Below, one piece after another: positions 1 through 64,000 of a stretch of 64,000 nt of DNA. A program made the translations under genes and the position numbers. This DNA is from Prasinococcaceae sp. CCMP 1430 (Eukaryota > Plantae > Prasinodermophyta), in the NCBI GenBank assembly GCA_013416795.1, contig RQSC01000031.1, positions 62,001-126,000 of the forward strand, written 5' to 3'. Under the pieces are notes generated by a model. It worked only from the letters and a program-made list of their open reading frames with translations. It was not told the origin of the DNA and ran no database searches. How positions within the stretch are numbered: the first letter of the stretch is position 1; the number at the start of each line of letters is the position of its first letter.

Positions 1-655
1 CTGGCTGCGACCCATGAAAAAGCGTTTTGCCCGTGGCATACGCGCTCATGAAGTTGAGGCGGCCAAATGGCACGTAAATGCCGCCGACCATGTGGAACTG
101 CTGCTGGAGGGGCAGCCTGCTCGCCTCGTACGCGCCCACGAGCGCCGCGCACAGGGCTCCGTCCAGTAAGTCAGGATAATGCGCTTCCACGAGCTCGCCA
201 CTTTTTGCGATGCGAACCAGCCGAGTTCCAGAGTCCATTGCGACGGCGAAGGCCACATTCGCGCTGGCAACGTCGTCGTCGTCTGTGGACGTTTCTGCGA
301 CGTCCACGTCCGTGAGCGTGTCGGCACTCGCAGACGCAAGCGGCGGCATGGGCGCCGACATCGCTCGCGTCTTCTTCTTGCGCACGAGATGGGCGTCCAT
401 CTTTCTCGCGGCTGTTGCGCCTGCGTCGCCAGGGCCTGCGAGCGGCCACCCTCTCCGACCGTCGATCGCACGCGCCGCCGCAGTCCTCACGGCGCCCACT
501 GCTACCGAAAGGAACGAGAAAAAAGCTGCTTTGTTGAGACATGAGGCATACCAGCTGCAGGTGTCCAAGTCGCCGTGGCGCCCTTTTGAGCTCGCGCGTC
601 GATCGTAGCGATCGCGGCCGTCGTCCAGCACACTCTGATCCCGCGCGCGCTTCAT
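1..655 (-). CDS. Protein running off the left edge; weak resemblance to AlkB-like 2OG-Fe(II) dioxygenase N-terminal region
   Basis: Minus frame is open from ATG at 655 to base 1 (absent from the track because no stop). It reads ...HYPDLLDGALCAALVGAYEASRLPLQQQFHMVGGIYVPFGRLNFMSAY. The family guess is weak. Confidence 0.45.
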   Translation of the reverse strand, partial: MKRARDQSVLDDGRDRYDRRASSKGRHGDLDTCSWYASCLNKAAFFSFLSVAVGAVRTAAARAIDGRRGWPLAGPGDAGATAARKMDAHLVRKKKTRAMSAPMPPLASASADTLTDVDVAETSTDDDDVASANVAFAVAMDSGTRLVRIAKSGELVEAHYPDLLDGALCAALVGAYEASRLPLQQQFHMVGGIYVPFGRLNFMSAYATGKTLFHGSQP

Positions 656-1305
656 CGGATGCGCCCTGTCCGGCCGCTACACCGAGCCCGTGGCGTCGGT
701 CGACGGCACGGCGCGGCGCGCCGAGCACCGCGTCACTCTTGCTGCGCCAGCCGGCGGCGTCCCTCCCTACGCCCTCCCAATATCTGCTCGGCAGGTTGCG
801 CGCGCGTGCGTCACTGGCACGCCCGCATCTATCTGCAGGGGCGGCAGCGCGCCGATTGCCTCTCAGTCGCGCGCCCCCTCCGTCGCCGCGCACGCCGCCG
901 CTCCGCTTCTCCGCGCAGCACCGCCGGCGCGCCGCGCGGCCACTGGCGATACGTACTTCTTCGATGCTTCGATTGCCTCCCGGAAGTCGCGCTCGCGCCG
1001 CCGCGCCGCCGCGCCGCCCGGCTCCTAGGAAGTGATTAGTTAGGGGTCAATTGCCCTCACCGTCGAGAGCGCCATTAAGGGTCAAATCTTACATTAGGGT
1101 TTAAAATCGAATTGTACCGTTCGATGCCTCCTTTGCGTTTGACCACCCCCGGCGGTCGGGGGCGCGTTCCCCCGGCGATGTTGTTGACCGGCGGCGTTCG
1201 AATGCGAGGGGGCGCCCACTGCGGCGGGGGCCCGGGCGCAGGGGGCGCGCGGCACGGGAAGAGGGAGGGCGCGGGGGGTGAGCGGCGCCACACTGGCGCG
1301 CTCGT

Positions 1306-4248
1306 GTGTGTGTGTTGGCGCGGCGGCGGCATGCGGCGCCGCCCGCCGCCACAAACGCCTCGACCGGCCCGCGGGCGCGCGCCCGCGCGCCGGCGGCGAC
1401 GCCGACCGGGGTGGGGCGCGCGGCGTACGAGCACACGCGACGACGGGCGGAGGAAAAGGCGCGCAGGCACAAGGCGGCAGCCACGGGCGGCATTCTCGTG
1501 CGAGTGTACACCGCCAACGCGCGTGGCGCTGGCACCGACGGCGGCGCTATCATTGTGCTGCACTACCAGAAAACTGGGGCGACCGCTAGCGACGACGGCG
1601 CATGCGACTCGCGCCCGCTGCGCCTCGGCGCCGCGAATGACATCGACGCAGATGATGGTGGCGACAGCGATGGCAGCGAGAACATAGGCAGCAAGAAGGA
1701 AGCAGCTGACGCATTGCGATCGTCGTGCTTCGCGCGGGGCTCTGTGCGCACCTTCCGTTTCGGAACGGAGGCGTGCGCGCCGCGCGGAGGCGCCAAGGCG
1801 GTGACGCCCTCTGCAAACGATAGCGACGATGACAGCGCGTCGCCGCTGGCGGCGGGCGTGCGCGCACCCATCGGTCTGACGCTCGGCCTCGACCCGAGCG
1901 GCCTAGACAACTCCTGGCTCGTGGAGCGCATTGAGGTGGTACTCCCCGCCCAGGCAGAGGGAGGCGCGCGTAGCAAGGGCGGCGAGTACAGCATTGGCGG
2001 CGACCGCCGCGGCACTGCCGCCTCGCGGACTTTGAGCTTCACATGCGGCGAGTGGATCGGCAAAGACACGCCCGCCAGGAGGCTCGCGGTAGTCAGGAAC
2101 GCGAGTGGAGAGGGCGACAGTGGCAGCAATGGCGACAAGGGCGACAAGGAAGGAAAGAGCGGCGCGGACGCTGCGGGCAGCACGGGCGCGACGGGTGGCA
2201 CGCTGCCTCATCCGCAGTCGGGCGGAGCTCCCGGCAAGGGCTCTAGCGAGGAAGCCGTGCGGTCCCTCAGACCCGGCGTGTCGCTTGACGATTTTCACGT
2301 GAAGGTCGTGACCAGCGACGTTCGCGGCGCAGGCACGGACTCGCCCTCGGTGACCATCACCCTCGCGGGCGATGGATGGGACTCCGGGCCGAGGGAGCTC
2401 ACGCCCGACGCCGCAGAGAGCGAGCAGGCGCAGGCCCAGCAGCATTCGCTGGGACACACGGCTGGTGGTGTTGACGGGGGTGCTTTTGACAGCGGGGAAC
2501 AGTTCGCCGGCGCCATCGCCCCCTCACACGCCACCCCCGGAGGCGCGCCACGCGCGCTCTTCCGCCGCGCCGCCTGTGACTCTTTCACGCTCCATGTGGC
2601 TGCGGCCGGCGCGGCCGCGCGAGAGGCCGCCGCGCTCGCACGTGAGGACGCGCCCGGAACGGAAGCTCTGCAGGCCGCGACTGCGGCGGCCGTGAGACGC
2701 GTGGTCGTCAGCCACAGCAGTACTGGCGAGGCCGAGCGAGCAAGCGGTAGCAGCGGCATGGTGGGACTAGATCCCCGCTGGCACCTCCAGCGCATCGATG
2801 TTACGCACGTGGCTACGGCCGAGAGCGCGAGCTTCGTCGCGGGCACGTGGATAGTCGCAGACGCCGGGTCGCTCACCTTGTTGCCAGCCGAGGAGACTGT
2901 CGGCATGGGATTCACGGACGAAACGGTGCGCGGTGTCTCTGGTCTGCCGTCGATGCATGACGCAAACGGCGGCGCTGGCAGGGGCATTGGGTGGCGGCTC
3001 GAATCGTACGAGCTGCGCTTGTTTACTGCGAATGCACGCGCCGCGGGCACCATGGCGGGCGTGTGGGCAGAGATCATCGGTAGGGACCATGCCGGCAGGC
3101 CATGTAGGTCAGGCCTTCACAGGCTACCTGCGGGCCCCGACCCACGAGGCAATCCCTCGGACGCATCCTCTTCTGCACCCTCCGCCCCTGGTCGCACCTT
3201 CAGCCGAGGCTCTGAGGACTGCTTCGAGGTGCAGTGTGTGGCTCTCGCCGAGGTGGAGGCCCTGCGTTTGCGGACGGATGGTGCGGGGCTCTCGCCCGAG
3301 TGGCTGTTCGCGCGTGCGGAGCTGCGCGCCCCGAACGCCAAGGCGTTCGCGGATCGCAAGAACGTGTGGCACTTCCCGTACCACAGATGGATAGGTTACC
3401 CGGCTGACGGGGGTGCTATCGAATGCGACGTCCTCGTGCCAGTGGGCGAAGCGCCTCATGACCATGACCAGGAGGTGGAGCAGGCAACGGACGCGCCCAC
3501 GCATTCGCGCGTGCACGATCTGCGTCATGCCAATGCAGCCACGGCCACCACGACCACGACCGCCGCAGCGGCTTGCCGACCGGGGCTACCCGCATACAGC
3601 CAAGCGCCACCGCAGGCGCCGGCCGCGTCGACGTTGCTGCCACAGGTGCAACCGCAGCTGGCTGCCTTTCCGCCGACGACCGTGTCTGCCGCCGCAGCAG
3701 GGTTGCAAGTGCTTGATGGGATGCAGCCCGTCGAGGCGCCGCCCCGCGCGTCGCAGCCGTCGCTGGTGCAGCCGCCGCAGTCTGCCCGGCCTGACGCGTG
3801 GTCATCCGCTCCACCCGCCCAGATGCACGCCCTGTCCGCGCAAGTGGCAGACTCATCCACGCGCGCGGTGGCAATAGAGAATCTGCCAACCATTGCGCCT
3901 CTGCCGAGTGCGCCTGGGGGAGCGTCATCGCGCCAACTCGCGGCTCGTGCTAAGCAGCAGAGCGCGGCTGCTGCGCGAGCGCTGGCGGCCATCGCGCCAC
4001 TCCCCGAGCCGGCGCCGCCGCAGCAGGCATCGAGCGCGGCATCTGGTGCCTCGGCCACGCGCCGTTCGTCGCGGCGCACCAAGGTGCCCAAAGCGACTAT
4101 CGGGGGGCGTGCGCGCGGCGGCGCGCGTAGAGGCAGCGTCGACGTGTCGGCGCTGCCACCCGCGCGGCCCGAGCTGCCGGTGGGATACGACCCGAAACGC
4201 TTCGACGTCATCGAGCCGCGCACGACGGCAGCCAGCGACGCGGCATGA
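1306..4248 (+). CDS. Multi-PLAT/LH2 domain protein (LOXHD1-like, 3 PLAT domains, low-complexity C-terminus)
   Basis: Three PLAT-start motifs (VRVYTANARGAGTD, VKVVTSDVRGAGTD, LRLFTANARAAGT), each followed by W.L..I/V.V and F...W closing motifs. 5' exon/ATG unresolved. Confidence 0.8.
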   Translation: MCVLARRRHAAPPAATNASTGPRARARAPAATPTGVGRAAYEHTRRRAEEKARRHKAAATGGILVRVYTANARGAGTDGGAIIVLHYQKTGATASDDGACDSRPLRLGAANDIDADDGGDSDGSENIGSKKEAADALRSSCFARGSVRTFRFGTEACAPRGGAKAVTPSANDSDDDSASPLAAGVRAPIGLTLGLDPSGLDNSWLVERIEVVLPAQAEGGARSKGGEYSIGGDRRGTAASRTLSFTCGEWIGKDTPARRLAVVRNASGEGDSGSNGDKGDKEGKSGADAAGSTGATGGTLPHPQSGGAPGKGSSEEAVRSLRPGVSLDDFHVKVVTSDVRGAGTDSPSVTITLAGDGWDSGPRELTPDAAESEQAQAQQHSLGHTAGGVDGGAFDSGEQFAGAIAPSHATPGGAPRALFRRAACDSFTLHVAAAGAAAREAAALAREDAPGTEALQAATAAAVRRVVVSHSSTGEAERASGSSGMVGLDPRWHLQRIDVTHVATAESASFVAGTWIVADAGSLTLLPAEETVGMGFTDETVRGVSGLPSMHDANGGAGRGIGWRLESYELRLFTANARAAGTMAGVWAEIIGRDHAGRPCRSGLHRLPAGPDPRGNPSDASSSAPSAPGRTFSRGSEDCFEVQCVALAEVEALRLRTDGAGLSPEWLFARAELRAPNAKAFADRKNVWHFPYHRWIGYPADGGAIECDVLVPVGEAPHDHDQEVEQATDAPTHSRVHDLRHANAATATTTTTAAAACRPGLPAYSQAPPQAPAASTLLPQVQPQLAAFPPTTVSAAAAGLQVLDGMQPVEAPPRASQPSLVQPPQSARPDAWSSAPPAQMHALSAQVADSSTRAVAIENLPTIAPLPSAPGGASSRQLAARAKQQSAAAARALAAIAPLPEPAPPQQASSAASGASATRRSSRRTKVPKATIGGRARGGARRGSVDVSALPPARPELPVGYDPKRFDVIEPRTTAASDAA

Positions 4249-4539
4249 GCTGCGACAGGACATGCCTGCGCGCACGAACAATTGTGAAGGAGGTGTCACT
4301 GTACCCAGCGCCCGAACGATCCCGCTTGTGAGAGCTGGTCGGGCCCGCCTTGCGCGAGCTGCCCCTCCGCCGCGCCTTCCTCTGTGCGGCCCTTCGGATA
4401 TTGAAGGGGATTGCGCCGTCTCAGTTACATTCGGCTGGGATGCTGCCGCGTTCGCCAAAAAGGGCTACATGGTACACGGGTGGGGGGCACGTGCGCGCCT
4501 ACAGATGGCCGCTCGCAGCGCGCGCTGCGACATGCTGCC

Positions 4540-5277
4540 TTAGCTGCCTTGCGTTTGCACGTCCACCGCGAGGGCACCGTCTCCCCCCTCAGCGAGAGCA
4601 ATCTCGCCCGCGCCAGGCTCGTGCGTCTCTCCACCGCCCTCCATGCGGTCCGCCTCGGCAGCCGCGCGTGCGGCGCGGCGCGTGGCGCGCATCGCGCGCC
4701 GCTCGGCCTTGCGGCGCTTGCGCTCGAGGTGCTCGTCGACGGCCCACTGGTACTGTAAAAGTGAGTGCGGTGCGGTGGGCGATGTTGCGAGTGATGTGAC
4801 GGAGGGGCAGTCGCAGCGGTAGCGGGTGCCGCGGTGACGACGGGGATCGGATGGTGGGGCCAGCGGGCGTGAGTGGGCGCAGGTCCGCATTCGAAGCGCA
4901 CACAATTGCATGTCCGCTGGAGGCACCAGTCTCGGGCGGCCTCACGCCGCAGGCGCCGCGCGGCCGGCGGTGCGCGCGCGCTCGCGCGCTCGCGCGCTCG
5001 CTTCGCGCACCTTGGAGTCGTTGAGGCCGAACACGTCTGCGAGGTGGTCGCCGGCGTACTCGAGCCACGACAGCACGCTGCGCCCGACGCGCGTCAGCAC
5101 GGGGGTCGCAGCTCCGTCGGCGTGCGGTTGCTCGGCGGCGCCTCCTCCGCCCGCGGCGGCGCCCTCTGTCGCCTCTGCGCTCGCGGCCGTGGCGCCGGCG
5201 CTCGCAGCCTCGCCCTCCCCTTCGCCGCCCGCGACGCGCTCGGTGAGCTCGACCTGTTCGACGTCGCCGCCCATCAT
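4540..5277 (-). CDS. FAM177-like small protein, exons 5277-5011 and 4752-4540
   Basis: GT donor at 5010, AG acceptor at 4753, phase 0. The join gives LSWLEYAGDHLADVFGLNDSK|YQWAVDEH, resembling the FAM177 motif (LGEKIASVLGISTPKYQYAIDEY). Confidence 0.65.
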
Positions 5278-5696
5278 CGCCGCGCCGCCCGTCTGCGCCC
5301 CGTCCCGCCCCCCCTCCACTCCCGGCGCCCCACTGCGAGCTGCGCCCCGCTCGGTGCGCGCGCGCTTCCCCCGCGCCCGCCCGCCGCGTCCGCACGCTCT
5401 GGCGTCGCCCCGCCCCTCGCCCCTCGCTGCGCCTCGCTCCCTCCTGTGCGCGCGCTCGAATTCGGAACGGCAATCGTTCGCGCCAAAACGAATGAAACCC
5501 TAACCCTTACTACTGTCGAATGCGTGCATTCCGGCCTGGCTGGACCTACCATCGATGATGATGGTACCATGACGGTATAGCCCGCCCCCTTGGTTGGGCG
5601 TCATCGCAACCCAAACCTCGGGCGGCCGCCGGTGCCGACGGGGGCCGCGGCTGCCGCGCCACACTGCCCGCGCGGGCGCGCGCGATCCTCGCGGCG

Positions 5697-6216
5697 ATGG
5701 GGCCGCTCACGCAGGACGAGGCGATCATGGTGGCGGCCATGGGCGCCGCGGTGGTCATCTGGGTGGGCGGCTTCGGCCTGCCGGGCGCCGTGGGCGCCCT
5801 GCTGGGGCTCAGCGTCCTGCTGGCGACGGGCGTGCTCTCGTGGGCGGACTGCATCGACGAGGAGCCCGGGTGGTCGACGCTCACGTGGTTCTCCATCCTG
5901 GTGGGCTACTCCACGGCGCTCAACGAGCTGGGCGTCATCGGCTGGGTCGCAAGCAGCTGCAGCGGCCTCGTGGCGAGCCTCGGCCTGCCCACCGCCGGCG
6001 CGGTGGCGCTCATCCTCGCCGCCTACGCGCTCATCCACTACATGTTCGCCAGCCAGACGGCGCACGTCGCCTCGCTCTTCGGCGCCTTCCTGAGCATGAT
6101 GGTGCTCGCGGGCGGCGCCGGCCTGCCGGCCGCGCTCGCGCTGGGCTTCCTGACCAACCTCTTCGGCGGCATCACGCACTACGCCGCGGGCCAGAGCGTG
6201 GTCTTCTACAACGCCG
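5697..6216 (+). CDS. DASS-family dicarboxylate transporter (DiT-like), C-terminal half only, cut by the single N at 6217
   Basis: MGPLTQDE, WSTLTWFSILV, HYMFASQTAHV and GGITHYAAGQSVVFY match plastid 2-oxoglutarate/malate translocators. Confidence 0.85.
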
Positions 6217-6217
6217 N
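6217..6217. other. Single N that hides a larger gap (DiT 3' end and MPC 5' end both missing); similar single Ns at 42088 and 57485
   Basis: The DiT reading stops about 30-35 aa before the expected C-terminus and an unrelated gene begins immediately after the N. Confidence 0.8.
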
Positions 6218-7178
6218 CTCGCCGCGCCGGCGTTTGCGCCTCGGGCGGCGTCCGCGGCCGCCAAGCGCTTCGCCGCCTCCAAGGCGGGCGGCGAGGTTGC
6301 CGGTGCGGGCGCCGCAGCCGCCCCGAAGGCCGCCGAGTCCTGGTGGACGTCCGCAGCGTGGTGGGGCGGCGCGGGAGCGATCGCCGCGTGGGGCATGACC
6401 GGTAGCGCCATATATGACGCGCTCACAGGTGCGCGCGCGCGCGCGCTCCTGCGCGCGCACCCTGCTGCGAACGCGCGCTGAGAGCGGCGGCGGCTGACCC
6501 GTCGCGTCCGTGCGCAAATTGCGTGTTGCCACCCCCCCCCCCACACACACACACCCTGGCCCGCTCGGCCCGCTGCGCGCAGCTGGCCCGGAGCTCATCT
6601 CGCTGCCCATGACTGGCGTCCTCATCGTTTACTCGTCACTGTTCGCGCGGTGGGCGTGGATCGTCGAGCCGCGCAACCTCGCGCTGTGCGCGTGCCATGC
6701 GACCAACGTCGTCGCGCAGTGCAATCAGATCCGGCGCGCGGTGCAGGCCAAGTACGACAGTGGCGATCCGGCGGAGCGAGAGGAGGTCATCCTGCAGGGC
6801 ACGCGGGCGGCGGGCGCGGCGGCCGCGGGTGGCGTGATCATCCTCGGCGCGCCCTCGCTGCAGGCGTGGCTCGTCGCCGCCGAGCTCGGGCCCATTTCTG
6901 CGATAGCCGCGGCGCCGGCGGGGCCCTTCTCGGTCCACTTCTGGGCGCCCATGTCAAAGTGGTTCATCTCGGGCGCGTCCTTCCTGGAGCTCGACCGGCC
7001 GACGGACAAGGTGTCACTGACGCTCTATTCGGCGCTCACGCTCACGGGCCTCTTCTTCACGCGCTACTCGCTGCTCGTCACGCCGGTGAACTACATGCTC
7101 TGCGGCGTCAACGTCGCGCTCTTCGGCAGCTCGGCGTGGCACCTCGGCCGCAAGGTCAAGGCAGACTACATCGACTGA
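6218..7178 (+). CDS. MPC: Mitochondrial pyruvate carrier with two MPC domains (MPC1-like + MPC2-like); intron 6429-6582; 5' end in gap
   Basis: Domain 1: PELISLPMTGVLIVYSSLFARWAWIVEPRNLALCACHATN. Domain 2: PAGPFSVHFWAPMSKW...RYSLLVTPVNYML. Splice phases are consistent. Confidence 0.9.
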
Positions 7179-7386
7179 TGGCGCGCAGCCGCGAGCGGGC
7201 CTGCGAGCACGCGGGTGGAGGCGGCCGTCCTGCACCCGCCCACCACGGCCGCGCCGACGGGCGCCTGCGACATGCCTTGCGCGCCTGACCTAACTCGCCA
7301 GTGGCCCCGCGGGGCACGCGGCGCTCTCTCTTGCGTGCGGGCCGCAGGCCGCTGTCAAAAATCGGGAATATTTCTTACACAGATAG

Positions 7387-8655
7387 TCACAGCTTTGCGG
7401 CCGCCGCGTACGGCGGCGGCGCGTCACCAAAGAGCTCCTCCTCCGGCGTGGCCATCGGCTCGAAGAAGCGCTTGACGCTCTGCAGCGGCACCTCGTCGAG
7501 CGACGCGTTGGCCCACGTGGGCCTGTTGTCCTTGTCGACGAGGAGCGCGCGCACGCCCTCCTTGAAGTCGGGCTCGGCGCACAGTCGCGTGACGACGCGG
7601 TACTCCATCGACAGGCAGTCGGCGAGCGACGATGCGCGCGCACCAGCCTCGAGCACGGCATGCGTGACGCGCAGCGAGAGTGGCGAGCCCTTTCGGATGC
7701 GCTCGTCCGCCACGACCGCCCAGGGCGCGTCCTCGCGCGCGAGCGCTTCGAGCGTGCCCTCGACGGTCATGCCCGCGCCGAAGCAGCGCTCGATACCAGC
7801 GAGGTCCAGCGAGCCCTCGACACCAACGTCGGCGGGCGGCGTGGAGAGCGAGTCGAGCGCGCGGCCGACAGCAGCAACGCCCTCGGGCATGCCTGCAAGG
7901 GCCGGCACGTCCACCGCGCTCACCACGCGCTCGCAGTCCGCCGAGCGCATGAAGTGCGTCGCCGCGCCACACGCGAGCGCATCGGCGCCGTTGATTGAGG
8001 CCCCCGTGAGCGCGAGGTACCAGCCGACGGAGTGCGCGAGGCGTGGCAGCACCCAGCTGGCGCCCACGTCGGGGAAGAGGCCGATGGCGCACTCGGGCAT
8101 GGCGAGCTTGGTGTTTTCCGTGGCGACGCGGTACGCGCCATGCAGCGCCACGCCGCAGCCGCCACCCATGGTCACGCCGTCGAGCAGCGCGACGTGCGCG
8201 GCGCGCAGCGAGCTCACCGAGCAGTCGTGGCGGTACTCGCGCTTGAAGAAGCGCGCGCTGGCATCGTGGTCGTCGCCCATGGCCAGATCTTTGACGTCGC
8301 CGCCTGCGCAGAAGCCGCGCCCGGCGCCAGACAGCACGACGGCTCCGACGCTGGGCGTCGCGTCCCACTCGCCGTACTTGCGCGCGAGCGCATCGATCAT
8401 GCCCTCTGAGAGCGCGTTGAGCACACGTGGGCGGTTGAGCACCGCGTGGCGCACCGACGCAACACCTGTCGCGGGGAAGAGAACCTCCGGCTCGGGCGCC
8501 GCTGCAGTTGCCGCTGCCGACATCGCGAGCTGCCGCGTCGACGCGGGGGCGCCGTCGGCGCCGCCCGCGTCCTCGTACTCGAGGATGACCGCCGGCGGCG
8601 AGAGCTTGACGCCGAGGCGGCGCGCGCGAGAGGGGGCCGACGGCGCGTACGACAT
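7387..8655 (-). CDS. CHY1: 3-hydroxyisobutyryl-CoA hydrolase, peroxisomal CHY1-like (starts at 8523 or 8655)
   Basis: [46 protein letters not shown]; C-terminal PTS1 AKL*. Confidence 0.92.
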
Positions 8656-8695
8656 CGGCCGCGCGCCGCCAGACGGCGTGCGGAGCGGCTGGCAG

Positions 8696-8696
<1 letters not shown>

Positions 8697-8753
<57 letters not shown>

Positions 8754-8890
8754 GGTGTGTGTGTGTGTGTGCGTGCGCGCGCGCGTGTGTGTGTGCGCGC
8801 GTGTGTGTGCGCGCGCGCGTGTGCGTGTGTGTGTGTGTGCGCGTGCGTGTGTGCGTGTGTGTGCGTGCGTGTGTGTGCGTGTGTGTGTGT
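8697..8890. repeat. (CA)28 tract, AG spacer, then 136 bp of uninterrupted alternating G-pyrimidine starting with (GT)8
   Basis: Read directly from the sequence. Confidence 0.95.
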
Positions 8891-9274
8891 CGGTGTGCCA
8901 CCGCGCGCACTGTCAGGCCGCCACCGCGCCAAGAGGTCAAGGTTTCGTTCCAAAGTCAGGGCCGGTCTCCCGAGTTTGGGTAAATTCTACACGAAATAGG
9001 GTTTGTGGCTAAGTACCGCGCAGCCGCCGCCGCGGCGGCTGCGCGCTGCCACAGCGAGGGCGCACGCCGCGGGCCCTGTGGGCGCCCGGCGGGGAGAGCG
9101 CTGGACGGGGGAAGGGCGGGGAGAGCGGCGAGGGCCGCGGCGCAGGGGGGGGCAGGCGGGCTGCGTCGCGCGCCGCGCGGCGTGTGTCGCAGGCGCCCTC
9201 CCGATATCGCAAGCGCCAACTTTTTTCTTTTTTCTTTTTCTTTTTTTACGACCGCCGAGCACAGGGGTGAGCGC

Positions 9275-10304
9275 TCACGCGAGCAGGTCTGCGCGGCGCG
9301 CCCAGTCCTCGGGCTCCCTGTCGAGGCGGAGGTGCTCCCAGCAGCGGTACTCCTCGGGGCTCTCCGCCTCGTCCGGCAGGCTCGCCATGTAGTCCCAGCA
9401 CACCATGGGCGGCGCGCTCACCATGATGGACTCCATGCGGCCGCCGCCGAGGCCGAAGCGTACGCCGCGGTCATACAAGAGGTTGAACTCGATGTAGCGC
9501 CCGCGCCGCAGCATCTGCCACCGCCGCTCGCGCTCGCCAAAGGCGTCCGAGCCGCGGCGCTGCGCGATGTGCAAGTAAGAGTCCATGAAGCCGTCCCCAA
9601 CTGCGCGCGTGAAGGCCTCCGCGCCCTCGCACCCCAGGTCGTCGTAGAACACGCCGCCCACGCCGCGCCGCTCGTTGCGTGCGGGGATGGCGAAGTACTC
9701 GTCGCACCAGCGCTTGTAGCGGTCGTATGCGTTCGAGCCGTCGCCCTCGCCGCCCTCATTTTCGCTCGCAGGGGCGTGCTCGTCGCAGAGGTCCTTCCAG
9801 AAGCGGTGGAACTCCGCCACGTCGCGCTCGTGAAGGTACGCGGGGGTGAGGTCCGCGCCGCCGCCGAACCACTCGCCGCCGCCCTCAACCTGGAAGCGCC
9901 GCACGTCGGCTCGGAAGGTGGGCACGTGCGGGTTGGCGCTGTGAAACACCAGCGAGAGCGCCTCCGCCGAGTACGCCTGCCCGCCCGCCGCGTCGACGCC
10001 CGGTCGGCCGCGGGAGCTCATCGCGGACGCGCGCTCAGCCGAGAGCGTGCCGCGCACCACGCTCACGTTGGCGGCGGCCTTCTCGAAGAGCCGGCCTCCC
10101 TCCATGACGCGGGTGATCCCGTAGCCCTCCGCGCCTTCCCCCCGCTCCCAGCGGTCGATGCAGAACGATGCACCTGAGCCGTCGGCGGCCTCGGCGGCCT
10201 CGCAGATGGCCGCCTGCGTGTCGAGGACGTACTGCTCGAAGCCCGCCGCCGCTGCCTCGCACGCGCTCCTGCGCGCCCGCGGCGCTGCGCCCGCGCGCCG
10301 CCGC
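9275..10304 (-). CDS. hemF: Oxygen-dependent coproporphyrinogen III oxidase; N-terminus interrupted by the N gap
   Basis: FEKAAANVS, NPHVPTFRADVRRF, WFGGGADLTP, RRGVGGVFYDD, RRGRYIEFNLLYDRGVRFGL. Confidence 0.97.
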
Positions 10305-10324
10305 NNNNNNNNNNNNNNNNNNNN
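10305..10324. other. Assembly gap (20 N)
   Basis: N run. Confidence 1.
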
Positions 10325-10608
10325 TGTGCGCGTGGGGCGGCGTCGCCCCGCGCGCTGGGGTGGGGTGGGGTGGGAGTGGGAGTGGGAGTGGGGGCGCCAC
10401 ACGCCGCGCGTCAGGCGCGGCGGCGCGCCCGCGGGTGATCAGGTGACCAGGGAGGGTGGTGGTGCAAAGCCTGTGTGTGTGCCTTTGGGGGTTGGGGGAG
10501 AGGGGGGAAGGGTGAGCGCCGCCGCCCAGCGTGCGCTCACGCGCGCGCGTTCGCGGGTGTGCTGGGCGACGTGCACGGTCGTAGCGGAGGCGGCAGGAGC
10601 GGGCGGCG

Positions 10609-12440
10609 ATGCAGGCAGAGGGGCTGCTTCGGCGCGCGGCGCTGCTGCGTAGTCCGTTAATGCGCCGCGCGCCGCGCGCGGGTCAGGCGCCGAAGGCGGC
10701 GGCGGCACGCACGCGCGCGGCGCGGCGAACTGGGGACGGCGCTGGTGGCTGCCACCGCGCTCGCTCGCTCGCGGTGCATGCGGCGGTTGGGGATGCGATA
10801 GATGACGCGGGCGACAACGATCCCCCCCGCCACGTGGTGGTCTGCGGCGGTGGTGCGGCGGGCCTCACGGCCGCGTATTTTGCGGCGGAGTGCGGCGCAC
10901 GCGTCACCGTCCTCGAGCGCACCAAGGAGGCCGGGAAGAAGATCCTCATCAGCGGCGGCACGCGCTGCAACGTGCTCCCGAGTTCGGTTGAGCTCGAGCG
11001 CGATTTCTTCAGCAGCGCCAAGGCGGGGGCGCTCCGGCAGGCGTTCGCCACCTGGACACTTCAGGGCGCGCGCGACTGGCTCGACGAGGTCGGACTCGAC
11101 ATGGATGTCGAAGAGGAAACTGGGAAAGTGTTTCCGAGGAGCGGCTCCGCCCGCGAAGTGCGCGATCTGCTCGTGCGAGGGTGCCTCGACCGCGGCGTCG
11201 TGCTGCGCTACAACACGCCCATCGTGGGTCTCGCTCCGCAGACGAAATGGGAGAATGACGGTGCCGGTGGTGTCACCAACGGCGTTGACAGCAGCGAGGG
11301 CGACCCTGGGCTGGACGAGAACGCGCCGCGGTGGGTGTGCGAGCTCCCCGATGGTGAGCAAATGTGCGCCGATCGCGTCGTGCTCGCCACGGGCGGCTAC
11401 TCCTTTCCGGCGCTCGGCACCGATGGCGCGGGCCATCGCCTGCTTAAGGCCATGCCGCCGCCGATGCGCCACACACTCGTCGAGCCCTACCCGGCGCTCA
11501 CCCCGCTCACAGGGCCGCACCCGGGCGGCGCCAGACTGCAAGGCGTGAGCCTCGAGGTGGATCTCTCCGTGAAATACGCCAGCGGCGCTAAGGGCGCTAA
11601 AAAGGGCAAGGGCAAACGCCGCAAGGCAATTGCCTCCAACCGGCCCGGCTTTCTGTTTAGCCACAAGGGATACAGCGGCCCCGCGGTGCTCGACGCGTCG
11701 CACCACGCTGTCATGGCGATCGAAAAGGCAAAGAAAGCGAGGGCGCAGGGACAGCACGGAGGCGGGAGCGGCGAGGACGGGGACGACGGCGAGGACCTTG
11801 GGCCCTTGCCAACAGTGCAGGTAAACTGGACCGGTGAGACGCGCGAGGAGTGGACCGCGCGCCTGGACCCTGCCAACAAACCCGGGCGATCGCCACTGGT
11901 GCTGGGTCGTCTGCGCGGCGTGCTCCCCGTTCGCCTCGCCGAGGCGCTCCTCGACGAGGTTGGAATCGACGCGCAGGTGAGGCGCGCGCGGGCCTGGGCA
12001 TGCGCCTTCAAACCCAGGCATGCGCTACGCATTGCCTAGACTAGAGGGCGCCATGCGCGTTACTGACCTACTCACGCGCGCGCACATCCGTGCGTTTCAA
12101 ACAAAATGGTCCTACGGGCGCATCCGATGAAAAGGCCCGCGTGGCAGATCTCCGCAAGGTGCAGCGCTCTGCTCTGCTGGATATTCTCACGTCGTACGAC
12201 ATCCCCTATGATGGCCATCAGGGCTACGCCAAGGCCGAGGTGACTGGCGGTGGAGTGCCGCTAAGCGAGCTCGACCCACGCACATGGGAGAGCGCGCGGC
12301 TGCCTGGCGTGCACATCATCGGCGAGCTGACTGACGTCTTTGGGCGAATCGGTGGCTTCAATTTCCTCTTTGCGTGGACGAGCGGACGGGCGGCAGGAGT
12401 AGCGGCGGCCACAGGGCGGATTGCCCGGCCCGACGCATGA
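10609..12440 (+). CDS. HI0933/YhiN (BaiN) family flavoprotein; probable intron 11977-12134
   Basis: GGGAAG FAD motif, GKKILISGGTRCN, LATGGYSFPALGTDG, AEVTGGGV, GELTDVFGRIGGFNFLFAWTSG. Confidence 0.92.
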
Positions 12441-12498
12441 CGCTCTTGAATATCAGTATCATGGGTGCGCTCGGGGCCGACTAATCGTACTGTACGGA

Positions 12499-15279
12499 TT
12501 ATTCACTGCTCAGCATAGCATTGCAAAGCGCCTGCTCTGCGGCCGTGCGCACGCGCGTTGACACGCCCACATCCGCGTTCACCGCGTTGAGTACTTGCGA
12601 GTCGTGTGAGATGAGACCGTCACCATGCGCATCGAATTGTACTGCGGCGCTGAAGGCCGCCGCGATAGTGACGCACTCATCGCACGGACGCGTTGCCGCG
12701 GAGTAGGGGTCAACGCTCGGCTTTGCCGGGTCTGTTTGTCTCCCCTCGGTTTCTTGCACGATATTTGAGGAGCCTGACGCACAAGCTGACGCGAGCCTGC
12801 GTGCACGTGCAAGTGGCACAAGAGCGTTTGCTACCGCGCTTGGCGCGGTCAACGCGCCCAACAATAGCTGCAGGTGCGCACGCGCACTGCGTGTGTCTGC
12901 GTCAGGCTCGTTCGAAGAGACGCTGCAGGCACGTAGTCCAGCGCGCACGATCGCGGTCGTTGCGGCAACACTGTTGACACTTGCATCAGTGGCATTGACG
13001 ACCCTGTCCGAGTCATCACCCGCACCTTCCTGTGGTGCCTGCGATGAGCGTCCTATGTCGTGTGCCCCCTCGCCTTCGCTGTCTCGCAGGTTGTGCCCCC
13101 AGCGCAGTACGTGTAGCGCAAACCAGTACCAAGACGTGCAGACTTTCGGTTGCATCTGCGTGGCCTGGATGAGGCGAGCGCGGATGGCACGATCTGCCGG
13201 TACCATGCAAAAGAAATGTCCCGACGCACGAACAACCTCGCGCAGGCCACCGCGTGCGCCCCCAGCAAAGAGCCATGGATGCTTGGAGCGCAACATTGGC
13301 AGAGCGAGGTCAACATACGCACGCGATCGCGACATTGCGCCGGAGCGTTTCACGCGGTACCAGCTCGAAAGCCCACCAACTTTGTGTGTCTGCACCCCTC
13401 GCGCGAGCATGGTCAGCCAGAGGGAGTAATCCTCGTTGCCGAAGATCATGTCTAGGGGATAGCCCCCAGCCGCTTCAAAGACGCCTCTACTGAAGACAGT
13501 TGTAACCGGAAATGGGCCGCGCTGCGCCGCGTAACTGAGAGTCATATTCGGAGCTAGAAACCACACGCTCCCGACAGCAGGGTCGTCGCCAAAGGTTGCC
13601 TGATCGGCGTACAGTAACTGCGCGCGCCCGTGCGTCGCGCGCAGCCCTAGCGCAACCCGCGCAAGAAAATCTGGCGCGAGCACGTCGTCTGCATCCAGTG
13701 GCAGCACGTAGGGCGCGCGTGCCAGCTCGAAGATAGCGCGATTGCGAGTAGCTGCTAATCCCAAGTTGGACGCGGAGCGCTCGATAACAATCCGGTGCTG
13801 ATAGTGAGGGCACCCCGAATGCTCATCACAGCCGTATCGCGCGCGTGCGGAGCTCGCTTTTGTTTCGAGAGTAGAGGAGAAGTCGTCGATTGCGCCCTGC
13901 GCTACGTCGGCGCATGTCGCCTTCGAGAGTCTGCCGTCTGCAGGAGCTTTGTTCCGCGGCAACATGACGCCATTGCTCGGCACGGGCGGGCTATGATCGT
14001 CGACGACAATGAGCTCCCAGGCGACGAAGCTCTGCGCGAACACCGATGCAACGGCGTCGCGGACGAAGCGTTCCTGAGCGTAGCATGGCACGATGACGCT
14101 GAAAAGCGGACGCTCGGGAGACCACGTCTGCCCATCCCAGCCGTACCAAGCGGTTTGTTCTGCGGTTGTCAACTTGATAGAGGGCTGTGGAAATGTGCAG
14201 CGAGGCGTAGTACTGGTGTCCATCGGGGATTCGGATGCAGGGAGATCTTCTGAATTCCAACAGCAGCTTCGTCGCTTGCATTGGCGCGCGTTGAAGCCCT
14301 GCTCTGGAGAGCCACAGTCCATTCGTCTTCCTGTCGCAAGAGCAGCAAATCCATAACCTATCCCTGGCGCGAGCACGCGCGCGCTGGCATTGGCGTGCGG
14401 CTCGTGTGGCATCCGACACACGCCATGCACGGGCACGTCTGCTTCTGACTCCTTCATGTCCATCGCAGAGATTCTGCGCACGGAAGGCGCGTAACACCTG
14501 GGGTATCCCTTCTCGCGCGCCCCAACCAGAGCTCTGGCGGCCTTCGCAGCAGCTCGCCTGATGCTCCCGAGCATGCGTGTGGCCAACGAGATTTTCAGGT
14601 CGCCAGCAGTGGCCCCGCCGCCCGTAGCCGTCATGCTCCGCGTCTGGAGTTGATGCTGTCCTTCATGCCCCCCTCCGCCCGTGCTTTCCTGCTGCATGCT
14701 GCCAGAGGGCAGTCCTTCTGTGTCCTCGCCCCTCCAGCAGCACCCGACGGCTAAGCAGTCCTCTGCGCGTATTCCGTCAAAGCCGCAGCCCGCTGCGGTA
14801 CGCAAGTCGTAAGAGCTCTCGTCGCAGTTGCCTAGATCTGATTCGACGCGACTAATCCCAGCAACAACACCACTCTTGCCCCCCGCTGACAGACGCACGC
14901 GCGAGCTGCCGCGTGCCGTTGCTTCGCTGTCGGTCAAGACAACATCTGCAGCTTTGGAGGTCATGAAGAGCCGTTCGCGCGAATAGCCCACTTGCACTCC
15001 ACATCGCGTGTCCAACACAACGTCACGGTGTGCTGCTGTTGCACCCGTGCCTCCTGACGGCCTGCTTGAGGACACTGTGTTGCCTTCAGCAGGCCACGAC
15101 ACCCAGCGTCGCGACAGTGTGGGACCTAGCAGAGCTGTGAACGGTGAGGCGCTGCCTAATATCGCAAGCAACAGCAATGGCGCGGCTGCAAGCATCAACA
15201 GCAGCAGCAATAGCAGCAGCAGCGCATGCACTCGCGGAGGCGCGCACCGCCACGAGCGCCGCGCCGCACGCCGCCGCAT
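12499..15279 (-). CDS. Type II membrane GT2 glycosyltransferase with two trefoil (P-type)-like domains
   Basis: N-terminal poly-Leu TM; two CG...C...CCW...PRC motifs; GT2 core FSVIVPCY, LIVVDDHS, GLAATRN, LDADD, EDYSLW. Appears intronless. Confidence 0.85.
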   Translation of the reverse strand: MRRRAARRSWRCAPPRVHALLLLLLLLLMLAAAPLLLLAILGSASPFTALLGPTLSRRWVSWPAEGNTVSSSRPSGGTGATAAHRDVVLDTRCGVQVGYSRERLFMTSKAADVVLTDSEATARGSSRVRLSAGGKSGVVAGISRVESDLGNCDESSYDLRTAAGCGFDGIRAEDCLAVGCCWRGEDTEGLPSGSMQQESTGGGGHEGQHQLQTRSMTATGGGATAGDLKISLATRMLGSIRRAAAKAARALVGAREKGYPRCYAPSVRRISAMDMKESEADVPVHGVCRMPHEPHANASARVLAPGIGYGFAALATGRRMDCGSPEQGFNARQCKRRSCCWNSEDLPASESPMDTSTTPRCTFPQPSIKLTTAEQTAWYGWDGQTWSPERPLFSVIVPCYAQERFVRDAVASVFAQSFVAWELIVVDDHSPPVPSNGVMLPRNKAPADGRLSKATCADVAQGAIDDFSSTLETKASSARARYGCDEHSGCPHYQHRIVIERSASNLGLAATRNRAIFELARAPYVLPLDADDVLAPDFLARVALGLRATHGRAQLLYADQATFGDDPAVGSVWFLAPNMTLSYAAQRGPFPVTTVFSRGVFEAAGGYPLDMIFGNEDYSLWLTMLARGVQTHKVGGLSSWYRVKRSGAMSRSRAYVDLALPMLRSKHPWLFAGGARGGLREVVRASGHFFCMVPADRAIRARLIQATQMQPKVCTSWYWFALHVLRWGHNLRDSEGEGAHDIGRSSQAPQEGAGDDSDRVVNATDASVNSVAATTAIVRAGLRACSVSSNEPDADTRSARAHLQLLLGALTAPSAVANALVPLARARRLASACASGSSNIVQETEGRQTDPAKPSVDPYSAATRPCDECVTIAAAFSAAVQFDAHGDGLISHDSQVLNAVNADVGVSTRVRTAAEQALCNAMLSSE

Positions 15280-15972
15280 CGCCGCCAAGCGCGCGCAGCG
15301 GCGAGCACAACGAATCCCGCGCGCGACGGCGCCGCAGGCGCGGCCCCGCTTGCGTGTGTGGCGCGCCCCGCGCTCGCGCCCGACCCCTCTGTCCGGCGCA
15401 GGGCGCCCGCGCGCGCTGCTGCTGCCTGCCTTCGGTGCTGCTGCTGCCAGCGCCTACGCGCCAAGACATCACACAGTGTTGAGCACATGTCAAAATCAAA
15501 GCCTTTTTGCCCCACCTTGTTTTTCTTTGTTGCTGAGCGTCATCATACTCTGCCGCTCCTTCCACGCGGCGACGTCAAAGCCACACTCCGTCAACCTTCG
15601 CATCAACTCACACGACGCGAGCACGCAAAGGCGCCCATGGGTTCCCCGGGGCGCGAGGCGCCAGCACCGGTGTGTGCTGCACGCGGTCGCGCCGGCCGCG
15701 CCCGCGCAGCGCGCGCGGAAGGCGAGGCCCGTCCTAGGCGGGGACGCGGACGCCGCGACCGAACTGTGTTGTGGCCGGAGGATTACGCCACTCCGGCTAT
15801 CTCGTGCACAGGCGAGCGAGCGGCGCGCCAGGAGGTCACAACGGTATTACAGATTGGTAGTTGCATTAGAGCAGACAGATACAAGCAGAGTAGCATGTGA
15901 GTGCTTGGCAATTTTGGTGTGCGCAGGGCCTCGTTCGCGACGTCGCGTCAACGGCATGGTGGCATCGCGTCG

Positions 15973-17517
15973 TCAGGGTGGCGGTAGACTGAACGGCGGC
16001 GTGGCATCGAGCGGCTCGTTGAGCTTGCGGCGCATGAAGGCATAAATGTCGGCGTGATTGCGCGCGCTTGCCTCCTGCACGGTGATGAAGGGCCACCGCG
16101 CCCACTCCTTCTCGAAGAGCGAAGCGCCACGGGCACCAACGAAGTAGCCGATCAGCGCGTGCCGCTTGGCGGGCTCGGTCCACACGAAGACTTCCCTACC
16201 GATGTGCGCCAGACTGCCGTCGAGCACATCGACGTCCCCGCCGGGCGCGCCATGATCGGCGGCGCCGGCGATTCCAATGGCCCCACCGCCAGCCCGCTCC
16301 TCGACTGCCATGCGCAAAAAGCCGGCAGCGGGCACCAGCATGAGCGAGTGCACCTGCAGGCACTCCTTGCAGCGGAAGCGCGTGGAGAAAACGCTCAGGA
16401 AGGCCTCCGGGTGCCGCCGCTCCATCTGGACCAGGTAACTGCGCAGGAAGGGGCGCGGCGCGTGGCTGGGGTAGTAGCCATCGCGCAGCAGCGTGCGCTC
16501 GCACTGCTTGCAGCCCGCGCAGCCCGCGCGCACCGCGTAAGCGCGAGCGGTGGGCCCGCCCTGTGCGCCTTTGAAAAGGCGCTTGGCGACGTGCAGCCAG
16601 CTCTCATCCTTGTGCTCATAGCCCGTCATCCATCGCAGGCCGCCAGCACGCGGGAAAAACACAGGGGGCTCGATGGGGCGCGTGATGAGCATGTCGTCGT
16701 TGAGGAATACAAAGGCCTCCGCGAGCCCCGGCACGCGGTGCAGGTAGGCCTCCTTGGCGTACGCGCTGAAGTATGGCCAGTTGGCAAGCGCCTCGCTCGG
16801 GTACATGTCACGAGAGAGCACCACGCGCACGTCTGGCATAGCGGCCACCTCAGCGGGCACCTCGTCGGCGTAGTCGACAATCACGTGGATGGTGCGCAGG
16901 CCCAGCAGGTTTCGCCGCGCGAGTTTCACGCTGAGAGCGAACACATCCATATCGTCGTCCTCCTCTTTCGCCGTGCCGTTGATGGGCACGTTGCGGACGA
17001 TCCCATGGTGCTCCTCCGCGAGCGCCGCCGCATAAGCCTCGCGCACGCTCGGCGACGATTCGCGGTTGTGGTACGTGTACACGGCATCGTAAGACAGCCA
17101 ATCGGCCTTGTAGATCGGGTAGGGACAGGGCAGCGAGAGAGCAGGCGAGGGGAAGGGAGGGGTGGGGTGTGTGTGGGGAGTGTCGTGTGTGAGCGCGAAG
17201 ACCAGGAGACCGCTCGGCCGCGCACTCGAGCGCCTGGCTGCGATGCGGGCGGTGCAGGCACCAACAGTGCGTCTCGATGGCCGTGCCCTGACGTTTGCGC
17301 CACGTACCTGCTTCTCCGCCGCGAGGGTGACCGGCGGCCCAGCGCTGCACTCAGCCCGCGCGCCGTACGCGCGGCGCGGCACGCCGTCGATCAACAGCTG
17401 TGGCGCACCCACAGCTGCGCCAGCACCTGAGGTGAGGCACGCCAGCACGCCGATGACGGCGAGCGCGCCACAGGCGGCACACGCAGCACGCGAGCGCACG
17501 TAACGGTCCACGACGCC
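15973..17517 (-). CDS. Stealth-family (hexose-1-phosphate transferase) membrane protein; in-frame intron 17107-17307; first exon not found
   Basis: CR1-like DAVYTY; CR2 LHRVPGLAEAFVFLNDDMLITRP; CR3-like HAPRPF...TRFR; TM segment near the 5' end. Confidence 0.8.
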   Translation of the reverse strand, partial: GVVDRYVRSRAACAACGALAVIGVLACLTSGAGAAVGAPQLLIDGVPRRAYGARAECSAGPPVTLAAEKQVRGANVRARPSRRTVGACTARIAARRSSARPSGLLVFALTHDTPHTHPTPPFPSPALSLPCPYPIYKADWLSYDAVYTYHNRESSPSVREAYAAALAEEHHGIVRNVPINGTAKEEDDDMDVFALSVKLARRNLLGLRTIHVIVDYADEVPAEVAAMPDVRVVLSRDMYPSEALANWPYFSAYAKEAYLHRVPGLAEAFVFLNDDMLITRPIEPPVFFPRAGGLRWMTGYEHKDESWLHVAKRLFKGAQGGPTARAYAVRAGCAGCKQCERTLLRDGYYPSHAPRPFLRSYLVQMERRHPEAFLSVFSTRFRCKECLQVHSLMLVPAAGFLRMAVEERAGGGAIGIAGAADHGAPGGDVDVLDGSLAHIGREVFVWTEPAKRHALIGYFVGARGASLFEKEWARWPFITVQEASARNHADIYAFMRRKLNEPLDATPPFSLPPP

Positions 17518-17607
17518 CTGTGCCGAGGAGAGCGCCGACGCCGCAGGAGCTGCCAGGGGGGCCGCGCCCCTGCCTGGCTGCGGCGCTGCGGCGGTTGCGC
17601 CCTGCAG

Positions 17608-18287
17608 CGCGGCGGCCGCAGAGGGCGCCGACGCCGCAGCGGACGAGCTGGCCAAGCTGGCCGTGGGCGACAAGGAGAAGGTGCGTGCGCGTGCGCGTGC
17701 GCGGGCGACCGAGCTTGCATCTCTACCACCCCGCCCGCCCTTTCTCTGCTGCTCTCGCTCACGCACGCACGCGTGCGCGTGCGCACCTGCACACGCCCAC
17801 ACTGGTCGCTTTACCCACGCCCCGCGCATCCGCGCAGAAGAGCGGCAAGGGCGGCAAGAAGAAGAAGAAGGAGAAGGAGCTCGTGGTGACCAAGGCCGTG
17901 CGCAACAAGCGCAAGTGCATCACGACCGTGACGGGCCTGCACCATTGGAAGGTCAAGCTGTCGGAAGGTGCGTATTGGGGACGGCCGTGCGCATGCATCT
18001 CTCCCCGAGTTACCACCGCCACGCACACGCGCACACATGCCTGCGTGCATTCGCACACGTCTCTGACCCGCGCGCGGGGGCGCTGGCACGCAGCGTCCAA
18101 GCTCTTCGGAAAGAAGTTCGCATGCGGCGCGAGCGTCACCAAGAACGCGTCGCAGGTGGAGGAGATCGACATCCAGGGGGACTGCCTGTACGAGGTCACC
18201 GAGCTCATTCTCAAGAAGTACCCCGATGTCGACAAGGACGCCATCTACTGGGTGGAGGACAAGAAGAAGCGCAAGGCGGACCTCTGA
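17608..18287 (+). CDS. DENR: Density-regulated protein DENR/TMA22 (SUI1 domain); introns 17681-17837 and 17968-18093; N-terminus not found
   Basis: RNKRKCITTVTGL, ASKLFGKKFACGASV, EEIDIQGD. Splice sites are in frame. Confidence 0.9.
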
Positions 18288-18471
18288 GGGGGCAGAGCTC
18301 TTAAGGGGCCTGCGCGTGCAAAGGAAGGAGCACGCGCGCGCGCGCTCGCTTAACACGCCCATGTAGTGTGCGTCCATGCAAGCGCGTGCGCTCGCCGCGT
18401 GTGCGTGCGTCTGCATTTCGTGCGTGGATGTGGGCATGCGTGTGTGGAAGCGCACGAAATCGAGTGGCGCA

Positions 18472-19749
18472 TTACATGTCCGGGCTCTCCGGCCTGTCCG
18501 ACGTGTCGTAGTCACGCAGCGGGTAGGTCTGTACGCGGCTCGAGTCGGCGTCGGCCCACATCCAGTCCTTGTCGGCGTGCTTGCGGAAGAAGGCCTCCTC
18601 GCTCCACTCCGGCGGCGCCTCACGCGCGTCCTTCTCCACGTCCGCCGGCTCGAACCACTTGCCGGCCTCGCGCGAGATGAGCCGCGTGGGCGAGATGAAG
18701 AGGTCGGCGTTCTGCGGGTCGAGCAGGAAGGCCTCGGGCGCGTCGTCCCTCCCCATCGCCACCACGGTGGAGCCGCTGCCCGACATGAACACGGCGTCGT
18801 AGGGCCTCCCCTCCGCCTCGGCCATGCGCGCGAGGTCCTCCTTGATCTGCCTGATGCGCGGCACGACGTCGAGCGCGGGCGGCTCGAGGTCGTTCACGCA
18901 GAGCTCGTCGCTGGCCCCCTCGGTCCGCAGCCGCGCCATGAGCTCCTCCGGGTCGGCCCCTTGCGGCCGCTCGCCCGGCGCCAGGCCGAGTCCCTTGAAG
19001 ATGGCGGGCGTGGGGCAGCTCTCTGGGGGCTTGACGAGCAAGAGGGGGGTCGCGAGGCTGAGCGGGGGCTCCACGTCCTCCACGAGGTCCCCGCGCCCCG
19101 TGACGTACGCCGCGCCCGCCGAGAAGAAGAAGGGGCAGTCCGAGCCGATCTCGGCGGACCACTCCAGCAGCTGCGCCTCGCTCGCGAGCCTGCCGCACAT
19201 CTCGTTGGCTGCCCAGAGCGCGGTCGCGCCGTTGGCGGAGCCGCCGCCGAGGCCGGCCCCCGTGGGCACGACCTTGGTGAGGTTTGCGGCGAAGCGCTGC
19301 TCCGCGCCGGTCTTCTCGCGGTAGAGCGCGAACGCGCGCAGCACGAGGTTGGTGTCGTCGGTGGGCACGTCGGGGGTGTTGGCAACGAGCCGGTCCTCGT
19401 CGCCGTCGATGGCCATGACCTCGAGCGCGTCGCCGAGCGCGATGGCGTGGAAGAGGCTCGCGAGGTCGTGGAAGCCGTCCTCGCGCCGCTCTGTCACGCG
19501 CAGGAAGAGGTTGATCTTCGAGGGCGAGAAGAGCGCCAGCCGCGCGGGGCCCGACGCGCCGTGCAGCTGCGCGTGCTCCGCGCGCCACGAGGGCTCGTCC
19601 GCGGCGAGCGCCTCCGCCTGCGCGGCGATGTCGCCCGAGTACGTCACGTAGTCGGTGCCCTTCTTCACGTTGCGCAGCGGGTCGTACGTCGACGGGAACG
19701 GCGCGATGGAGCCGCGCTGCAGGCCCGCCGTCTCGCCCGGCCGCGGCAT
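18472..19749 (-). CDS. ispE: 4-diphosphocytidyl-2-C-methyl-D-erythritol kinase (MEP pathway); 5' end approximate
   Basis: SPSKINLFLRV, DGFHDLASLF, PTGAGLGGGSANGA, IGSDCPFF, FMSGSGS. Confidence 0.96.
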   Translation of the reverse strand: MPRPGETAGLQRGSIAPFPSTYDPLRNVKKGTDYVTYSGDIAAQAEALAADEPSWRAEHAQLHGASGPARLALFSPSKINLFLRVTERREDGFHDLASLFHAIALGDALEVMAIDGDEDRLVANTPDVPTDDTNLVLRAFALYREKTGAEQRFAANLTKVVPTGAGLGGGSANGATALWAANEMCGRLASEAQLLEWSAEIGSDCPFFFSAGAAYVTGRGDLVEDVEPPLSLATPLLLVKPPESCPTPAIFKGLGLAPGERPQGADPEELMARLRTEGASDELCVNDLEPPALDVVPRIRQIKEDLARMAEAEGRPYDAVFMSGSGSTVVAMGRDDAPEAFLLDPQNADLFISPTRLISREAGKWFEPADVEKDAREAPPEWSEEAFFRKHADKDWMWADADSSRVQTYPLRDYDTSDRPESPDM

Positions 19750-20112
19750 GCGCGCGCCGTGCTCGCGCCCGCCACCAAAGGGAGTCAGCGCGAGCGCGAG
19801 CGCTGGCGCGGATCTAACACACGTTTTGCGCCCAAACGAAAAAAAAAAAACGCATGCGGAATCGCCATCACCCCGGGCGGATCGCGCCCACATGGCGCGC
19901 GCGCATGCGTCCGGATCGCACGCGCTGGGACGGCGTTTCGATGACCGGGTCCATCTGGGGGAGAGCCCACCTTGACCCTGGTAGGTGGGCAGGGTGTGTG
20001 AGGATAGACCGGGTATTCTGGGGCCCGGCCCTGGAACGCGTGCGTATATGGCTATATGCGCCCCGCCGTTGCCGGCGCCGGGCGCGGTGGAGGGGGTTCC
20101 GCAGGCGGCGGC

Positions 20113-20335
20113 GCACACACACACACGCGCTTCACCAACATGCGCACGCGCGCGCGCGCGCACGCACACGCACACACACACACACACAGGCACACACGGG
20201 CACACACAGACTGGCACACAGGCACACACACATGCGCGCACACACACACGCACACACACAGGCACACAAACACACACACACACACACACTGCACATAGAC
20301 ACTGAACACACACACGCGGAGCCGCCAGCCACCCA
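20113..20335. repeat. Degenerate (CA)/(CG) microsatellite
   Basis: Read directly from the sequence. Confidence 0.9.
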
Positions 20336-20457
20336 CTGCACAGACGCCATTGCCGCTGCCGCGCGCTCCGACCGCGCCCGACCGACGCGTGGGGGTGCCG
20401 CTTCCCGGGATCGATTCGTGGGCTCGCGGCGCGGGCGCGAGGCGGCGCGCGCGCGGC

Positions 20458-20506
20458 NNNNNNNNNNNNNNNNNNNNNNNNNNNNNNNNNNNNNNNNNNN
20501 NNNNNA
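20458..20506. other. Assembly gap (49 N)
   Basis: N run. Confidence 1.
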
Positions 20507-21182
20507 AGGAGGCGGTCGCGCAACTCTTCGACACTGCAATCGCGCCCGCATCGACGGCGCAGCGGAAACTCTGGTGCGCAGTCTACTCCCGGCAGTTCAG
20601 CGAGCGCGCGGGAAAGGACGGCGAGGCGGGGGCGGCAGCGGCGCGGACGGGCAGGCCCCAGGGGAGGGGGGCCGCCCCGGGCGACCAGCAATGCAGGGGA
20701 GGGGCGGAATGGCGATCGGCGGCGCCATGTGGCGACGGGTGCCCACCTGCGGCCGCAGCCGCCGCCTTCGCCGCCGCGGCCTCCGCGCCGGCGATGAGGG
20801 CGTCCTTTTTTGGGCGCGGCGCGCGACGAGCGCGTCTCGGGCTGCGAGGCGGCGCGCCCCTGGCGCCGCCGCGGGGGCAGGCGAGGGATGCTTCCCTCCC
20901 GCGCGCGCCCCCAGGCGCGTGCTTCCGTGCAACGCCCCTCAGACGCGCCGCCCGGGCACTCCCCTGTCGCGCTCAGCTCCCACCTGCGGCGGGGGTTTGG
21001 GGAGGGCCCGCGGCCCGCGGTGCGCGGCGGCTCACTCGCCGCCGTCGCCGCCGCTGCACCTGGCCGCGATCGAGCGGGCGGCAAGGGTTGCAGACCGCGC
21101 GGCGAAACGCGCGTGTGCTTGGGTGGAACCGACCGCGCGCGTGGCGCGGGAGCGCCTTCCTTGAACCATTGCGCCCCGTCGC

Positions 21183-21708
21183 CATGGCTGCCGCGGCTGC
21201 AGGCGGGCTGAGGAGGGAGAGCGTGCGCCACATGCCCGCCGTGCTGACCCTCGTGCGCCGCACGCACGCTCACCCATGCACCCTCTCTGAAAAGGCGGCG
21301 CCGCGCCGCGATGTGGCGGTGTGCGCCCGTGTTGCTGGTGTGGACATCCCCAACAACAAGCGCGTGGAGGTCGCCCTGACGTACGTGTACGGCGTGGGCC
21401 CCACCAAGGCCAAGGACATCCTTGCGGTGACCGGCGTGGAGAACAAGCGCGTGCGTGAGCTCAGCGAGGACGAGCTGACGCTGCTGCGTAATGAGCTGGC
21501 CGACACGGACAAGCACATGCTCGAGGGTGACCTGCGCCGCGTGCGGCTGGGCAACGTGAAGCGCCTGATCGACACCCAGTGCTACCGCGGCAAGCGCCAC
21601 CAGAACAACCTGCCCTGCCGCGGCCAGAAGACCAAGACCAACGCCAGGCAGCGCAAGGGCAAGAAGGTCGCTATCGCGGGCAAGAAGAAGGCGCCCACCG
21701 CCCGCTAA
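21183..21708 (+). CDS. PRPS13: Plastid ribosomal protein uS13, nucleus-encoded; 5' exon structure uncertain
   Basis: [45 protein letters not shown]. Confidence 0.95.
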
Positions 21709-22428
21709 TTGCGGAGCGCGCGCGAGAGTAACATAGGAGTCTTGCTGAATTATTGAGCTGAGCCGGCCGGCACAAGTCCGGTGCAGGCGCCGGCACGGGG
21801 CCGCTCTGTCGTCGCCGCGCGGGCGGCCCTCTCGAGCGCGGCGGCGGGCACCTGGCGTGGGTCCTCGCCGGGGAGGAAGCCGCACCCTCGCACACACGTG
21901 TGTGCGCGTGCGCCCCGCCGAGGCGCACGCGCGCTCGGTGCACCCCCCGGTCCCGAGACGCTCGTCCGCTCCGTGCGCCCATCTCTCGGAAAGCTATTTC
22001 AGCTTCGCACGCATTTTTTAGTTCGCCGCGAACGGATCATTTCCCGCACATCGCTTCGAATGCGCGTCGAAATCCGTACCGCGGAAAATTCCGTGTTTGC
22101 TGGGGCGCGTTCCCCCACCGGCGGCGGGCTCGGCCGCGCGCGTTCGAACCGCGCCGGCCCGTTGACTGCCCGTTGCGCGCCTACGCCCCCGGCGGGCAGC
22201 CGCGCGGCGCCGCGCCGACGCCCCCGGCAGCAGCGGAGGGTGTGCGTGTGGGTGTGGGTGTGGGTGTGGGCGCGGGTACGGGTATGGGTGTGGCGGGTAT
22301 GGGGAGGGGGCATCCTGAGTGCCGCACGGGCGTCTGCAGGAGGAGAAGAGCGGCGGCGGCACATCGCGCGGTGCTGGCGCTCGTCGCCACGCGGCAAGCA
22401 AGGACCCCTTTCTTGCCCTTGTCCCCCA

Positions 22429-22448
22429 CCCCCCCCCCCCCCCCCCCC
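22429..22448. repeat. Poly-C run (20 nt)
   Basis: Read directly from the sequence. Confidence 0.9.
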
Positions 22449-22511
22449 TTCCCTTGTCGTGTCAGGGAGGAAACGCGCACGCGTGGTGTGGACGCGCGCG
22501 ACGCGCGCGTG

Positions 22512-25498
22512 ATGTCGGCCGCGGAGATGGCCGCGCTCGGCCTCGGGGCGGGCGCCGAGGCTGGGCAGGGCAACGCCGGGCGAGCTGGACTCGCGCTGCG
22601 CAGCCGCGAGGAGGCCGCGAATGACCTCGGCGCAGCAGTCGCCGAGTGGTTGCAGTTCCACGACCTCGGCGACACGCTCAAAGCGCTCGATGAGGAGGTA
22701 CGCCGAAAGCCGCTCGAGCACAGCGTAGTGAACCTCGGCGGGGCGCGCGGCGCTGGCTATGGCGACGTCGAGCGCGAGTCGCTGCTCGCCGCGCTCACGG
22801 TGGCCTTCGACGAGGGCCGCTGCGGGCAATTCTTCTCGCTGTGGGCGCGCGGAGTGCCAGCGCACGTGCGCCATCAGAGCCTCGATGCGCACCGGGCCGA
22901 GTTCTACCTACGAGTGTACTTCGCGGTCTACCCGAGCCATCCGGCCGTGCCCGCGGACAAGCGCGCCGCCGTCTCGGCGGACGGCGCGATGGGAACGCTC
23001 AGGGAGTGGCTCGCCACCACCGGTGCGCACCTCGCAAAGACGTCCGAATTCGTGCCGTACTACGCGCTACCGTACGTGCCCGACGCGGCGTCCCACCCGG
23101 CATTCGCGCGCGTGTTTGAGCCGGCCTTTCCTTCGACGGTGCGCCAGATGGCGTTGGACTTCTTCGCGGCCGCGCCGCTTGTGCTCTCGGCTCCCAAACT
23201 CTACGCGTACTACTCGGCATACTTTGGGCTGGGCCAGGGGGGCGGCGCCGCCGGCCGACCGGCGAGTGCGACCAACGGCGGGAAGCGACATACTGCCGCA
23301 GCCGCTGCCACTGCGCGCCCTGGCACCGCCTTTCTGGAGGGCCGCGAGGGGCTGGAGGCGTACGCCCCGACAGACGCGGACATCCGCAGCAGCATCCGCC
23401 AGGTCGCGCGAGAGGAAGGCATCGATCCCGCGCTCGTGGACGGACACGATGCCGGCGGCTCGCAGAAGCAAGCCAGCGCCCGCGCGGACCCGCACGCCCA
23501 CATGAGACTGAGAACTCGCACGCACGAGGACCGCTCGAGGCCGTCCACCTCGACGCACCGCGGCGCACCGTCCGATGAGGGTGCGGCAGCGATGGCAGGC
23601 GCGCCCGAGGCGACGCTGCGGCGCTCGATGCCGCGCGCACTCGGCGCCGAGATGGAAGGCGCTGCGGAAGCACAGCATCATCAGCACGAGGTATCGCTCG
23701 GCGCGCAGCTTCAGGCCGAACTGCAACGGCAGACGCCCGGGCAGGCGACCGCGTCGTTCGGGGCCATGAGCGCGCAGCAGCAGAGCGAAGCGGTCGTCGA
23801 CTGTGACGCGACGCGGAAGACGCTGGGGGAGGGCTCAGCAAGGGACGCGTGCGACGTGCTGCAGGCGTTGCGACTCCGCATAGCACGCGCCCCGCCCGGA
23901 CGCGCGCGTGCGCGCGCTGCGCTTCCGCTCGCCCTGGGCGACGCGCTGGGCGTCCTCACAGGCGCCTTCTCGCGCGTGGCGGTCGAGCTGCGCTCGCCGG
24001 CCGCCTCCGAGCAGCTCGCGCGCCTCGCAGACCTGCTCGCGGGCGACCCCCAGTGGCGCGCGCTCCTGGCCGATGCGTCTGACGACGCCGCGACGTGTGC
24101 ACTCGCATCGTTGGCTATGGGCGATGCCACATCGCTGGACTTCGCCGTCACGGATGCCACGCGCGCGCACGCTCTCTCGGCACTGCAGCGTGCGACGCTC
24201 TCGCCGCGCGTGGCCTCGGCCGCCGCGCGTGCGGGCGTCGTGCCCTGGACCGCGAGCATGCTGCAGAAGCTTGACGCGTCGGATTCTCCTATGGCTGCGC
24301 GCTCACTCGAGTACGCCGCATCGCTGCTGATGAACGTGTCGCTCCGCGCCGAGGGCAGGCGCGCAGCCGCCGACGCGCAGGCCGCTGGAGCGGACGTGCT
24401 GGGCGCGCTTGTCGACCACCTCGAGAGCGAGTCTCGCGCGGTGCGCGCGTACGTGAACGGCGCGCTGTACTCGGCGCTCCGGGCACGCGGGGTCCGTGGG
24501 GCGGCGCGCGACATAGGGCTCGGCGAGGTGCTGGCGCTGGTGGCGCAACGGTCAGACGATGTCTTTGCAGCGCAGGTGCGCTGCATTGCGCTGCGACTGG
24601 AGCGGTACGAGGTGGAAGACGCTGAGCACGAAGGTGACGGCGACGTCGGGGAGGATGACGACGACGATGAGGATGACAACGCTGACTACCTGGTGGAGGC
24701 AGAGCTAGCGTCTGAGGATGGCGAGGAGGGCGCGAGCGTGGAGGTGCGTGCGCACACGCGGTCATTGCACGAGGCTTGCGGACCTTTGCGTGCCCCGTCG
24801 CGCATGCATACACCTGACACTGCCTGTGTTCTCGCGCACAAACACAGGCGGAAGTCGACGTAACGGGAGCGGAGCCCGAAGGGCTTGTCGGCGAGGCGCT
24901 GCTCGCCGCGCGCTTCCGCGCGCGCACACCCGCGCGCACTGAGATGGAGGGAGTCATGGCGCCACTGCTGCCGCCTGAGGCGCTCGCCGAGGGCCTCGAT
25001 CCAGTTTCTGCCATCCTTGCATCTCTCGATAGGCGGCTGACTTCGGGAGAAGCGCACGAGGGCGGCGCTGGCGGTGTGAGCGCAACGAACGGCTCCAACC
25101 TCGCGAGCGGTGGCGTACGACCGCTGTCAGACACGCAAATTCGCGCCTCGGTGGATCATGCGCTGGCCGCGGCGAGGGCGGCGGCGCCGCTGGCGAGGCC
25201 GGTGACGCCCGCGGGCAGGCACACGCCCGTGCGATCGACAAGGCGGTGGAGTGTAGAACGCGGCACCTTGGTGGACACACCGTACCTCCGCACTCCGGCG
25301 CCCGAGACCAGTGGGCCCCTATTCTCTCCGTCGACGGGAGGGTACGGCGCCGCTCCCTCGCCCATCGAGTCGCTGGCGATGTCGGACATCAAGTCGCAAG
25401 GCCCTCCGCCGAAGCCTGTGAACATCCCGGAGGGCGCCAGGACGGGCGAGCTCGAGGCCTTCGCGCCGAAGAGCCGCGTCCCGCGCACCCCAGCCTGA
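22512..25498 (+). CDS. ARMC9: LisH/armadillo protein ARMC9; intron 24744-24847
   Basis: LisH (VAEWLQFHDLGDTLKAL), EFYLRVYFAVYP, EFVPYYALPYVP..HP.F, LEYAASLLMNVSLR, YVNGALYS. Exon 2 continues with GEALL. Confidence 0.9.
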
Positions 25499-25674
25499 CG
25501 TGCGGCGCGCGCGGGGGCTGGCAACAGACTGAAACTGGCGGTCTTAAGAAAGCCATGACGTACAGTACAGCTCGCGACCTGTTGTCCACGGTGGTTACGT
25601 GCATGTCGGGCAGCCGGGGCAGTTCCATCCGTCTAGCCTAAGCCAAAATGCCCGACCCTGAGTAGTCACTACTG

Positions 25675-25707
25675 TAGGGTTAGGGTTTCAGAGTTAGGGT
25701 TAGGGTT
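25675..25707. promoter_or_regulatory. Telo-box-like TAGGGT x4 cluster upstream of purU
   Basis: TAGGGTTAGGGTTTCAGAGTTAGGGTTAGGGTT. Confidence 0.6.
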
Positions 25708-25731
25708 CGTTTCTTGAGAGTTGTCGATTGT

Positions 25732-25811
25732 CCTCGTCCGGCGCGCTCGCCATGTCAGCGCGGCGGCGGCGGTTGGCGGCTGCGCTGACATGGCGAGCGC
25801 GCCGGACGAGG
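25732..25811. repeat. Perfect 30-bp inverted repeat with a 20-nt loop
   Basis: 25732-25761 CCTCGTCCGGCGCGCTCGCCATGTCAGCGC is the exact reverse complement of 25782-25811. Confidence 0.95.
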
Positions 25812-27059
25812 GTGGTAACGGTGAGGTGGCTCCGCCGGCCGCGCGCGGCGCAGCAGGCGCGCTGCGGCACGCGCGGTGGTCGGAGAGGTGGTGCCAGGCG
25901 GTGCGGGCGCGGACGCGGCCAGTGGCGACAACGCGGAGATAGCCGACTTTCTGGTGAGTTGCCCCGACGCAAAGGGAGTGGTCGCAGCGCTGGCGCAGGT
26001 CATGTTCGGCTTCGGGTGCAACATCGTCAGCTCCGACCAACACACCACCGAAGCTGAGAACGGCGACCCGCCGAGGTTCTACCAAAGACTCCGCGTCGAC
26101 CTGCAGGACTTGCATCAGGGGTCAGACCGCACGGCCCTGCGCGCGGCTGTTGCGGCCACGGCTGCCCACTTCGATATGGAATGGAGCATGCACGAGGCCA
26201 ACAAGCGCAAGCGCGTCGCCGTGCTGGTCAGCAAGAGCTCGCACTGTTTGTACGACCTGCTCATCCGGCACGAACAGGGGCAGCTTGACTGCGACATCGT
26301 GCTGGTGGCCGGCAACCACGTGCAGCCGGGCCGCGACATCGCCGAGCGCTTCGGCGTGCCCTTTCACCACCTGCCCATAGATGCAGCGGCGCACGGCGGC
26401 GATGTTGCCGCAGCGAAGGCCGCACAGGAGACCGACATGCGTGAGCTTCTCCGGGCGGCCGGCACAGACATCCTCGTTCTTGCCAGATACATGCAGGTTC
26501 TCTCAGACGACTTCTGCGAGGTAAGGGACCTGCACTTTTTGCGCGCGGGGGAGTCGTGTGTGTGTGGTGGTGCGGCACAAGATAGGTGCACGCGCGTGCT
26601 GACTGGCGTGCTTTGTGCGCGCACGTGCACTCAGGAGTGGTGTGGGCGGGCGATCAACATCCACCACAGCTTCCTGCCAGCCTTTGAAGGGGCGCGGCCG
26701 TACCACCGAGCACATGCACGTGGCGTCAAGCTCATCGGTGCCACCGCGCACTTTGTGACGACGAATCTTGATGAGGGTCCTATCGTTTGTCAGGAGGTCA
26801 CGCGCGTTTCGCACAGCGACAGCGTGAACGACCTCAAGCGCAAGGGCGCCGACCTCGAGCGCGTCACGCTCGCGCGCGCGCTTCGGCTCCACCTGCAGAA
26901 CGTACGTGATCACCGCGCGCGCAGACATCACGCAGCACGTCCCTTCGCTCTCTCAGCTCGAGTCTTGCGTGCGCCCCCCCCGCTGACACGACTGGCCGCG
27001 CTGCCTCTCACCAGCGCGTGTTGCTTCACGGGAACAAAACAATTGTCTACGACGAGTAA
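25790..27059 (+). CDS. purU: Formyltetrahydrofolate deformylase; introns about 25821-25897, 26521-26634 and 26902-27014
   Basis: ACT domain SCPDAKGVVAA, VLVSKSSHCLYDLL, VLARYMQVLS, INIHHSFLPAFEGARPY, GVKLIGATAHFVT..LDEGPI; last exon RVLLHGNKTIVYDE*. Confidence 0.95.
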
Positions 27060-27260
27060 GAAACGTTGGGGGAAAAGTGCGCTTGCGTGCTCGATCGCTC
27101 GTCTCCGCGTGCCTGCGCGGTGCGGGCGCCGCCCCACTCCACACGCGCGGCGCGCCGCGCGCCGCGCGCCACGCGGGCGCGGCGGCGCGGAGGAGGCAGA
27201 GAGAGTGGGGCTCAGCGAGCGACGCGACGAGTGGGGGAGAGAGGGAAGGGCGAGAGAAGC

Positions 27261-29408
27261 ATGCCGCCGCGCCGCCGCGCGCGCCCGCTCTCGCTCGCCG
27301 AGTTTCACGCCGTCACGCCGACGCGCACGCAGCCGTCGGGGATCATCAGAGCGGCGTCCGCGCCGGCGACTGCATCAGCGGCGGTCGAGCGCGTCGAGGC
27401 CGCACTCGCGCGCGCGCAGCCGCACGCGTACACGCCGCCACCGCGGCGGCCGCGGCGGCAGGATGGGCACCAGCTGCAGGAGCAGACCGGCGAGCAGCAG
27501 CCCGCACCCGCGCACAGCCGCAACAGCTCGTTGGGCGGCGGCAGCGAGCTCGTGTCGAGGGAGGCCGTCGTGTTGCGCGTCTTCTCGCATGCGGAGCGCG
27601 AGGGGGGTGGCAGCGAGCGCTGGCGGTGGCGTGTCGGCGTAGAGCTTTCCGACGGCGGCCCAACACTCATGCGGGGTGGAGGCATACCCGCGCACACGCT
27701 TGAGTGGCTCGTGCGCGCCGTGCGCTTCGAATTTGGTGCGGTGCGGGACGGCGGCGCCGAGCTGTCATCGCCGAGCGTGCGCACTGCCCCGCCGTACGAG
27801 GTGACCTTCGTGAGCGGCTCAATGCCCGATGCCATGGTATCCATCGAGTGGAAACGCGCCCTCCGCAAGCGCCCGCTCGCACACGAGCTGAGCGTCGCCG
27901 AGGGCACTGCCGAGAGGTCTGTGCTTGTGCACTTCGATGCCGCGCGCCTCGAGCGCCTCGTCGCGTTGCGCGAGGAGGCCGAGGAGGACGAGCTCCAGCG
28001 CGCGGCTGAGGCGCACGCGCGGCATCGCCGCGAACGCGAGGCGCAACACAGGGAAGCGGCGCGCCAGCTGCCAGCCGGCCTTGAGCTCACTCGCTATCGC
28101 GAGTGGTCGCCGGATGAGTGCGCCACATGGGTGCGCTCGGAGGGCTTCGGGGAGTACGCGGCTGCCTTCGCCGACGAGGGCGTCGATGGCGCCATGCTCT
28201 CGAGGCTCAGCGACGGCGCGCTCGCCGAAATGGGCATCGGCAGCGAATTGGCGCGCCTGAAACTGCTGCGCGCCATCGAGAGGATCGAGGACGTGCAGCA
28301 AGGCGCGGCCGCGGCGAATGGCAGCGGCGTGAGCGGGGTTGCAGAGGCGCATTCGCTCAATGCGTCCAATGGCGCGGGCGGAGGCATCGACGGTGACGGC
28401 GGCCACATGGGCCGCGTCAAGAGCTTTGAATGGGGCAAGAACGCGAGCGGCCTGCGCGTGCGTCAAAACTGGGAAATCAACATGTCCGAGATAGACTTCG
28501 GCCCTGACGGGCCCAAGCGCGTGGGCATCGGATCGTATGGCGAAATTTTCAGGGGGCATTGGCAGGGATTGCCTGTTGCGTGCAAGGTGCTTCTCGACCA
28601 GGACTTATCCGACGACCTCATGGACGACTTTCAGCACGAAGTGGAGCTGTGCTCGAGCTTGCGCCACCCAAACATAGCCTTATGGCTCGGCGCCTGCACG
28701 CAGCCTGGAAGGATGGCAATCGTCATGGAGCTCTACCCGACGTCTTTGAGTCACTACCTGCACAAAAGCAACATCGGCAAGAACGCCTCCCTGTCGCGTG
28801 TGCTGGCCATTGCGGAAGGGATTTGCAGAGGCATGGTGTACCTGCACACACCGTCCGCGGCATCCGCTCGCTCGGGGGGCGACGGCAGCGAGGACGGGAA
28901 AAGCGAGGGTGAGCGCGGCGAAGGCGGCAAGCTGACGCCTGCAGTCATACACAGGGACCTGAACCCGAAGAATGTGCTCCTCGACTCAGCGGGTCGCCCG
29001 AGAATAACTGACTTCGGCTTGTCAAGACTGAAGACAGCATCTAAAATGTCTACGCGCGGCTGCGCGGGCACGCCGCAATACACGAGCCCAGAGGTGTTCA
29101 AGGGCATCTACACCGAGAAGGCGGACTCGTACTCGTTCGGTGTGACGCTGTGGGAGCTCGTGACGAGGCAGATGCCGTTCTCGGCTCAGGGGTTTGGCGC
29201 CATGCAGATCGTCGCGATGTGCGTGTCTGAGAATCACTTCGCCAGAACGCATCTCATGCCACTCTTGCCAGCCGAGACACCCACGGCGGTGCGCGGCGCC
29301 ATCGAGTCGTGCCTGGCGCAGGACCCGCACGACCGCCCGGACTTCGACGCGCTGCTGAGCATTATGGTTCTCGCCGTCAAGCAGGCGAGGGAGGCCGAGA
29401 GGTCGTGA
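27261..29408 (+). CDS. TKL/Raf-like protein kinase with SAM domain and a putative degenerate YEATS-like N-terminal domain
   Basis: SAM: WSPDECATWV...GVDGAML..L..MGI..RLKLLRAI. Kinase: GIGSYGEIF, VACK, HRDLNPKN, DFG, GTPQYTSPE. Confidence 0.9.
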   Translation: MPPRRRARPLSLAEFHAVTPTRTQPSGIIRAASAPATASAAVERVEAALARAQPHAYTPPPRRPRRQDGHQLQEQTGEQQPAPAHSRNSSLGGGSELVSREAVVLRVFSHAEREGGGSERWRWRVGVELSDGGPTLMRGGGIPAHTLEWLVRAVRFEFGAVRDGGAELSSPSVRTAPPYEVTFVSGSMPDAMVSIEWKRALRKRPLAHELSVAEGTAERSVLVHFDAARLERLVALREEAEEDELQRAAEAHARHRREREAQHREAARQLPAGLELTRYREWSPDECATWVRSEGFGEYAAAFADEGVDGAMLSRLSDGALAEMGIGSELARLKLLRAIERIEDVQQGAAAANGSGVSGVAEAHSLNASNGAGGGIDGDGGHMGRVKSFEWGKNASGLRVRQNWEINMSEIDFGPDGPKRVGIGSYGEIFRGHWQGLPVACKVLLDQDLSDDLMDDFQHEVELCSSLRHPNIALWLGACTQPGRMAIVMELYPTSLSHYLHKSNIGKNASLSRVLAIAEGICRGMVYLHTPSAASARSGGDGSEDGKSEGERGEGGKLTPAVIHRDLNPKNVLLDSAGRPRITDFGLSRLKTASKMSTRGCAGTPQYTSPEVFKGIYTEKADSYSFGVTLWELVTRQMPFSAQGFGAMQIVAMCVSENHFARTHLMPLLPAETPTAVRGAIESCLAQDPHDRPDFDALLSIMVLAVKQAREAERS

Positions 29409-29999
29409 TGCCATGCCCGCATTCGCATGTACAATAAGTGCCGAGGCGGGGCCGCTGCGCCGAGCGCTATCGAGGGGTAGCAGCACGGCTTGCAGCGTGG
29501 GCCGGCGTGTGCGACCAGTCTGGATGGTGGCGTCGCCGCTCCGAGAGAGGCGGCGCTGCGTGTATGCTGTAGCACTTTTAATAACAGCGTGTATGTGATA
29601 CAGTAGCCGTGATGCATGGTCGGCGGGGAGGTCGAAAGGCGTCTCCTCGACGGGGCGATGGGTGCGCTTCCGATGGGCGCGTTTTCCCCCCACACCTTTG
29701 TGTTTAAATACGAGCGCCAAGAGCTGATACGGGGGAAAAAGCACGTCAAAATGCACCCGATGGCGCGGCGGGTATCCCCCCCTTCTTTTTTTTTTTTTGT
29801 GCGCGCGGGCGCTACCAGCGCGCGCCCGTGGTGCGCGCGCGCCGCCAACGCCCACACAGCGCGCGGCGGCGGCGCTCGCGGCTGGGGCGGGAGCACCCGC
29901 GAGGCACCCGCGAGCTCGGCCACCTGCGAGGGTTGAGCTTCGAGGGAGCCGCGACTGGGGCCGCGCGGAGGAGGGGTGGGGAGAAAGGGCCGCCGCACG

Positions 30000-31400
30000 A
30001 TGGAGGCGCGCGGCTACGAGCAGACGAACCCGTTCGCGCCGCGGGCGGCAGCGGCGGCCGCGAGCGGCGGCGGGCCGGCCCGGCAGGCGGCGGGTGGTGC
30101 CGAGCACGCGATTGGCGGTGGTGGCATGTACAGCAGCATGAGTAGCAGCGCTAGCTCGTTCGTGAGCGCCGGCGGCGATGAGAGCGCTACGGAGAGAGGG
30201 GTGCCTGCAGAGGGCCGAGGGGGTGTGACCCTCTTTTCTTCAGGCCTCAACAGCCCTCAGATCCCCGTCCCCGCCCCTCCGCAGCATGACGAGGAGTACG
30301 GAGAGAACGGTGCACCGCCACAGACAGGCTTTGCGCTGCTGGACCGCTCCATCGCCATGGAAGAGGTGGAAGTGCTGCGCGCGCTATGGGAGCGGACCTG
30401 CCTGGAGCTCTCCGCTGCGCGCGCCGAGGCGGCCAAGCTGCGCGACGAGCGCGCTGAGCTCATCGAAGTTCTCGCCCTCGAAAATGACCTCCTCGAAGCG
30501 CGACTGGACAGCGCTCTGGCCGCGGCAGAGAGAGCGGAAGCCGAGAGGCTCAAGGCGCTCGCCAGGGCGGACGTGTCGTCACGCGTCGCTGGGCCACTAC
30601 CGTCGACGCCCGCGCAACCGGTGCAGCAGCCGGCGCTTGCCGCGCGACCCGCCTCCCCTGCCCCGATGCCCACGTCTGTGCGGCAAGCGCCGGCAAGCCT
30701 ACGGTCGTTCATGCAGCGCGCATGCGCGAGTGGCGTGGTGTCCGGTGGACTCGCGGCGGCAGCGGCAGGCGAGGTCGCCGCCCTACAGCATCGCGCGAAG
30801 GTGCTTGAAGGCGCAAACAAGGGGCTTTCCGAACAGGCCCAGTCAGCACAGGGGTTGGCCCAGCGCTTGCATCAGCAGCTGATGCAGGCTCAGGGGGCTC
30901 TGCAGCATATGCAAAGAGAGCAGCAGCGCGCGCCCCTCACGCCAGAGTCGCACTACTCCACCCCGCCAGAGCGCGCACCACCTGCGCATCACGCGGAGGC
31001 AGCGCACCACGAGCGCGCTCGCGCACTCGAGAGTCACTCGGTTTCGACGCTGCTGACGTCTCTCGACAACTCGAATGATCCCGCGAGGCGTCGTGCCGTG
31101 TCGGCAGGGACAGCGGTGCAAGTGCCGCCGAAGCAGCCATCGCTCGCTGAGATCCGGGCCCGCCAAAATGTCCAGCTGCTCACGGGGGGTGCGGCACAGT
31201 GTGAGGAGGAGCGGCAGTCCAGCAAGGCGGGGAGAAAGGCGACAGTGAAGGCACTGAACGCGAGTCTCGAAGACCTGCCTCTCGCGGCGGGCGAACCGGC
31301 CACCTACGACGACGCCGCCGTGCAGGGGGAGCAGCTGCTGTCGCGCGGCGGCGGCGAAGAAGCGAAGAGGAAGAGGCGCTGGGGGTTGTTCAAGAAGTGA
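30000..31400 (+). CDS. Hypothetical coiled-coil protein
   Basis: 466-codon ORF with coding-like composition and E/A/L/Q heptad stretches. Confidence 0.7.
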   Translation: MEARGYEQTNPFAPRAAAAAASGGGPARQAAGGAEHAIGGGGMYSSMSSSASSFVSAGGDESATERGVPAEGRGGVTLFSSGLNSPQIPVPAPPQHDEEYGENGAPPQTGFALLDRSIAMEEVEVLRALWERTCLELSAARAEAAKLRDERAELIEVLALENDLLEARLDSALAAAERAEAERLKALARADVSSRVAGPLPSTPAQPVQQPALAARPASPAPMPTSVRQAPASLRSFMQRACASGVVSGGLAAAAAGEVAALQHRAKVLEGANKGLSEQAQSAQGLAQRLHQQLMQAQGALQHMQREQQRAPLTPESHYSTPPERAPPAHHAEAAHHERARALESHSVSTLLTSLDNSNDPARRRAVSAGTAVQVPPKQPSLAEIRARQNVQLLTGGAAQCEEERQSSKAGRKATVKALNASLEDLPLAAGEPATYDDAAVQGEQLLSRGGGEEAKRKRRWGLFKK

Positions 31401-31736
31401 GCCCGGAAGTACACAACTGTGCGGGTACGTTCAGGTTAGTACTAGTAACGACAATTGATCATACCGTATTAGGGTCGCGTTACTAGGGTTCATTTCTGGC
31501 ATTCGCATTCGCATTCGGATCGGGTGGTGCGCCGACAGCGCGCCACGCGCGCGGCGCCAATACCAGAATTTCCTGCGCCGCAGGCATCCCCAGCGCCACA
31601 TGCGGCATCTGCGCCCGCGCGAGCGCGCGAGCGCAGCGCATGCGCTCGCCGGCGCGCCCGGCCCCAAGGCCATGCAGTGGACGCGCGCTGACCAGTCGCC
31701 ACCGCTCGCCCTGTCCTCCCCCCCCACACACGCAGG

Positions 31737-32832
31737 CGGCCTGGTTGCGCAGATGCGCGAGGGCGACAAGAAACACACGGAGGGCGACATGGAGGTGGTG
31801 CTCGCCGACTCCTACGGCTTCTGCTGGGGCGTCGAGCGCGCCGTGCAGATGGCGTACGAGGCGCGCCGCAAGTTTCCCGAGGAGCGACTCCACATCACGA
31901 ACGAGATCATCCACAACCCCAGCGTGAACGGCCGCCTGTCCGAGATGGGCGTCAACTTCATCGAGGAAACGGAGGAGGGCAAGGACTTCTCCGGCGTCGA
32001 GGCCGGTGACGTGGTCATCCTGCCGGCGTTCGGCGCGAGCGTCGACGAGATGAAGCTGATGGACGAGCGCGGGGCCAACATCGTCGACACCACCTGCCCG
32101 TGGGTGAGCAAGGTGTGGAACGCTGTCGGCAGGCATGAGAAGAAGAACTTCACCTCGGTGGTGCACGGCAAGTGGCAGCACGAGGAGACCATCGCGACCG
32201 CGTCGTTTGCCGGCACGTACCTCATCGTGAAGAACGAGGACGAGGCGCAGTACGTCATCGACTACATGCACAACGGCGGCGACAAGGCCGAGTTCCTGGA
32301 GAAGTTCAAGAACGCCATGTCCGAGGGATTCGACCCGGACACCGACCTAGAGAAGGTGGGCATCGCCAACCAGACCACCATGCTCAAGGGCGAGACCCAG
32401 CGCCTTGGCAAGATGTTCGAGAAGGCGATGATGACCAAGTTTGGGCCGGAGAACCTCAACGAGCACTTCATGCTGTTGGACACCATCTGCGACGCCACGC
32501 AGGAGCGCCAGGACGCGATGTACGACCTCGTCAAGGAGGACGTGGACATGATGATCGTGGTCGGCGGCTTCAACTCCTCCAACACGTCGCACCTGCAGGA
32601 GATCGCCGAGCACGCCAACATCAAGTCTTTCTGGGTCGACCAGGCCGGTCGCATCGACGTCGAGAACAACAGCCTCGACCACCGTACCTCGTGGGGCGAG
32701 CTGCAGAGCACCAAGGACTGGCTCAAGCCCGGGCCGCTCAAGGTGGGAGTCACCTCCGGGGCATCCACTCCTGACAAGGTCGTCGAGGACGTCCTGGATG
32801 CCATGTTCCAGATCAAGGCCGCCACGGCCTAA
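31737..32832 (+). CDS. ispH: 4-hydroxy-3-methylbut-2-enyl diphosphate reductase HDR (MEP pathway); upstream exon not identified
   Basis: YGFCWGVERAV, EIIHNP, VDTTCPWV, ANQTT, TICDATQERQ, GGFNSSNT, GVTSGASTP. Confidence 0.97.
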
Positions 32833-33201
32833 GCCTCTCGCGGCCCGGCGCGCTATTGCGAGCCCGCTGGTCAAGCGTCACCGCCGGCCCGAATGAAGGA
32901 GAGCGCGTCCAGGCGACCACGCGGCGGACTCGGCTACGGCGACGCGTCGATGGCGCCTGCCTCTGTAACATCTTTACCTTTTTCCCCCGACGTGGATTCA
33001 CAGGCGCTTGCTTCGCCATCGCTTGTGCCTCCGGCTGGAAGCAAAGCCTTCCATCTCACGGCCGCGCCACGGGCTTGTGCGAAATGCGCGGCTCTCTGAG
33101 ACGACGCGGAAGGCCTCATGTGTCTCAGCTGGGTTGACACGCCGTCAGTCGTCCGGTGCATGTCTCACCGCCCTTTCCTCGTGACGCGCTCAAGCATTCT
33201 C

Positions 33202-33605
33202 TCACTTGTCGAAGAGCGCGTGCTTGACGGCGTCGCCCATCTGCCGCTTGGTCTTGCCCCAGCCAGTGTGCGCGTCGACGGCCTTGGCGGCTGCGTCCGA
33301 CCGCAGGTCGCAGTCAGCGATGCGCTGCTCGTAGGAGGCGAGCCTGCCCTCGAGCTCCTCCAGCGAGCTTTTCGCGAAGAACCTATGGAGGCGCGCGCCG
33401 CCGAGACAGGTCAGCCAGGTCGTCTACGCATTACTGCTCAAGCACGCGTGGCCGCGAGCGGCACTTAGGCGGCCACATACATCTTGTAGGTCACGAGGCC
33501 CAGGCCGCAGGCCAGCGTGAAGTTGAGGAACGTCGAGCGCATGAGGCGCTGGTTCGCTGCCGCGAGCGCCTCCTGCAGAGCCTTTACGTCCTCGCCTGCC
33601 ACCAT
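33202..33605 (-). CDS. Small (101 aa) single-TM/coiled-coil hypothetical protein, exons 33605-33481 and 33382-33202
   Basis: GTATGT donor and CATAG acceptor join in frame to give MVAGEDVK...FLNFTLACGLGLVTYKMFFAKSSLEELEGRL...HALFDK*. Confidence 0.65.
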
Positions 33606-34044
33606 GCGCCCCCTCAACCCCTCGTTTCAACGCTGTCCAACACTTGCGTCCTGCCGTGCCCGCTGCCTTCGCCGCCTCGTTGGCACACCCGCAGCTTCGG
33701 GCGGGCCAGTCGCAGTGGCGGCGCCGCGCACTGCGGACGTCCACCCCCGCGACGAGGAGCTTTCCGGAACCACCACGACCAACCCGTCGCCTGCCTGCCC
33801 GCGCGGCGCCCGTGCGCGCCCACGCGGGCCGCGGTCGCCCGCCCCCCGCCGCGGGCGCGCTCTGTGCCAGGGCGCCCAGCCGCGCAGCTCTGCAGAGCGC
33901 TGCAGATGAGGTGCCGTTTCACTACGGTTCTAGCATCTCGGCGCGACTTGTTCCCGATGCGGCCGCCACACAGCGCCCGCCCCGCGGCGCGGCGGCGGGC
34001 GCGGCGGCGGCTGCCGCGGCGCTGTACGCAGCGCAGCGCGAGCC

Positions 34045-35187
34045 ATGGCCGCCGCTGCCGCCGCCGCCACTGCTGACGCGGACGCCGCTGACAGCGCCGA
34101 CGACGGGCTCTTTGACGACTGGGCGTTCAACTCCAAGCAAGGACACATGCTTACTGGCGGCGGTGTGGCGGCCTCCGGGTACGCAGCGTTCGGGCCGGAG
34201 GAGCTGCCACACGCTGCCCTCCGCGCGGGCGAGTGGCTCGAGAAGGCATGGGGGCGGGCCGTCGCCCGCGGCAATCACGTGAGCGCGGCGGGCGCTTGGG
34301 CGCGTTCCATGTTCGCGGGGGGGGTACACGCCGACTTCACCACGCGCGTGTTCGACCTGCAGACGCCCGGCGGTGCCTTCGTAGACGTGCGCGTCCCGCC
34401 TACCCGCCCCGACGGCGCCCTCGCGCGCTGTGGCTCGCTGGCCAATGCCACTCTCGAGGAGCTGCGCGTGCTCTCGCGTCAGCACGCCTTCGCCGGCGTG
34501 ACGCAACTCGACGGTGAGGTCGCCACACGGCTGCACGTCGCCGACTGGAACCCGCCGCCACGTCGCACACCCAATCGCTTCAACGTCGAAATGAGGTCCG
34601 ACGCAACGGCGTGGACGGAGGTCTGCGCTGCCGTCGACGCGCGCGGCTACACCGCCTACATCGAACGCTGGGAGGCGCTGCCCGGCGGGCAGGGCGCAGG
34701 CTTTCTCGCGGCGCACCGTACGCGGACCCATGGTGCAGCGCCTGGTGGCGGCCGCGAGGCGCTTCTCGTGGTAGCCGGCAGCCACTTCGCTCGTGCAGTC
34801 GCGCGGCAGCGTCCACTGCCGCACTTTGAGGACGCTGCGGCCACGCCCAGCCTCGCCGACCTCGTCGACGCGGCGTACGCCGCCGGCGACGCCGACGAGA
34901 TGCGCAAACTGCTCGACATGGACGCCGCGTACGGCACTCTGAGCGACGCGCGCGGCTGGCACGTCGCGCTAGCCACCATGCCTTGGCGCGAGGGCTTGTC
35001 CCTGTGGGGCACAGGCGCGCGCGCGGAGCTGCTCGACGGCGGCAAGCGCTTCCGCATCACCGGCGGTGACGAAGCGGGGAACGGCGAGTGGACCGTGCTC
35101 GAGGACTCGCTTGGCGAGGGCGGCCTCGCGAGGCTTCTCCGCCTGGTTGGGCCACCGGCCTCCGCTGCGGGGAAGGACGAGCTCTAG
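34045..35187 (+). CDS. Hypothetical protein, HRI1-like
   Basis: Coding-like ORF. LQTPGGAFVDVRV, AFAG, YIERW and MPWREG recall fungal HRI1 proteins (from memory). Confidence 0.6.
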   Translation: MAAAAAAATADADAADSADDGLFDDWAFNSKQGHMLTGGGVAASGYAAFGPEELPHAALRAGEWLEKAWGRAVARGNHVSAAGAWARSMFAGGVHADFTTRVFDLQTPGGAFVDVRVPPTRPDGALARCGSLANATLEELRVLSRQHAFAGVTQLDGEVATRLHVADWNPPPRRTPNRFNVEMRSDATAWTEVCAAVDARGYTAYIERWEALPGGQGAGFLAAHRTRTHGAAPGGGREALLVVAGSHFARAVARQRPLPHFEDAAATPSLADLVDAAYAAGDADEMRKLLDMDAAYGTLSDARGWHVALATMPWREGLSLWGTGARAELLDGGKRFRITGGDEAGNGEWTVLEDSLGEGGLARLLRLVGPPASAAGKDEL

Positions 35188-35380
35188 CTAGCGACAGCTG
35201 CACATTGTGCTCGCGCGCACTGGTCTCGCCCCAATTTAATGAAACGAAACATCTTTGCGTCTCGTGATGTCACTTTCCACACGTCGATCTATCTACAGGA
35301 GTACTATTACAGACGCGTGCCTAGTGCGGCCATCCTGCCGCGGCCGACGGCTGCGTGCTGGCCCCGCAAAACATGCGCGT

Positions 35381-36895
35381 TCAGGCGGCCTTCTTGGCCG
35401 CCTCCTTGGACGAGCCGGCCTCGATGGCGTCGAAGTCGACCTGGTCCGATTTGTAGAAGCACACGAAGACGAGCGTCGAGACGACGTTGAGCACAATTAT
35501 CGGGGCGAAGAGGGCGAGCGCCCAGTTGTTGCCGGTGGCGTCGAGCAGGAGACCAATGCATAAGGTGGCGAGAGACGAGGCGATGGCCGCCACGGTGTTG
35601 GTCATGCCAAGCATGATCGATGCGTACTTCGGCGAGATGTCCTGGTGCGTGCAGAAGAGGCCGGTGCGGCAGAAAGCGCCGCAGCCGAAGGTCACCACGA
35701 GTAGCGCCAAAACGATGACCTGGGTGGCGGCGGTGGGGCCCGCGGGACCAACCGACATGAGGGTCGCGGCGATGCCGGCCGAGGCGAGGGCGCCGCCGAG
35801 GAAGCACACCGACTGGGAGAACTTGCGGACCTGGGTGAGGTTCATCTTGCCCGACCTTACGAAGGCGTCACAGAGCGTGCCCACGAAGAGCATGACGGTG
35901 ATGGTCGAGGCGTAAGGCAGGATGGACAGCACGGACGACTTCGTGAGGTTGAAGCCGAGTGCCCCCTTGAGGAAGGAGGGCATGTACGCGAGCAGGCCGT
36001 AGGAGAACCAGTTCCACGAGAAATGCACCACCGAGATGACAAGCAGCTGCGGGTGCGTGAAGAGCGCCTTCCAAGGGGTCTTGCCCTTCGCCACGAGGGG
36101 CTCCTCGACGGCGGCCGCGACGGCCTCAGCCGTCTCGCCGCCCCTCACGAAGAAGAGGAACCACCAGGCGGCCCACATGAAGCCGAGCGTTCCGAACAGG
36201 TAGAACACCGACGGCCAGCCACCGAGGCCGAGGATGATGGGCGGGGCGATCAGCAGGCCGGTGAGTGAGCCCACGTCGAGGCCGCCGAAGACCGAGGTGG
36301 TGGCGCGCGAGCGCTCCGAGGGGGGGATGGTGCGCGACAGCACACCGGTGGCCGCGGCGGGCGCGACGCCCTCGCCGAGGCCTACGATGAAGCGCGAGCA
36401 AAGCAGGGCGACCATGCTCGTGCCGGCGCAGTACGGCGCAATGAGCGTGCCCAGCGACCACAACAGCACGCCGACGAACAGCACACGCTTGCCGCCCAGC
36501 TTGGACGCCAGGAAGCCGCCCGGCAGCTGCGTGAGGGTGTAGCCCCAGAAGAAAGCCGACTGCACGAGGCCCTTCTCCACGCCGCTCCATTGAAACTGCT
36601 CGGCCATCGGCACGATGGCCACCGACATGTTCACCTTGTCTAAGTTGCACAGCACGAACGCGCAGAAGAGGCAGAACACCATCCTCCATCGCCTCTCGGG
36701 CTCCATTGGCTCCAGCACCCCCTCCGAGTTTGAGCCCGACGCCGGCGCCGCCATGGCAACGACGGGCGCACGGCGGTTTCCAGCGCGGGCGCCCCTCGCG
36801 CGCGCGGCAGTCGACACGGCGGCGGGCACACGCACGCGTGCGCCAGCAAACGCCAACGTGAACGCCGGCGCCGCGCGCGGTGCGCTCGCGCAGCT
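35381..36895 (-). CDS. PHT4: PHT4/ANTR (SLC17-like) MFS anion/phosphate transporter, plastid-type; 5' end approximate
   Basis: LCNLDKVNMSVAIVPM, QSAFFWGY.LTQLPGG, GLGEGV, ERSRA, HQDISPKYA; Ala/Arg-rich transit-like region upstream of Met 36754. Confidence 0.93.
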   Translation of the reverse strand, partial: SCASAPRAAPAFTLAFAGARVRVPAAVSTAARARGARAGNRRAPVVAMAAPASGSNSEGVLEPMEPERRWRMVFCLFCAFVLCNLDKVNMSVAIVPMAEQFQWSGVEKGLVQSAFFWGYTLTQLPGGFLASKLGGKRVLFVGVLLWSLGTLIAPYCAGTSMVALLCSRFIVGLGEGVAPAAATGVLSRTIPPSERSRATTSVFGGLDVGSLTGLLIAPPIILGLGGWPSVFYLFGTLGFMWAAWWFLFFVRGGETAEAVAAAVEEPLVAKGKTPWKALFTHPQLLVISVVHFSWNWFSYGLLAYMPSFLKGALGFNLTKSSVLSILPYASTITVMLFVGTLCDAFVRSGKMNLTQVRKFSQSVCFLGGALASAGIAATLMSVGPAGPTAATQVIVLALLVVTFGCGAFCRTGLFCTHQDISPKYASIMLGMTNTVAAIASSLATLCIGLLLDATGNNWALALFAPIIVLNVVSTLVFVCFYKSDQVDFDAIEAGSSKEAAKKAA

Positions 36896-37494
36896 CCTCG
36901 TTGGAAATAAGCCCGCCCGCCCGCCTGCCGCGTGGACCGCGCGGGGTGTGGCGCGCACGCGCTTTTGCGTGCGCTTTTCGAGCTGTTGCGCTGCGCGCAG
37001 GAGCGCGCGCGCGTAGAGAGAGGGGTGGTGGGGTGAAAGGAGGAGAGAAAGGGAGCGGCGCGCGGACGGATGAGCCCGCGGCAGCCACCTGCGGGAGCGA
37101 GTGGAGGGATGTGGCGGCTCGAAACGCCCGCGTCCCCTCCCTCCCTCCGCCGCGAGCGCCGCGCGCCGCCGCCGCGCGCCCCGGCAGCGCAACAAGGCCG
37201 AACGCACGCGATCCTAAACGCGCGGCAGCGCACCCCGCGTGACACGCACACGCACGCGCACACGCACATCTCAGAGCCTCGCCCCAGCCCTCCACCCCCC
37301 TACACACACACACGCCTCCCTCCCTCCCTCTCCCGCCTCCCCTGCACCCCACGGTCCTGCCGCGATTGCCCCCCCGGGCGCGCCCTCGCCGCCCCCACCC
37401 CACCCACCCCGCCCGGCCCCGCTGCAGGCGCCCAGCCCGGCCGCGCGCGCCACGCGGGCGCCCGTAACCCCCGCAGCGAAACAACGCACGTCAT

Positions 37495-37523
37495 CAGGGT
37501 TGGGTTTTAGGGTTTAGGGTTTT
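37495..37523. promoter_or_regulatory. Telo-box-like TTTAGGG x2 cluster between PHT4 and RP2
   Basis: CAGGGTTGGGTTTTAGGGTTTAGGGTTTT. Confidence 0.6.
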
Positions 37524-38092
37524 GATCCAATGCTTTTTTATGGTCACTAGCACAGAGGCGGACAAAAAATCGTTCGCCCAGCCAGGCGGATTTACGCCCG
37601 CCTAAAAATCGTTCCAGCGCGCGCCGCTTGGCCAGGGCGCCCAGTTTTACCCAGGCTACTCATAGAGACTTTCCGCACCCCCGCCGCTGCAGCGAGGCGC
37701 CGTCGGCGGGGGGGGGGGGGCGAAATTCAGCCATGTTCGGGTTTCGGGACTTTTTCAATGGCATTTGATATTGTCAGATGTGCTGTACTCTGTACTGTGA
37801 GTTTGTCGTTGCGCATGGTATCGGTATCGTCGTCGCGCGTTTGAACCGAGCCGCGGCGCGCGCGGGCGTTTTCGGGGTGCGTTTTGATGGAGGGCGGTTC
37901 CCCCGGGCGCGCGAGAGAGAGAGCGAGAGCGGGCGGGCGGGCGGCGGGGGCGGGCGCCAGCGCGCGCCGCCCGCGAGGACACGCCGCGCGCTGAGCGCGC
38001 AAGGGGGCGGGCTGGTCGAGGGGGCCGCGGCGCGAGGAGAAGGGGGGTCTCGTCCCGCGGCCAGCGGGCGCCGCGGGCGTCGCTGCGCAGCC

Positions 38093-39424
38093 ATGGGGTG
38101 CTGCTTCAGCTCGGCGGGCGGCGGCCGCAACCTCGACGCGTACCGCATCCACGGCGATGGCCCGGGCGCGGAGTCGTCGGGGCGCGCGCCGGCAGCGTCG
38201 GGCACAAGCGAGCGCACGCGGCTCACGATGCCTGCCTCATTCGGCTCGGCGGACGTCGCCGTGGACTCAGGCGCCGCGCCGCGGAGGAAGATGCCCGCGT
38301 CGTTCGGCTCGGCGGACGTCGCCGCAGGCGCAGGCGCCGCGCCGCGCAAGATGCCCGCGTCGTTCGGCTCGGCGGACGTCGCGGCCGCGCCGGGGGCTGG
38401 CGGCAGCACGAACGCATTTGGCAGTCAGAACGTCGGCAGCGCCAACATCCAGCAGGGCAACTTCTCGTGGGACAGGAAGGCCCGCCCGGACCCGAAGGAT
38501 TTCATGGCCAAGGGACTGCGCGGAGGCGTGTTCTTGCGCGAGCCGGGGTCCATCGGCGGGCAGAGCTTCGTCGTGGACGACTGCCAAGACTGCACCATCC
38601 TGCTGCTTGACCAAATCGCGCAGATCACCGTCGACGAGTGTGTGAACTGCCGCATTGTCTGCGGGCCCGTCGAGAGCTCGATGTTCATCCGCGACTCAAA
38701 GAATTGCGTCGGGGCGGTGGCGTGCAGGCAGTTCCGAACCAGAGACCTCAAGAACTGTGACTTCGCGCTCCACTGTCACTCGCGGCCCGTCATCGAGGAG
38801 TCCACTGGCCTGCGCCTTGGCTGTTGGGACCTTGACTACAATGGCCTGAGCGCGCACCTCAGCGCGGCGCTGATGACGCCCTTCGCCAACCACTGGAGTT
38901 ACGTCCACGACTTCACGCCACGCCCTGGCAACTGGACCTTTCTCCCAGAGGGCATGAGCACGCTCGAGATGCTCACCACCTCCGACAGGTTGGCGCTAGA
39001 GGAGGGCAAGGAGGCCCTGCCGGAGCTGGCGTGCCTGTCGGGCGATGTTGAGAGGACGTGTGTGAAGACGCGTGGTGAGAGGGACCTTCCCGCGGGCGAG
39101 GTGGGCTTCGTGTTGCTGCCGCCGGGCATGGAGAGCGCCGCGCGCCAGGTGCTGACGACGATGCTCGCCAAGGGTCACCAGCTTCAGCGCACAAACGCCG
39201 CCAAGCTGCCGGCCGGCGATGTGCAGGATGTCGTACTCATGCAGCTCAACGTCAAGGCCAACGCGAAGGTCAAGGGCGCGTTGAGCAAGGGCAAGAGCGT
39301 GGGGCTCGAGTTTATCGGCGTGGGCGCGGAAGGCGACGCCGTGGCGGCTGCTGCGGCCGTGGGCGGCTTTGGTGGGGGCAACGGCGGCGCGGCCGAGTTC
39401 CGGTATCTTGGCATCGAGGGCTAG
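38093..39424 (+). CDS. RP2: RP2/XRP2-like TBCC-domain protein (ARL3 GAP)
   Basis: MGCCFS acylation motif, DPKDF, CRQFRTRD with the catalytic Arg, PVIEES, NHWSYVHDFTP. Confidence 0.9.
   Translation: MGCCFSSAGGGRNLDAYRIHGDGPGAESSGRAPAASGTSERTRLTMPASFGSADVAVDSGAAPRRKMPASFGSADVAAGAGAAPRKMPASFGSADVAAAPGAGGSTNAFGSQNVGSANIQQGNFSWDRKARPDPKDFMAKGLRGGVFLREPGSIGGQSFVVDDCQDCTILLLDQIAQITVDECVNCRIVCGPVESSMFIRDSKNCVGAVACRQFRTRDLKNCDFALHCHSRPVIEESTGLRLGCWDLDYNGLSAHLSAALMTPFANHWSYVHDFTPRPGNWTFLPEGMSTLEMLTTSDRLALEEGKEALPELACLSGDVERTCVKTRGERDLPAGEVGFVLLPPGMESAARQVLTTMLAKGHQLQRTNAAKLPAGDVQDVVLMQLNVKANAKVKGALSKGKSVGLEFIGVGAEGDAVAAAAAVGGFGGGNGGAAEFRYLGIEG
38228..38390 (+). repeat. Three in-frame 60-63 bp tandem units encoding MPASFGSADVA...GAAPRK
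   Basis: Units start at 38228, 38291 and 38351. Confidence 0.9.
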
Positions 39425-39592
39425 CTCGGGGACAGGGGGTAGCGCGCGCCCTCGCATCGAGCACGGAGCATTGAAGCGCACCAGTAATGACGCGAGTGGG
39501 CCAATCTACTCACCAATCCATCACCACGGCGGTGGGTTCTACAAAGAATGTCTCATTACATGCCCGATCGGACCGCGCTCGCTTCCGTCTAG

Positions 39593-41934
39593 CTAGTCGA
39601 AGGTAATCTTGGTGGCCTTCTTCATGGGGCGGTCGTCGGAGCGGTAGTGAGCACCGTACATCGAGTGCTCCTTCTTCTTGGTGGGCTTGATGGCCGTGCC
39701 AAACTTGGTCAGCTCCGGGGGCACCTTCTGGCCCGCGTTGCGCAGCACTACCTGCAGCTCCCCCGCCAGCGGCTTCTCCTCGCGCGTGAAGAGAGTGTGC
39801 GCGATGCCCTTCTCGCCGGCGCGCCCCGTGCGCCCGATGCGGTGCACGTAGTCCTCGACGGTGAGCGGAAAGGTGTGGTTGATGACGACCTTGACGCCCT
39901 TGATGTCGAGTCCACGTGCAGCGACGTCGGTGGCCAGTAGCAGCTTGGAGGTGCCATCGCGGAAGGCCTTGATGGCGGCCTCGCGTGCCTCCTGCGACTT
40001 ATCCCCGTGCACGCTCACCACGTTCCAGCCCTTCCGATGCAGCTGCTGCTCCACGCGCGCGGTCTCTTTCTTGTACAAGCAGAACACGATGCAGCGCTCC
40101 TTTTGACCGTGGTGGTACTTGTGCAGCAGCGTCTGCAGCTTGTCGGCCTTTTGGTGCGGCTCGCACACCTCGACGATCTGCTCGACGTCGCGATTGGCCT
40201 TGAGGCCGCCCGCCACGCCCGTGTTGCCGTCCTGCGGCTCCCCGCCGCCCGCTGCGCCACCGCCCTGCGTGGCGGCGGCGCGGATCATGATGGGGTTGGG
40301 GCGCGCGAACTCCGCCGCGAGCGTGCGCACGCTCTCGGGCCACGTCGCGCTGAACATGAGCGTCTGACGCGGCGAGGCACACGCGTTGAGGATGGCGCGC
40401 ACGTGCGGCTCGAAGCCCAGGTCGAGGAGACGGTCGGCCTCGTCGAGGACCACGTAGTCCGCCTGCGACAGGTCGAGGCTCTGCTCCTCCACGAGGTCCT
40501 GCAGACGACCCGGTGTAGCAACCACGGCGTCGACGCCCTGGCGGATGACAAAGCGCTGCTCGCGCTTGGGCACGCCGCCGTAGCAGCACACGCTCGACAT
40601 ACCCGCGCTCCCACCGAAGGACTCGAAGACCACCGCCGTCTGCTGCGCGAGCTCGCGCGTTGGGGCCATCACCAGTACGCTTGGCGAGCCCTTGGTCTGC
40701 GCCTTGCGCTTTTGCGCGTGGATCACCGCAGGCAGGCCGAAAGCAAGCGTCTGTGCCGAGCCCGCCAACGCCCGGAGGCGTCACGCGCGAGGGAATGATG
40801 AGCGCCGGCCGTCAGCGGCGCGTCCCTCGCGCGGCCGATGCGAGCGCGCATGCGCGCTCCGACACGTCCTCGCAGCGCGGCGGGCGCGTCCCATCGGGGT
40901 AGAACAGCATATCATCGGCTGCGTAATGGGCTGGCCCGCGAGGGGCCAGCTGCCTCCCGCTGGGCGCTTACTAGGGCTGCAGCTGCCCCAGCGGTGCACA
41001 AAAAGTTTCTCGTCACGCGGGGCGCGCACGCGCACGCGGCGAGGACCAAGTCGGAGGCGCGCACGCGCGCGTCGCACTGGCTCGGGCGCTCGCGCGCGCA
41101 TAGCATTTCGCACCTTGCCGCTGCCCGTCGCTGCAATGCCCACCACGTCCCGCCCGGCCATGCACGGCCCCCATGTGCGCGACTGGATGAGCGTGGGTTT
41201 CTTGAAGCCCGAGCACGCCTTGAGCACCGCGGGCGGGAAGCCCGCCGCCTCAAACGACTCCACCGGCGGAAACTCTGCTAGACCGTCGTCCTCCTTTGCC
41301 GTGCCGTTGTCTGCGGGAGCGGTTGTCGTGGCCGCAGGAGCGGGTGCCGCAGCCGCATCCTCCAGCTTCTTCTCCTTCTTCTCCTTCTTGTCTTTCTTGT
41401 CTTTCTTCTCCTTCTTGGCCTTCTTCTCTTTCTTCTCTTTCTTCTCCTTCTTCTCCTTCTTCTCCTTCTTGGCCTTCTTGGCCACCGGCTCGGCGTCAAC
41501 GCCCGCCTCCGCCGGGCGCTTGCTGCCCGACATGTCGTTGAGTGCCTCCTGCGTGGCGCGGCGCGCGTGCCCGTTGGCATGGCGAAATGCGCCGCGGGAG
41601 TCAGAGGGGAGCACGCTCGCGGGCGAGGGGGCAATTTGGGGCGGAGCACGGGGCGGCACGAACGCGCAGGCAGCTGTCTTTCCGCTGGCGCGCCGGTCGC
41701 CTGCCGCGGGCGTCCGGTCGTCACCGCACACACCTCGTCAACCGCCCCCTGTGCTGCCAGCGCGGCAACGATGGCACTCGCGGCGCTGCCGCCCACGGCC
41801 GCCGCAAGCCCCGCGGCGCGGCCGCTCACCTTGTCCTTCTTGGCCTTCTTCGCCGCCTTCTTCGCCGCCTTGGCGTCTGCGTCGGCAGCGCCGCCCGCAA
41901 GCTTCCCCAGCGCGGCGTCCGCGAGCCTTCCCAT
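39593..41934 (-). CDS. DBP3: DEAD-box RNA helicase DBP3/RH5-like; exons 41934-41830, 41548-41114 and 40750-39593
   Basis: KKE-repeat N-terminus, ATGSGK|[27 protein letters not shown]; C-terminal [12 protein letters not shown]...KITFD. Confidence 0.92.
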
Positions 41935-42278
41935 CGGCCCCCTTTCCCCCTTCCCTCCCCCTCCGCGCCCGCGTCCGCCTTCCGCCCGCCCGCCCGCGCC
42001 ACCGGCCCCGAGTCCGGCGCCGGCCGCCGCGCGTCGCGCACAACGGTGTGCGCGGTGTGGCACCTCGCCCCCCCCTCGAGCGCCATGNGCCTGGTTGCAG
42101 CGCGCGCGCTGTACATTTGCGCCGAGGCGTGGCCTTGCTCTCCGCGCCGCGGGGCGAGGCAGGGCGAGCTGAGGCGGGCGCGGGCGAGGGGGCGCGCGCA
42201 GGTGCTCGTGTGCGGGTGCGCGTGGGTGGTCGCGGCGAGCGAGTCGTGAAGGGGGAACTGGGCGCGAGAGAAGGCGCG

Positions 42279-44135
42279 ATGGCGGCGGGCACGCCAGCCG
42301 ACAAGGCGGCACGCAAGAAGAAGCGTGCGGCGGCGGCCGCCGCTGCCGCGGACGGCGCGGCGGCGGGCGGTGCCGAGATTGACGCGAAGGCGGAGCGGCG
42401 GGCGGCCAAGCTCGCGGCGAAGCGCGCGGCCGCTGCGGCGGGGGGCGGCGACGGTGCGGCTGGCGCTAAGAAGAAGCGCAGGAAGGCCGCCGAGGCCGCG
42501 GCTGAGGATGTCGAGGAGGACGGCGCGGCGGGTGCCGACGCAGAGGCCGCAGAGGATGGAGCGGCGGAGCGGCGCGAGTCGCCCGCTGCCGCGGGACCGA
42601 GCGCCGCGGACGTGCTCGGCGGCGTGACCGACACCGCCGACGGCATCATGTCGGCGAAGACCTTTGAGGCTCTGGGAGTGCTCTCGTCGCCGACTATGCG
42701 CGCCATCGCCGACATGGGCTTCAAGAGCATGACGGAGATTCAGGCGCGGTCCATCCCGCCGCTGCTCGAGGGCAAGGACCTGCTGGGAGCCGCGCGCACG
42801 GGCTCGGGCAAGACGCTGTCCTTCCTCGTGCCCGCGGCCGAGGCGCTGCACGCTGCGCGCTTCATGCCGCGCAACGGCACGGGCGTGCTCGTCATCTCGC
42901 CCACGCGCGAGCTCGCGCTTCAGATTTACGGCGTGGTGCGCGACCTCATGAAGTACCATTCGCAGACGCACGGCATCGTCATGGGCGGCGCCAACCGCCG
43001 CGCCGAGGCGGAGCGCCTCGCGCGTGGCGTGTGCCTGCTCGTCGGCACGCCTGGGCGCCTGCTGGACCACCTGCAGAACACGCGCGGCTTCCAGTACAAC
43101 AACATGCTGCAGCTGGTCATCGACGAGGCCGACCGCATCCTGGAGGTGGGCTTCGAGGAGGAGCTGCGCGCCATCGTGAAGTGCCTGCCCAAGGAGCGCC
43201 AGACGGTGCTCTTCAGCGCCACGCAGACGACCAAGGTGCAGGATCTCGCCCGCCTATCCTTCCACAAGGCGCCCACCTACGTGGGCGTCGACGACTCGCG
43301 CGCGGTGTCGACCGTGGCTGGCCTCGAGCAGGGTTACTGCGTGGTGCCCGCCGAGCGCCGCTTCCTGCTACTGTACACTTTCCTGAAGAAGAACCTCAAG
43401 AAGAAGGTGATGGTCTTCTTCAGCTCGTGCGCGAGCGTCAAGTTCCACGGCGAGTTTCTGAACTACGTCGACATCCCCGTGCTCGACATCCACGGGCGCC
43501 AGAAGCAGGCCAAGCGCACCACCACATTCTTCGAGTTCTGCAAGGCTGACAGCGGCGTGCTGCTGTGCACGGACGTTGCAGCGCGCGGCCTCGACATCCC
43601 TAAGGTGGACTGGATCCTGCAGTTTGACCCGCCCGACGACCCGCGCGAGTACATCCACCGCGTGGGGCGCACTGCTCGCGGCGCGGGCGCCAAGGGGCGC
43701 GCGCTGCTACTCCTCACCCCCGAGGAGCTGCCCTTCCTGCGCTACCTCAAGAGCGCCAAGGTGCCGCTCAACGAATACGAGGTGCCCACCAACAAGATCG
43801 CCAACGTGCAGCCCGAGTTCGAACGCCTCATCGAGAAGAACTACTACCTGCACCAGAGCGCGCGCGAGGCGTACCGCGGATACATCCTCGCCTACAACTC
43901 GCACCAGATGAAGGACGCCTTCAATGTGCACCGCCTGGACCTCCAGGCCGTCTGCAAGTCCTTTGGCTTCACCGTGCCGCCCAAGGTGCCGCTCACGATT
44001 GAGTCGAACGCCTCGAAGCACCGCAAGGGCGGCAAGGACAAGGGCAAGGGCAAGGGATCGACGGGGCACGCTTTCTCCGCGGACAACCCCTACGGCAAAC
44101 GTGCGGCGGGCGACAAGCGCCAATTCCAGCACTGA
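42279..44135 (+). CDS. HAS1: DEAD-box RNA helicase HAS1/DDX18
   Basis: [70 protein letters not shown]. Confidence 0.95.
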
Positions 44136-44469
44136 GCGCGCGGGTGGCACCAACTAATAGCTCGCTCGGGCGCTGGTGGCGGGGAGCGTCGCGCACGACT
44201 AAAAACGTACACGCACGCACTGGCGTCCGTTTCGCTACTGCTGCAGTCCTGTCGCCGCGCCGCCGCGCCTCGCGCCTGCGCGTGCGGGGCGCGCGCTGCC
44301 ACGCCTTTCGCAGCGTCGAGGTTAAGGTTGGTGTTTGGGTTTGTTATTTAGGGTTAGTTTTGACCTCAGGGTCAGGTGCTGACGCCCTAACAACGGCGTT
44401 CCCCGAACCAACCGCCGGGGGGCACCCCAGAGCGCGCGCGCCGGGGCTGGCGAGGGGGCGGGGGCGAGC

Positions 44470-44986
44470 GTGCGTAGTGTTGTGGCTGTGGTGGTGGTGG
44501 TGGTGGTGGTGCACGCGGGGCGCGCTCGCCGGCCTGGCGGGCGCGAACGCGCGCGCGGCCGCCGAGCACTCGCCCATGCTCTGGACGGAGCTCGCCACGG
44601 GCGCGGCGGCGGCACGTGCCAATGGCAACTCCGCCGCGTATTTCACGGAGGTGGCGTGGCATGGGCGCTGTATGAGGGAACTGCACCGCGCGCGCCCCAT
44701 GCGCGAGCGCTGCATGCGGCGCCGCGAGGAGCTGGCCGCCGCAGGATACAAACGCAGCGCCGACGCGTTCGGCGCGCTGGGGGTCATCTCGACGGGGCAC
44801 TGGGAGTTCAACGCGACCCAGGCGGATCGTTTCGCGGCGCTCTATTCGCGCGAGGCCAGCAGGGGGCGAGCTGCAGCAGAGCGTGCCGCGGTCGCCGCGC
44901 GCACGCAGCGCGCGCGCAAGCACAGCATCCTCTTCCAGAGGGAGCTCGCCCGGCAGGCGTACATCCACGAGATCTGCAGTTGGTGA
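44470..44986 (+). CDS. Hypothetical protein with N-terminal Trp-rich hydrophobic segment
   Basis: Open frame with a plausible 136-aa core (MLWTELATG...HEICSW) downstream of a TTTAGGG-bearing promoter region; start uncertain. Confidence 0.45.
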
Positions 44987-45202
44987 GGGGCGCAGGCCGG
45001 GGCAGGTGCCGAGCCCCACGCAGACCCGGCGGGCGATAGAATGCGAAGAAGCGAGCAGGCGCGCAAGGGGACGCATACCAGTCACGCCCCTCTGTATGTT
45101 ATATCGGCCGCATAGGCGCCGACGCTACAGCGGCACCGCGCGCTGCGCGCCCCCGCCGGCGCAGCATGCACCCACGCGCCTCTGGACGCCGCATCTTGAT
45201 GC

Positions 45203-47281
45203 TCACGTTTGCCCAGAGATGTAGCCCCAGATGCCGCCGGGCGTGGGTGCGTCGTCCTCGACGCCGGCGGGATCCGGCTTGACCATCCGCAGCTCCGCAG
45301 CCTCTGTCTCCGCCGCCGCTAGCCGCTCGTTGAGCTCAGCCACCTGGACCTCGAGCTGGAACGCGCGCTGCCGTTCCGCGTCCAGCGCGGCGCGTGTCTT
45401 CACGAGCTCGGCCTTGACAGCCTCGAGCTCGCCCTGCGTGGCCGTGGCGATCTTGCTGCCAGCGCTGCCGTACCCATTGCCATTGGCTGTCGCCGCAACG
45501 CTGCGCTGGTCGCTATTGGCCGGCACACTAGCGACGGGCGCAAGTTCGGGCACAGCCATCGCCGCCTGGTCCACCGCGGCGACCGGGCGCGCTGCGGCTG
45601 CGGCCGGCGCGGCAGCCGCCTGAGGTGCCTTCGCCGGCACCGCCACAGCCCCCGCCGGCGACGGCAGGGGCGTCATGGACGCCCCGTCGATGTGTGCCAT
45701 GTACAAATCGCTGCTGTAGTGCCCGTCATAGCCGCCGAAAGACAGGATGGCAGGGCCGCCCTGCGGCAAAGCGCCGGGGGGCGCCACAGCCATCGCGAGG
45801 CCCTCGCCCACAGGCATCTCGCCCTCTGGTGCCGCCACCCACTCCATAGAACGAAGGTTGAGCGCAGCCCCGCCGCCACACGCTCCTTCGGACCCACCGC
45901 CGCCCTCCAGGTGCCACACGCCATCTACGACGACGCCGGCGTGGCCCGCGCGGGGTTCGGGTTCCTCGCCGCCGGGCGCCGGGCGCGTCCACTCCCACGT
46001 GGAGACGTCGAGGCGCCAGAGATCACCGAAAATCTCCGCGCGCGAGCCACCGCCGTACGTGTACACGGCCCCGTCGTGATAGCACATCACGGCCTCTGAG
46101 CGAGGCGCCGGCTCGCCGAACGACTCTGCTTGCACCTCCGGCATGCTCCACGTCATGGTCTCGAGGTCGAGAACGTGCACGTCGTTGAGCAGGCGACCCT
46201 TGACGCCCTCGCCCCCAAAAAGCACCACGCTCTTATCGCCAACAAGAACGGCGGCGTGTCCGGTGCGCGCAACGGGCGGCTCCTCGCCCGCCACATTGAT
46301 GATCTCGCAGTCCCCGCTCGCAGGATTGATGCGCCGTACCGCGCACTCGTCGCTGGCGTCATCGCTGCACGTCCCGCCGACGAGGTACATCGAGCCACGC
46401 CACGCCACCGCCGCGGCCGCGGTGACGGCCTTCACGCTGGACATGCGTGTCCATGTGAGGCTAGGAAGGTCGAGCCACGCGACATCACCCAGCTTGCGCC
46501 CGTTGCGGCTGCCCCCGACGACGAACAAGCCAGTGCCAACAACTGCTGCAGCGTGCAGGTACCTTCCCGCCGGTGCGCGGCCGGACGTAGTAACCTTGGT
46601 CCATTTCTCCACGCGCGCCGTCCCGGCCGTGAGCGATATAGGCGCAGGGCCGGAACGGCCACCTGAGGAGGCGCTTGCGGCAGCGCTCGGAGCACTCGCA
46701 GCCGCAACAGGCGCCGGGCGCGAACTCCAGTCGGGCACCGTCTCGTCAAGGGTGCGCACGTACAGACGCATCGCCTCCACAGAGGGCATGTCGCCCAGGT
46801 TGCTCCAGCTGGTCCATTTGGCACTCTCCACCACGTTCCAGCCCTGGGCAGTCGGCAGCGCGTGATTGTGCGCCAGTGTTAACGCCCGGCGTGTCAGCAC
46901 GCGTCGAGGTCGCGCACGCGACTGCGGACGGCGCGTCGCAGACACTCTGCAGCTTGCTTAAGCGTCCTGAGGCATTGCGCCCATGCGGAGCCACGCGAGG
47001 CCGGACACGCTGCGAGGGGTCGGGGGCGACACGTGTTTGAGGGAGCATTCCCCGCGCGCAAGCGCTGTGCGTACCCAGGGCTTGGGCTCGATGCAGGGCC
47101 CGGCCGTCGCCTGCTTGTGCAGCGCGTAGAGCAGGAGGCGGGTCTCGTCTGTGAGCTCGAGCGCAGAGTGCTCCGGCGGGCCTGCGGTTGCCGCGGCGGC
47201 TTCGAACTTCTCCGGGTAGGCGAGCGTCGCGACCGAGGTCGCGGCCGGTGCCGCGGCCATCCTGTGCCACATAGCAGCCAT
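45203..47281 (-). CDS. ACBP4: Acyl-CoA-binding, kelch-repeat, coiled-coil protein (ACBP4/5-like); intron 46844-47074
   Basis: LLLYALHKQATAGPC, KPW|GWNVVESAKWTSW, EAMRLYV, kelch GG repeats, terminal GIWGYISG. Confidence 0.93.
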
Positions 47282-48152
47282 CGGTTGAGGGCGCGCGAAC
47301 AGCAGCGCGGGAGCGCGGGCGTTAGCGTGCGCGAGCGCAGCGCATGCCTTGCGTGGAGGAGCAGGAGCGCACAGCGAAAGCGGCCCTGCAGCGGCGGCAG
47401 CAGAAAGGGGGTGATGGGGTGGAGGGGGACGGCGCACCTCTCCGACCACCTGTCGCCGCTCGCGCGCGGGCGTCGCGCCCCCTCCTCTGCCCGAGCCCCG
47501 CGCCTGTCCGAGCGCTGCTGCGAGGGCGAGGCACCAGAGGGGGGGGGGAGGGGGGAGGAGGGGCGCGCACGCGCAGTGGCGCGCGCGCGCGCAGGCCGCG
47601 CGCATGCGTTCTGATATGATGGCATCGAAAAAAAAAAAAGAGTGACCTGAGTCTGAAACATCTCGAGTGCAGGTCAAAATTCCTTCCGGGAGTCTCGGAG
47701 GCGTCAACAGCCGCGCGCGCGTGCGCGGAACGGCTCGAAACTGCTGCGAAAAAAAAAAAAAAGAGGACGCGTGCGGTTGACTGATGTCTCGTGGTTGCGA
47801 CATAGGGGAATCGGAATCACTCCAACAGCTGACCCCGGTCGACCCGGGGTCGATCGAGCTCGATCCCGCCGCTGACCCCGGTATCGATCATACCAACAGG
47901 ACTTCTTCCCGGGGTGTGACGTCCTCTTGGTCAGCCGTGCTTTTTTCTTGAAAGAAATTTTCGTCTCGCGCGCGCGCTTGGCGCGTGGCGAAATGCATGC
48001 GTGCGCGCGGCGGTTTGCCGGCGCGCGCGCGTCGACTTTCAAAAAAAAAAAAAAGTACGAGTGGCGCATCGGCCACGCGCGCTGGTCCTGGTGCGCGCCG
48101 CGAGCCACACTGCGCCGCGGCGGCGGCGGCGGACGGCGGCGCCGCCGCCGTG

Positions 48153-49347
48153 ATGAGCAGGCGCACGCGAAGCTGCGACGACGGCGAGCTCGACGCCCTC
48201 GAGGCGGGCGAGCTCCACGAGCGGGGGCGCGAGCCGCAGGACGCCGGTGCGGAGGCAGCGCGAGCGCGTTGGAGGCGCTGGTGGAGGGTCTCGTCGTCGG
48301 AGATGCGCGCCGCGTCGACCGCGGCGCTCTACGGCTTCACGGCCGTGGCGATGGGCTTCCTCAACAAGTACGCGCTCACGCGGCTGCCTCAGGAGATGGT
48401 GTTGCTGCTCATGCAGATGGTCGCGACGTCATCGTGCCTGTGGGTGGCACGCGCACGCAAGATAATCCAAATAAAGCCGTGCCGGTCTCTGTCGCGCTCC
48501 GAGCTCGCGCAGGTGGTGCCCATCGTGATGCTGTACAACGCGAACGTCGGCTTCGCGCTGGCGGGCCTGTCCCACCTCTCCATCCCGGTGTACAACGTCG
48601 TCAAGCGCATGACGCCAATCCTCGTGCTGGCTTACAAAGCGGCGAAGGGGCAGTTGCCATCGCCTGCCACAGTGACGACTGTGCTTATTACTGTGTCGGG
48701 CTGCGTGATCGCGGGGTACGGAGATCTCGACTGGAATCCGTCAGGGTATCTCTTCGCCCTGCTGAGCTGCGCTCTGCAGGCGTCGTACCTCATCCTCGTG
48801 GAGCGCTCTGGCGCCAACCACATTTTCAGCTCGACCGAGCTGCTGTATTACAATGCCACGCTCTCGATGCCTGTGTGCGCGGTGCTGGCCGTCGTGTCGG
48901 GTGAATTGACGGCTGCGACGCCCACGCTTGCGGCGCTCGGAACGGAGCGATCTGGGGGCTTCACATACCTGCTGGGCCTGATAATGTGCCTCGGCGCCGG
49001 TGGGCTGCTCAATTGGTCGCTGTTCCTTTGCACGATGCACAACTCCGCGCTGACGACCACCATCGTGGGCGTGCTCAAGGTGCGCCGCGCGGCGCTGCTC
49101 TGCGCTGCATGCCTGGCGATCGGGGCGCCGACTGACCATCCGCGCCGACCACACACAGGGAGTTGCGAGCACCGTGCTTGGATTCTTCGCGTTCGGCGGC
49201 GCCCACCTCACCAAGGGCGGCCTCGCTGGCGTGGGCGTTAATACCGTGGGTGGGGTGCTCTACACCGTCGTGAAGCACCACGAGCGCGCTGCGGCTCGCA
49301 GATCGACCACCGATCTCAAGCGGGTTGGCAATCGGTCCCTTGCGTAA
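48153..49347 (+). CDS. Nucleotide-sugar transporter (SLC35D/UTR7-like); intron 49080-49158
   Basis: MGFLNK, LSIPVYNVVKRMTP, GYLFALLS..QASYL, NSALTTTIVGVLK|GVASTVLGF. Confidence 0.9.
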
Positions 49348-49358
49348 CAATTTGTACA

Positions 49359-52300
49359 TTATTGCACACCGCCGGCAAAGTATGGATGCTCGAGCGCCTC
49401 ACGGGCAGTAGGCCGGCTGGACGGCCTCCATGAGAGCAACTTGCGCGCGAGGCGCAGCGCCTCGACGTCCCCAGCGAAGCCCACGCCGATGGCGTCTCGT
49501 GCGCGATACATCTCCATCAGTGCTGCGTCGCTGCAGGCGAAGGAGTCCAGCGCGGTGTTGCTGGTGGAGCTTGAGGCAGCGGGGGCAGCGCCGTCGCCCT
49601 CGCCGCTAGCGCTCTCGGCTGTGTCCTCGCGAGGGGGCCACACGCAGGCCTCCATCATCCCACGCAAGAGCACCATGGCCTCGACCTCAGCCTCGCTGTG
49701 CCGCTGGCCCTTGCTGGCAACGAGCCGCGCGCGCGTCCTGGGCGAGATTTCGAACACGTTCGAGTGCCCGAGCGCCAGCTCGAGCATCAGCACACCTACG
49801 CTAAACATGTCGTACTTGGCGGCGAGCGAAGCCGCGAAGCTGCCGCCGCCTCCGTCCAGCGCCGCCCGCCAGCGCGAACGCGCCTCCGCGTCGCCTAATG
49901 GCGCAGTCGCGAACCGCGCCTCGGGCGGTGCGTAGGACATGGTCTGTTGCTGGTCGGATGGCGCCTCGTCCTCGTACATCGAGGAGAGCGTGAAGGCGTC
50001 GATCGCCGAGCCGAAGTCGGCGATGCGCGCGTGGATTCGCACATCTGCTGGGTCGGCATCGCTACCGACCGCGTTGGTGGCCTCCCACCGAATCAGCACG
50101 TTGGCTGGCTTGAGATCCCTATGTGCTATGCCGTGCGCGTGCAATGTGGCCACAGCTTCCAGCAACTGCTGCACGAGATCTCGCTGCACGCCGCGCCACT
50201 CCTGCGATCGCTTGAGAAATTCGAAGTACGAATTCGGGCCGACCACACTGTCGCCTTGCGCCGAGCTGTACATAAGGCTCGCTAGCGAGGCCCCCTCGTC
50301 GCAGAACACGAGCCACTGATTCACACGGTCCGGCGGAGGCACGTCAGTGGTGGCACTCGCGCCCTGTCCTGCCGGCGCCGATCCTTGCGGAGGCTCGGGG
50401 CTCGGGTCCCCAGGCGTCTCGAACGACTCAACGAAGCGCGCGATGTGCGTGAGGTCCGTCGGAGGATGGGACACCGAGGACAGATTGCGGAGGAGCATTC
50501 CAAAGTATGCTTCGCGCCGTCCCGACTCAGACGCTGCAAGGCCCACGGGGTCGTCGCGATCCGCGCCGTTGAGCAAGCGTTTGAGCACGTAGCCGGTGTC
50601 GCAATCGCCTGTGAGGCTCGAAGACTCGCTGCCATCGGCGTCGGCGCCGCGCCAGTGAGAGTGCAGGGGGTGATCAAGCGCGCGCCGGCCAGCCCGCCAC
50701 ACCTCGCCGAATGAGCCAGCGGCAAAAGGCTTGTCCCTGAGGGAGTATTGCCCGTACGTGGCGTCCACAACACCTAGGTAACCGCCTTCGAGACTGTCCG
50801 GCAGCACGCGTTGCTGGTCGTCGAGCACCTGTGCGCGCGCACCGAGGGCGTCTCGGCGCGGATCCGAAGCGACCATATCGAGGAGGGCTACAACTTCGTC
50901 GCGCTCGACCTGGCCGAACGGCGGCTTACCTTCGGCGGCCCCATCTTCGGCCATGAAGAGCGCCACTGCCAGCGACGCGGGAAGTGCCACGGCTGCGCTC
51001 GAGCTCTGGGGCTTCATGCGCGCGCCCGTCGGCGCATCTGGCTCCCCCATCACGTATATGCGCGACATGAGCTCATACGCGTGCGAGGCCCCGCGCGGTG
51101 CGACTACGAAAGCCGCATCGCTCGTCGCCGACGGAATCTGCAGGAGACTTCCGCGGCGCGCGTTGGCGCCGGCCTGGCCGAGCGTAATGGCCACGGCGCC
51201 CAAATTGTCCAGCGATCCATCGATGAGAGCACGCGACACCACCGCCGCCGCCGCTGCACCTGCGCCACTGCTCGCTTCGAGCTCATCCTCGAGAGAGAAG
51301 GCCTCCTCGACGAGGGGATCAGGAGGAATGCCACGATGATGGATGGGCACGACGCTCCCGCGTGCACTCTCCACGCTGGAAGCGTCGGCGCCGACGTGAC
51401 TGGACCCCATCGTGGTCGCGCCTGCATCTGCACTGGCGTCTGGGCCAGGCCCGAGCGCGACCAGATCTGCCGCGTGGACTGCCTGCGGCAGCGAGACAGA
51501 CGCGTGCCGGCGGAAGCGACGGCCCATCGAGGCTGCCAGGGCTACGTCGCACATGGTTTGCATGTCGGTAGCCTCCAACACGCCGTCTGAGACAAGCATA
51601 ATGAGCGCGTTGTCCCATTCGCTGTCGTCAATGTCGAACTCAAAGCCAGAGGTCGCCGCTGTATGCGAGACCACCTCACCAAACGGCACGTCGCCCACAG
51701 CTCGGCTGACTGCCAGGAGCGCATCGCTGCCAGGCATCTGCAGCCGCATGCGCCCCGACGGCATTCGCACGACCTCGCCGCCCGCCGCGCGGATGCGCTC
51801 CTGCTCCGCGGCGTCCGAAGGTGACGGCGAGGCCACGAGCTCTTTCGCCTTGCCGAGCGGCGAGCAGAGCACCGCGCGGGCGTCGCCAAGGGTCGCGACG
51901 CCCAGCGACATGCGCCGGCCGTCGCGCCTCACGGCCACGGCCGCGGCCGTCGCCCCCGCCGGGGAGCCGTCCTCGACGACGTGATGCGACGCCACGAAGC
52001 TCGCGTGCGAGGCCTTGAAGGCCGCGGAGAGCGCGTGGGATAGCTCCGCGGCCCCTATGACCTCGCCATCGCGAGCAGAAGACAGCTCCTTCGCAAGTAG
52101 GCCCGGGAGCTCGTCGGCGACCAGAAGCGCCGCCTCGGCGCCGAAGTGGCCGTCGAGGACCGCGGCAACGCGTGTGTCGTCGGTGTTTCCGAAGTAGCAT
52201 CGGGCCACGTCCTCCTGCGACCTGCGCCGCCCTCGCGCGGCGCGTGCGGCGCACGCGACCTCGAACTCGGACGGCGGCAGCTCCCGCGCCCCCGGCGCGA

Positions 52301-52520
52301 CGCCCGTCCCCCCGCCGCGCTGCGTCGCCAGTGACACCCAGCCCACTCGAGACGCCCGCTCAGCGAGCTCGGGGTGGACGCTATGCAGGAAGCTCGGGAG
52401 AAGCGTTGGCGCCGCCAGCGCCGCGGCGGCGACGGCGATCGCGCACGCCATCGCGCGCACGCGGCGAGAGGCGCCGGCGGTGGTGTCGAGGGCTCCACCC
52501 CCTCGTGCAGCGGTCGCCAT
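49359..52520 (-). CDS. PP2C phosphatase-protein kinase fusion (plant PP2C51-like) with N-terminal TM
   Basis: PP2C motifs SQED, DGHFG, GDAR, SDG, DN; kinase motifs GSFGEVW, HRDLKPAN, DFG, YAPPE. Confidence 0.88.
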   Translation of the reverse strand: MATAARGGGALDTTAGASRRVRAMACAIAVAAAALAAPTLLPSFLHSVHPELAERASRVGWVSLATQRGGGTGVAPGARELPPSEFEVACAARAARGRRRSQEDVARCYFGNTDDTRVAAVLDGHFGAEAALLVADELPGLLAKELSSARDGEVIGAAELSHALSAAFKASHASFVASHHVVEDGSPAGATAAAVAVRRDGRRMSLGVATLGDARAVLCSPLGKAKELVASPSPSDAAEQERIRAAGGEVVRMPSGRMRLQMPGSDALLAVSRAVGDVPFGEVVSHTAATSGFEFDIDDSEWDNALIMLVSDGVLEATDMQTMCDVALAASMGRRFRRHASVSLPQAVHAADLVALGPGPDASADAGATTMGSSHVGADASSVESARGSVVPIHHRGIPPDPLVEEAFSLEDELEASSGAGAAAAAVVSRALIDGSLDNLGAVAITLGQAGANARRGSLLQIPSATSDAAFVVAPRGASHAYELMSRIYVMGEPDAPTGARMKPQSSSAAVALPASLAVALFMAEDGAAEGKPPFGQVERDEVVALLDMVASDPRRDALGARAQVLDDQQRVLPDSLEGGYLGVVDATYGQYSLRDKPFAAGSFGEVWRAGRRALDHPLHSHWRGADADGSESSSLTGDCDTGYVLKRLLNGADRDDPVGLAASESGRREAYFGMLLRNLSSVSHPPTDLTHIARFVESFETPGDPSPEPPQGSAPAGQGASATTDVPPPDRVNQWLVFCDEGASLASLMYSSAQGDSVVGPNSYFEFLKRSQEWRGVQRDLVQQLLEAVATLHAHGIAHRDLKPANVLIRWEATNAVGSDADPADVRIHARIADFGSAIDAFTLSSMYEDEAPSDQQQTMSYAPPEARFATAPLGDAEARSRWRAALDGGGGSFAASLAAKYDMFSVGVLMLELALGHSNVFEISPRTRARLVASKGQRHSEAEVEAMVLLRGMMEACVWPPREDTAESASGEGDGAAPAASSSTSNTALDSFACSDAALMEMYRARDAIGVGFAGDVEALRLARKLLSWRPSSRPTAREALEHPYFAGGVQ

Positions 52521-52543
52521 CTCCGCCGCCGCCGCGCTGCACG

Positions 52544-53065
52544 TCAGCGGAGCTTCCTCCGAGCGCTGCGCGCCGCCAGGAGCTCGCCGGCCTCCTCCTC
52601 CGAGAGCGAGCGCAGAAGCGCGAACTCCGCCGCCGTGGCGTACCGCAGGCCGGTGCGCGGGCACGCGTACTTGGCGGGCGCGCCGCTCAGGTCGCTGTAC
52701 TTTGCGCAGGGATACGTCGACGGCGGCGCCTCGGCGCTCACGTACGTGGCCAGCGGATGGGAGCCGGGAGGATCACCCTCCGCTTTCGCGCCCTCGGCGC
52801 GCGCCCGCGCCTTGGATTTGCCGCCGCTCCGCTTGTCCTCGGCAGCGGCCCGCACGGGCGGCGGGAGCGCCTCGTCGGCCGTCGCGCACGCCAGCGCGGT
52901 GCGCCTCTTCTTGAGCTTCCTCTTGGCGTACTCGGCCGCGCGCGAGTCCGCGGGCGCCTCGGCGCGCGCGGCGAACCGCAGAGTCGGACGGTGGGGGGCG
53001 CGCTGGGGCGCATCGCGCGCGCGCGCGGATGCCACACCGCGCACACGCACAGCCCACCATAGCAC
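52544..53065 (-). CDS. IES6: INO80 subunit IES6/INO80C (YL1-C domain); start approximate
   Basis: TYVSAEAPPSTYPCAKYSDLSGAPAKYACPRTGLRY. Confidence 0.85.
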   Translation of the reverse strand: MLWWAVRVRGVASARARDAPQRAPHRPTLRFAARAEAPADSRAAEYAKRKLKKRRTALACATADEALPPPVRAAAEDKRSGGKSKARARAEGAKAEGDPPGSHPLATYVSAEAPPSTYPCAKYSDLSGAPAKYACPRTGLRYATAAEFALLRSLSEEEAGELLAARSARRKLR

Positions 53066-53110
53066 CCTCAGCTCTCACATAGCACACACAACCCCACCCC
53101 ACCCTCGACC

Positions 53111-53290
53111 ATGGATGCCAACACCGCCCCTGTCGCGTCGAAGAAGGTCGAGATGATCACGACCGACAGTGGCGAGAGCATGACGCGTGACGCGTTCATG
53201 AAGATGAAGATCGAGGAGCTGCGCGCCAACGGCGGCGCGGCCGTCGCGCAGAACACCGTCCTGGCGGCGCACGCGGGCGAGCGCGCGTGC
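53111..53290 (+). CDS. Short coding-like exon of unknown gene, possibly the first exon of the downstream Kir gene
   Basis: MDANTAPVASKKVEMITTDSGESMTRDAFMKMKIEELR has strong coding codon bias; continuation unclear. Confidence 0.4.
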
Positions 53291-53373
53291 AGGCGCCGGC
53301 GCCAGCAGGAGCTGCGCTGCCGGTGGTGCGGGTGCCAGTGGCGCCCTCGCGTCCTCATTCGCTACTGCCAAGG

Positions 53374-56125
53374 ATGCAGGGACGCCGCGAGAGCGACGCC
53401 GCCGCCGGCGCTGCGTCCGGCGGGGACCGGGCGCCGCCGCGCATACCCCTGCTGCATCATGCGCCGCGGCTCTTCCGCTCCGCGGCAAAAGGGCGCGGCT
53501 TCGCGGACGGGCCCGTGGATGCGCTGCTCAGGCGCGCGCGGCGCAGCGGCTCGGTGGCCGCCGGGCGATCCGCGCAGGTGCGTCCGGTCCAGCGTCGGCC
53601 ACCGCGCCTATTTGCTGGTCAGCTGCGGCCAAGTTGGCACAGCATCGACACTTTTGCTGTAGCGGTGCAGCTGGTTCGATGCGTGCTCTGTTGCGTGCAT
53701 TTGCCTCCGAGTCGCTGACGCGACCACACGCAGGGCACACACTCTGCGCTGCGCTCGCGGCTGGTTAGTGTCGACCACACCACACTGTTCTTTTTCGTGC
53801 TAGAGTCGTCGTGGTTTGTGTGCCTCGTGCTCGCCCTCTTCGTCTATGGTGCGCGCTTAGTACCACCGGCGTATGCATTGCGCTGCCATGTCGCCGCCGC
53901 ATTGCCGCGCGCCAGTCGTTGTGCGCGCCATCAAGTTTGGCACAGCAACAGGCACCGCTGACTTGATTGCGCAAAATGGACATCCGATGCGCCCAGCCGT
54001 GACGATCATCATCGGTGCGGGGCTGGCCGTGACGGTGCCGCTCGAGCAGCCCGACATCGAGGACTACGAGCAGCCACGCCCGTCGCATTGGGTGCTCGCG
54101 TTGCGCTTCTCCTCGAGCAACATCGTGTCGGTGGGCTACGGCGTGGTGCTGCCCGTCGATGACAGAGGTGTGCTTCTCGGGACCTTCGAGCAATTTGTGG
54201 GCGTGCTGGTGAACGTGTTCGTCTTCGCCGTCGTGCTCACCAAGTTCGCCGCGCCGAGCTCTGACCTCGTGTGGAGCTTGTATGCATGTGTCATCGAGCG
54301 TGACGGCGTGCCACACCTTCTGTTGCGCATCGGCAACTTGCGCTGCCACACGCTCTTCCAGCCTGAAATTTCGCTCACGCTGATATGCGAGCGCAAGACA
54401 CGCGAGGGCGAGGCGTATTCGGAGCGCGTGCCTCTACACATTAAAGCCCCACCGCCGACCATCAGTGCCATGCACACCGTCGCGCATGTGATCGACGGCG
54501 CGTCGCCGCTGTATCCGCTGTACAAGAAGCTGCGCAGCAGATCCAGTCACGCGAAAAACGACTCTGACGATGGCTGCACGGCTTGTGGGACGTCCATACA
54601 TGCCTCTTTCGTGGCGCAAGACCCGGTGTACCAGGCGGCGCTGAGCAACACCACCACGTACTACCCGGAGGATATCCTCACCGATGGGAGCGCATTCAAG
54701 TCGCTCATCAAGCTCGACAGGAAGGGCCGGCCCGTCATTGACTGGTCACACTTTGATGAAACCGAGGTGCTGCGCCCCGCGCCGCTCGAGGCCCGCGCTG
54801 CTCTGGAGGCACCCTGCGAGCAAACGCAGTGGGAAAACGCGCGCACGGTAGCGCCGGACGACGGCCGCATCTGGGCGGTGCACGGCGGCATGCGCGTGAG
54901 CTTCGGCCGTGCCGAGGTTGACGGTGTCACGGCACGCACTCCGATGCTGGTGGGCTGCCCCTTCTGCTTCGCGGTGCACCTGTTGCTCGAGGAGGCGGGA
55001 GTGGACCACTCATTTGATCTCATGGACATGATTGATGAGCATCCCGCGTGGTTCAAAGCGAGCGCCCCGTCCGACTCGACGCCGCTGCTACGCGTGCCGC
55101 CGCTCAAGCCGGACGACGCCGACGCTGCAGAGCCAACTTCAACTTGGCTCGATGGTTCCTTCGATGCCATCGCTGACAGACTGGTGCAGGCGGGCGTTCC
55201 TGGAGTTGCACGCGCACTCGGCCAGGGACACGGAGCATCTGCGAGGAGCGCGCGTGAAGGTGCGGAGCTTCATGGCCCTGCATCGCCGCCACACGAGACC
55301 GCATCGGTCACGGCCCTGCAGCTTGCGGCTGTTTCACCCGCCGCCATCGGCGCAGCGCTCAGCGCACAATCGCTCGCCGAGGCGGCCTCCTCGGTGCGTG
55401 AGATCTTCAGGTCGAAGTGCGGGGCGGTGGACACGTCGCAGGAGGCGTTTGTTGACGCGATCGACGCGTCGTTGCAGGCGTGGCAGCGCGCACTCGCCGC
55501 CAACGGCGGCGGCAGCTTCTTAGCGGGCGGCAGTCCCGGGCGTCTCGACTTGGAGTGCGCGACGCAGCTCTTCGCAGGGCTGAGTTTCCTGCAAGCGGGG
55601 ATGGTCGACATCACGGGGCTGAGCCGTAGAAAGAAGGACAGCAGCGCCGACGAGTTCATCAGATACACTCGGTCCTGCCACGCAAAGGGCACCACGCCGG
55701 CGCTGCCGGCGTGGGCACGCGCATACTTCGAGGCGTGGGAGTCCCGTTCCAGCTGGCGTTCGCTGCCGGTGCCGCACATGCCGGTCGCTACGTACCTGCC
55801 GATGATCCGCACGTACCTTGAGAAGCTTCACACCTTTGTGCCTGAGGACGCACTAGATGCACTTGCCGTCACGGTCTGCGCCAACATCCGCCGCATGGTG
55901 CCCGAGGAGAAGTTGAAGCAATGGACCGGACTCGTACCACACGACGAGACCGTGCTGTCGACGGCCGATGGAAAAAGCGAAGATGACGAGGGCGCGCAGC
56001 GCGCGGCCGACCGGCCAGAGGAGGGAGGGGCGAGGGGGCTACATCCGCTGCGGTCGCTCGCCCCGGCGCCCCGGCGCCGCAGGTCCTCGCGTCGCGAGGC
56101 CACGCCATCTGCACTCTGCGTGTGA
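53374..56125 (+). CDS. Inward-rectifier (KirBac-like) K+ channel fused to a DHAR/CLIC-like GST domain; introns 53578-53733 and 53849-53996
   Basis: TM1 SSWFVCLVLALFVYAVTIIIG; filter VSVGYG; Kir cytosolic motifs RDGVPHLLLRIGNLR, TREGE, HVIDGASPL, YYPEDI; then GCPFC...LEE...P.WF and a GST C-terminal domain. Confidence 0.88.
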
Positions 56126-57633
56126 GCAAGCGCGCCCGCCGCAGCCACTGCCAGCCAGCTCTCGCCCGCGCGCGCGTCGAGCGGGCGGGCGGGCGCGCCG
56201 GTGGCGCGTGGCCAGTTTTAATGCACGCCGAGAGACGTTTGAGGAACTGTTTCATGCCGCGGCCGATAGTATGAGGTTCCCTGATCCCAGTTGACCCAAT
56301 ATGCCACTCCAGGGAGGACCCTTGCCTTCTAACCTCAAGGAGATCCAGACCCCCAACGCACAGACATCCCAACGCCAGGGTTGTACCATTTCTCATGCGT
56401 GGGTCAGAATGCATTATTGTTATTCGCATGCATCCCGACGCCTGGATGAAGGCACTTTCAAGTGCCGCAGCCCGCGTGACCCTCGCGAGCAGCGCACCGG
56501 CGCGCGTTATGCTGTCCGCGCTCGGCGGCAGCCTCTCGGAGGGGTTGAGGGTGGTGCTACCGTTGATGGCAGGGTGGGTGGGCTTCTGCGCCGCGCCGCC
56601 TGCTGGCGCCATCCAGGTGTCACGCCTCGATGGGCCCCGAGGGCTGCTCGCGTCGCGCTCAAAGGCCGCACGCCCACGCGCCCTCAGAGCTCGGCCAGCT
56701 CTCACCCAACGGCGACACGCGGCACGCAGAGCCTGAGGTCGACGTCAACGCGGAGAAGTCGCGCCGCCAATTGCATCTGACTTCTCGGAAAGCCCTTTCG
56801 ACCGCGTGCCGGCCGCGAGCGCGACAGCCGGAGTGCCGTGCGAAGCTGCGGAAGGGACGGGGGCGGATCGCCGTCGTTCTCGCCGCAATCGATCCGATTC
56901 GGCCCTCCTCCGAAGTTTGCACTGAGGGGCCGTTGGAGTCTGCGCTCGGCCCCGCGCGCGACGTCCGCACACGTCGACGGCTCCGATGGAAATATATGGG
57001 CGGACGATAGATCGAATTTTGGGCGGCGGGAAGAGGTGGAGAAGGCCATCCCGTTTTTTTTTCTGGAACTTTTTCACGGGCGCTCTTTTCTTCGGCCGCG
57101 CATGGGATTCTGACTTTGACTTTGACTTCGGGCTCGATTTTGGGGACGGCCTCGGGTCCGATTCGCGGAAGGCGGCGAGTTCGGGCGCGGGGCGCCGCGG
57201 TTTGCCGGCGTCCCGCGCGTGCTCAGCAACCGGCTGATTCACCGGTGCTCTGCGTGCTCAGGAGGCTCCGCGCGCGCTGCGCCCAGCACGTACCATCGAA
57301 CCCAAAAACTGCCGTACACGCGCGTGTGTGCCCCCCGCCCCCGAATCGGATGATTTTGTGGGCGTCTCTGGCGCGCGAGCGCGTCGGGCGCGGGGGCGTT
57401 CGCGGGGGCGTCGGCAGGGATTCGATGGGTGGTAATTGTTGCGCGTTTTTTTTTTTTCGGCGATTCGATTTCGAAGCGCGAAAANTCCGCAGCGAGCCGC
57501 GCCGCGCCGCGCCACCTCGCGCGGGGCTCGACCGGGCCGCATCTGCGACGAGTGAGCACGCTCGAACCGCCGCCAGCGGCGGCTCGCGCCTCGTGTGTGG
57601 CGACGTGCCGCCGGGCGTGGGCCCACCGACAGA

Positions 57634-60600
57634 ATGCGCGCGCGGCTACGGTACGACGACGAGGGCCGCGGGCCTCCCGCGCGACCCGCGGGGAGGCACC
57701 CGGCAGCGGCGCCGTCGCGGCGCGGCGCTGCCTCCGTCGTCAGCGCCCTGCTCCCGTGCCTCCTCTTGTCGCTCGCCGCCGCCGCGCGCCGCGTCGCCGC
57801 CCAGCCGCCGTCCGCCTCGCAGCAGCCGGCGGCAGCCGGGGGTGAGAGCTGTGCGGCGGTGCGGCTCGTGACGCACGCAAACGCCTACGGCGGGCACGAG
57901 GCTCGCTGGAGGTTGTCGCCGTGCGTGACCGGCGCCGCGGGCCCCGTGCGTTCGGGGCCCTTCTGCACCGCCGTGGTGAGCGGCCCCGGCGGTGCCGCCG
58001 CCGTCGCTGGGAGCGCGCCCCGGTATGTGGGCGCTGACGAGGACGTGCTCGCGGCAGTGGCCAAGGGCGGCGGCGGCGGCGGCGGGTCCGGCGCGGAGCC
58101 CACCGACTTCGCGCTGGTGGAGTCCACAGCATGCGACGAATTCGCCGCGGCGAGCGCCGCGGCGCTCGGCGGCGACGAGGGCGCGCTGCCCGTCGCGCAC
58201 GAGGTGGAGACGTGCCTGCCCGCGGGGACGTACACGCTTCAGATGTACGACGAGGGCCGAGACGGGTGGACGGGCTCGTGTGCGCGCTTCTCCGCGGCGG
58301 GGGAGTGCCTGCGCGAGTACGTTGCGGTGGACGTGTGGGCAGACGCGCCGGAGGGCTCCGAGGACGGTCAGCCAGTACAGCTTCTCGCGCGCGCCGGCGA
58401 GAACTTCGTCAGCGGCGGTCGCGCTGACGCAACGTTCGAGGTGCCCGCCTCTCTGCTCAAAGGCGGCGGCGACGACTCGCCGCTCACCATCGGCGCTGGC
58501 ATGCGCCTGAGCATCACAGAGCCTGACGCCGACGGCACGATGAACGTGACGCTGGACGCGCCGCTGCCCCGCGAAGTGAAGCTGCTGAAGCTGTCGCTGA
58601 AGGTGACGGACGGGGCAACAGCGGTGGCGCCGGTCGTGCTGAACGCGACAGGCGGCGTCGCGGCAGAGGTCGGGATGGCGCTGCAGCCGGCGGGCTCGCA
58701 GCTCGTCATCAGCGGGCTGGGTGCGGCGGGCACTGCGCTGCCCTCGGGGGCGTCCGGCCTCCTGGTGAGGCTCTCGGTTGACACACGCCTGGCGGGTCAG
58801 TCCGTGTGCGCGAGCGGAGAGGCCCTTGGCGTGGACCAGAAGGACATGGTCGTGAGCGTCACATGCAGGGACGGCAGTGGGGAGGTCGTCGGCACGCTTG
58901 GCGGCACGGCGGCCTTCGCTGACGAAGTCTCGGCCGCGTGCCACGCCGAGCTGGCGCTGCCGCCGCCTTCGTTTGCCCTGAGGCAGCCAATGCTGTGGGA
59001 CGCGGCGGTGGACATCGGCGGCGAGGGCTGTCGGGCCCCACAGCAGAACAGCTCGAGCGCCAACGCCGGCGGCGCTGGCAACGCGACCACGGGACCCGTG
59101 CCGCCCGCAGGCGAGGGGGGGGACGCCTGCGAGTGCGTGGCCGTGTGCGATCGGGTGCGCACTGCCGATGCCTCGCCCAGCCCGCGGTGCTACGCGGCGT
59201 GCACCGACGACGGCTCAATGGCCTACGCTGCGTCCCTCGGAGAGCTGCGAGCGGCGATGCTCGATCCGGCGGTCGGCGCAATCGCCCTCACCGACAACAT
59301 CGAGCTGGACCGAGACTTTGATGGTGAGTGGCTCGGTGTCGCCATGGGCCCATCGGCCGTCAAGGAGGGGGGGCAGCTTCCGTTCTTCGCCCTCCCGCAG
59401 CTCACGGACAGGGCGCTCGCGATCGTTGGGCGGTGCGGCGCGGACGGTCTGTCGCCGTGCGTGCTCGATGGGAAGCGCCGCGCGGGCATCTTCCTCGTCG
59501 GCCCGGACGCGCACCTCACGCTTCACAACATCGTTTTGCAGAACGCGATGCTAACCAACGCGGGCAACAACGCCACCGACGGCGAGGCGCTCGCGGCCAT
59601 GTCCGTGGCGTCTGGTGGGCCAGCTCTGTCGCTGGTGATAAGCGGGAGTGCATGGCTCAGCTCTGTCACGGTACGCCACAACCGTGGCGTCAATGGCGGC
59701 GCCGTGGCCATCAACGGGCAAGACATGCACTTCACCTGCGAGACATGTGAGATGTACGGAAATTGGGCGCTCGAGGCTTTCAGGGCCGCGCCCGCCCCTT
59801 CAGGCGCCGGCGGCGCCGGCGGTGCGCTTGGCGCGGGCGCCCCCCAGGCGCCCGACGCTACATCGGCGGCCGCGTGCAGCCTGTATGTCCCGTCCAACGG
59901 TGGCGCGCTGTGGGCGAGCGGGCCGCGCAACTCCATCGCGCTCGCGAACAGCATCTTTCTCGCGAATAAGGCGTGGTTCACAGGGGGCGCTGTCTTCATC
60001 GAGCCCTCCAGCGAGGAGACTTCGCTGGTGGTGGACGGCAGCACTTTCCTGGACAACTACCAACAGGGGACTGAGGAGGGCATCGACACCCTCAGCGCCA
60101 ACCCCATTTGCGGCGGCGGCAATGCGTCTGCCCAGCTCGTCAGCACGTGGAATGGCGGCGTCGGTGTCCAGCCGCGCGATGAGGTTGACGTGTTCATCAC
60201 GAGCGACCGCGTCACGATGACCTTGAGTCCCTGGTCGTTCGGGCAGTTCGACGAGACGCCCATCAATGCGCCCGGCCTGGAGTGGAAGTCAGTCGTGGCG
60301 GGCGCGCCAGCCGTGCGGGCGTACCCGGCCGTCCAGAGCTCCCAGGTTGGCTCGGCACGCAACAGTGGCAACTTCTCCGACTCGCAGGTGGCGCGCGCCC
60401 TCACGCCAGAGAGTCACGTGCCCTACGTCACCCTGCTGCCCCTGCCGCGCTTCGCTGCGCGCGAGCAGGCCGCCGCGGGGGCGCCTTCCATCTTTCAGCA
60501 GGCGCAGGGCGGGCAAGATGGCCCGTCGGATTGGTGCGCCTCTGCGAGCCCTGGCACTCCTCCGCCGCTCTCGGTCGCGCAGGGGGTTGGCGGCAGCTCG

Positions 60601-63600
60601 GACGAGGGCTGGCCTTGCGTCGTGCGCATCGCCGCTGGCTCCCCAGCCTTCGAGGACCCAGGCGCCGCGGCTACCAAGTGGCTTTTCGGGGACCGCTCGC
60701 ATCTCGTGACCGTGAGCACCAACTACAGCGGCGACAACACGAACGTTGGCCTCTACCTCTTTGAGTACGATGCCGTCGACACGGACGGTGCGGTGGCAAC
60801 CTCCGCCTACCGCTGGCTGGTCGTCGAAGATGGCACGCCACCCGTCGCGGGCAACGTCAATTGGGCGCCCTTCGTCACCGACCCGCAAAAGTTCGCAGTG
60901 ACCTGGCGCGGCTTTGAAGACCCGGAGTCCAGCATCGTGTCGTACGAGTGGGGCGTCGGCTCCGAGCCCCATGAGAACTGCACTCGCCGGGGCGACGCGC
61001 AGGCGACCTGCCCGGACGTGCGCGCCTTCGACTCCTACTCGAGCAGCGTGGGCGACGAGTGTGAGTGCCGGTGCGTGGATCCGACGGCGGCGTCCGACGC
61101 GCTGAACGCCACGTCGCAGCCCGAGCTGCCCACTGTGCCGTGCGACCCGCTGCCGCCTGTGCTCTCGAGCCTGAAGGACGGGTGCACCTGTCCGCCGAGT
61201 CTGGCGACGCAGGGCAAGTGCGCGGTCGAGTACACGTGCGTGCATGACATCTGGAAGCGCACCCTGACTGAATTGGGCGATGGCGGCACGTACCATGGCA
61301 TCGTTCGCGCATGGAATGCGTATGGCAAGCTGATCACCGTGTCGTCGCCTGGCGTGCTCGTGGATGCCACCCCTCCGGCCATCGACGAGGCGCTCGCGGG
61401 CAGCGTTCGCTGCGGGCCGTTTTGCGCCGAGTCTGACGGCGACGACAGCATGGCTTCGCTGTCTGCTGACGTGCAGGCGGAAAGGGACAGCATTGTGTGC
61501 TGCTGGCCAGACTTCGCGGACGCGCCGAGGTCACTTTGCGCCGGCTGCAAGGGCTCTGGGCTCGCAAGCGTTTCGGTTGAACTCATCGAAAGGAGTCTCA
61601 ACCAGCAGCAAGTGAAGAGCGGCGGCGAGCAGCAGGACGGCGGCGGCGCAGCAACCGCGATTGGCGCCGTGGTGGGCACCGCCAGCCTGCTCTCCGGGAG
61701 CCCCAGCGCCCCAGCCGGGCGTGCGCCCAGCACTTCGTCGGATGAGGAGTCCCTAGTTGGCGGCAGCGGACAGGGCAGGGTCGCCAACGTCACCAAGCAC
61801 GTGCCCGCGGTCGACGACGCAGTTGGAAATGGCGGCGGGGCCCCGAACGGGTCCGTCGCACGCGCGGGCTACTCGGTTCTGAAATTCAAGCTGGCGGCCG
61901 ACGGCGCGGCGTCGTCGGGCCAGCCTGAGGGCGTGCTGCAGCGCTCCCTGAGGGACGCGCACTCGTACAGCGTGAAGGTCGTTGCGCGGGATCTTGCTGG
62001 AAACGTCGCTCCCGCTGTCCTTTCAACCAAACCCGCCGTCATCGACGTGCAGCTCCCGCCGCAAGGATCGCGTCTGGTGGTTTTTGCCTCCGAGCTGCCC
62101 ACCGAGGTTGGCGCCCAGCAGATCTGGGACCCGCCACCGGCGGTGGCGCTCGTCTTCCCAACCGCCGCTGAGATGGACCAGCTGGTCGGCCCGTACTTCG
62201 CGAGGGCCAGCCCCGCGAACGCGAGTGCCTGTGAGACGCCCTCAGATGCTGCCGAGAACAGCTGCTTCGTCGCGGTCGGAATCGGGGGCAGGCGCGAGGA
62301 GTTCGTCACTTCCGAGTTCGTTCCAATATCCGCGCTCAGCAGCAGCGGCGGCAGCGGCATTGGGAGCTCGTCGACTTCATCGTCTTCGTCTGGGCGTCGG
62401 GGCAGGCGCCTCTTGCAACAAGATGGCGAGGTGGACGGCGGTGGCGACGCGGCGGAGGAGAATGGCGCTTCGGACACGCCGGGGATGCTCCCGCCCGCTT
62501 TCAACACGGTTGCTGAATGGTGTGCCGCAGAGCCGGGGTGCTTTGGCGTCGCGACCATGCAGGACCTCGTCGTGGCGGGACCGACCACCAATGGCACGTT
62601 CGCGCTGACGTTTGACATGAGCGACCCCGCCTACAACGTGCGTGTCGAGCCCGCGTCCTCGCCCACAGTCCAGGTGCGCGAGTGCCTCGACAACGAGGTG
62701 TTGTCCCTGAACGCTGGCTTTCCATGGTGCGAGCCCGTAAAGTGCGGCACGGGCGCATACCTGAACACGACACTTCGCAACGAGACCTCGGAGGCTGCCG
62801 CAGGCGGCAACGCAAGCTTGGTGATAGAACTCGTGCAGCAGAACGCGTGCGTACAATGCCCCACGGGCACGGCTTCCGCAAACGCGACCAACAACACTGC
62901 GTGCGCGCCATGCGAGCCCGGGACCTTCGCTGCCTCAATCGGCTTCGGAGCGTGCACCCCGTGTCCGCAGGGCACGTACCAGCCCACAGACGGCGAGGAT
63001 GAATGCGTTGCGTGCCCCGAGGGCTCGACGACCCTGGGGCTCGGCGCGGCATCCGTGGACGAGTGCCGGTGCAAGGCCAGCTTTTACAACGAACGCCAGT
63101 TCCAAGCCGGCGAGGGCAACGTGACGGACGCGGTCTGTCTGCTCGGATTCGACAGCAGCAAAGTGAACTTGGACGATCTATCGCTGTGCGGCGCGCCGCC
63201 CGAGGATCTAGACGCTGTTGTCACGGCATCGGCCCCATGCCCGTTGGCGTGTCCCTTCCAGGACGGGGCGCTCTGCGTGCGCTGCGCAGCCCCGGCGTCC
63301 TGCCTGCAGTGCCCCGAGGGCGGCAGCTGCGCGGGCTTCGAGCAGCTATCGCCCACGCTGGCGGTCGATGGTGCGCCAAAGAACCTCGCCGGGTACTGGG
63401 GCGACCCGCGTTTCCCGACCACCTTCTACACGTGCAAGGAGGATAGATGCGACTCGGACTTTTCGTGCTATGAAGGCTACGCTGGGACCATGTGCGAGGC
63501 GTGCGCCGACGGCTATAGCCGCGTGGTGGGCGAGTGCCTACGGTGCTCGCCGGCCTGGTACGTCGGCGAGGCGCTTCTGATCCCGCTCATTGTCGTAGCC

Positions 63601-64000
63601 TGGGTGGGCCTCAACCTCCTCTCGTTGAGTAGCCCCGGGCTGGGCCTGATGATGAACTTCTTCCAGAAGGTGGCGGTGCTGCTGGTGTTTGACGTGGTAT
63701 GGCCCAGCACGCTCGGCCGCATCTTCAACGCCCTTTCGTTCTTCGCGTTCAGCGTGTCGTTCGTGACGCCCGGATGCATCTTCGGCGGCTGGAGCGCGCA
63801 GGCGTCGTTCTTCGTGCAGGCAATGCTCCCCGTGGCCGCGGCCATGTTGTACTTTGGCCGGCACGCCGCGATCGTGCTCTGGCACAGCAGACAGCAGGGA
63901 CGTCTCAGAACGAGCTACACGGCACTGGCACGGCCGCAGCCCGGTCAGACGCGCGCGCAGCGCGCGGAGCAGCACGCCCGGCGCGCCGCGGCGCATTGGC
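57634..64000 (+). CDS. Giant (>2100 aa, apparently intronless) cell-surface multi-pass membrane protein; runs off the right edge
   Basis: Frame open from ATG 57634; signal peptide; GGAV/FxxN beta-helix repeats; Ig/FN3-like repeats; GCC2/GCC3-type Cys repeats; TM helices from about 63560. Confidence 0.88.
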   Translation, partial: MRARLRYDDEGRGPPARPAGRHPAAAPSRRGAASVVSALLPCLLLSLAAAARRVAAQPPSASQQPAAAGGESCAAVRLVTHANAYGGHEARWRLSPCVTGAAGPVRSGPFCTAVVSGPGGAAAVAGSAPRYVGADEDVLAAVAKGGGGGGGSGAEPTDFALVESTACDEFAAASAAALGGDEGALPVAHEVETCLPAGTYTLQMYDEGRDGWTGSCARFSAAGECLREYVAVDVWADAPEGSEDGQPVQLLARAGENFVSGGRADATFEVPASLLKGGGDDSPLTIGAGMRLSITEPDADGTMNVTLDAPLPREVKLLKLSLKVTDGATAVAPVVLNATGGVAAEVGMALQPAGSQLVISGLGAAGTALPSGASGLLVRLSVDTRLAGQSVCASGEALGVDQKDMVVSVTCRDGSGEVVGTLGGTAAFADEVSAACHAELALPPPSFALRQPMLWDAAVDIGGEGCRAPQQNSSSANAGGAGNATTGPVPPAGEGGDACECVAVCDRVRTADASPSPRCYAACTDDGSMAYAASLGELRAAMLDPAVGAIALTDNIELDRDFDGEWLGVAMGPSAVKEGGQLPFFALPQLTDRALAIVGRCGADGLSPCVLDGKRRAGIFLVGPDAHLTLHNIVLQNAMLTNAGNNATDGEALAAMSVASGGPALSLVISGSAWLSSVTVRHNRGVNGGAVAINGQDMHFTCETCEMYGNWALEAFRAAPAPSGAGGAGGALGAGAPQAPDATSAAACSLYVPSNGGALWASGPRNSIALANSIFLANKAWFTGGAVFIEPSSEETSLVVDGSTFLDNYQQGTEEGIDTLSANPICGGGNASAQLVSTWNGGVGVQPRDEVDVFITSDRVTMTLSPWSFGQFDETPINAPGLEWKSVVAGAPAVRAYPAVQSSQVGSARNSGNFSDSQVARALTPESHVPYVTLLPLPRFAAREQAAAGAPSIFQQAQGGQDGPSDWCASASPGTPPPLSVAQGVGGSSDEGWPCVVRIAAGSPAFEDPGAAATKWLFGDRSHLVTVSTNYSGDNTNVGLYLFEYDAVDTDGAVATSAYRWLVVEDGTPPVAGNVNWAPFVTDPQKFAVTWRGFEDPESSIVSYEWGVGSEPHENCTRRGDAQATCPDVRAFDSYSSSVGDECECRCVDPTAASDALNATSQPELPTVPCDPLPPVLSSLKDGCTCPPSLATQGKCAVEYTCVHDIWKRTLTELGDGGTYHGIVRAWNAYGKLITVSSPGVLVDATPPAIDEALAGSVRCGPFCAESDGDDSMASLSADVQAERDSIVCCWPDFADAPRSLCAGCKGSGLASVSVELIERSLNQQQVKSGGEQQDGGGAATAIGAVVGTASLLSGSPSAPAGRAPSTSSDEESLVGGSGQGRVANVTKHVPAVDDAVGNGGGAPNGSVARAGYSVLKFKLAADGAASSGQPEGVLQRSLRDAHSYSVKVVARDLAGNVAPAVLSTKPAVIDVQLPPQGSRLVVFASELPTEVGAQQIWDPPPAVALVFPTAAEMDQLVGPYFARASPANASACETPSDAAENSCFVAVGIGGRREEFVTSEFVPISALSSSGGSGIGSSSTSSSSSGRRGRRLLQQDGEVDGGGDAAEENGASDTPGMLPPAFNTVAEWCAAEPGCFGVATMQDLVVAGPTTNGTFALTFDMSDPAYNVRVEPASSPTVQVRECLDNEVLSLNAGFPWCEPVKCGTGAYLNTTLRNETSEAAAGGNASLVIELVQQNACVQCPTGTASANATNNTACAPCEPGTFAASIGFGACTPCPQGTYQPTDGEDECVACPEGSTTLGLGAASVDECRCKASFYNERQFQAGEGNVTDAVCLLGFDSSKVNLDDLSLCGAPPEDLDAVVTASAPCPLACPFQDGALCVRCAAPASCLQCPEGGSCAGFEQLSPTLAVDGAPKNLAGYWGDPRFPTTFYTCKEDRCDSDFSCYEGYAGTMCEACADGYSRVVGECLRCSPAWYVGEALLIPLIVVAWVGLNLLSLSSPGLGLMMNFFQKVAVLLVFDVVWPSTLGRIFNALSFFAFSVSFVTPGCIFGGWSAQASFFVQAMLPVAAAMLYFGRHAAIVLWHSRQQGRLRTSYTALARPQPGQTRAQRAEQHARRAAAHW

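What the first reader, a model, noticed from the sequence alone, without database searches (positions are those of the whole stretch)
53374..56125. Inward-rectifier K+ channel fused to a CPFC DHAR/CLIC-like GST domain: candidate glutathione/ascorbate redox-gated channel
Seen: one uninterrupted frame (53997-56125) carries the Kir pore (VSVGYG, 54125-54142), a complete Kir cytosolic domain, then GCPFC (54956-54967)...LEE...P.WF...P.L and a GST-C region (FLAG...LDL...Y.EAWESRSSW). Two spliced upstream exons supply the slide helix and TM1. Known: DHARs use CPFC/CPFS, CLIC channels share this fold, and Kir channels are absent from land plants. I know of no Kir-GST fusion. Inference: a tetrameric channel carrying four thiol-redox modules could couple K+ flux to GSH/ascorbate status. 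The filter has S in place of the canonical T of TVGYG.
Basis: partly seen in the sequence, partly recalled or inferred. Interest (0 to 1): 0.88.

Follow-up and report, generated by a model that had tools for sequence, protein, structure and literature searches.

The report
Potassium channel fused to glutathione-type redox enzyme
A marine green alga (Prasinoderma coloniale) makes, from one gene, a bacterial-style inward-rectifier potassium channel joined to a dehydroascorbate-reductase-like glutathione enzyme; this design recurs in many marine protists, I found no paper on it, and it probably links potassium flow to the cell's thiol redox state.

Summary
Exons 53374-53577, 53734-53848 and 53997-56125 (GT-AG introns) translate exactly to the annotated Prasinoderma coloniale protein PRCOL_00004917 (815 aa).

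- **Channel half.** Residues about 70-364 are a complete Kir channel, closest to KirBac3.1. The filter reads SVGYG.
- **Enzyme half.** A linker of about 33 residues in the same exon leads to a full GST fold. Sequence profile and predicted structure both place it nearest plant dehydroascorbate reductases, ahead of omega GSTs and CLICs.
- **Not a one-off.** At least 64 protein clusters (under 50% identical) combine Kir with one to five of these modules, in either order. Named sources are Chloropicon, Pycnococcus, Pseudoscourfieldia and two thraustochytrids, one from a transcriptome.
- **Conserved residues.** The catalytic Cys (46/49 modules), the Trp, the cis-Pro and the capping Asp are near-invariant. 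So are a family-specific Cys in the Kir CD loop and a terminal hydrophobic-Cys-hydrophobic motif.

Databases call these proteins plain inward rectifiers, and eight full-text searches found no description. Redox or glutathione gating is a reasonable inference but is untested. The ascorbate link is weaker. Many relatives have degenerate filters. Verdict: a real, undescribed variant of a known channel kind.

The parts
53374..53577 (+). Exon 1 (aa 1-68): start codon and disordered cytosolic N-terminus
   Evidence: Joined exons translate exactly to P0002. GT donor at 53578. pLDDT below 50 for residues 1-43.
53578..53733 (+). Intron 1 (156 nt, GTGCGT...ACGCAG, phase 0)
53734..53848 (+). Exon 2 (aa 69-106 plus the first base of codon 107): slide helix and first part of TM1
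   Evidence: Predicted helices 72-77, 83-92 and 95-117. Aligns to the KirBac3.1 N-terminal region.
53849..53996 (+). Intron 2 (148 nt, GTGCGC...GCCCAG, phase 1)
53997..56125 (+). Exon 3 (aa 107-815 plus stop): rest of TM1, pore, TM2, Kir cytoplasmic domain, linker, GST module and tail, all in one exon
   Evidence: The same open frame is present in seven environmental contigs.
54086..54142 (+). Pore helix and selectivity filter (aa 137-155); filter SVGYG at 54128-54142
   Evidence: Aligned to the KirBac3.1 pore helix and TIGYG. Coordinates. Family filter census.
54161..54250 (+). TM2 inner helix (aa 162-191) with N179 (54212-54214) at the position of KirBac3.1 L124
   Evidence: Alignment register (F190 = F135, so N179 = L124). 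N in 18/19 family members.
54260..54769 (+). Kir cytoplasmic beta-rich domain (aa 195-364), including the family-specific Cys223 (54344-54346) in the GNLRC loop
   Evidence: Pfam IRK_C. Predicted strands 197-364 at pLDDT about 88-92. Foldseek to KirBac3.1 gives TM 0.72-0.81 normalised to the target. Cys223 in 17/19 members.
54770..54868 (+). Flexible linker (aa 365-397) between the Kir domain and the GST module
   Evidence: pLDDT below 50 for residues 369-387. No stop and no splice signal is needed. Too short to hold a gene boundary.
54869..55189 (+). GST N-terminal thioredoxin-like domain (aa 398-504): CPFC 54956-54967 (Cys427), Trp458 55049-55051, cis-Pro469 55082-55084, Gly-Ser494 55157-55159
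   Evidence: Pfam GST_N_2 at 30.9 bits. Alignment to DHAR. Beta-alpha-beta-alpha-beta-beta-alpha topology with Cys427 at the N-terminus of helix 428-439. Conservation counts.
55190..55438 (+). Low-complexity Ala/Ser/Gly-rich insertion (aa 505-587) between the GST N and C domains
   Evidence: Low pLDDT at 527-551. Gapped in most relatives. Environmental amino-acid variants fall here.
55439..55927 (+). GST C-terminal all-helical domain (aa 588-750) with Gly617 and the capping-box Asp624 (55547-55549)
   Evidence: The family profile aligns this region to the DHAR C-domain. Foldseek to DHARs gives TM 0.6-0.68. D624 in 49/49 and G617 in 47/49 modules.
55928..56125 (+). Disordered C-terminal tail (aa 751-815) ending Leu-Cys-Val (Cys814 at 56117-56119), then the stop at 56123-56125
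   Evidence: pLDDT below 50. A terminal hydrophobic-Cys-hydrophobic motif is present in 46/64 GST-bearing family representatives against 6/102 Kir hits without GST.

Best explanation
Shown: one three-exon gene of Prasinoderma coloniale encodes an 815-residue subunit. It has a KirBac-like two-transmembrane pore (filter SVGYG) and a complete Kir cytoplasmic domain. A linker of about 33 residues joins these to a complete GST fold of the dehydroascorbate-reductase (DHAR) type. The GST keeps the nucleophilic Cys (CPFC), the Trp, the cis-Pro and the Ser of the glutathione site, and the protein ends in a disordered tail with Leu-Cys-Val.

Inferred: four subunits form a K+-selective, probably weakly rectifying channel, because Asn sits at the rectification-controller position. 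Four monomeric DHAR-like modules hang below the cytoplasmic domain. There they bind glutathione and cycle Cys427 between thiol, sulfenate and mixed-disulfide states. They may also add glutathione to, or remove it from, the family-specific Cys223 in the gating CD loop or the tail Cys814. The state of the module is passed to the cytoplasmic domain and shifts the gate. K+ flux would then follow the cytosolic glutathione/thiol redox state. This would be a covalently fused counterpart of Kv-beta on Kv channels, or of glutathione control of bacterial Kef.
For: Architecture:
- The exons translate exactly to the annotated protein.
- IRK_C and GST_N_2 both score above the Pfam cut-offs.
- KirBac3.1 matches at E 1.5e-16, with fold TM 0.72-0.81.
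- The GST-module profile hits DHARs at E 6e-25 to 2e-19, ahead of TDR1, omega GSTs and CLICs.
- The AF2 model of the module has pTM 0.75, and its top Foldseek hits are DHARs.

Functional coupling:
- Kir plus this module recurs in at least 64 clusters under 50% identical. They carry 1 to 5 modules, placed before, after or on both sides of the channel.
- The sources span green algae and stramenopiles, and include a transcript-derived ORF.

Chemistry:
- The catalytic Cys is kept in 46/49 modules, the Trp in 49/49, the cis-Pro in 48/49, Ser/Thr at the gamma-glutamyl site in 38/49, and the capping Asp in 49/49.
- Cys427 sits at the N-terminus of helix alpha-1, as in all Cys-GSTs.
- Extra conserved thiols are Cys223 (17/19) and the terminal Cys (46/64).
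- DHARs are monomers (PMC4138524), which fits four-fold symmetry.
- Environmental variants change only loops, the insertion and the tail.
Against: - There are no functional data of any kind.
- The monomer model does not place the GST module against the Kir domain (pTM 0.46, disordered linker), so no gating interface is shown.
- The P. coloniale module has Glu-His where most relatives and DHARs have the glutathione-contacting Lys. It also carries an insertion of about 85 residues.
- Only 17/57 GST-bearing relatives have a canonical filter. The family as a whole may not be about K+ selectivity.
- Arrays of up to five modules look more like enzyme or scaffold arrays than a single sensor.
- Within-species substitution counts are too few to measure selection.
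Confidence: 0.5

Rival explanations
1. Tethered enzyme. The DHAR-like module is an active reductase or thiol transferase that the channel merely anchors at a membrane. It recycles ascorbate or repairs oxidised thiols locally, and K+ conduction is not regulated by it.
For: The catalytic and glutathione-site residues are conserved, as expected for an enzyme. Relatives carry 2-5 tandem modules, which raises local enzyme dose rather than sensor logic. Lallement et al. list no stand-alone DHAR in Micromonas or Ostreococcus (PMC4138524), so some picoalgae may keep DHAR-type chemistry in other forms.
Against: The partner is always a Kir channel, in several independent domain orders. That is hard to explain by anchoring alone. 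The family also conserves a Cys in the Kir gating loop.
Confidence: 0.2
2. Non-redox accessory domain. The GST fold serves as a ligand-binding, assembly or trafficking domain, as in eEF1B-gamma or the GST-like domains of aminoacyl-tRNA synthetases. The Cys would be a structural relic or a metal or lipid site.
For: GST-like domains are widely reused as interaction modules (general knowledge). The P. coloniale copy lacks the DKP Lys and carries a large insertion. The conserved terminal hydrophobic-Cys-hydrophobic motif could be a lipidation or PDZ-type signal.
Against: The nucleophilic Cys, the cis-Pro and the Ser/Thr of the glutathione site are kept together in nearly all of 49 modules under about 25% identical. 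That pattern argues for retained glutathione chemistry.
Confidence: 0.15
3. Not a K+ channel. The pore is non-selective or non-conducting, and the protein acts mainly as a membrane scaffold or sensor.
For: Forty of 57 GST-bearing relatives have non-canonical filters such as TMSGG, TMSWG, TMSEG or TGGPG.
Against: The P. coloniale protein itself has SVGYG, an intact pore helix, a TM2 glycine and a complete cytoplasmic domain. From memory, Ser at this position occurs in K+-selective hERG/EAG channels.
Confidence: 0.08
4. Artefact. Two neighbouring genes (a Kir and a DHAR) were merged because stop codons are rare in this 65-70% G+C genome, or because of a misassembly.
For: Long spurious ORFs abound in this window on both strands.
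Against: Only about 33 residues separate the last Kir strand from the first GST strand, and both lie inside one exon. Seven independent environmental contigs keep the frame. The same fusion is seen in dozens of distant species and in an MMETSP transcript.
Confidence: 0.02

Closest known systems
KirBac3.1 and KirBac1.1 (prokaryotic inward rectifiers) and the Kir family in general
   Same: Slide helix, two TM helices, pore helix with a GYG filter, and a beta-rich cytoplasmic domain. KirBac3.1 is the best PDB match by sequence (E 1.5e-16) and by fold (TM 0.72-0.81).
   Different: The protein is eukaryotic and its gene is spliced. The filter is SVGYG, where the family consensus is TMGFG. The C-terminal end of TM2 reads TKFAAPSS, so the basic PIP2 cluster of animal Kir is missing. 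There is a family-specific Cys in the CD loop. A 450-residue extension carries a GST fold, which no described Kir has.
Plant and algal dehydroascorbate reductases (e.g. AtDHAR2 5LOL, OsDHAR 5D9T, CrDHAR 5XFT)
   Same: Closest GST class by profile (E 6e-25 to 2e-19) and by structure. Shared features are the CPFC/S motif, a strand plus long loop before the Cys, the KP.WF motif, the cis-Pro, the D/G-S motif and the FL.G...D motif of the C-domain. DHARs are monomeric (PMC4138524).
   Different: Here the module is a domain of a membrane protein, not a soluble enzyme of about 215 residues. Identity is about 15-18%. The P. coloniale copy has Glu-His in place of the Lys, an insertion of about 85 residues and a 65-residue tail. 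DHAR activity is untested.
CLIC proteins (chloride intracellular channels)
   Same: Cys-GST fold with CPFS/C and a similar loop before the Cys. They are a second link between a GST fold and ion channels. Thraustochytrid relatives hit Pfam CLIC-like_N.
   Different: In CLICs the GST fold itself is proposed to insert and conduct. Here a conventional Kir pore does the conducting. CLICs score far below DHARs against the family profile (about 1e-10). CLICs are restricted to animals (PMC4138524).
Kv-beta subunits (aldo-keto reductases) on Kv1/Kv4 channels (from memory)
   Same: Four copies of an oxidoreductase-fold module sit under the cytoplasmic face of a tetrameric K+ channel. They are thought to couple cofactor redox state to gating.
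   Different: Kv-beta is a separate polypeptide that binds NADPH, on a voltage-gated channel. Here the module is fused, is glutathione-type, and sits on a Kir.
Bacterial KefC/KefB with KefF/KefG, and S-glutathionylation of Kir6.1 and Kir4.1-5.1 (from memory)
   Same: They set a precedent that glutathione or glutathione adducts gate K+ flux, and that glutathionylation of a Kir cysteine closes the channel.
   Different: Kef is a CPA2 antiporter-type system gated through a KTN domain. Mammalian Kir glutathionylation uses no built-in enzyme.

Membership tests
Kir (inward-rectifier K+ channel, Pfam IRK / IRK_C) | Beta-rich cytoplasmic C-terminal domain (IRK_C) | tested here: met
   PF17655 at 44.7 bits against a cut-off of 22.5. 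Strands 197-364 are predicted at high confidence. The fold matches whole KirBac3.1 chains.
Kir (inward-rectifier K+ channel, Pfam IRK / IRK_C) | Two TM helices flanking a pore helix, and a T/S-x-G-Y/F-G selectivity filter | tested here: met
   SVGYG at 54128-54142 aligns to TIGYG of KirBac3.1. Helices 95-117 and 162-191 are predicted. The Pfam IRK transmembrane model itself did not hit, and Ion_trans_2 scored 20.4 bits, just below its 22.5 cut-off.
Kir (inward-rectifier K+ channel, Pfam IRK / IRK_C) | Amphipathic slide helix before TM1 | tested here: inconclusive
   Helices 72-77 and 83-92 are predicted upstream of TM1, and the KirBac1.1 alignment starts at residue 68. Confidence is only moderate.
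Kir (inward-rectifier K+ channel, Pfam IRK / IRK_C) | Acidic rectification controller in TM2 (Kir2.1 D172) for strong rectification | tested here: not met
   N179 occupies the position of KirBac3.1 L124 (register). From memory, this is the D172 / ROMK N171 position. A weak rectifier is therefore expected. This feature defines strong rectifiers, not the family.
Kir (inward-rectifier K+ channel, Pfam IRK / IRK_C) | K+-selective, inwardly rectifying current; tetramer | not testable with these tools
   Needs electrophysiology. No multimer modelling was available.
DHAR class of Cys-GSTs | Complete GST fold (thioredoxin-like N domain plus helical C domain) | tested here: met
   AF2 pTM 0.75. Foldseek top hits are DHARs, TM 0.6-0.68. 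The profile aligns both domains.
DHAR class of Cys-GSTs | Catalytic Cys in CPFC/CPFS at the N-terminus of helix alpha-1 | tested here: met
   CPFC at aa 427-430, directly before helix 428-439. Cys is kept in 46/49 modules. The fourth residue is C 21, S 19, T 6, A 3.
DHAR class of Cys-GSTs | Glutathione-site residues: Lys of D-K-P, cis-Pro, Asp/Glu-Ser at alpha-3 | tested here: inconclusive
   The cis-Pro469 and Ser494 are present. The Lys is present in 35/49 modules but is Glu-His in P. coloniale. Asp is replaced by Gly before the Ser.
DHAR class of Cys-GSTs | Closest relatives are DHARs rather than other GST classes | tested here: met
   The top nine PDB profile hits are all DHARs (92-74 bits). 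Then come TDR1 at 69, omega GSTs at 59 or less, and CLICs at 45 or less. No tree with reference classes was built.
DHAR class of Cys-GSTs | Soluble monomer of about 210-220 residues with GSH-dependent dehydroascorbate reductase activity | tested here: not met
   It is a domain of an 815-residue membrane protein with a large insertion. Activity cannot be tested here. I therefore file it as DHAR-like, not as a DHAR.
CLIC | CLIC-like N domain with a membrane-insertion segment; restricted to animals | tested here: not met
   The P. coloniale protein has no PF22441 hit. CLICs rank well below DHARs. CLICs are absent from plants (PMC4138524).

The most novel reading that the evidence does not exclude
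These proteins are a new class of eukaryotic K+ (or cation) channels gated by built-in glutathione chemistry. The fused DHAR-like module reads or catalyses the thiol state of three conserved cysteines: the GST nucleophile Cys427, the Kir CD-loop Cys223, and a swinging-arm Cys at the penultimate residue of a disordered tail. Oxidative stress or glutathione depletion would then directly open or close the pore. This would be the first channel with a covalently integrated redox enzyme as its gating domain, and it would be widespread in marine picoeukaryotes.
Probability: 0.3. Interest if true: 0.88.

Novelty: new variant of a known kind. Interest (0 to 1): 0.72.

Why it matters
Kir channels are known to be tuned through their cytoplasmic domain by PIP2, ATP, G-proteins and Na+. 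A Kir with an enzyme-type glutathione module fused to that domain would add direct thiol-redox control.

It would also give a compact, genetically encoded model of redox-to-electrical coupling, comparable to Kv-beta but in one polypeptide. Monothiol chemistry makes it easy to probe by mutation.

The family is abundant in ocean metagenomes. It occurs in ecologically important picoalgae and in thraustochytrids. It may therefore bear on how these cells tie K+ and osmotic homeostasis to light or oxidative stress.

It also shows that DHAR-type GSTs are not confined to soluble ascorbate-recycling enzymes of the green lineage.

Tried and rejected
- **Word-indexed homology searches.** The full ORF, the family alignment and the module alignment returned few or no named relatives. 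The exhaustive representative search was what revealed the family.
- **Selection within the species.** The environmental haplotypes differ at only about 10-30 codons (for example 19 synonymous against 10 non-synonymous). No reliable dN/dS per domain could be given.
- **Upstream ATG at 53111.** Another first-stage note used it as the start. It opens a different frame, has no Pfam hit and is not part of the annotated model. I did not include it; whether it is a uORF or a 5' exon is open.
- **Full-length monomer model.** The domains are confident but their mutual placement is not (pTM 0.46). I make no claim about a GST-Kir interface.
- **Literature.** Eight full-text searches combined Kir / inward rectifier / potassium channel with GST, DHAR, algae, Ostreococcus, Micromonas, prasinophyte or Prasinoderma. 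None found a description. 'Kir-like' in plant papers refers to KCO3, which is unrelated.
- **NCBIfam.** No hit.
- **Taxon of the large metagenome contigs.** The organism behind clusters P0020 and P0035 (WGS prefix MDSY01) was not resolved.
- **Merged-genes artefact.** Considered and rejected; see the rival explanations.
Full report
**1. What is in the sequence**

The + strand carries an uninterrupted frame from 53873 to 56125.

Reading the three frames upstream gives two further exons with canonical GT-AG introns. Joining 53374-53577, 53734-53848 and 53997-56125 yields 815 codons with no internal stop. The product is identical to PRCOL_00004917-RA of Prasinoderma coloniale, held in EukProt. 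The window is therefore nuclear DNA of this marine picoalga.

The neighbours are ordinary eukaryotic genes on the other strand: a YL1_C protein and a PP2C-kinase fusion.

**2. The two halves**

Pfam finds IRK_C (E 1.5e-11) and GST_N_2 (30.9 bits, above its cut-off of 25) in the same ORF. Ion_trans_2 falls just below threshold, and GST_C_2 is weak on this single sequence.

Channel half:
- Residues 68-291 align to KirBac3.1 and KirBac1.1 (best E 1.5e-16), ahead of animal Kir2, Kir3 and Kir6.
- An AlphaFold model built on a 19-sequence alignment gives the transmembrane and cytoplasmic domains pLDDT of about 85-96.
- Foldseek superposes the model on whole KirBac3.1 chains at TM 0.72-0.81.
- The filter is SVGYG (54128-54142).
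- Using the register (F190 = F135 of KirBac3.1), the near-invariant N179 falls on KirBac3.1 L124. From memory, this is the Kir2.1 D172 / ROMK N171 'rectification controller' position. I therefore expect a weak rectifier.

Enzyme half:
- On its own, the P. coloniale sequence only weakly finds DHARs (E 0.0035, with CPFC aligned).
- A profile of 49 homologous modules (A2) hits nine plant and algal DHAR structures first (E 6e-25 to 2e-19). Both the N-terminal and the C-terminal GST domains align. Leishmania TDR1, omega GSTs and CLICs (about 1e-10) follow.
- The AF2 model of residues 391-815 (pTM 0.75) has the canonical beta-alpha-beta-alpha-beta-beta-alpha N domain plus a helical C domain. Its best Foldseek matches are again DHARs (TM 0.6-0.68), then omega GSTs.
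- Cys427 sits at the N-terminus of helix alpha-1, Pro469 sits before strand beta-3, and Ser494 sits at the start of alpha-3.

Join and tail:
- The last Kir strand (362-364) and the first GST strand (398-406) are separated by a linker of about 33 residues, partly disordered, inside the same exon.
- The last 65 residues are disordered.

**3. Is the fusion real and selected?**

- Seven environmental contigs about 97.5-99% identical at the protein level (five Tara/ENA, two Logan) keep the whole frame. Their amino-acid differences lie in loops, the low-complexity insertion and the tail, and never at the key residues. The substitutions are too few for a dN/dS estimate.
- The decisive evidence is comparative. 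An exhaustive HMMER search of 1.84 billion representatives found 785 relatives.
- Among the 166 family sequences examined (150 best representatives and 16), 64 also contain this GST module.
- All nine of the best representative hits that I scanned have IRK_C plus GST_N_2 or GST_C_2.
- Named members come from Chloropicon primus (two genes), Pycnococcus provasolii, Pseudoscourfieldia marina, the thraustochytrid Hondaea fermentalgiana, and an MMETSP transcript of Thraustochytrium sp. LLF1b. The transcript-derived ORF carries IRK_C, GST_N_2, CLIC-like_N and GST_C_2. This shows the architecture at the mRNA level in a relative.
- The module occurs once, twice, four or five times, and before, after or on both sides of the channel. 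Repeated, rearranged association with the same partner is the classic signature of functional coupling. It excludes a gene-merging artefact.

**4. What is conserved**

Across 49 modules that average under 25% identity to the P. coloniale one:

| Feature | Count |
|---|---|
| Nucleophilic Cys | 46/49 |
| Trp of KP.W | 49/49 |
| cis-Pro | 48/49 |
| Asp450 | 45/49 |
| Lys of D-K-P | 35/49 (Glu-His in P. coloniale) |
| Ser/Thr at the gamma-glutamyl site | 38/49 |
| GST capping-box Asp | 49/49 |

The fourth residue of the motif is C, S, T or A, so the chemistry is monothiol, as in DHAR, CLIC and omega GSTs.

Two further cysteines are specific to the family:
- Cys223, in the GNLRC loop of the Kir cytoplasmic domain, is kept in 17/19 members. 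From memory, this is the CD loop, which carries the Na+, PIP2 and ATP determinants of Kir3, Kir2 and Kir6.
- A Cys sits at the penultimate residue in a hydrophobic-Cys-hydrophobic ending. It is present in 46/64 GST-bearing representatives against 6/102 Kir hits without GST, and it is there whichever domain comes last.

By contrast, the selectivity filter is degenerate in much of the family. Only 17/57 GST-bearing members have [TS][VILM]G[YF]G, against 64/85 of the other Kir hits. The P. coloniale protein is one of the canonical ones.

**5. Mechanism**

Shown:
- A Kir pore and cytoplasmic domain are covalently linked to a DHAR-type Cys-GST whose glutathione site is under strong constraint.

Inferred:
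- The protein assembles as a tetramer. DHARs are monomeric (PMC4138524), so four modules can follow four-fold symmetry.
- It is K+ selective.
- The glutathione or redox state of the module, or its action on Cys223 or Cys814, is transmitted to the cytoplasmic domain that controls Kir gating.

I put about 0.5 on this regulatory reading. The alternatives are a tethered enzyme with no gating role (about 0.2), a non-redox accessory domain (about 0.15), this copy not being a K+ channel (about 0.08), and an artefact (about 0.02).

The family occurs in heterotrophic thraustochytrids, and the P. coloniale copy lacks the DKP lysine. I therefore regard a general glutathione/thiol link as more likely than a specific ascorbate link.

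**6. Comparison with what is known, and novelty**

The closest families are KirBac/Kir for the channel and DHAR for the module. The protein passes the structural tests for both. It fails the 'soluble monomeric enzyme of about 215 residues' definition of a DHAR, so it is DHAR-like rather than a DHAR.

Functional analogues, all from memory, are Kv-beta aldo-keto reductases on Kv channels, glutathione-gated bacterial Kef systems, and S-glutathionylation of Kir6.1.

The proteins are already in public databases. They are named only 'inward rectifier potassium channel', 'GST N-terminal domain-containing protein' or 'hypothetical'. Eight full-text searches of about 8.4 million papers found no description of a Kir-GST or Kir-DHAR architecture. 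The review of plant Cys-GSTs does not mention one.

I therefore class it as a new variant of a known kind. It is real, widespread and undescribed, and its function is still to be shown.

Noticed in passing
56114-56122 (Leu-Cys-Val end of the protein) and the C-termini of relatives P0015-P0224: Nearly all complete family members end in hydrophobic-Cys-hydrophobic (LCV, ICI, LCL, FCI and similar). The count is 46/64 GST-bearing representatives against 6/102 Kir hits without GST, and the motif is there whether the last domain is the GST or the Kir. It does not fit a CaaX box. It could be a lipidation site, a class II PDZ-type ligand or a resolving cysteine.
   Followed up: partly
54344-54346 (Cys223) in the Kir cytoplasmic domain: There is a family-specific Cys in the GNLRC loop (17/19 members), where KirBac3.1 has Ile. 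From memory, this is the CD loop used by Na+, PIP2 and ATP in animal Kir channels. It is a candidate target for glutathionylation.
   Followed up: partly
Relatives P0014, P0019, P0212, P0040, P0043, P0047, P0065 (no window coordinates): The domain arrangements vary widely. P0014 has five tandem DHAR-like modules after the Kir. Chloropicon P0019 has two modules before it. P0212 and P0065 have modules on both sides. The thraustochytrid proteins have four module fragments.
   Followed up: partly
Family-wide; filter column aligned to 54128-54142: Most GST-bearing relatives have non-canonical filters (TMGFG is the most frequent; others include TMSGG, TMSWG, TMSEG and TGGPG). Only 17/57 are canonical, against 64/85 of Kir hits without GST. 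Selectivity may have been relaxed or altered in this clade.
   Followed up: partly
49362-52664 (- strand): A 1101-codon ORF combines an N-terminal PP2C phosphatase domain (E 5e-26) with a C-terminal protein kinase domain (E 1e-19). It is a phosphatase-kinase fusion.
   Followed up: no
52547-53065 (- strand): An ORF with a YL1_C domain (E 1.2e-9) is probably a SWR1/INO80-type chromatin-complex subunit. It is transcribed divergently from the channel gene.
   Followed up: no
53111-53373 (+ strand): An ATG-initiated ORF lies just upstream of the annotated start, in another frame, with no Pfam hit. Prokaryote-style gene callers on metagenome contigs call it as a 187-residue protein. It could be a uORF, an unannotated 5' exon or noise.
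   Followed up: partly
55190-55438: An Ala/Ser/Gly-rich insertion of about 85 residues separates the GST N and C domains. It is largely specific to P. coloniale, is predicted to be disordered, and is where environmental variants differ.
   Followed up: partly
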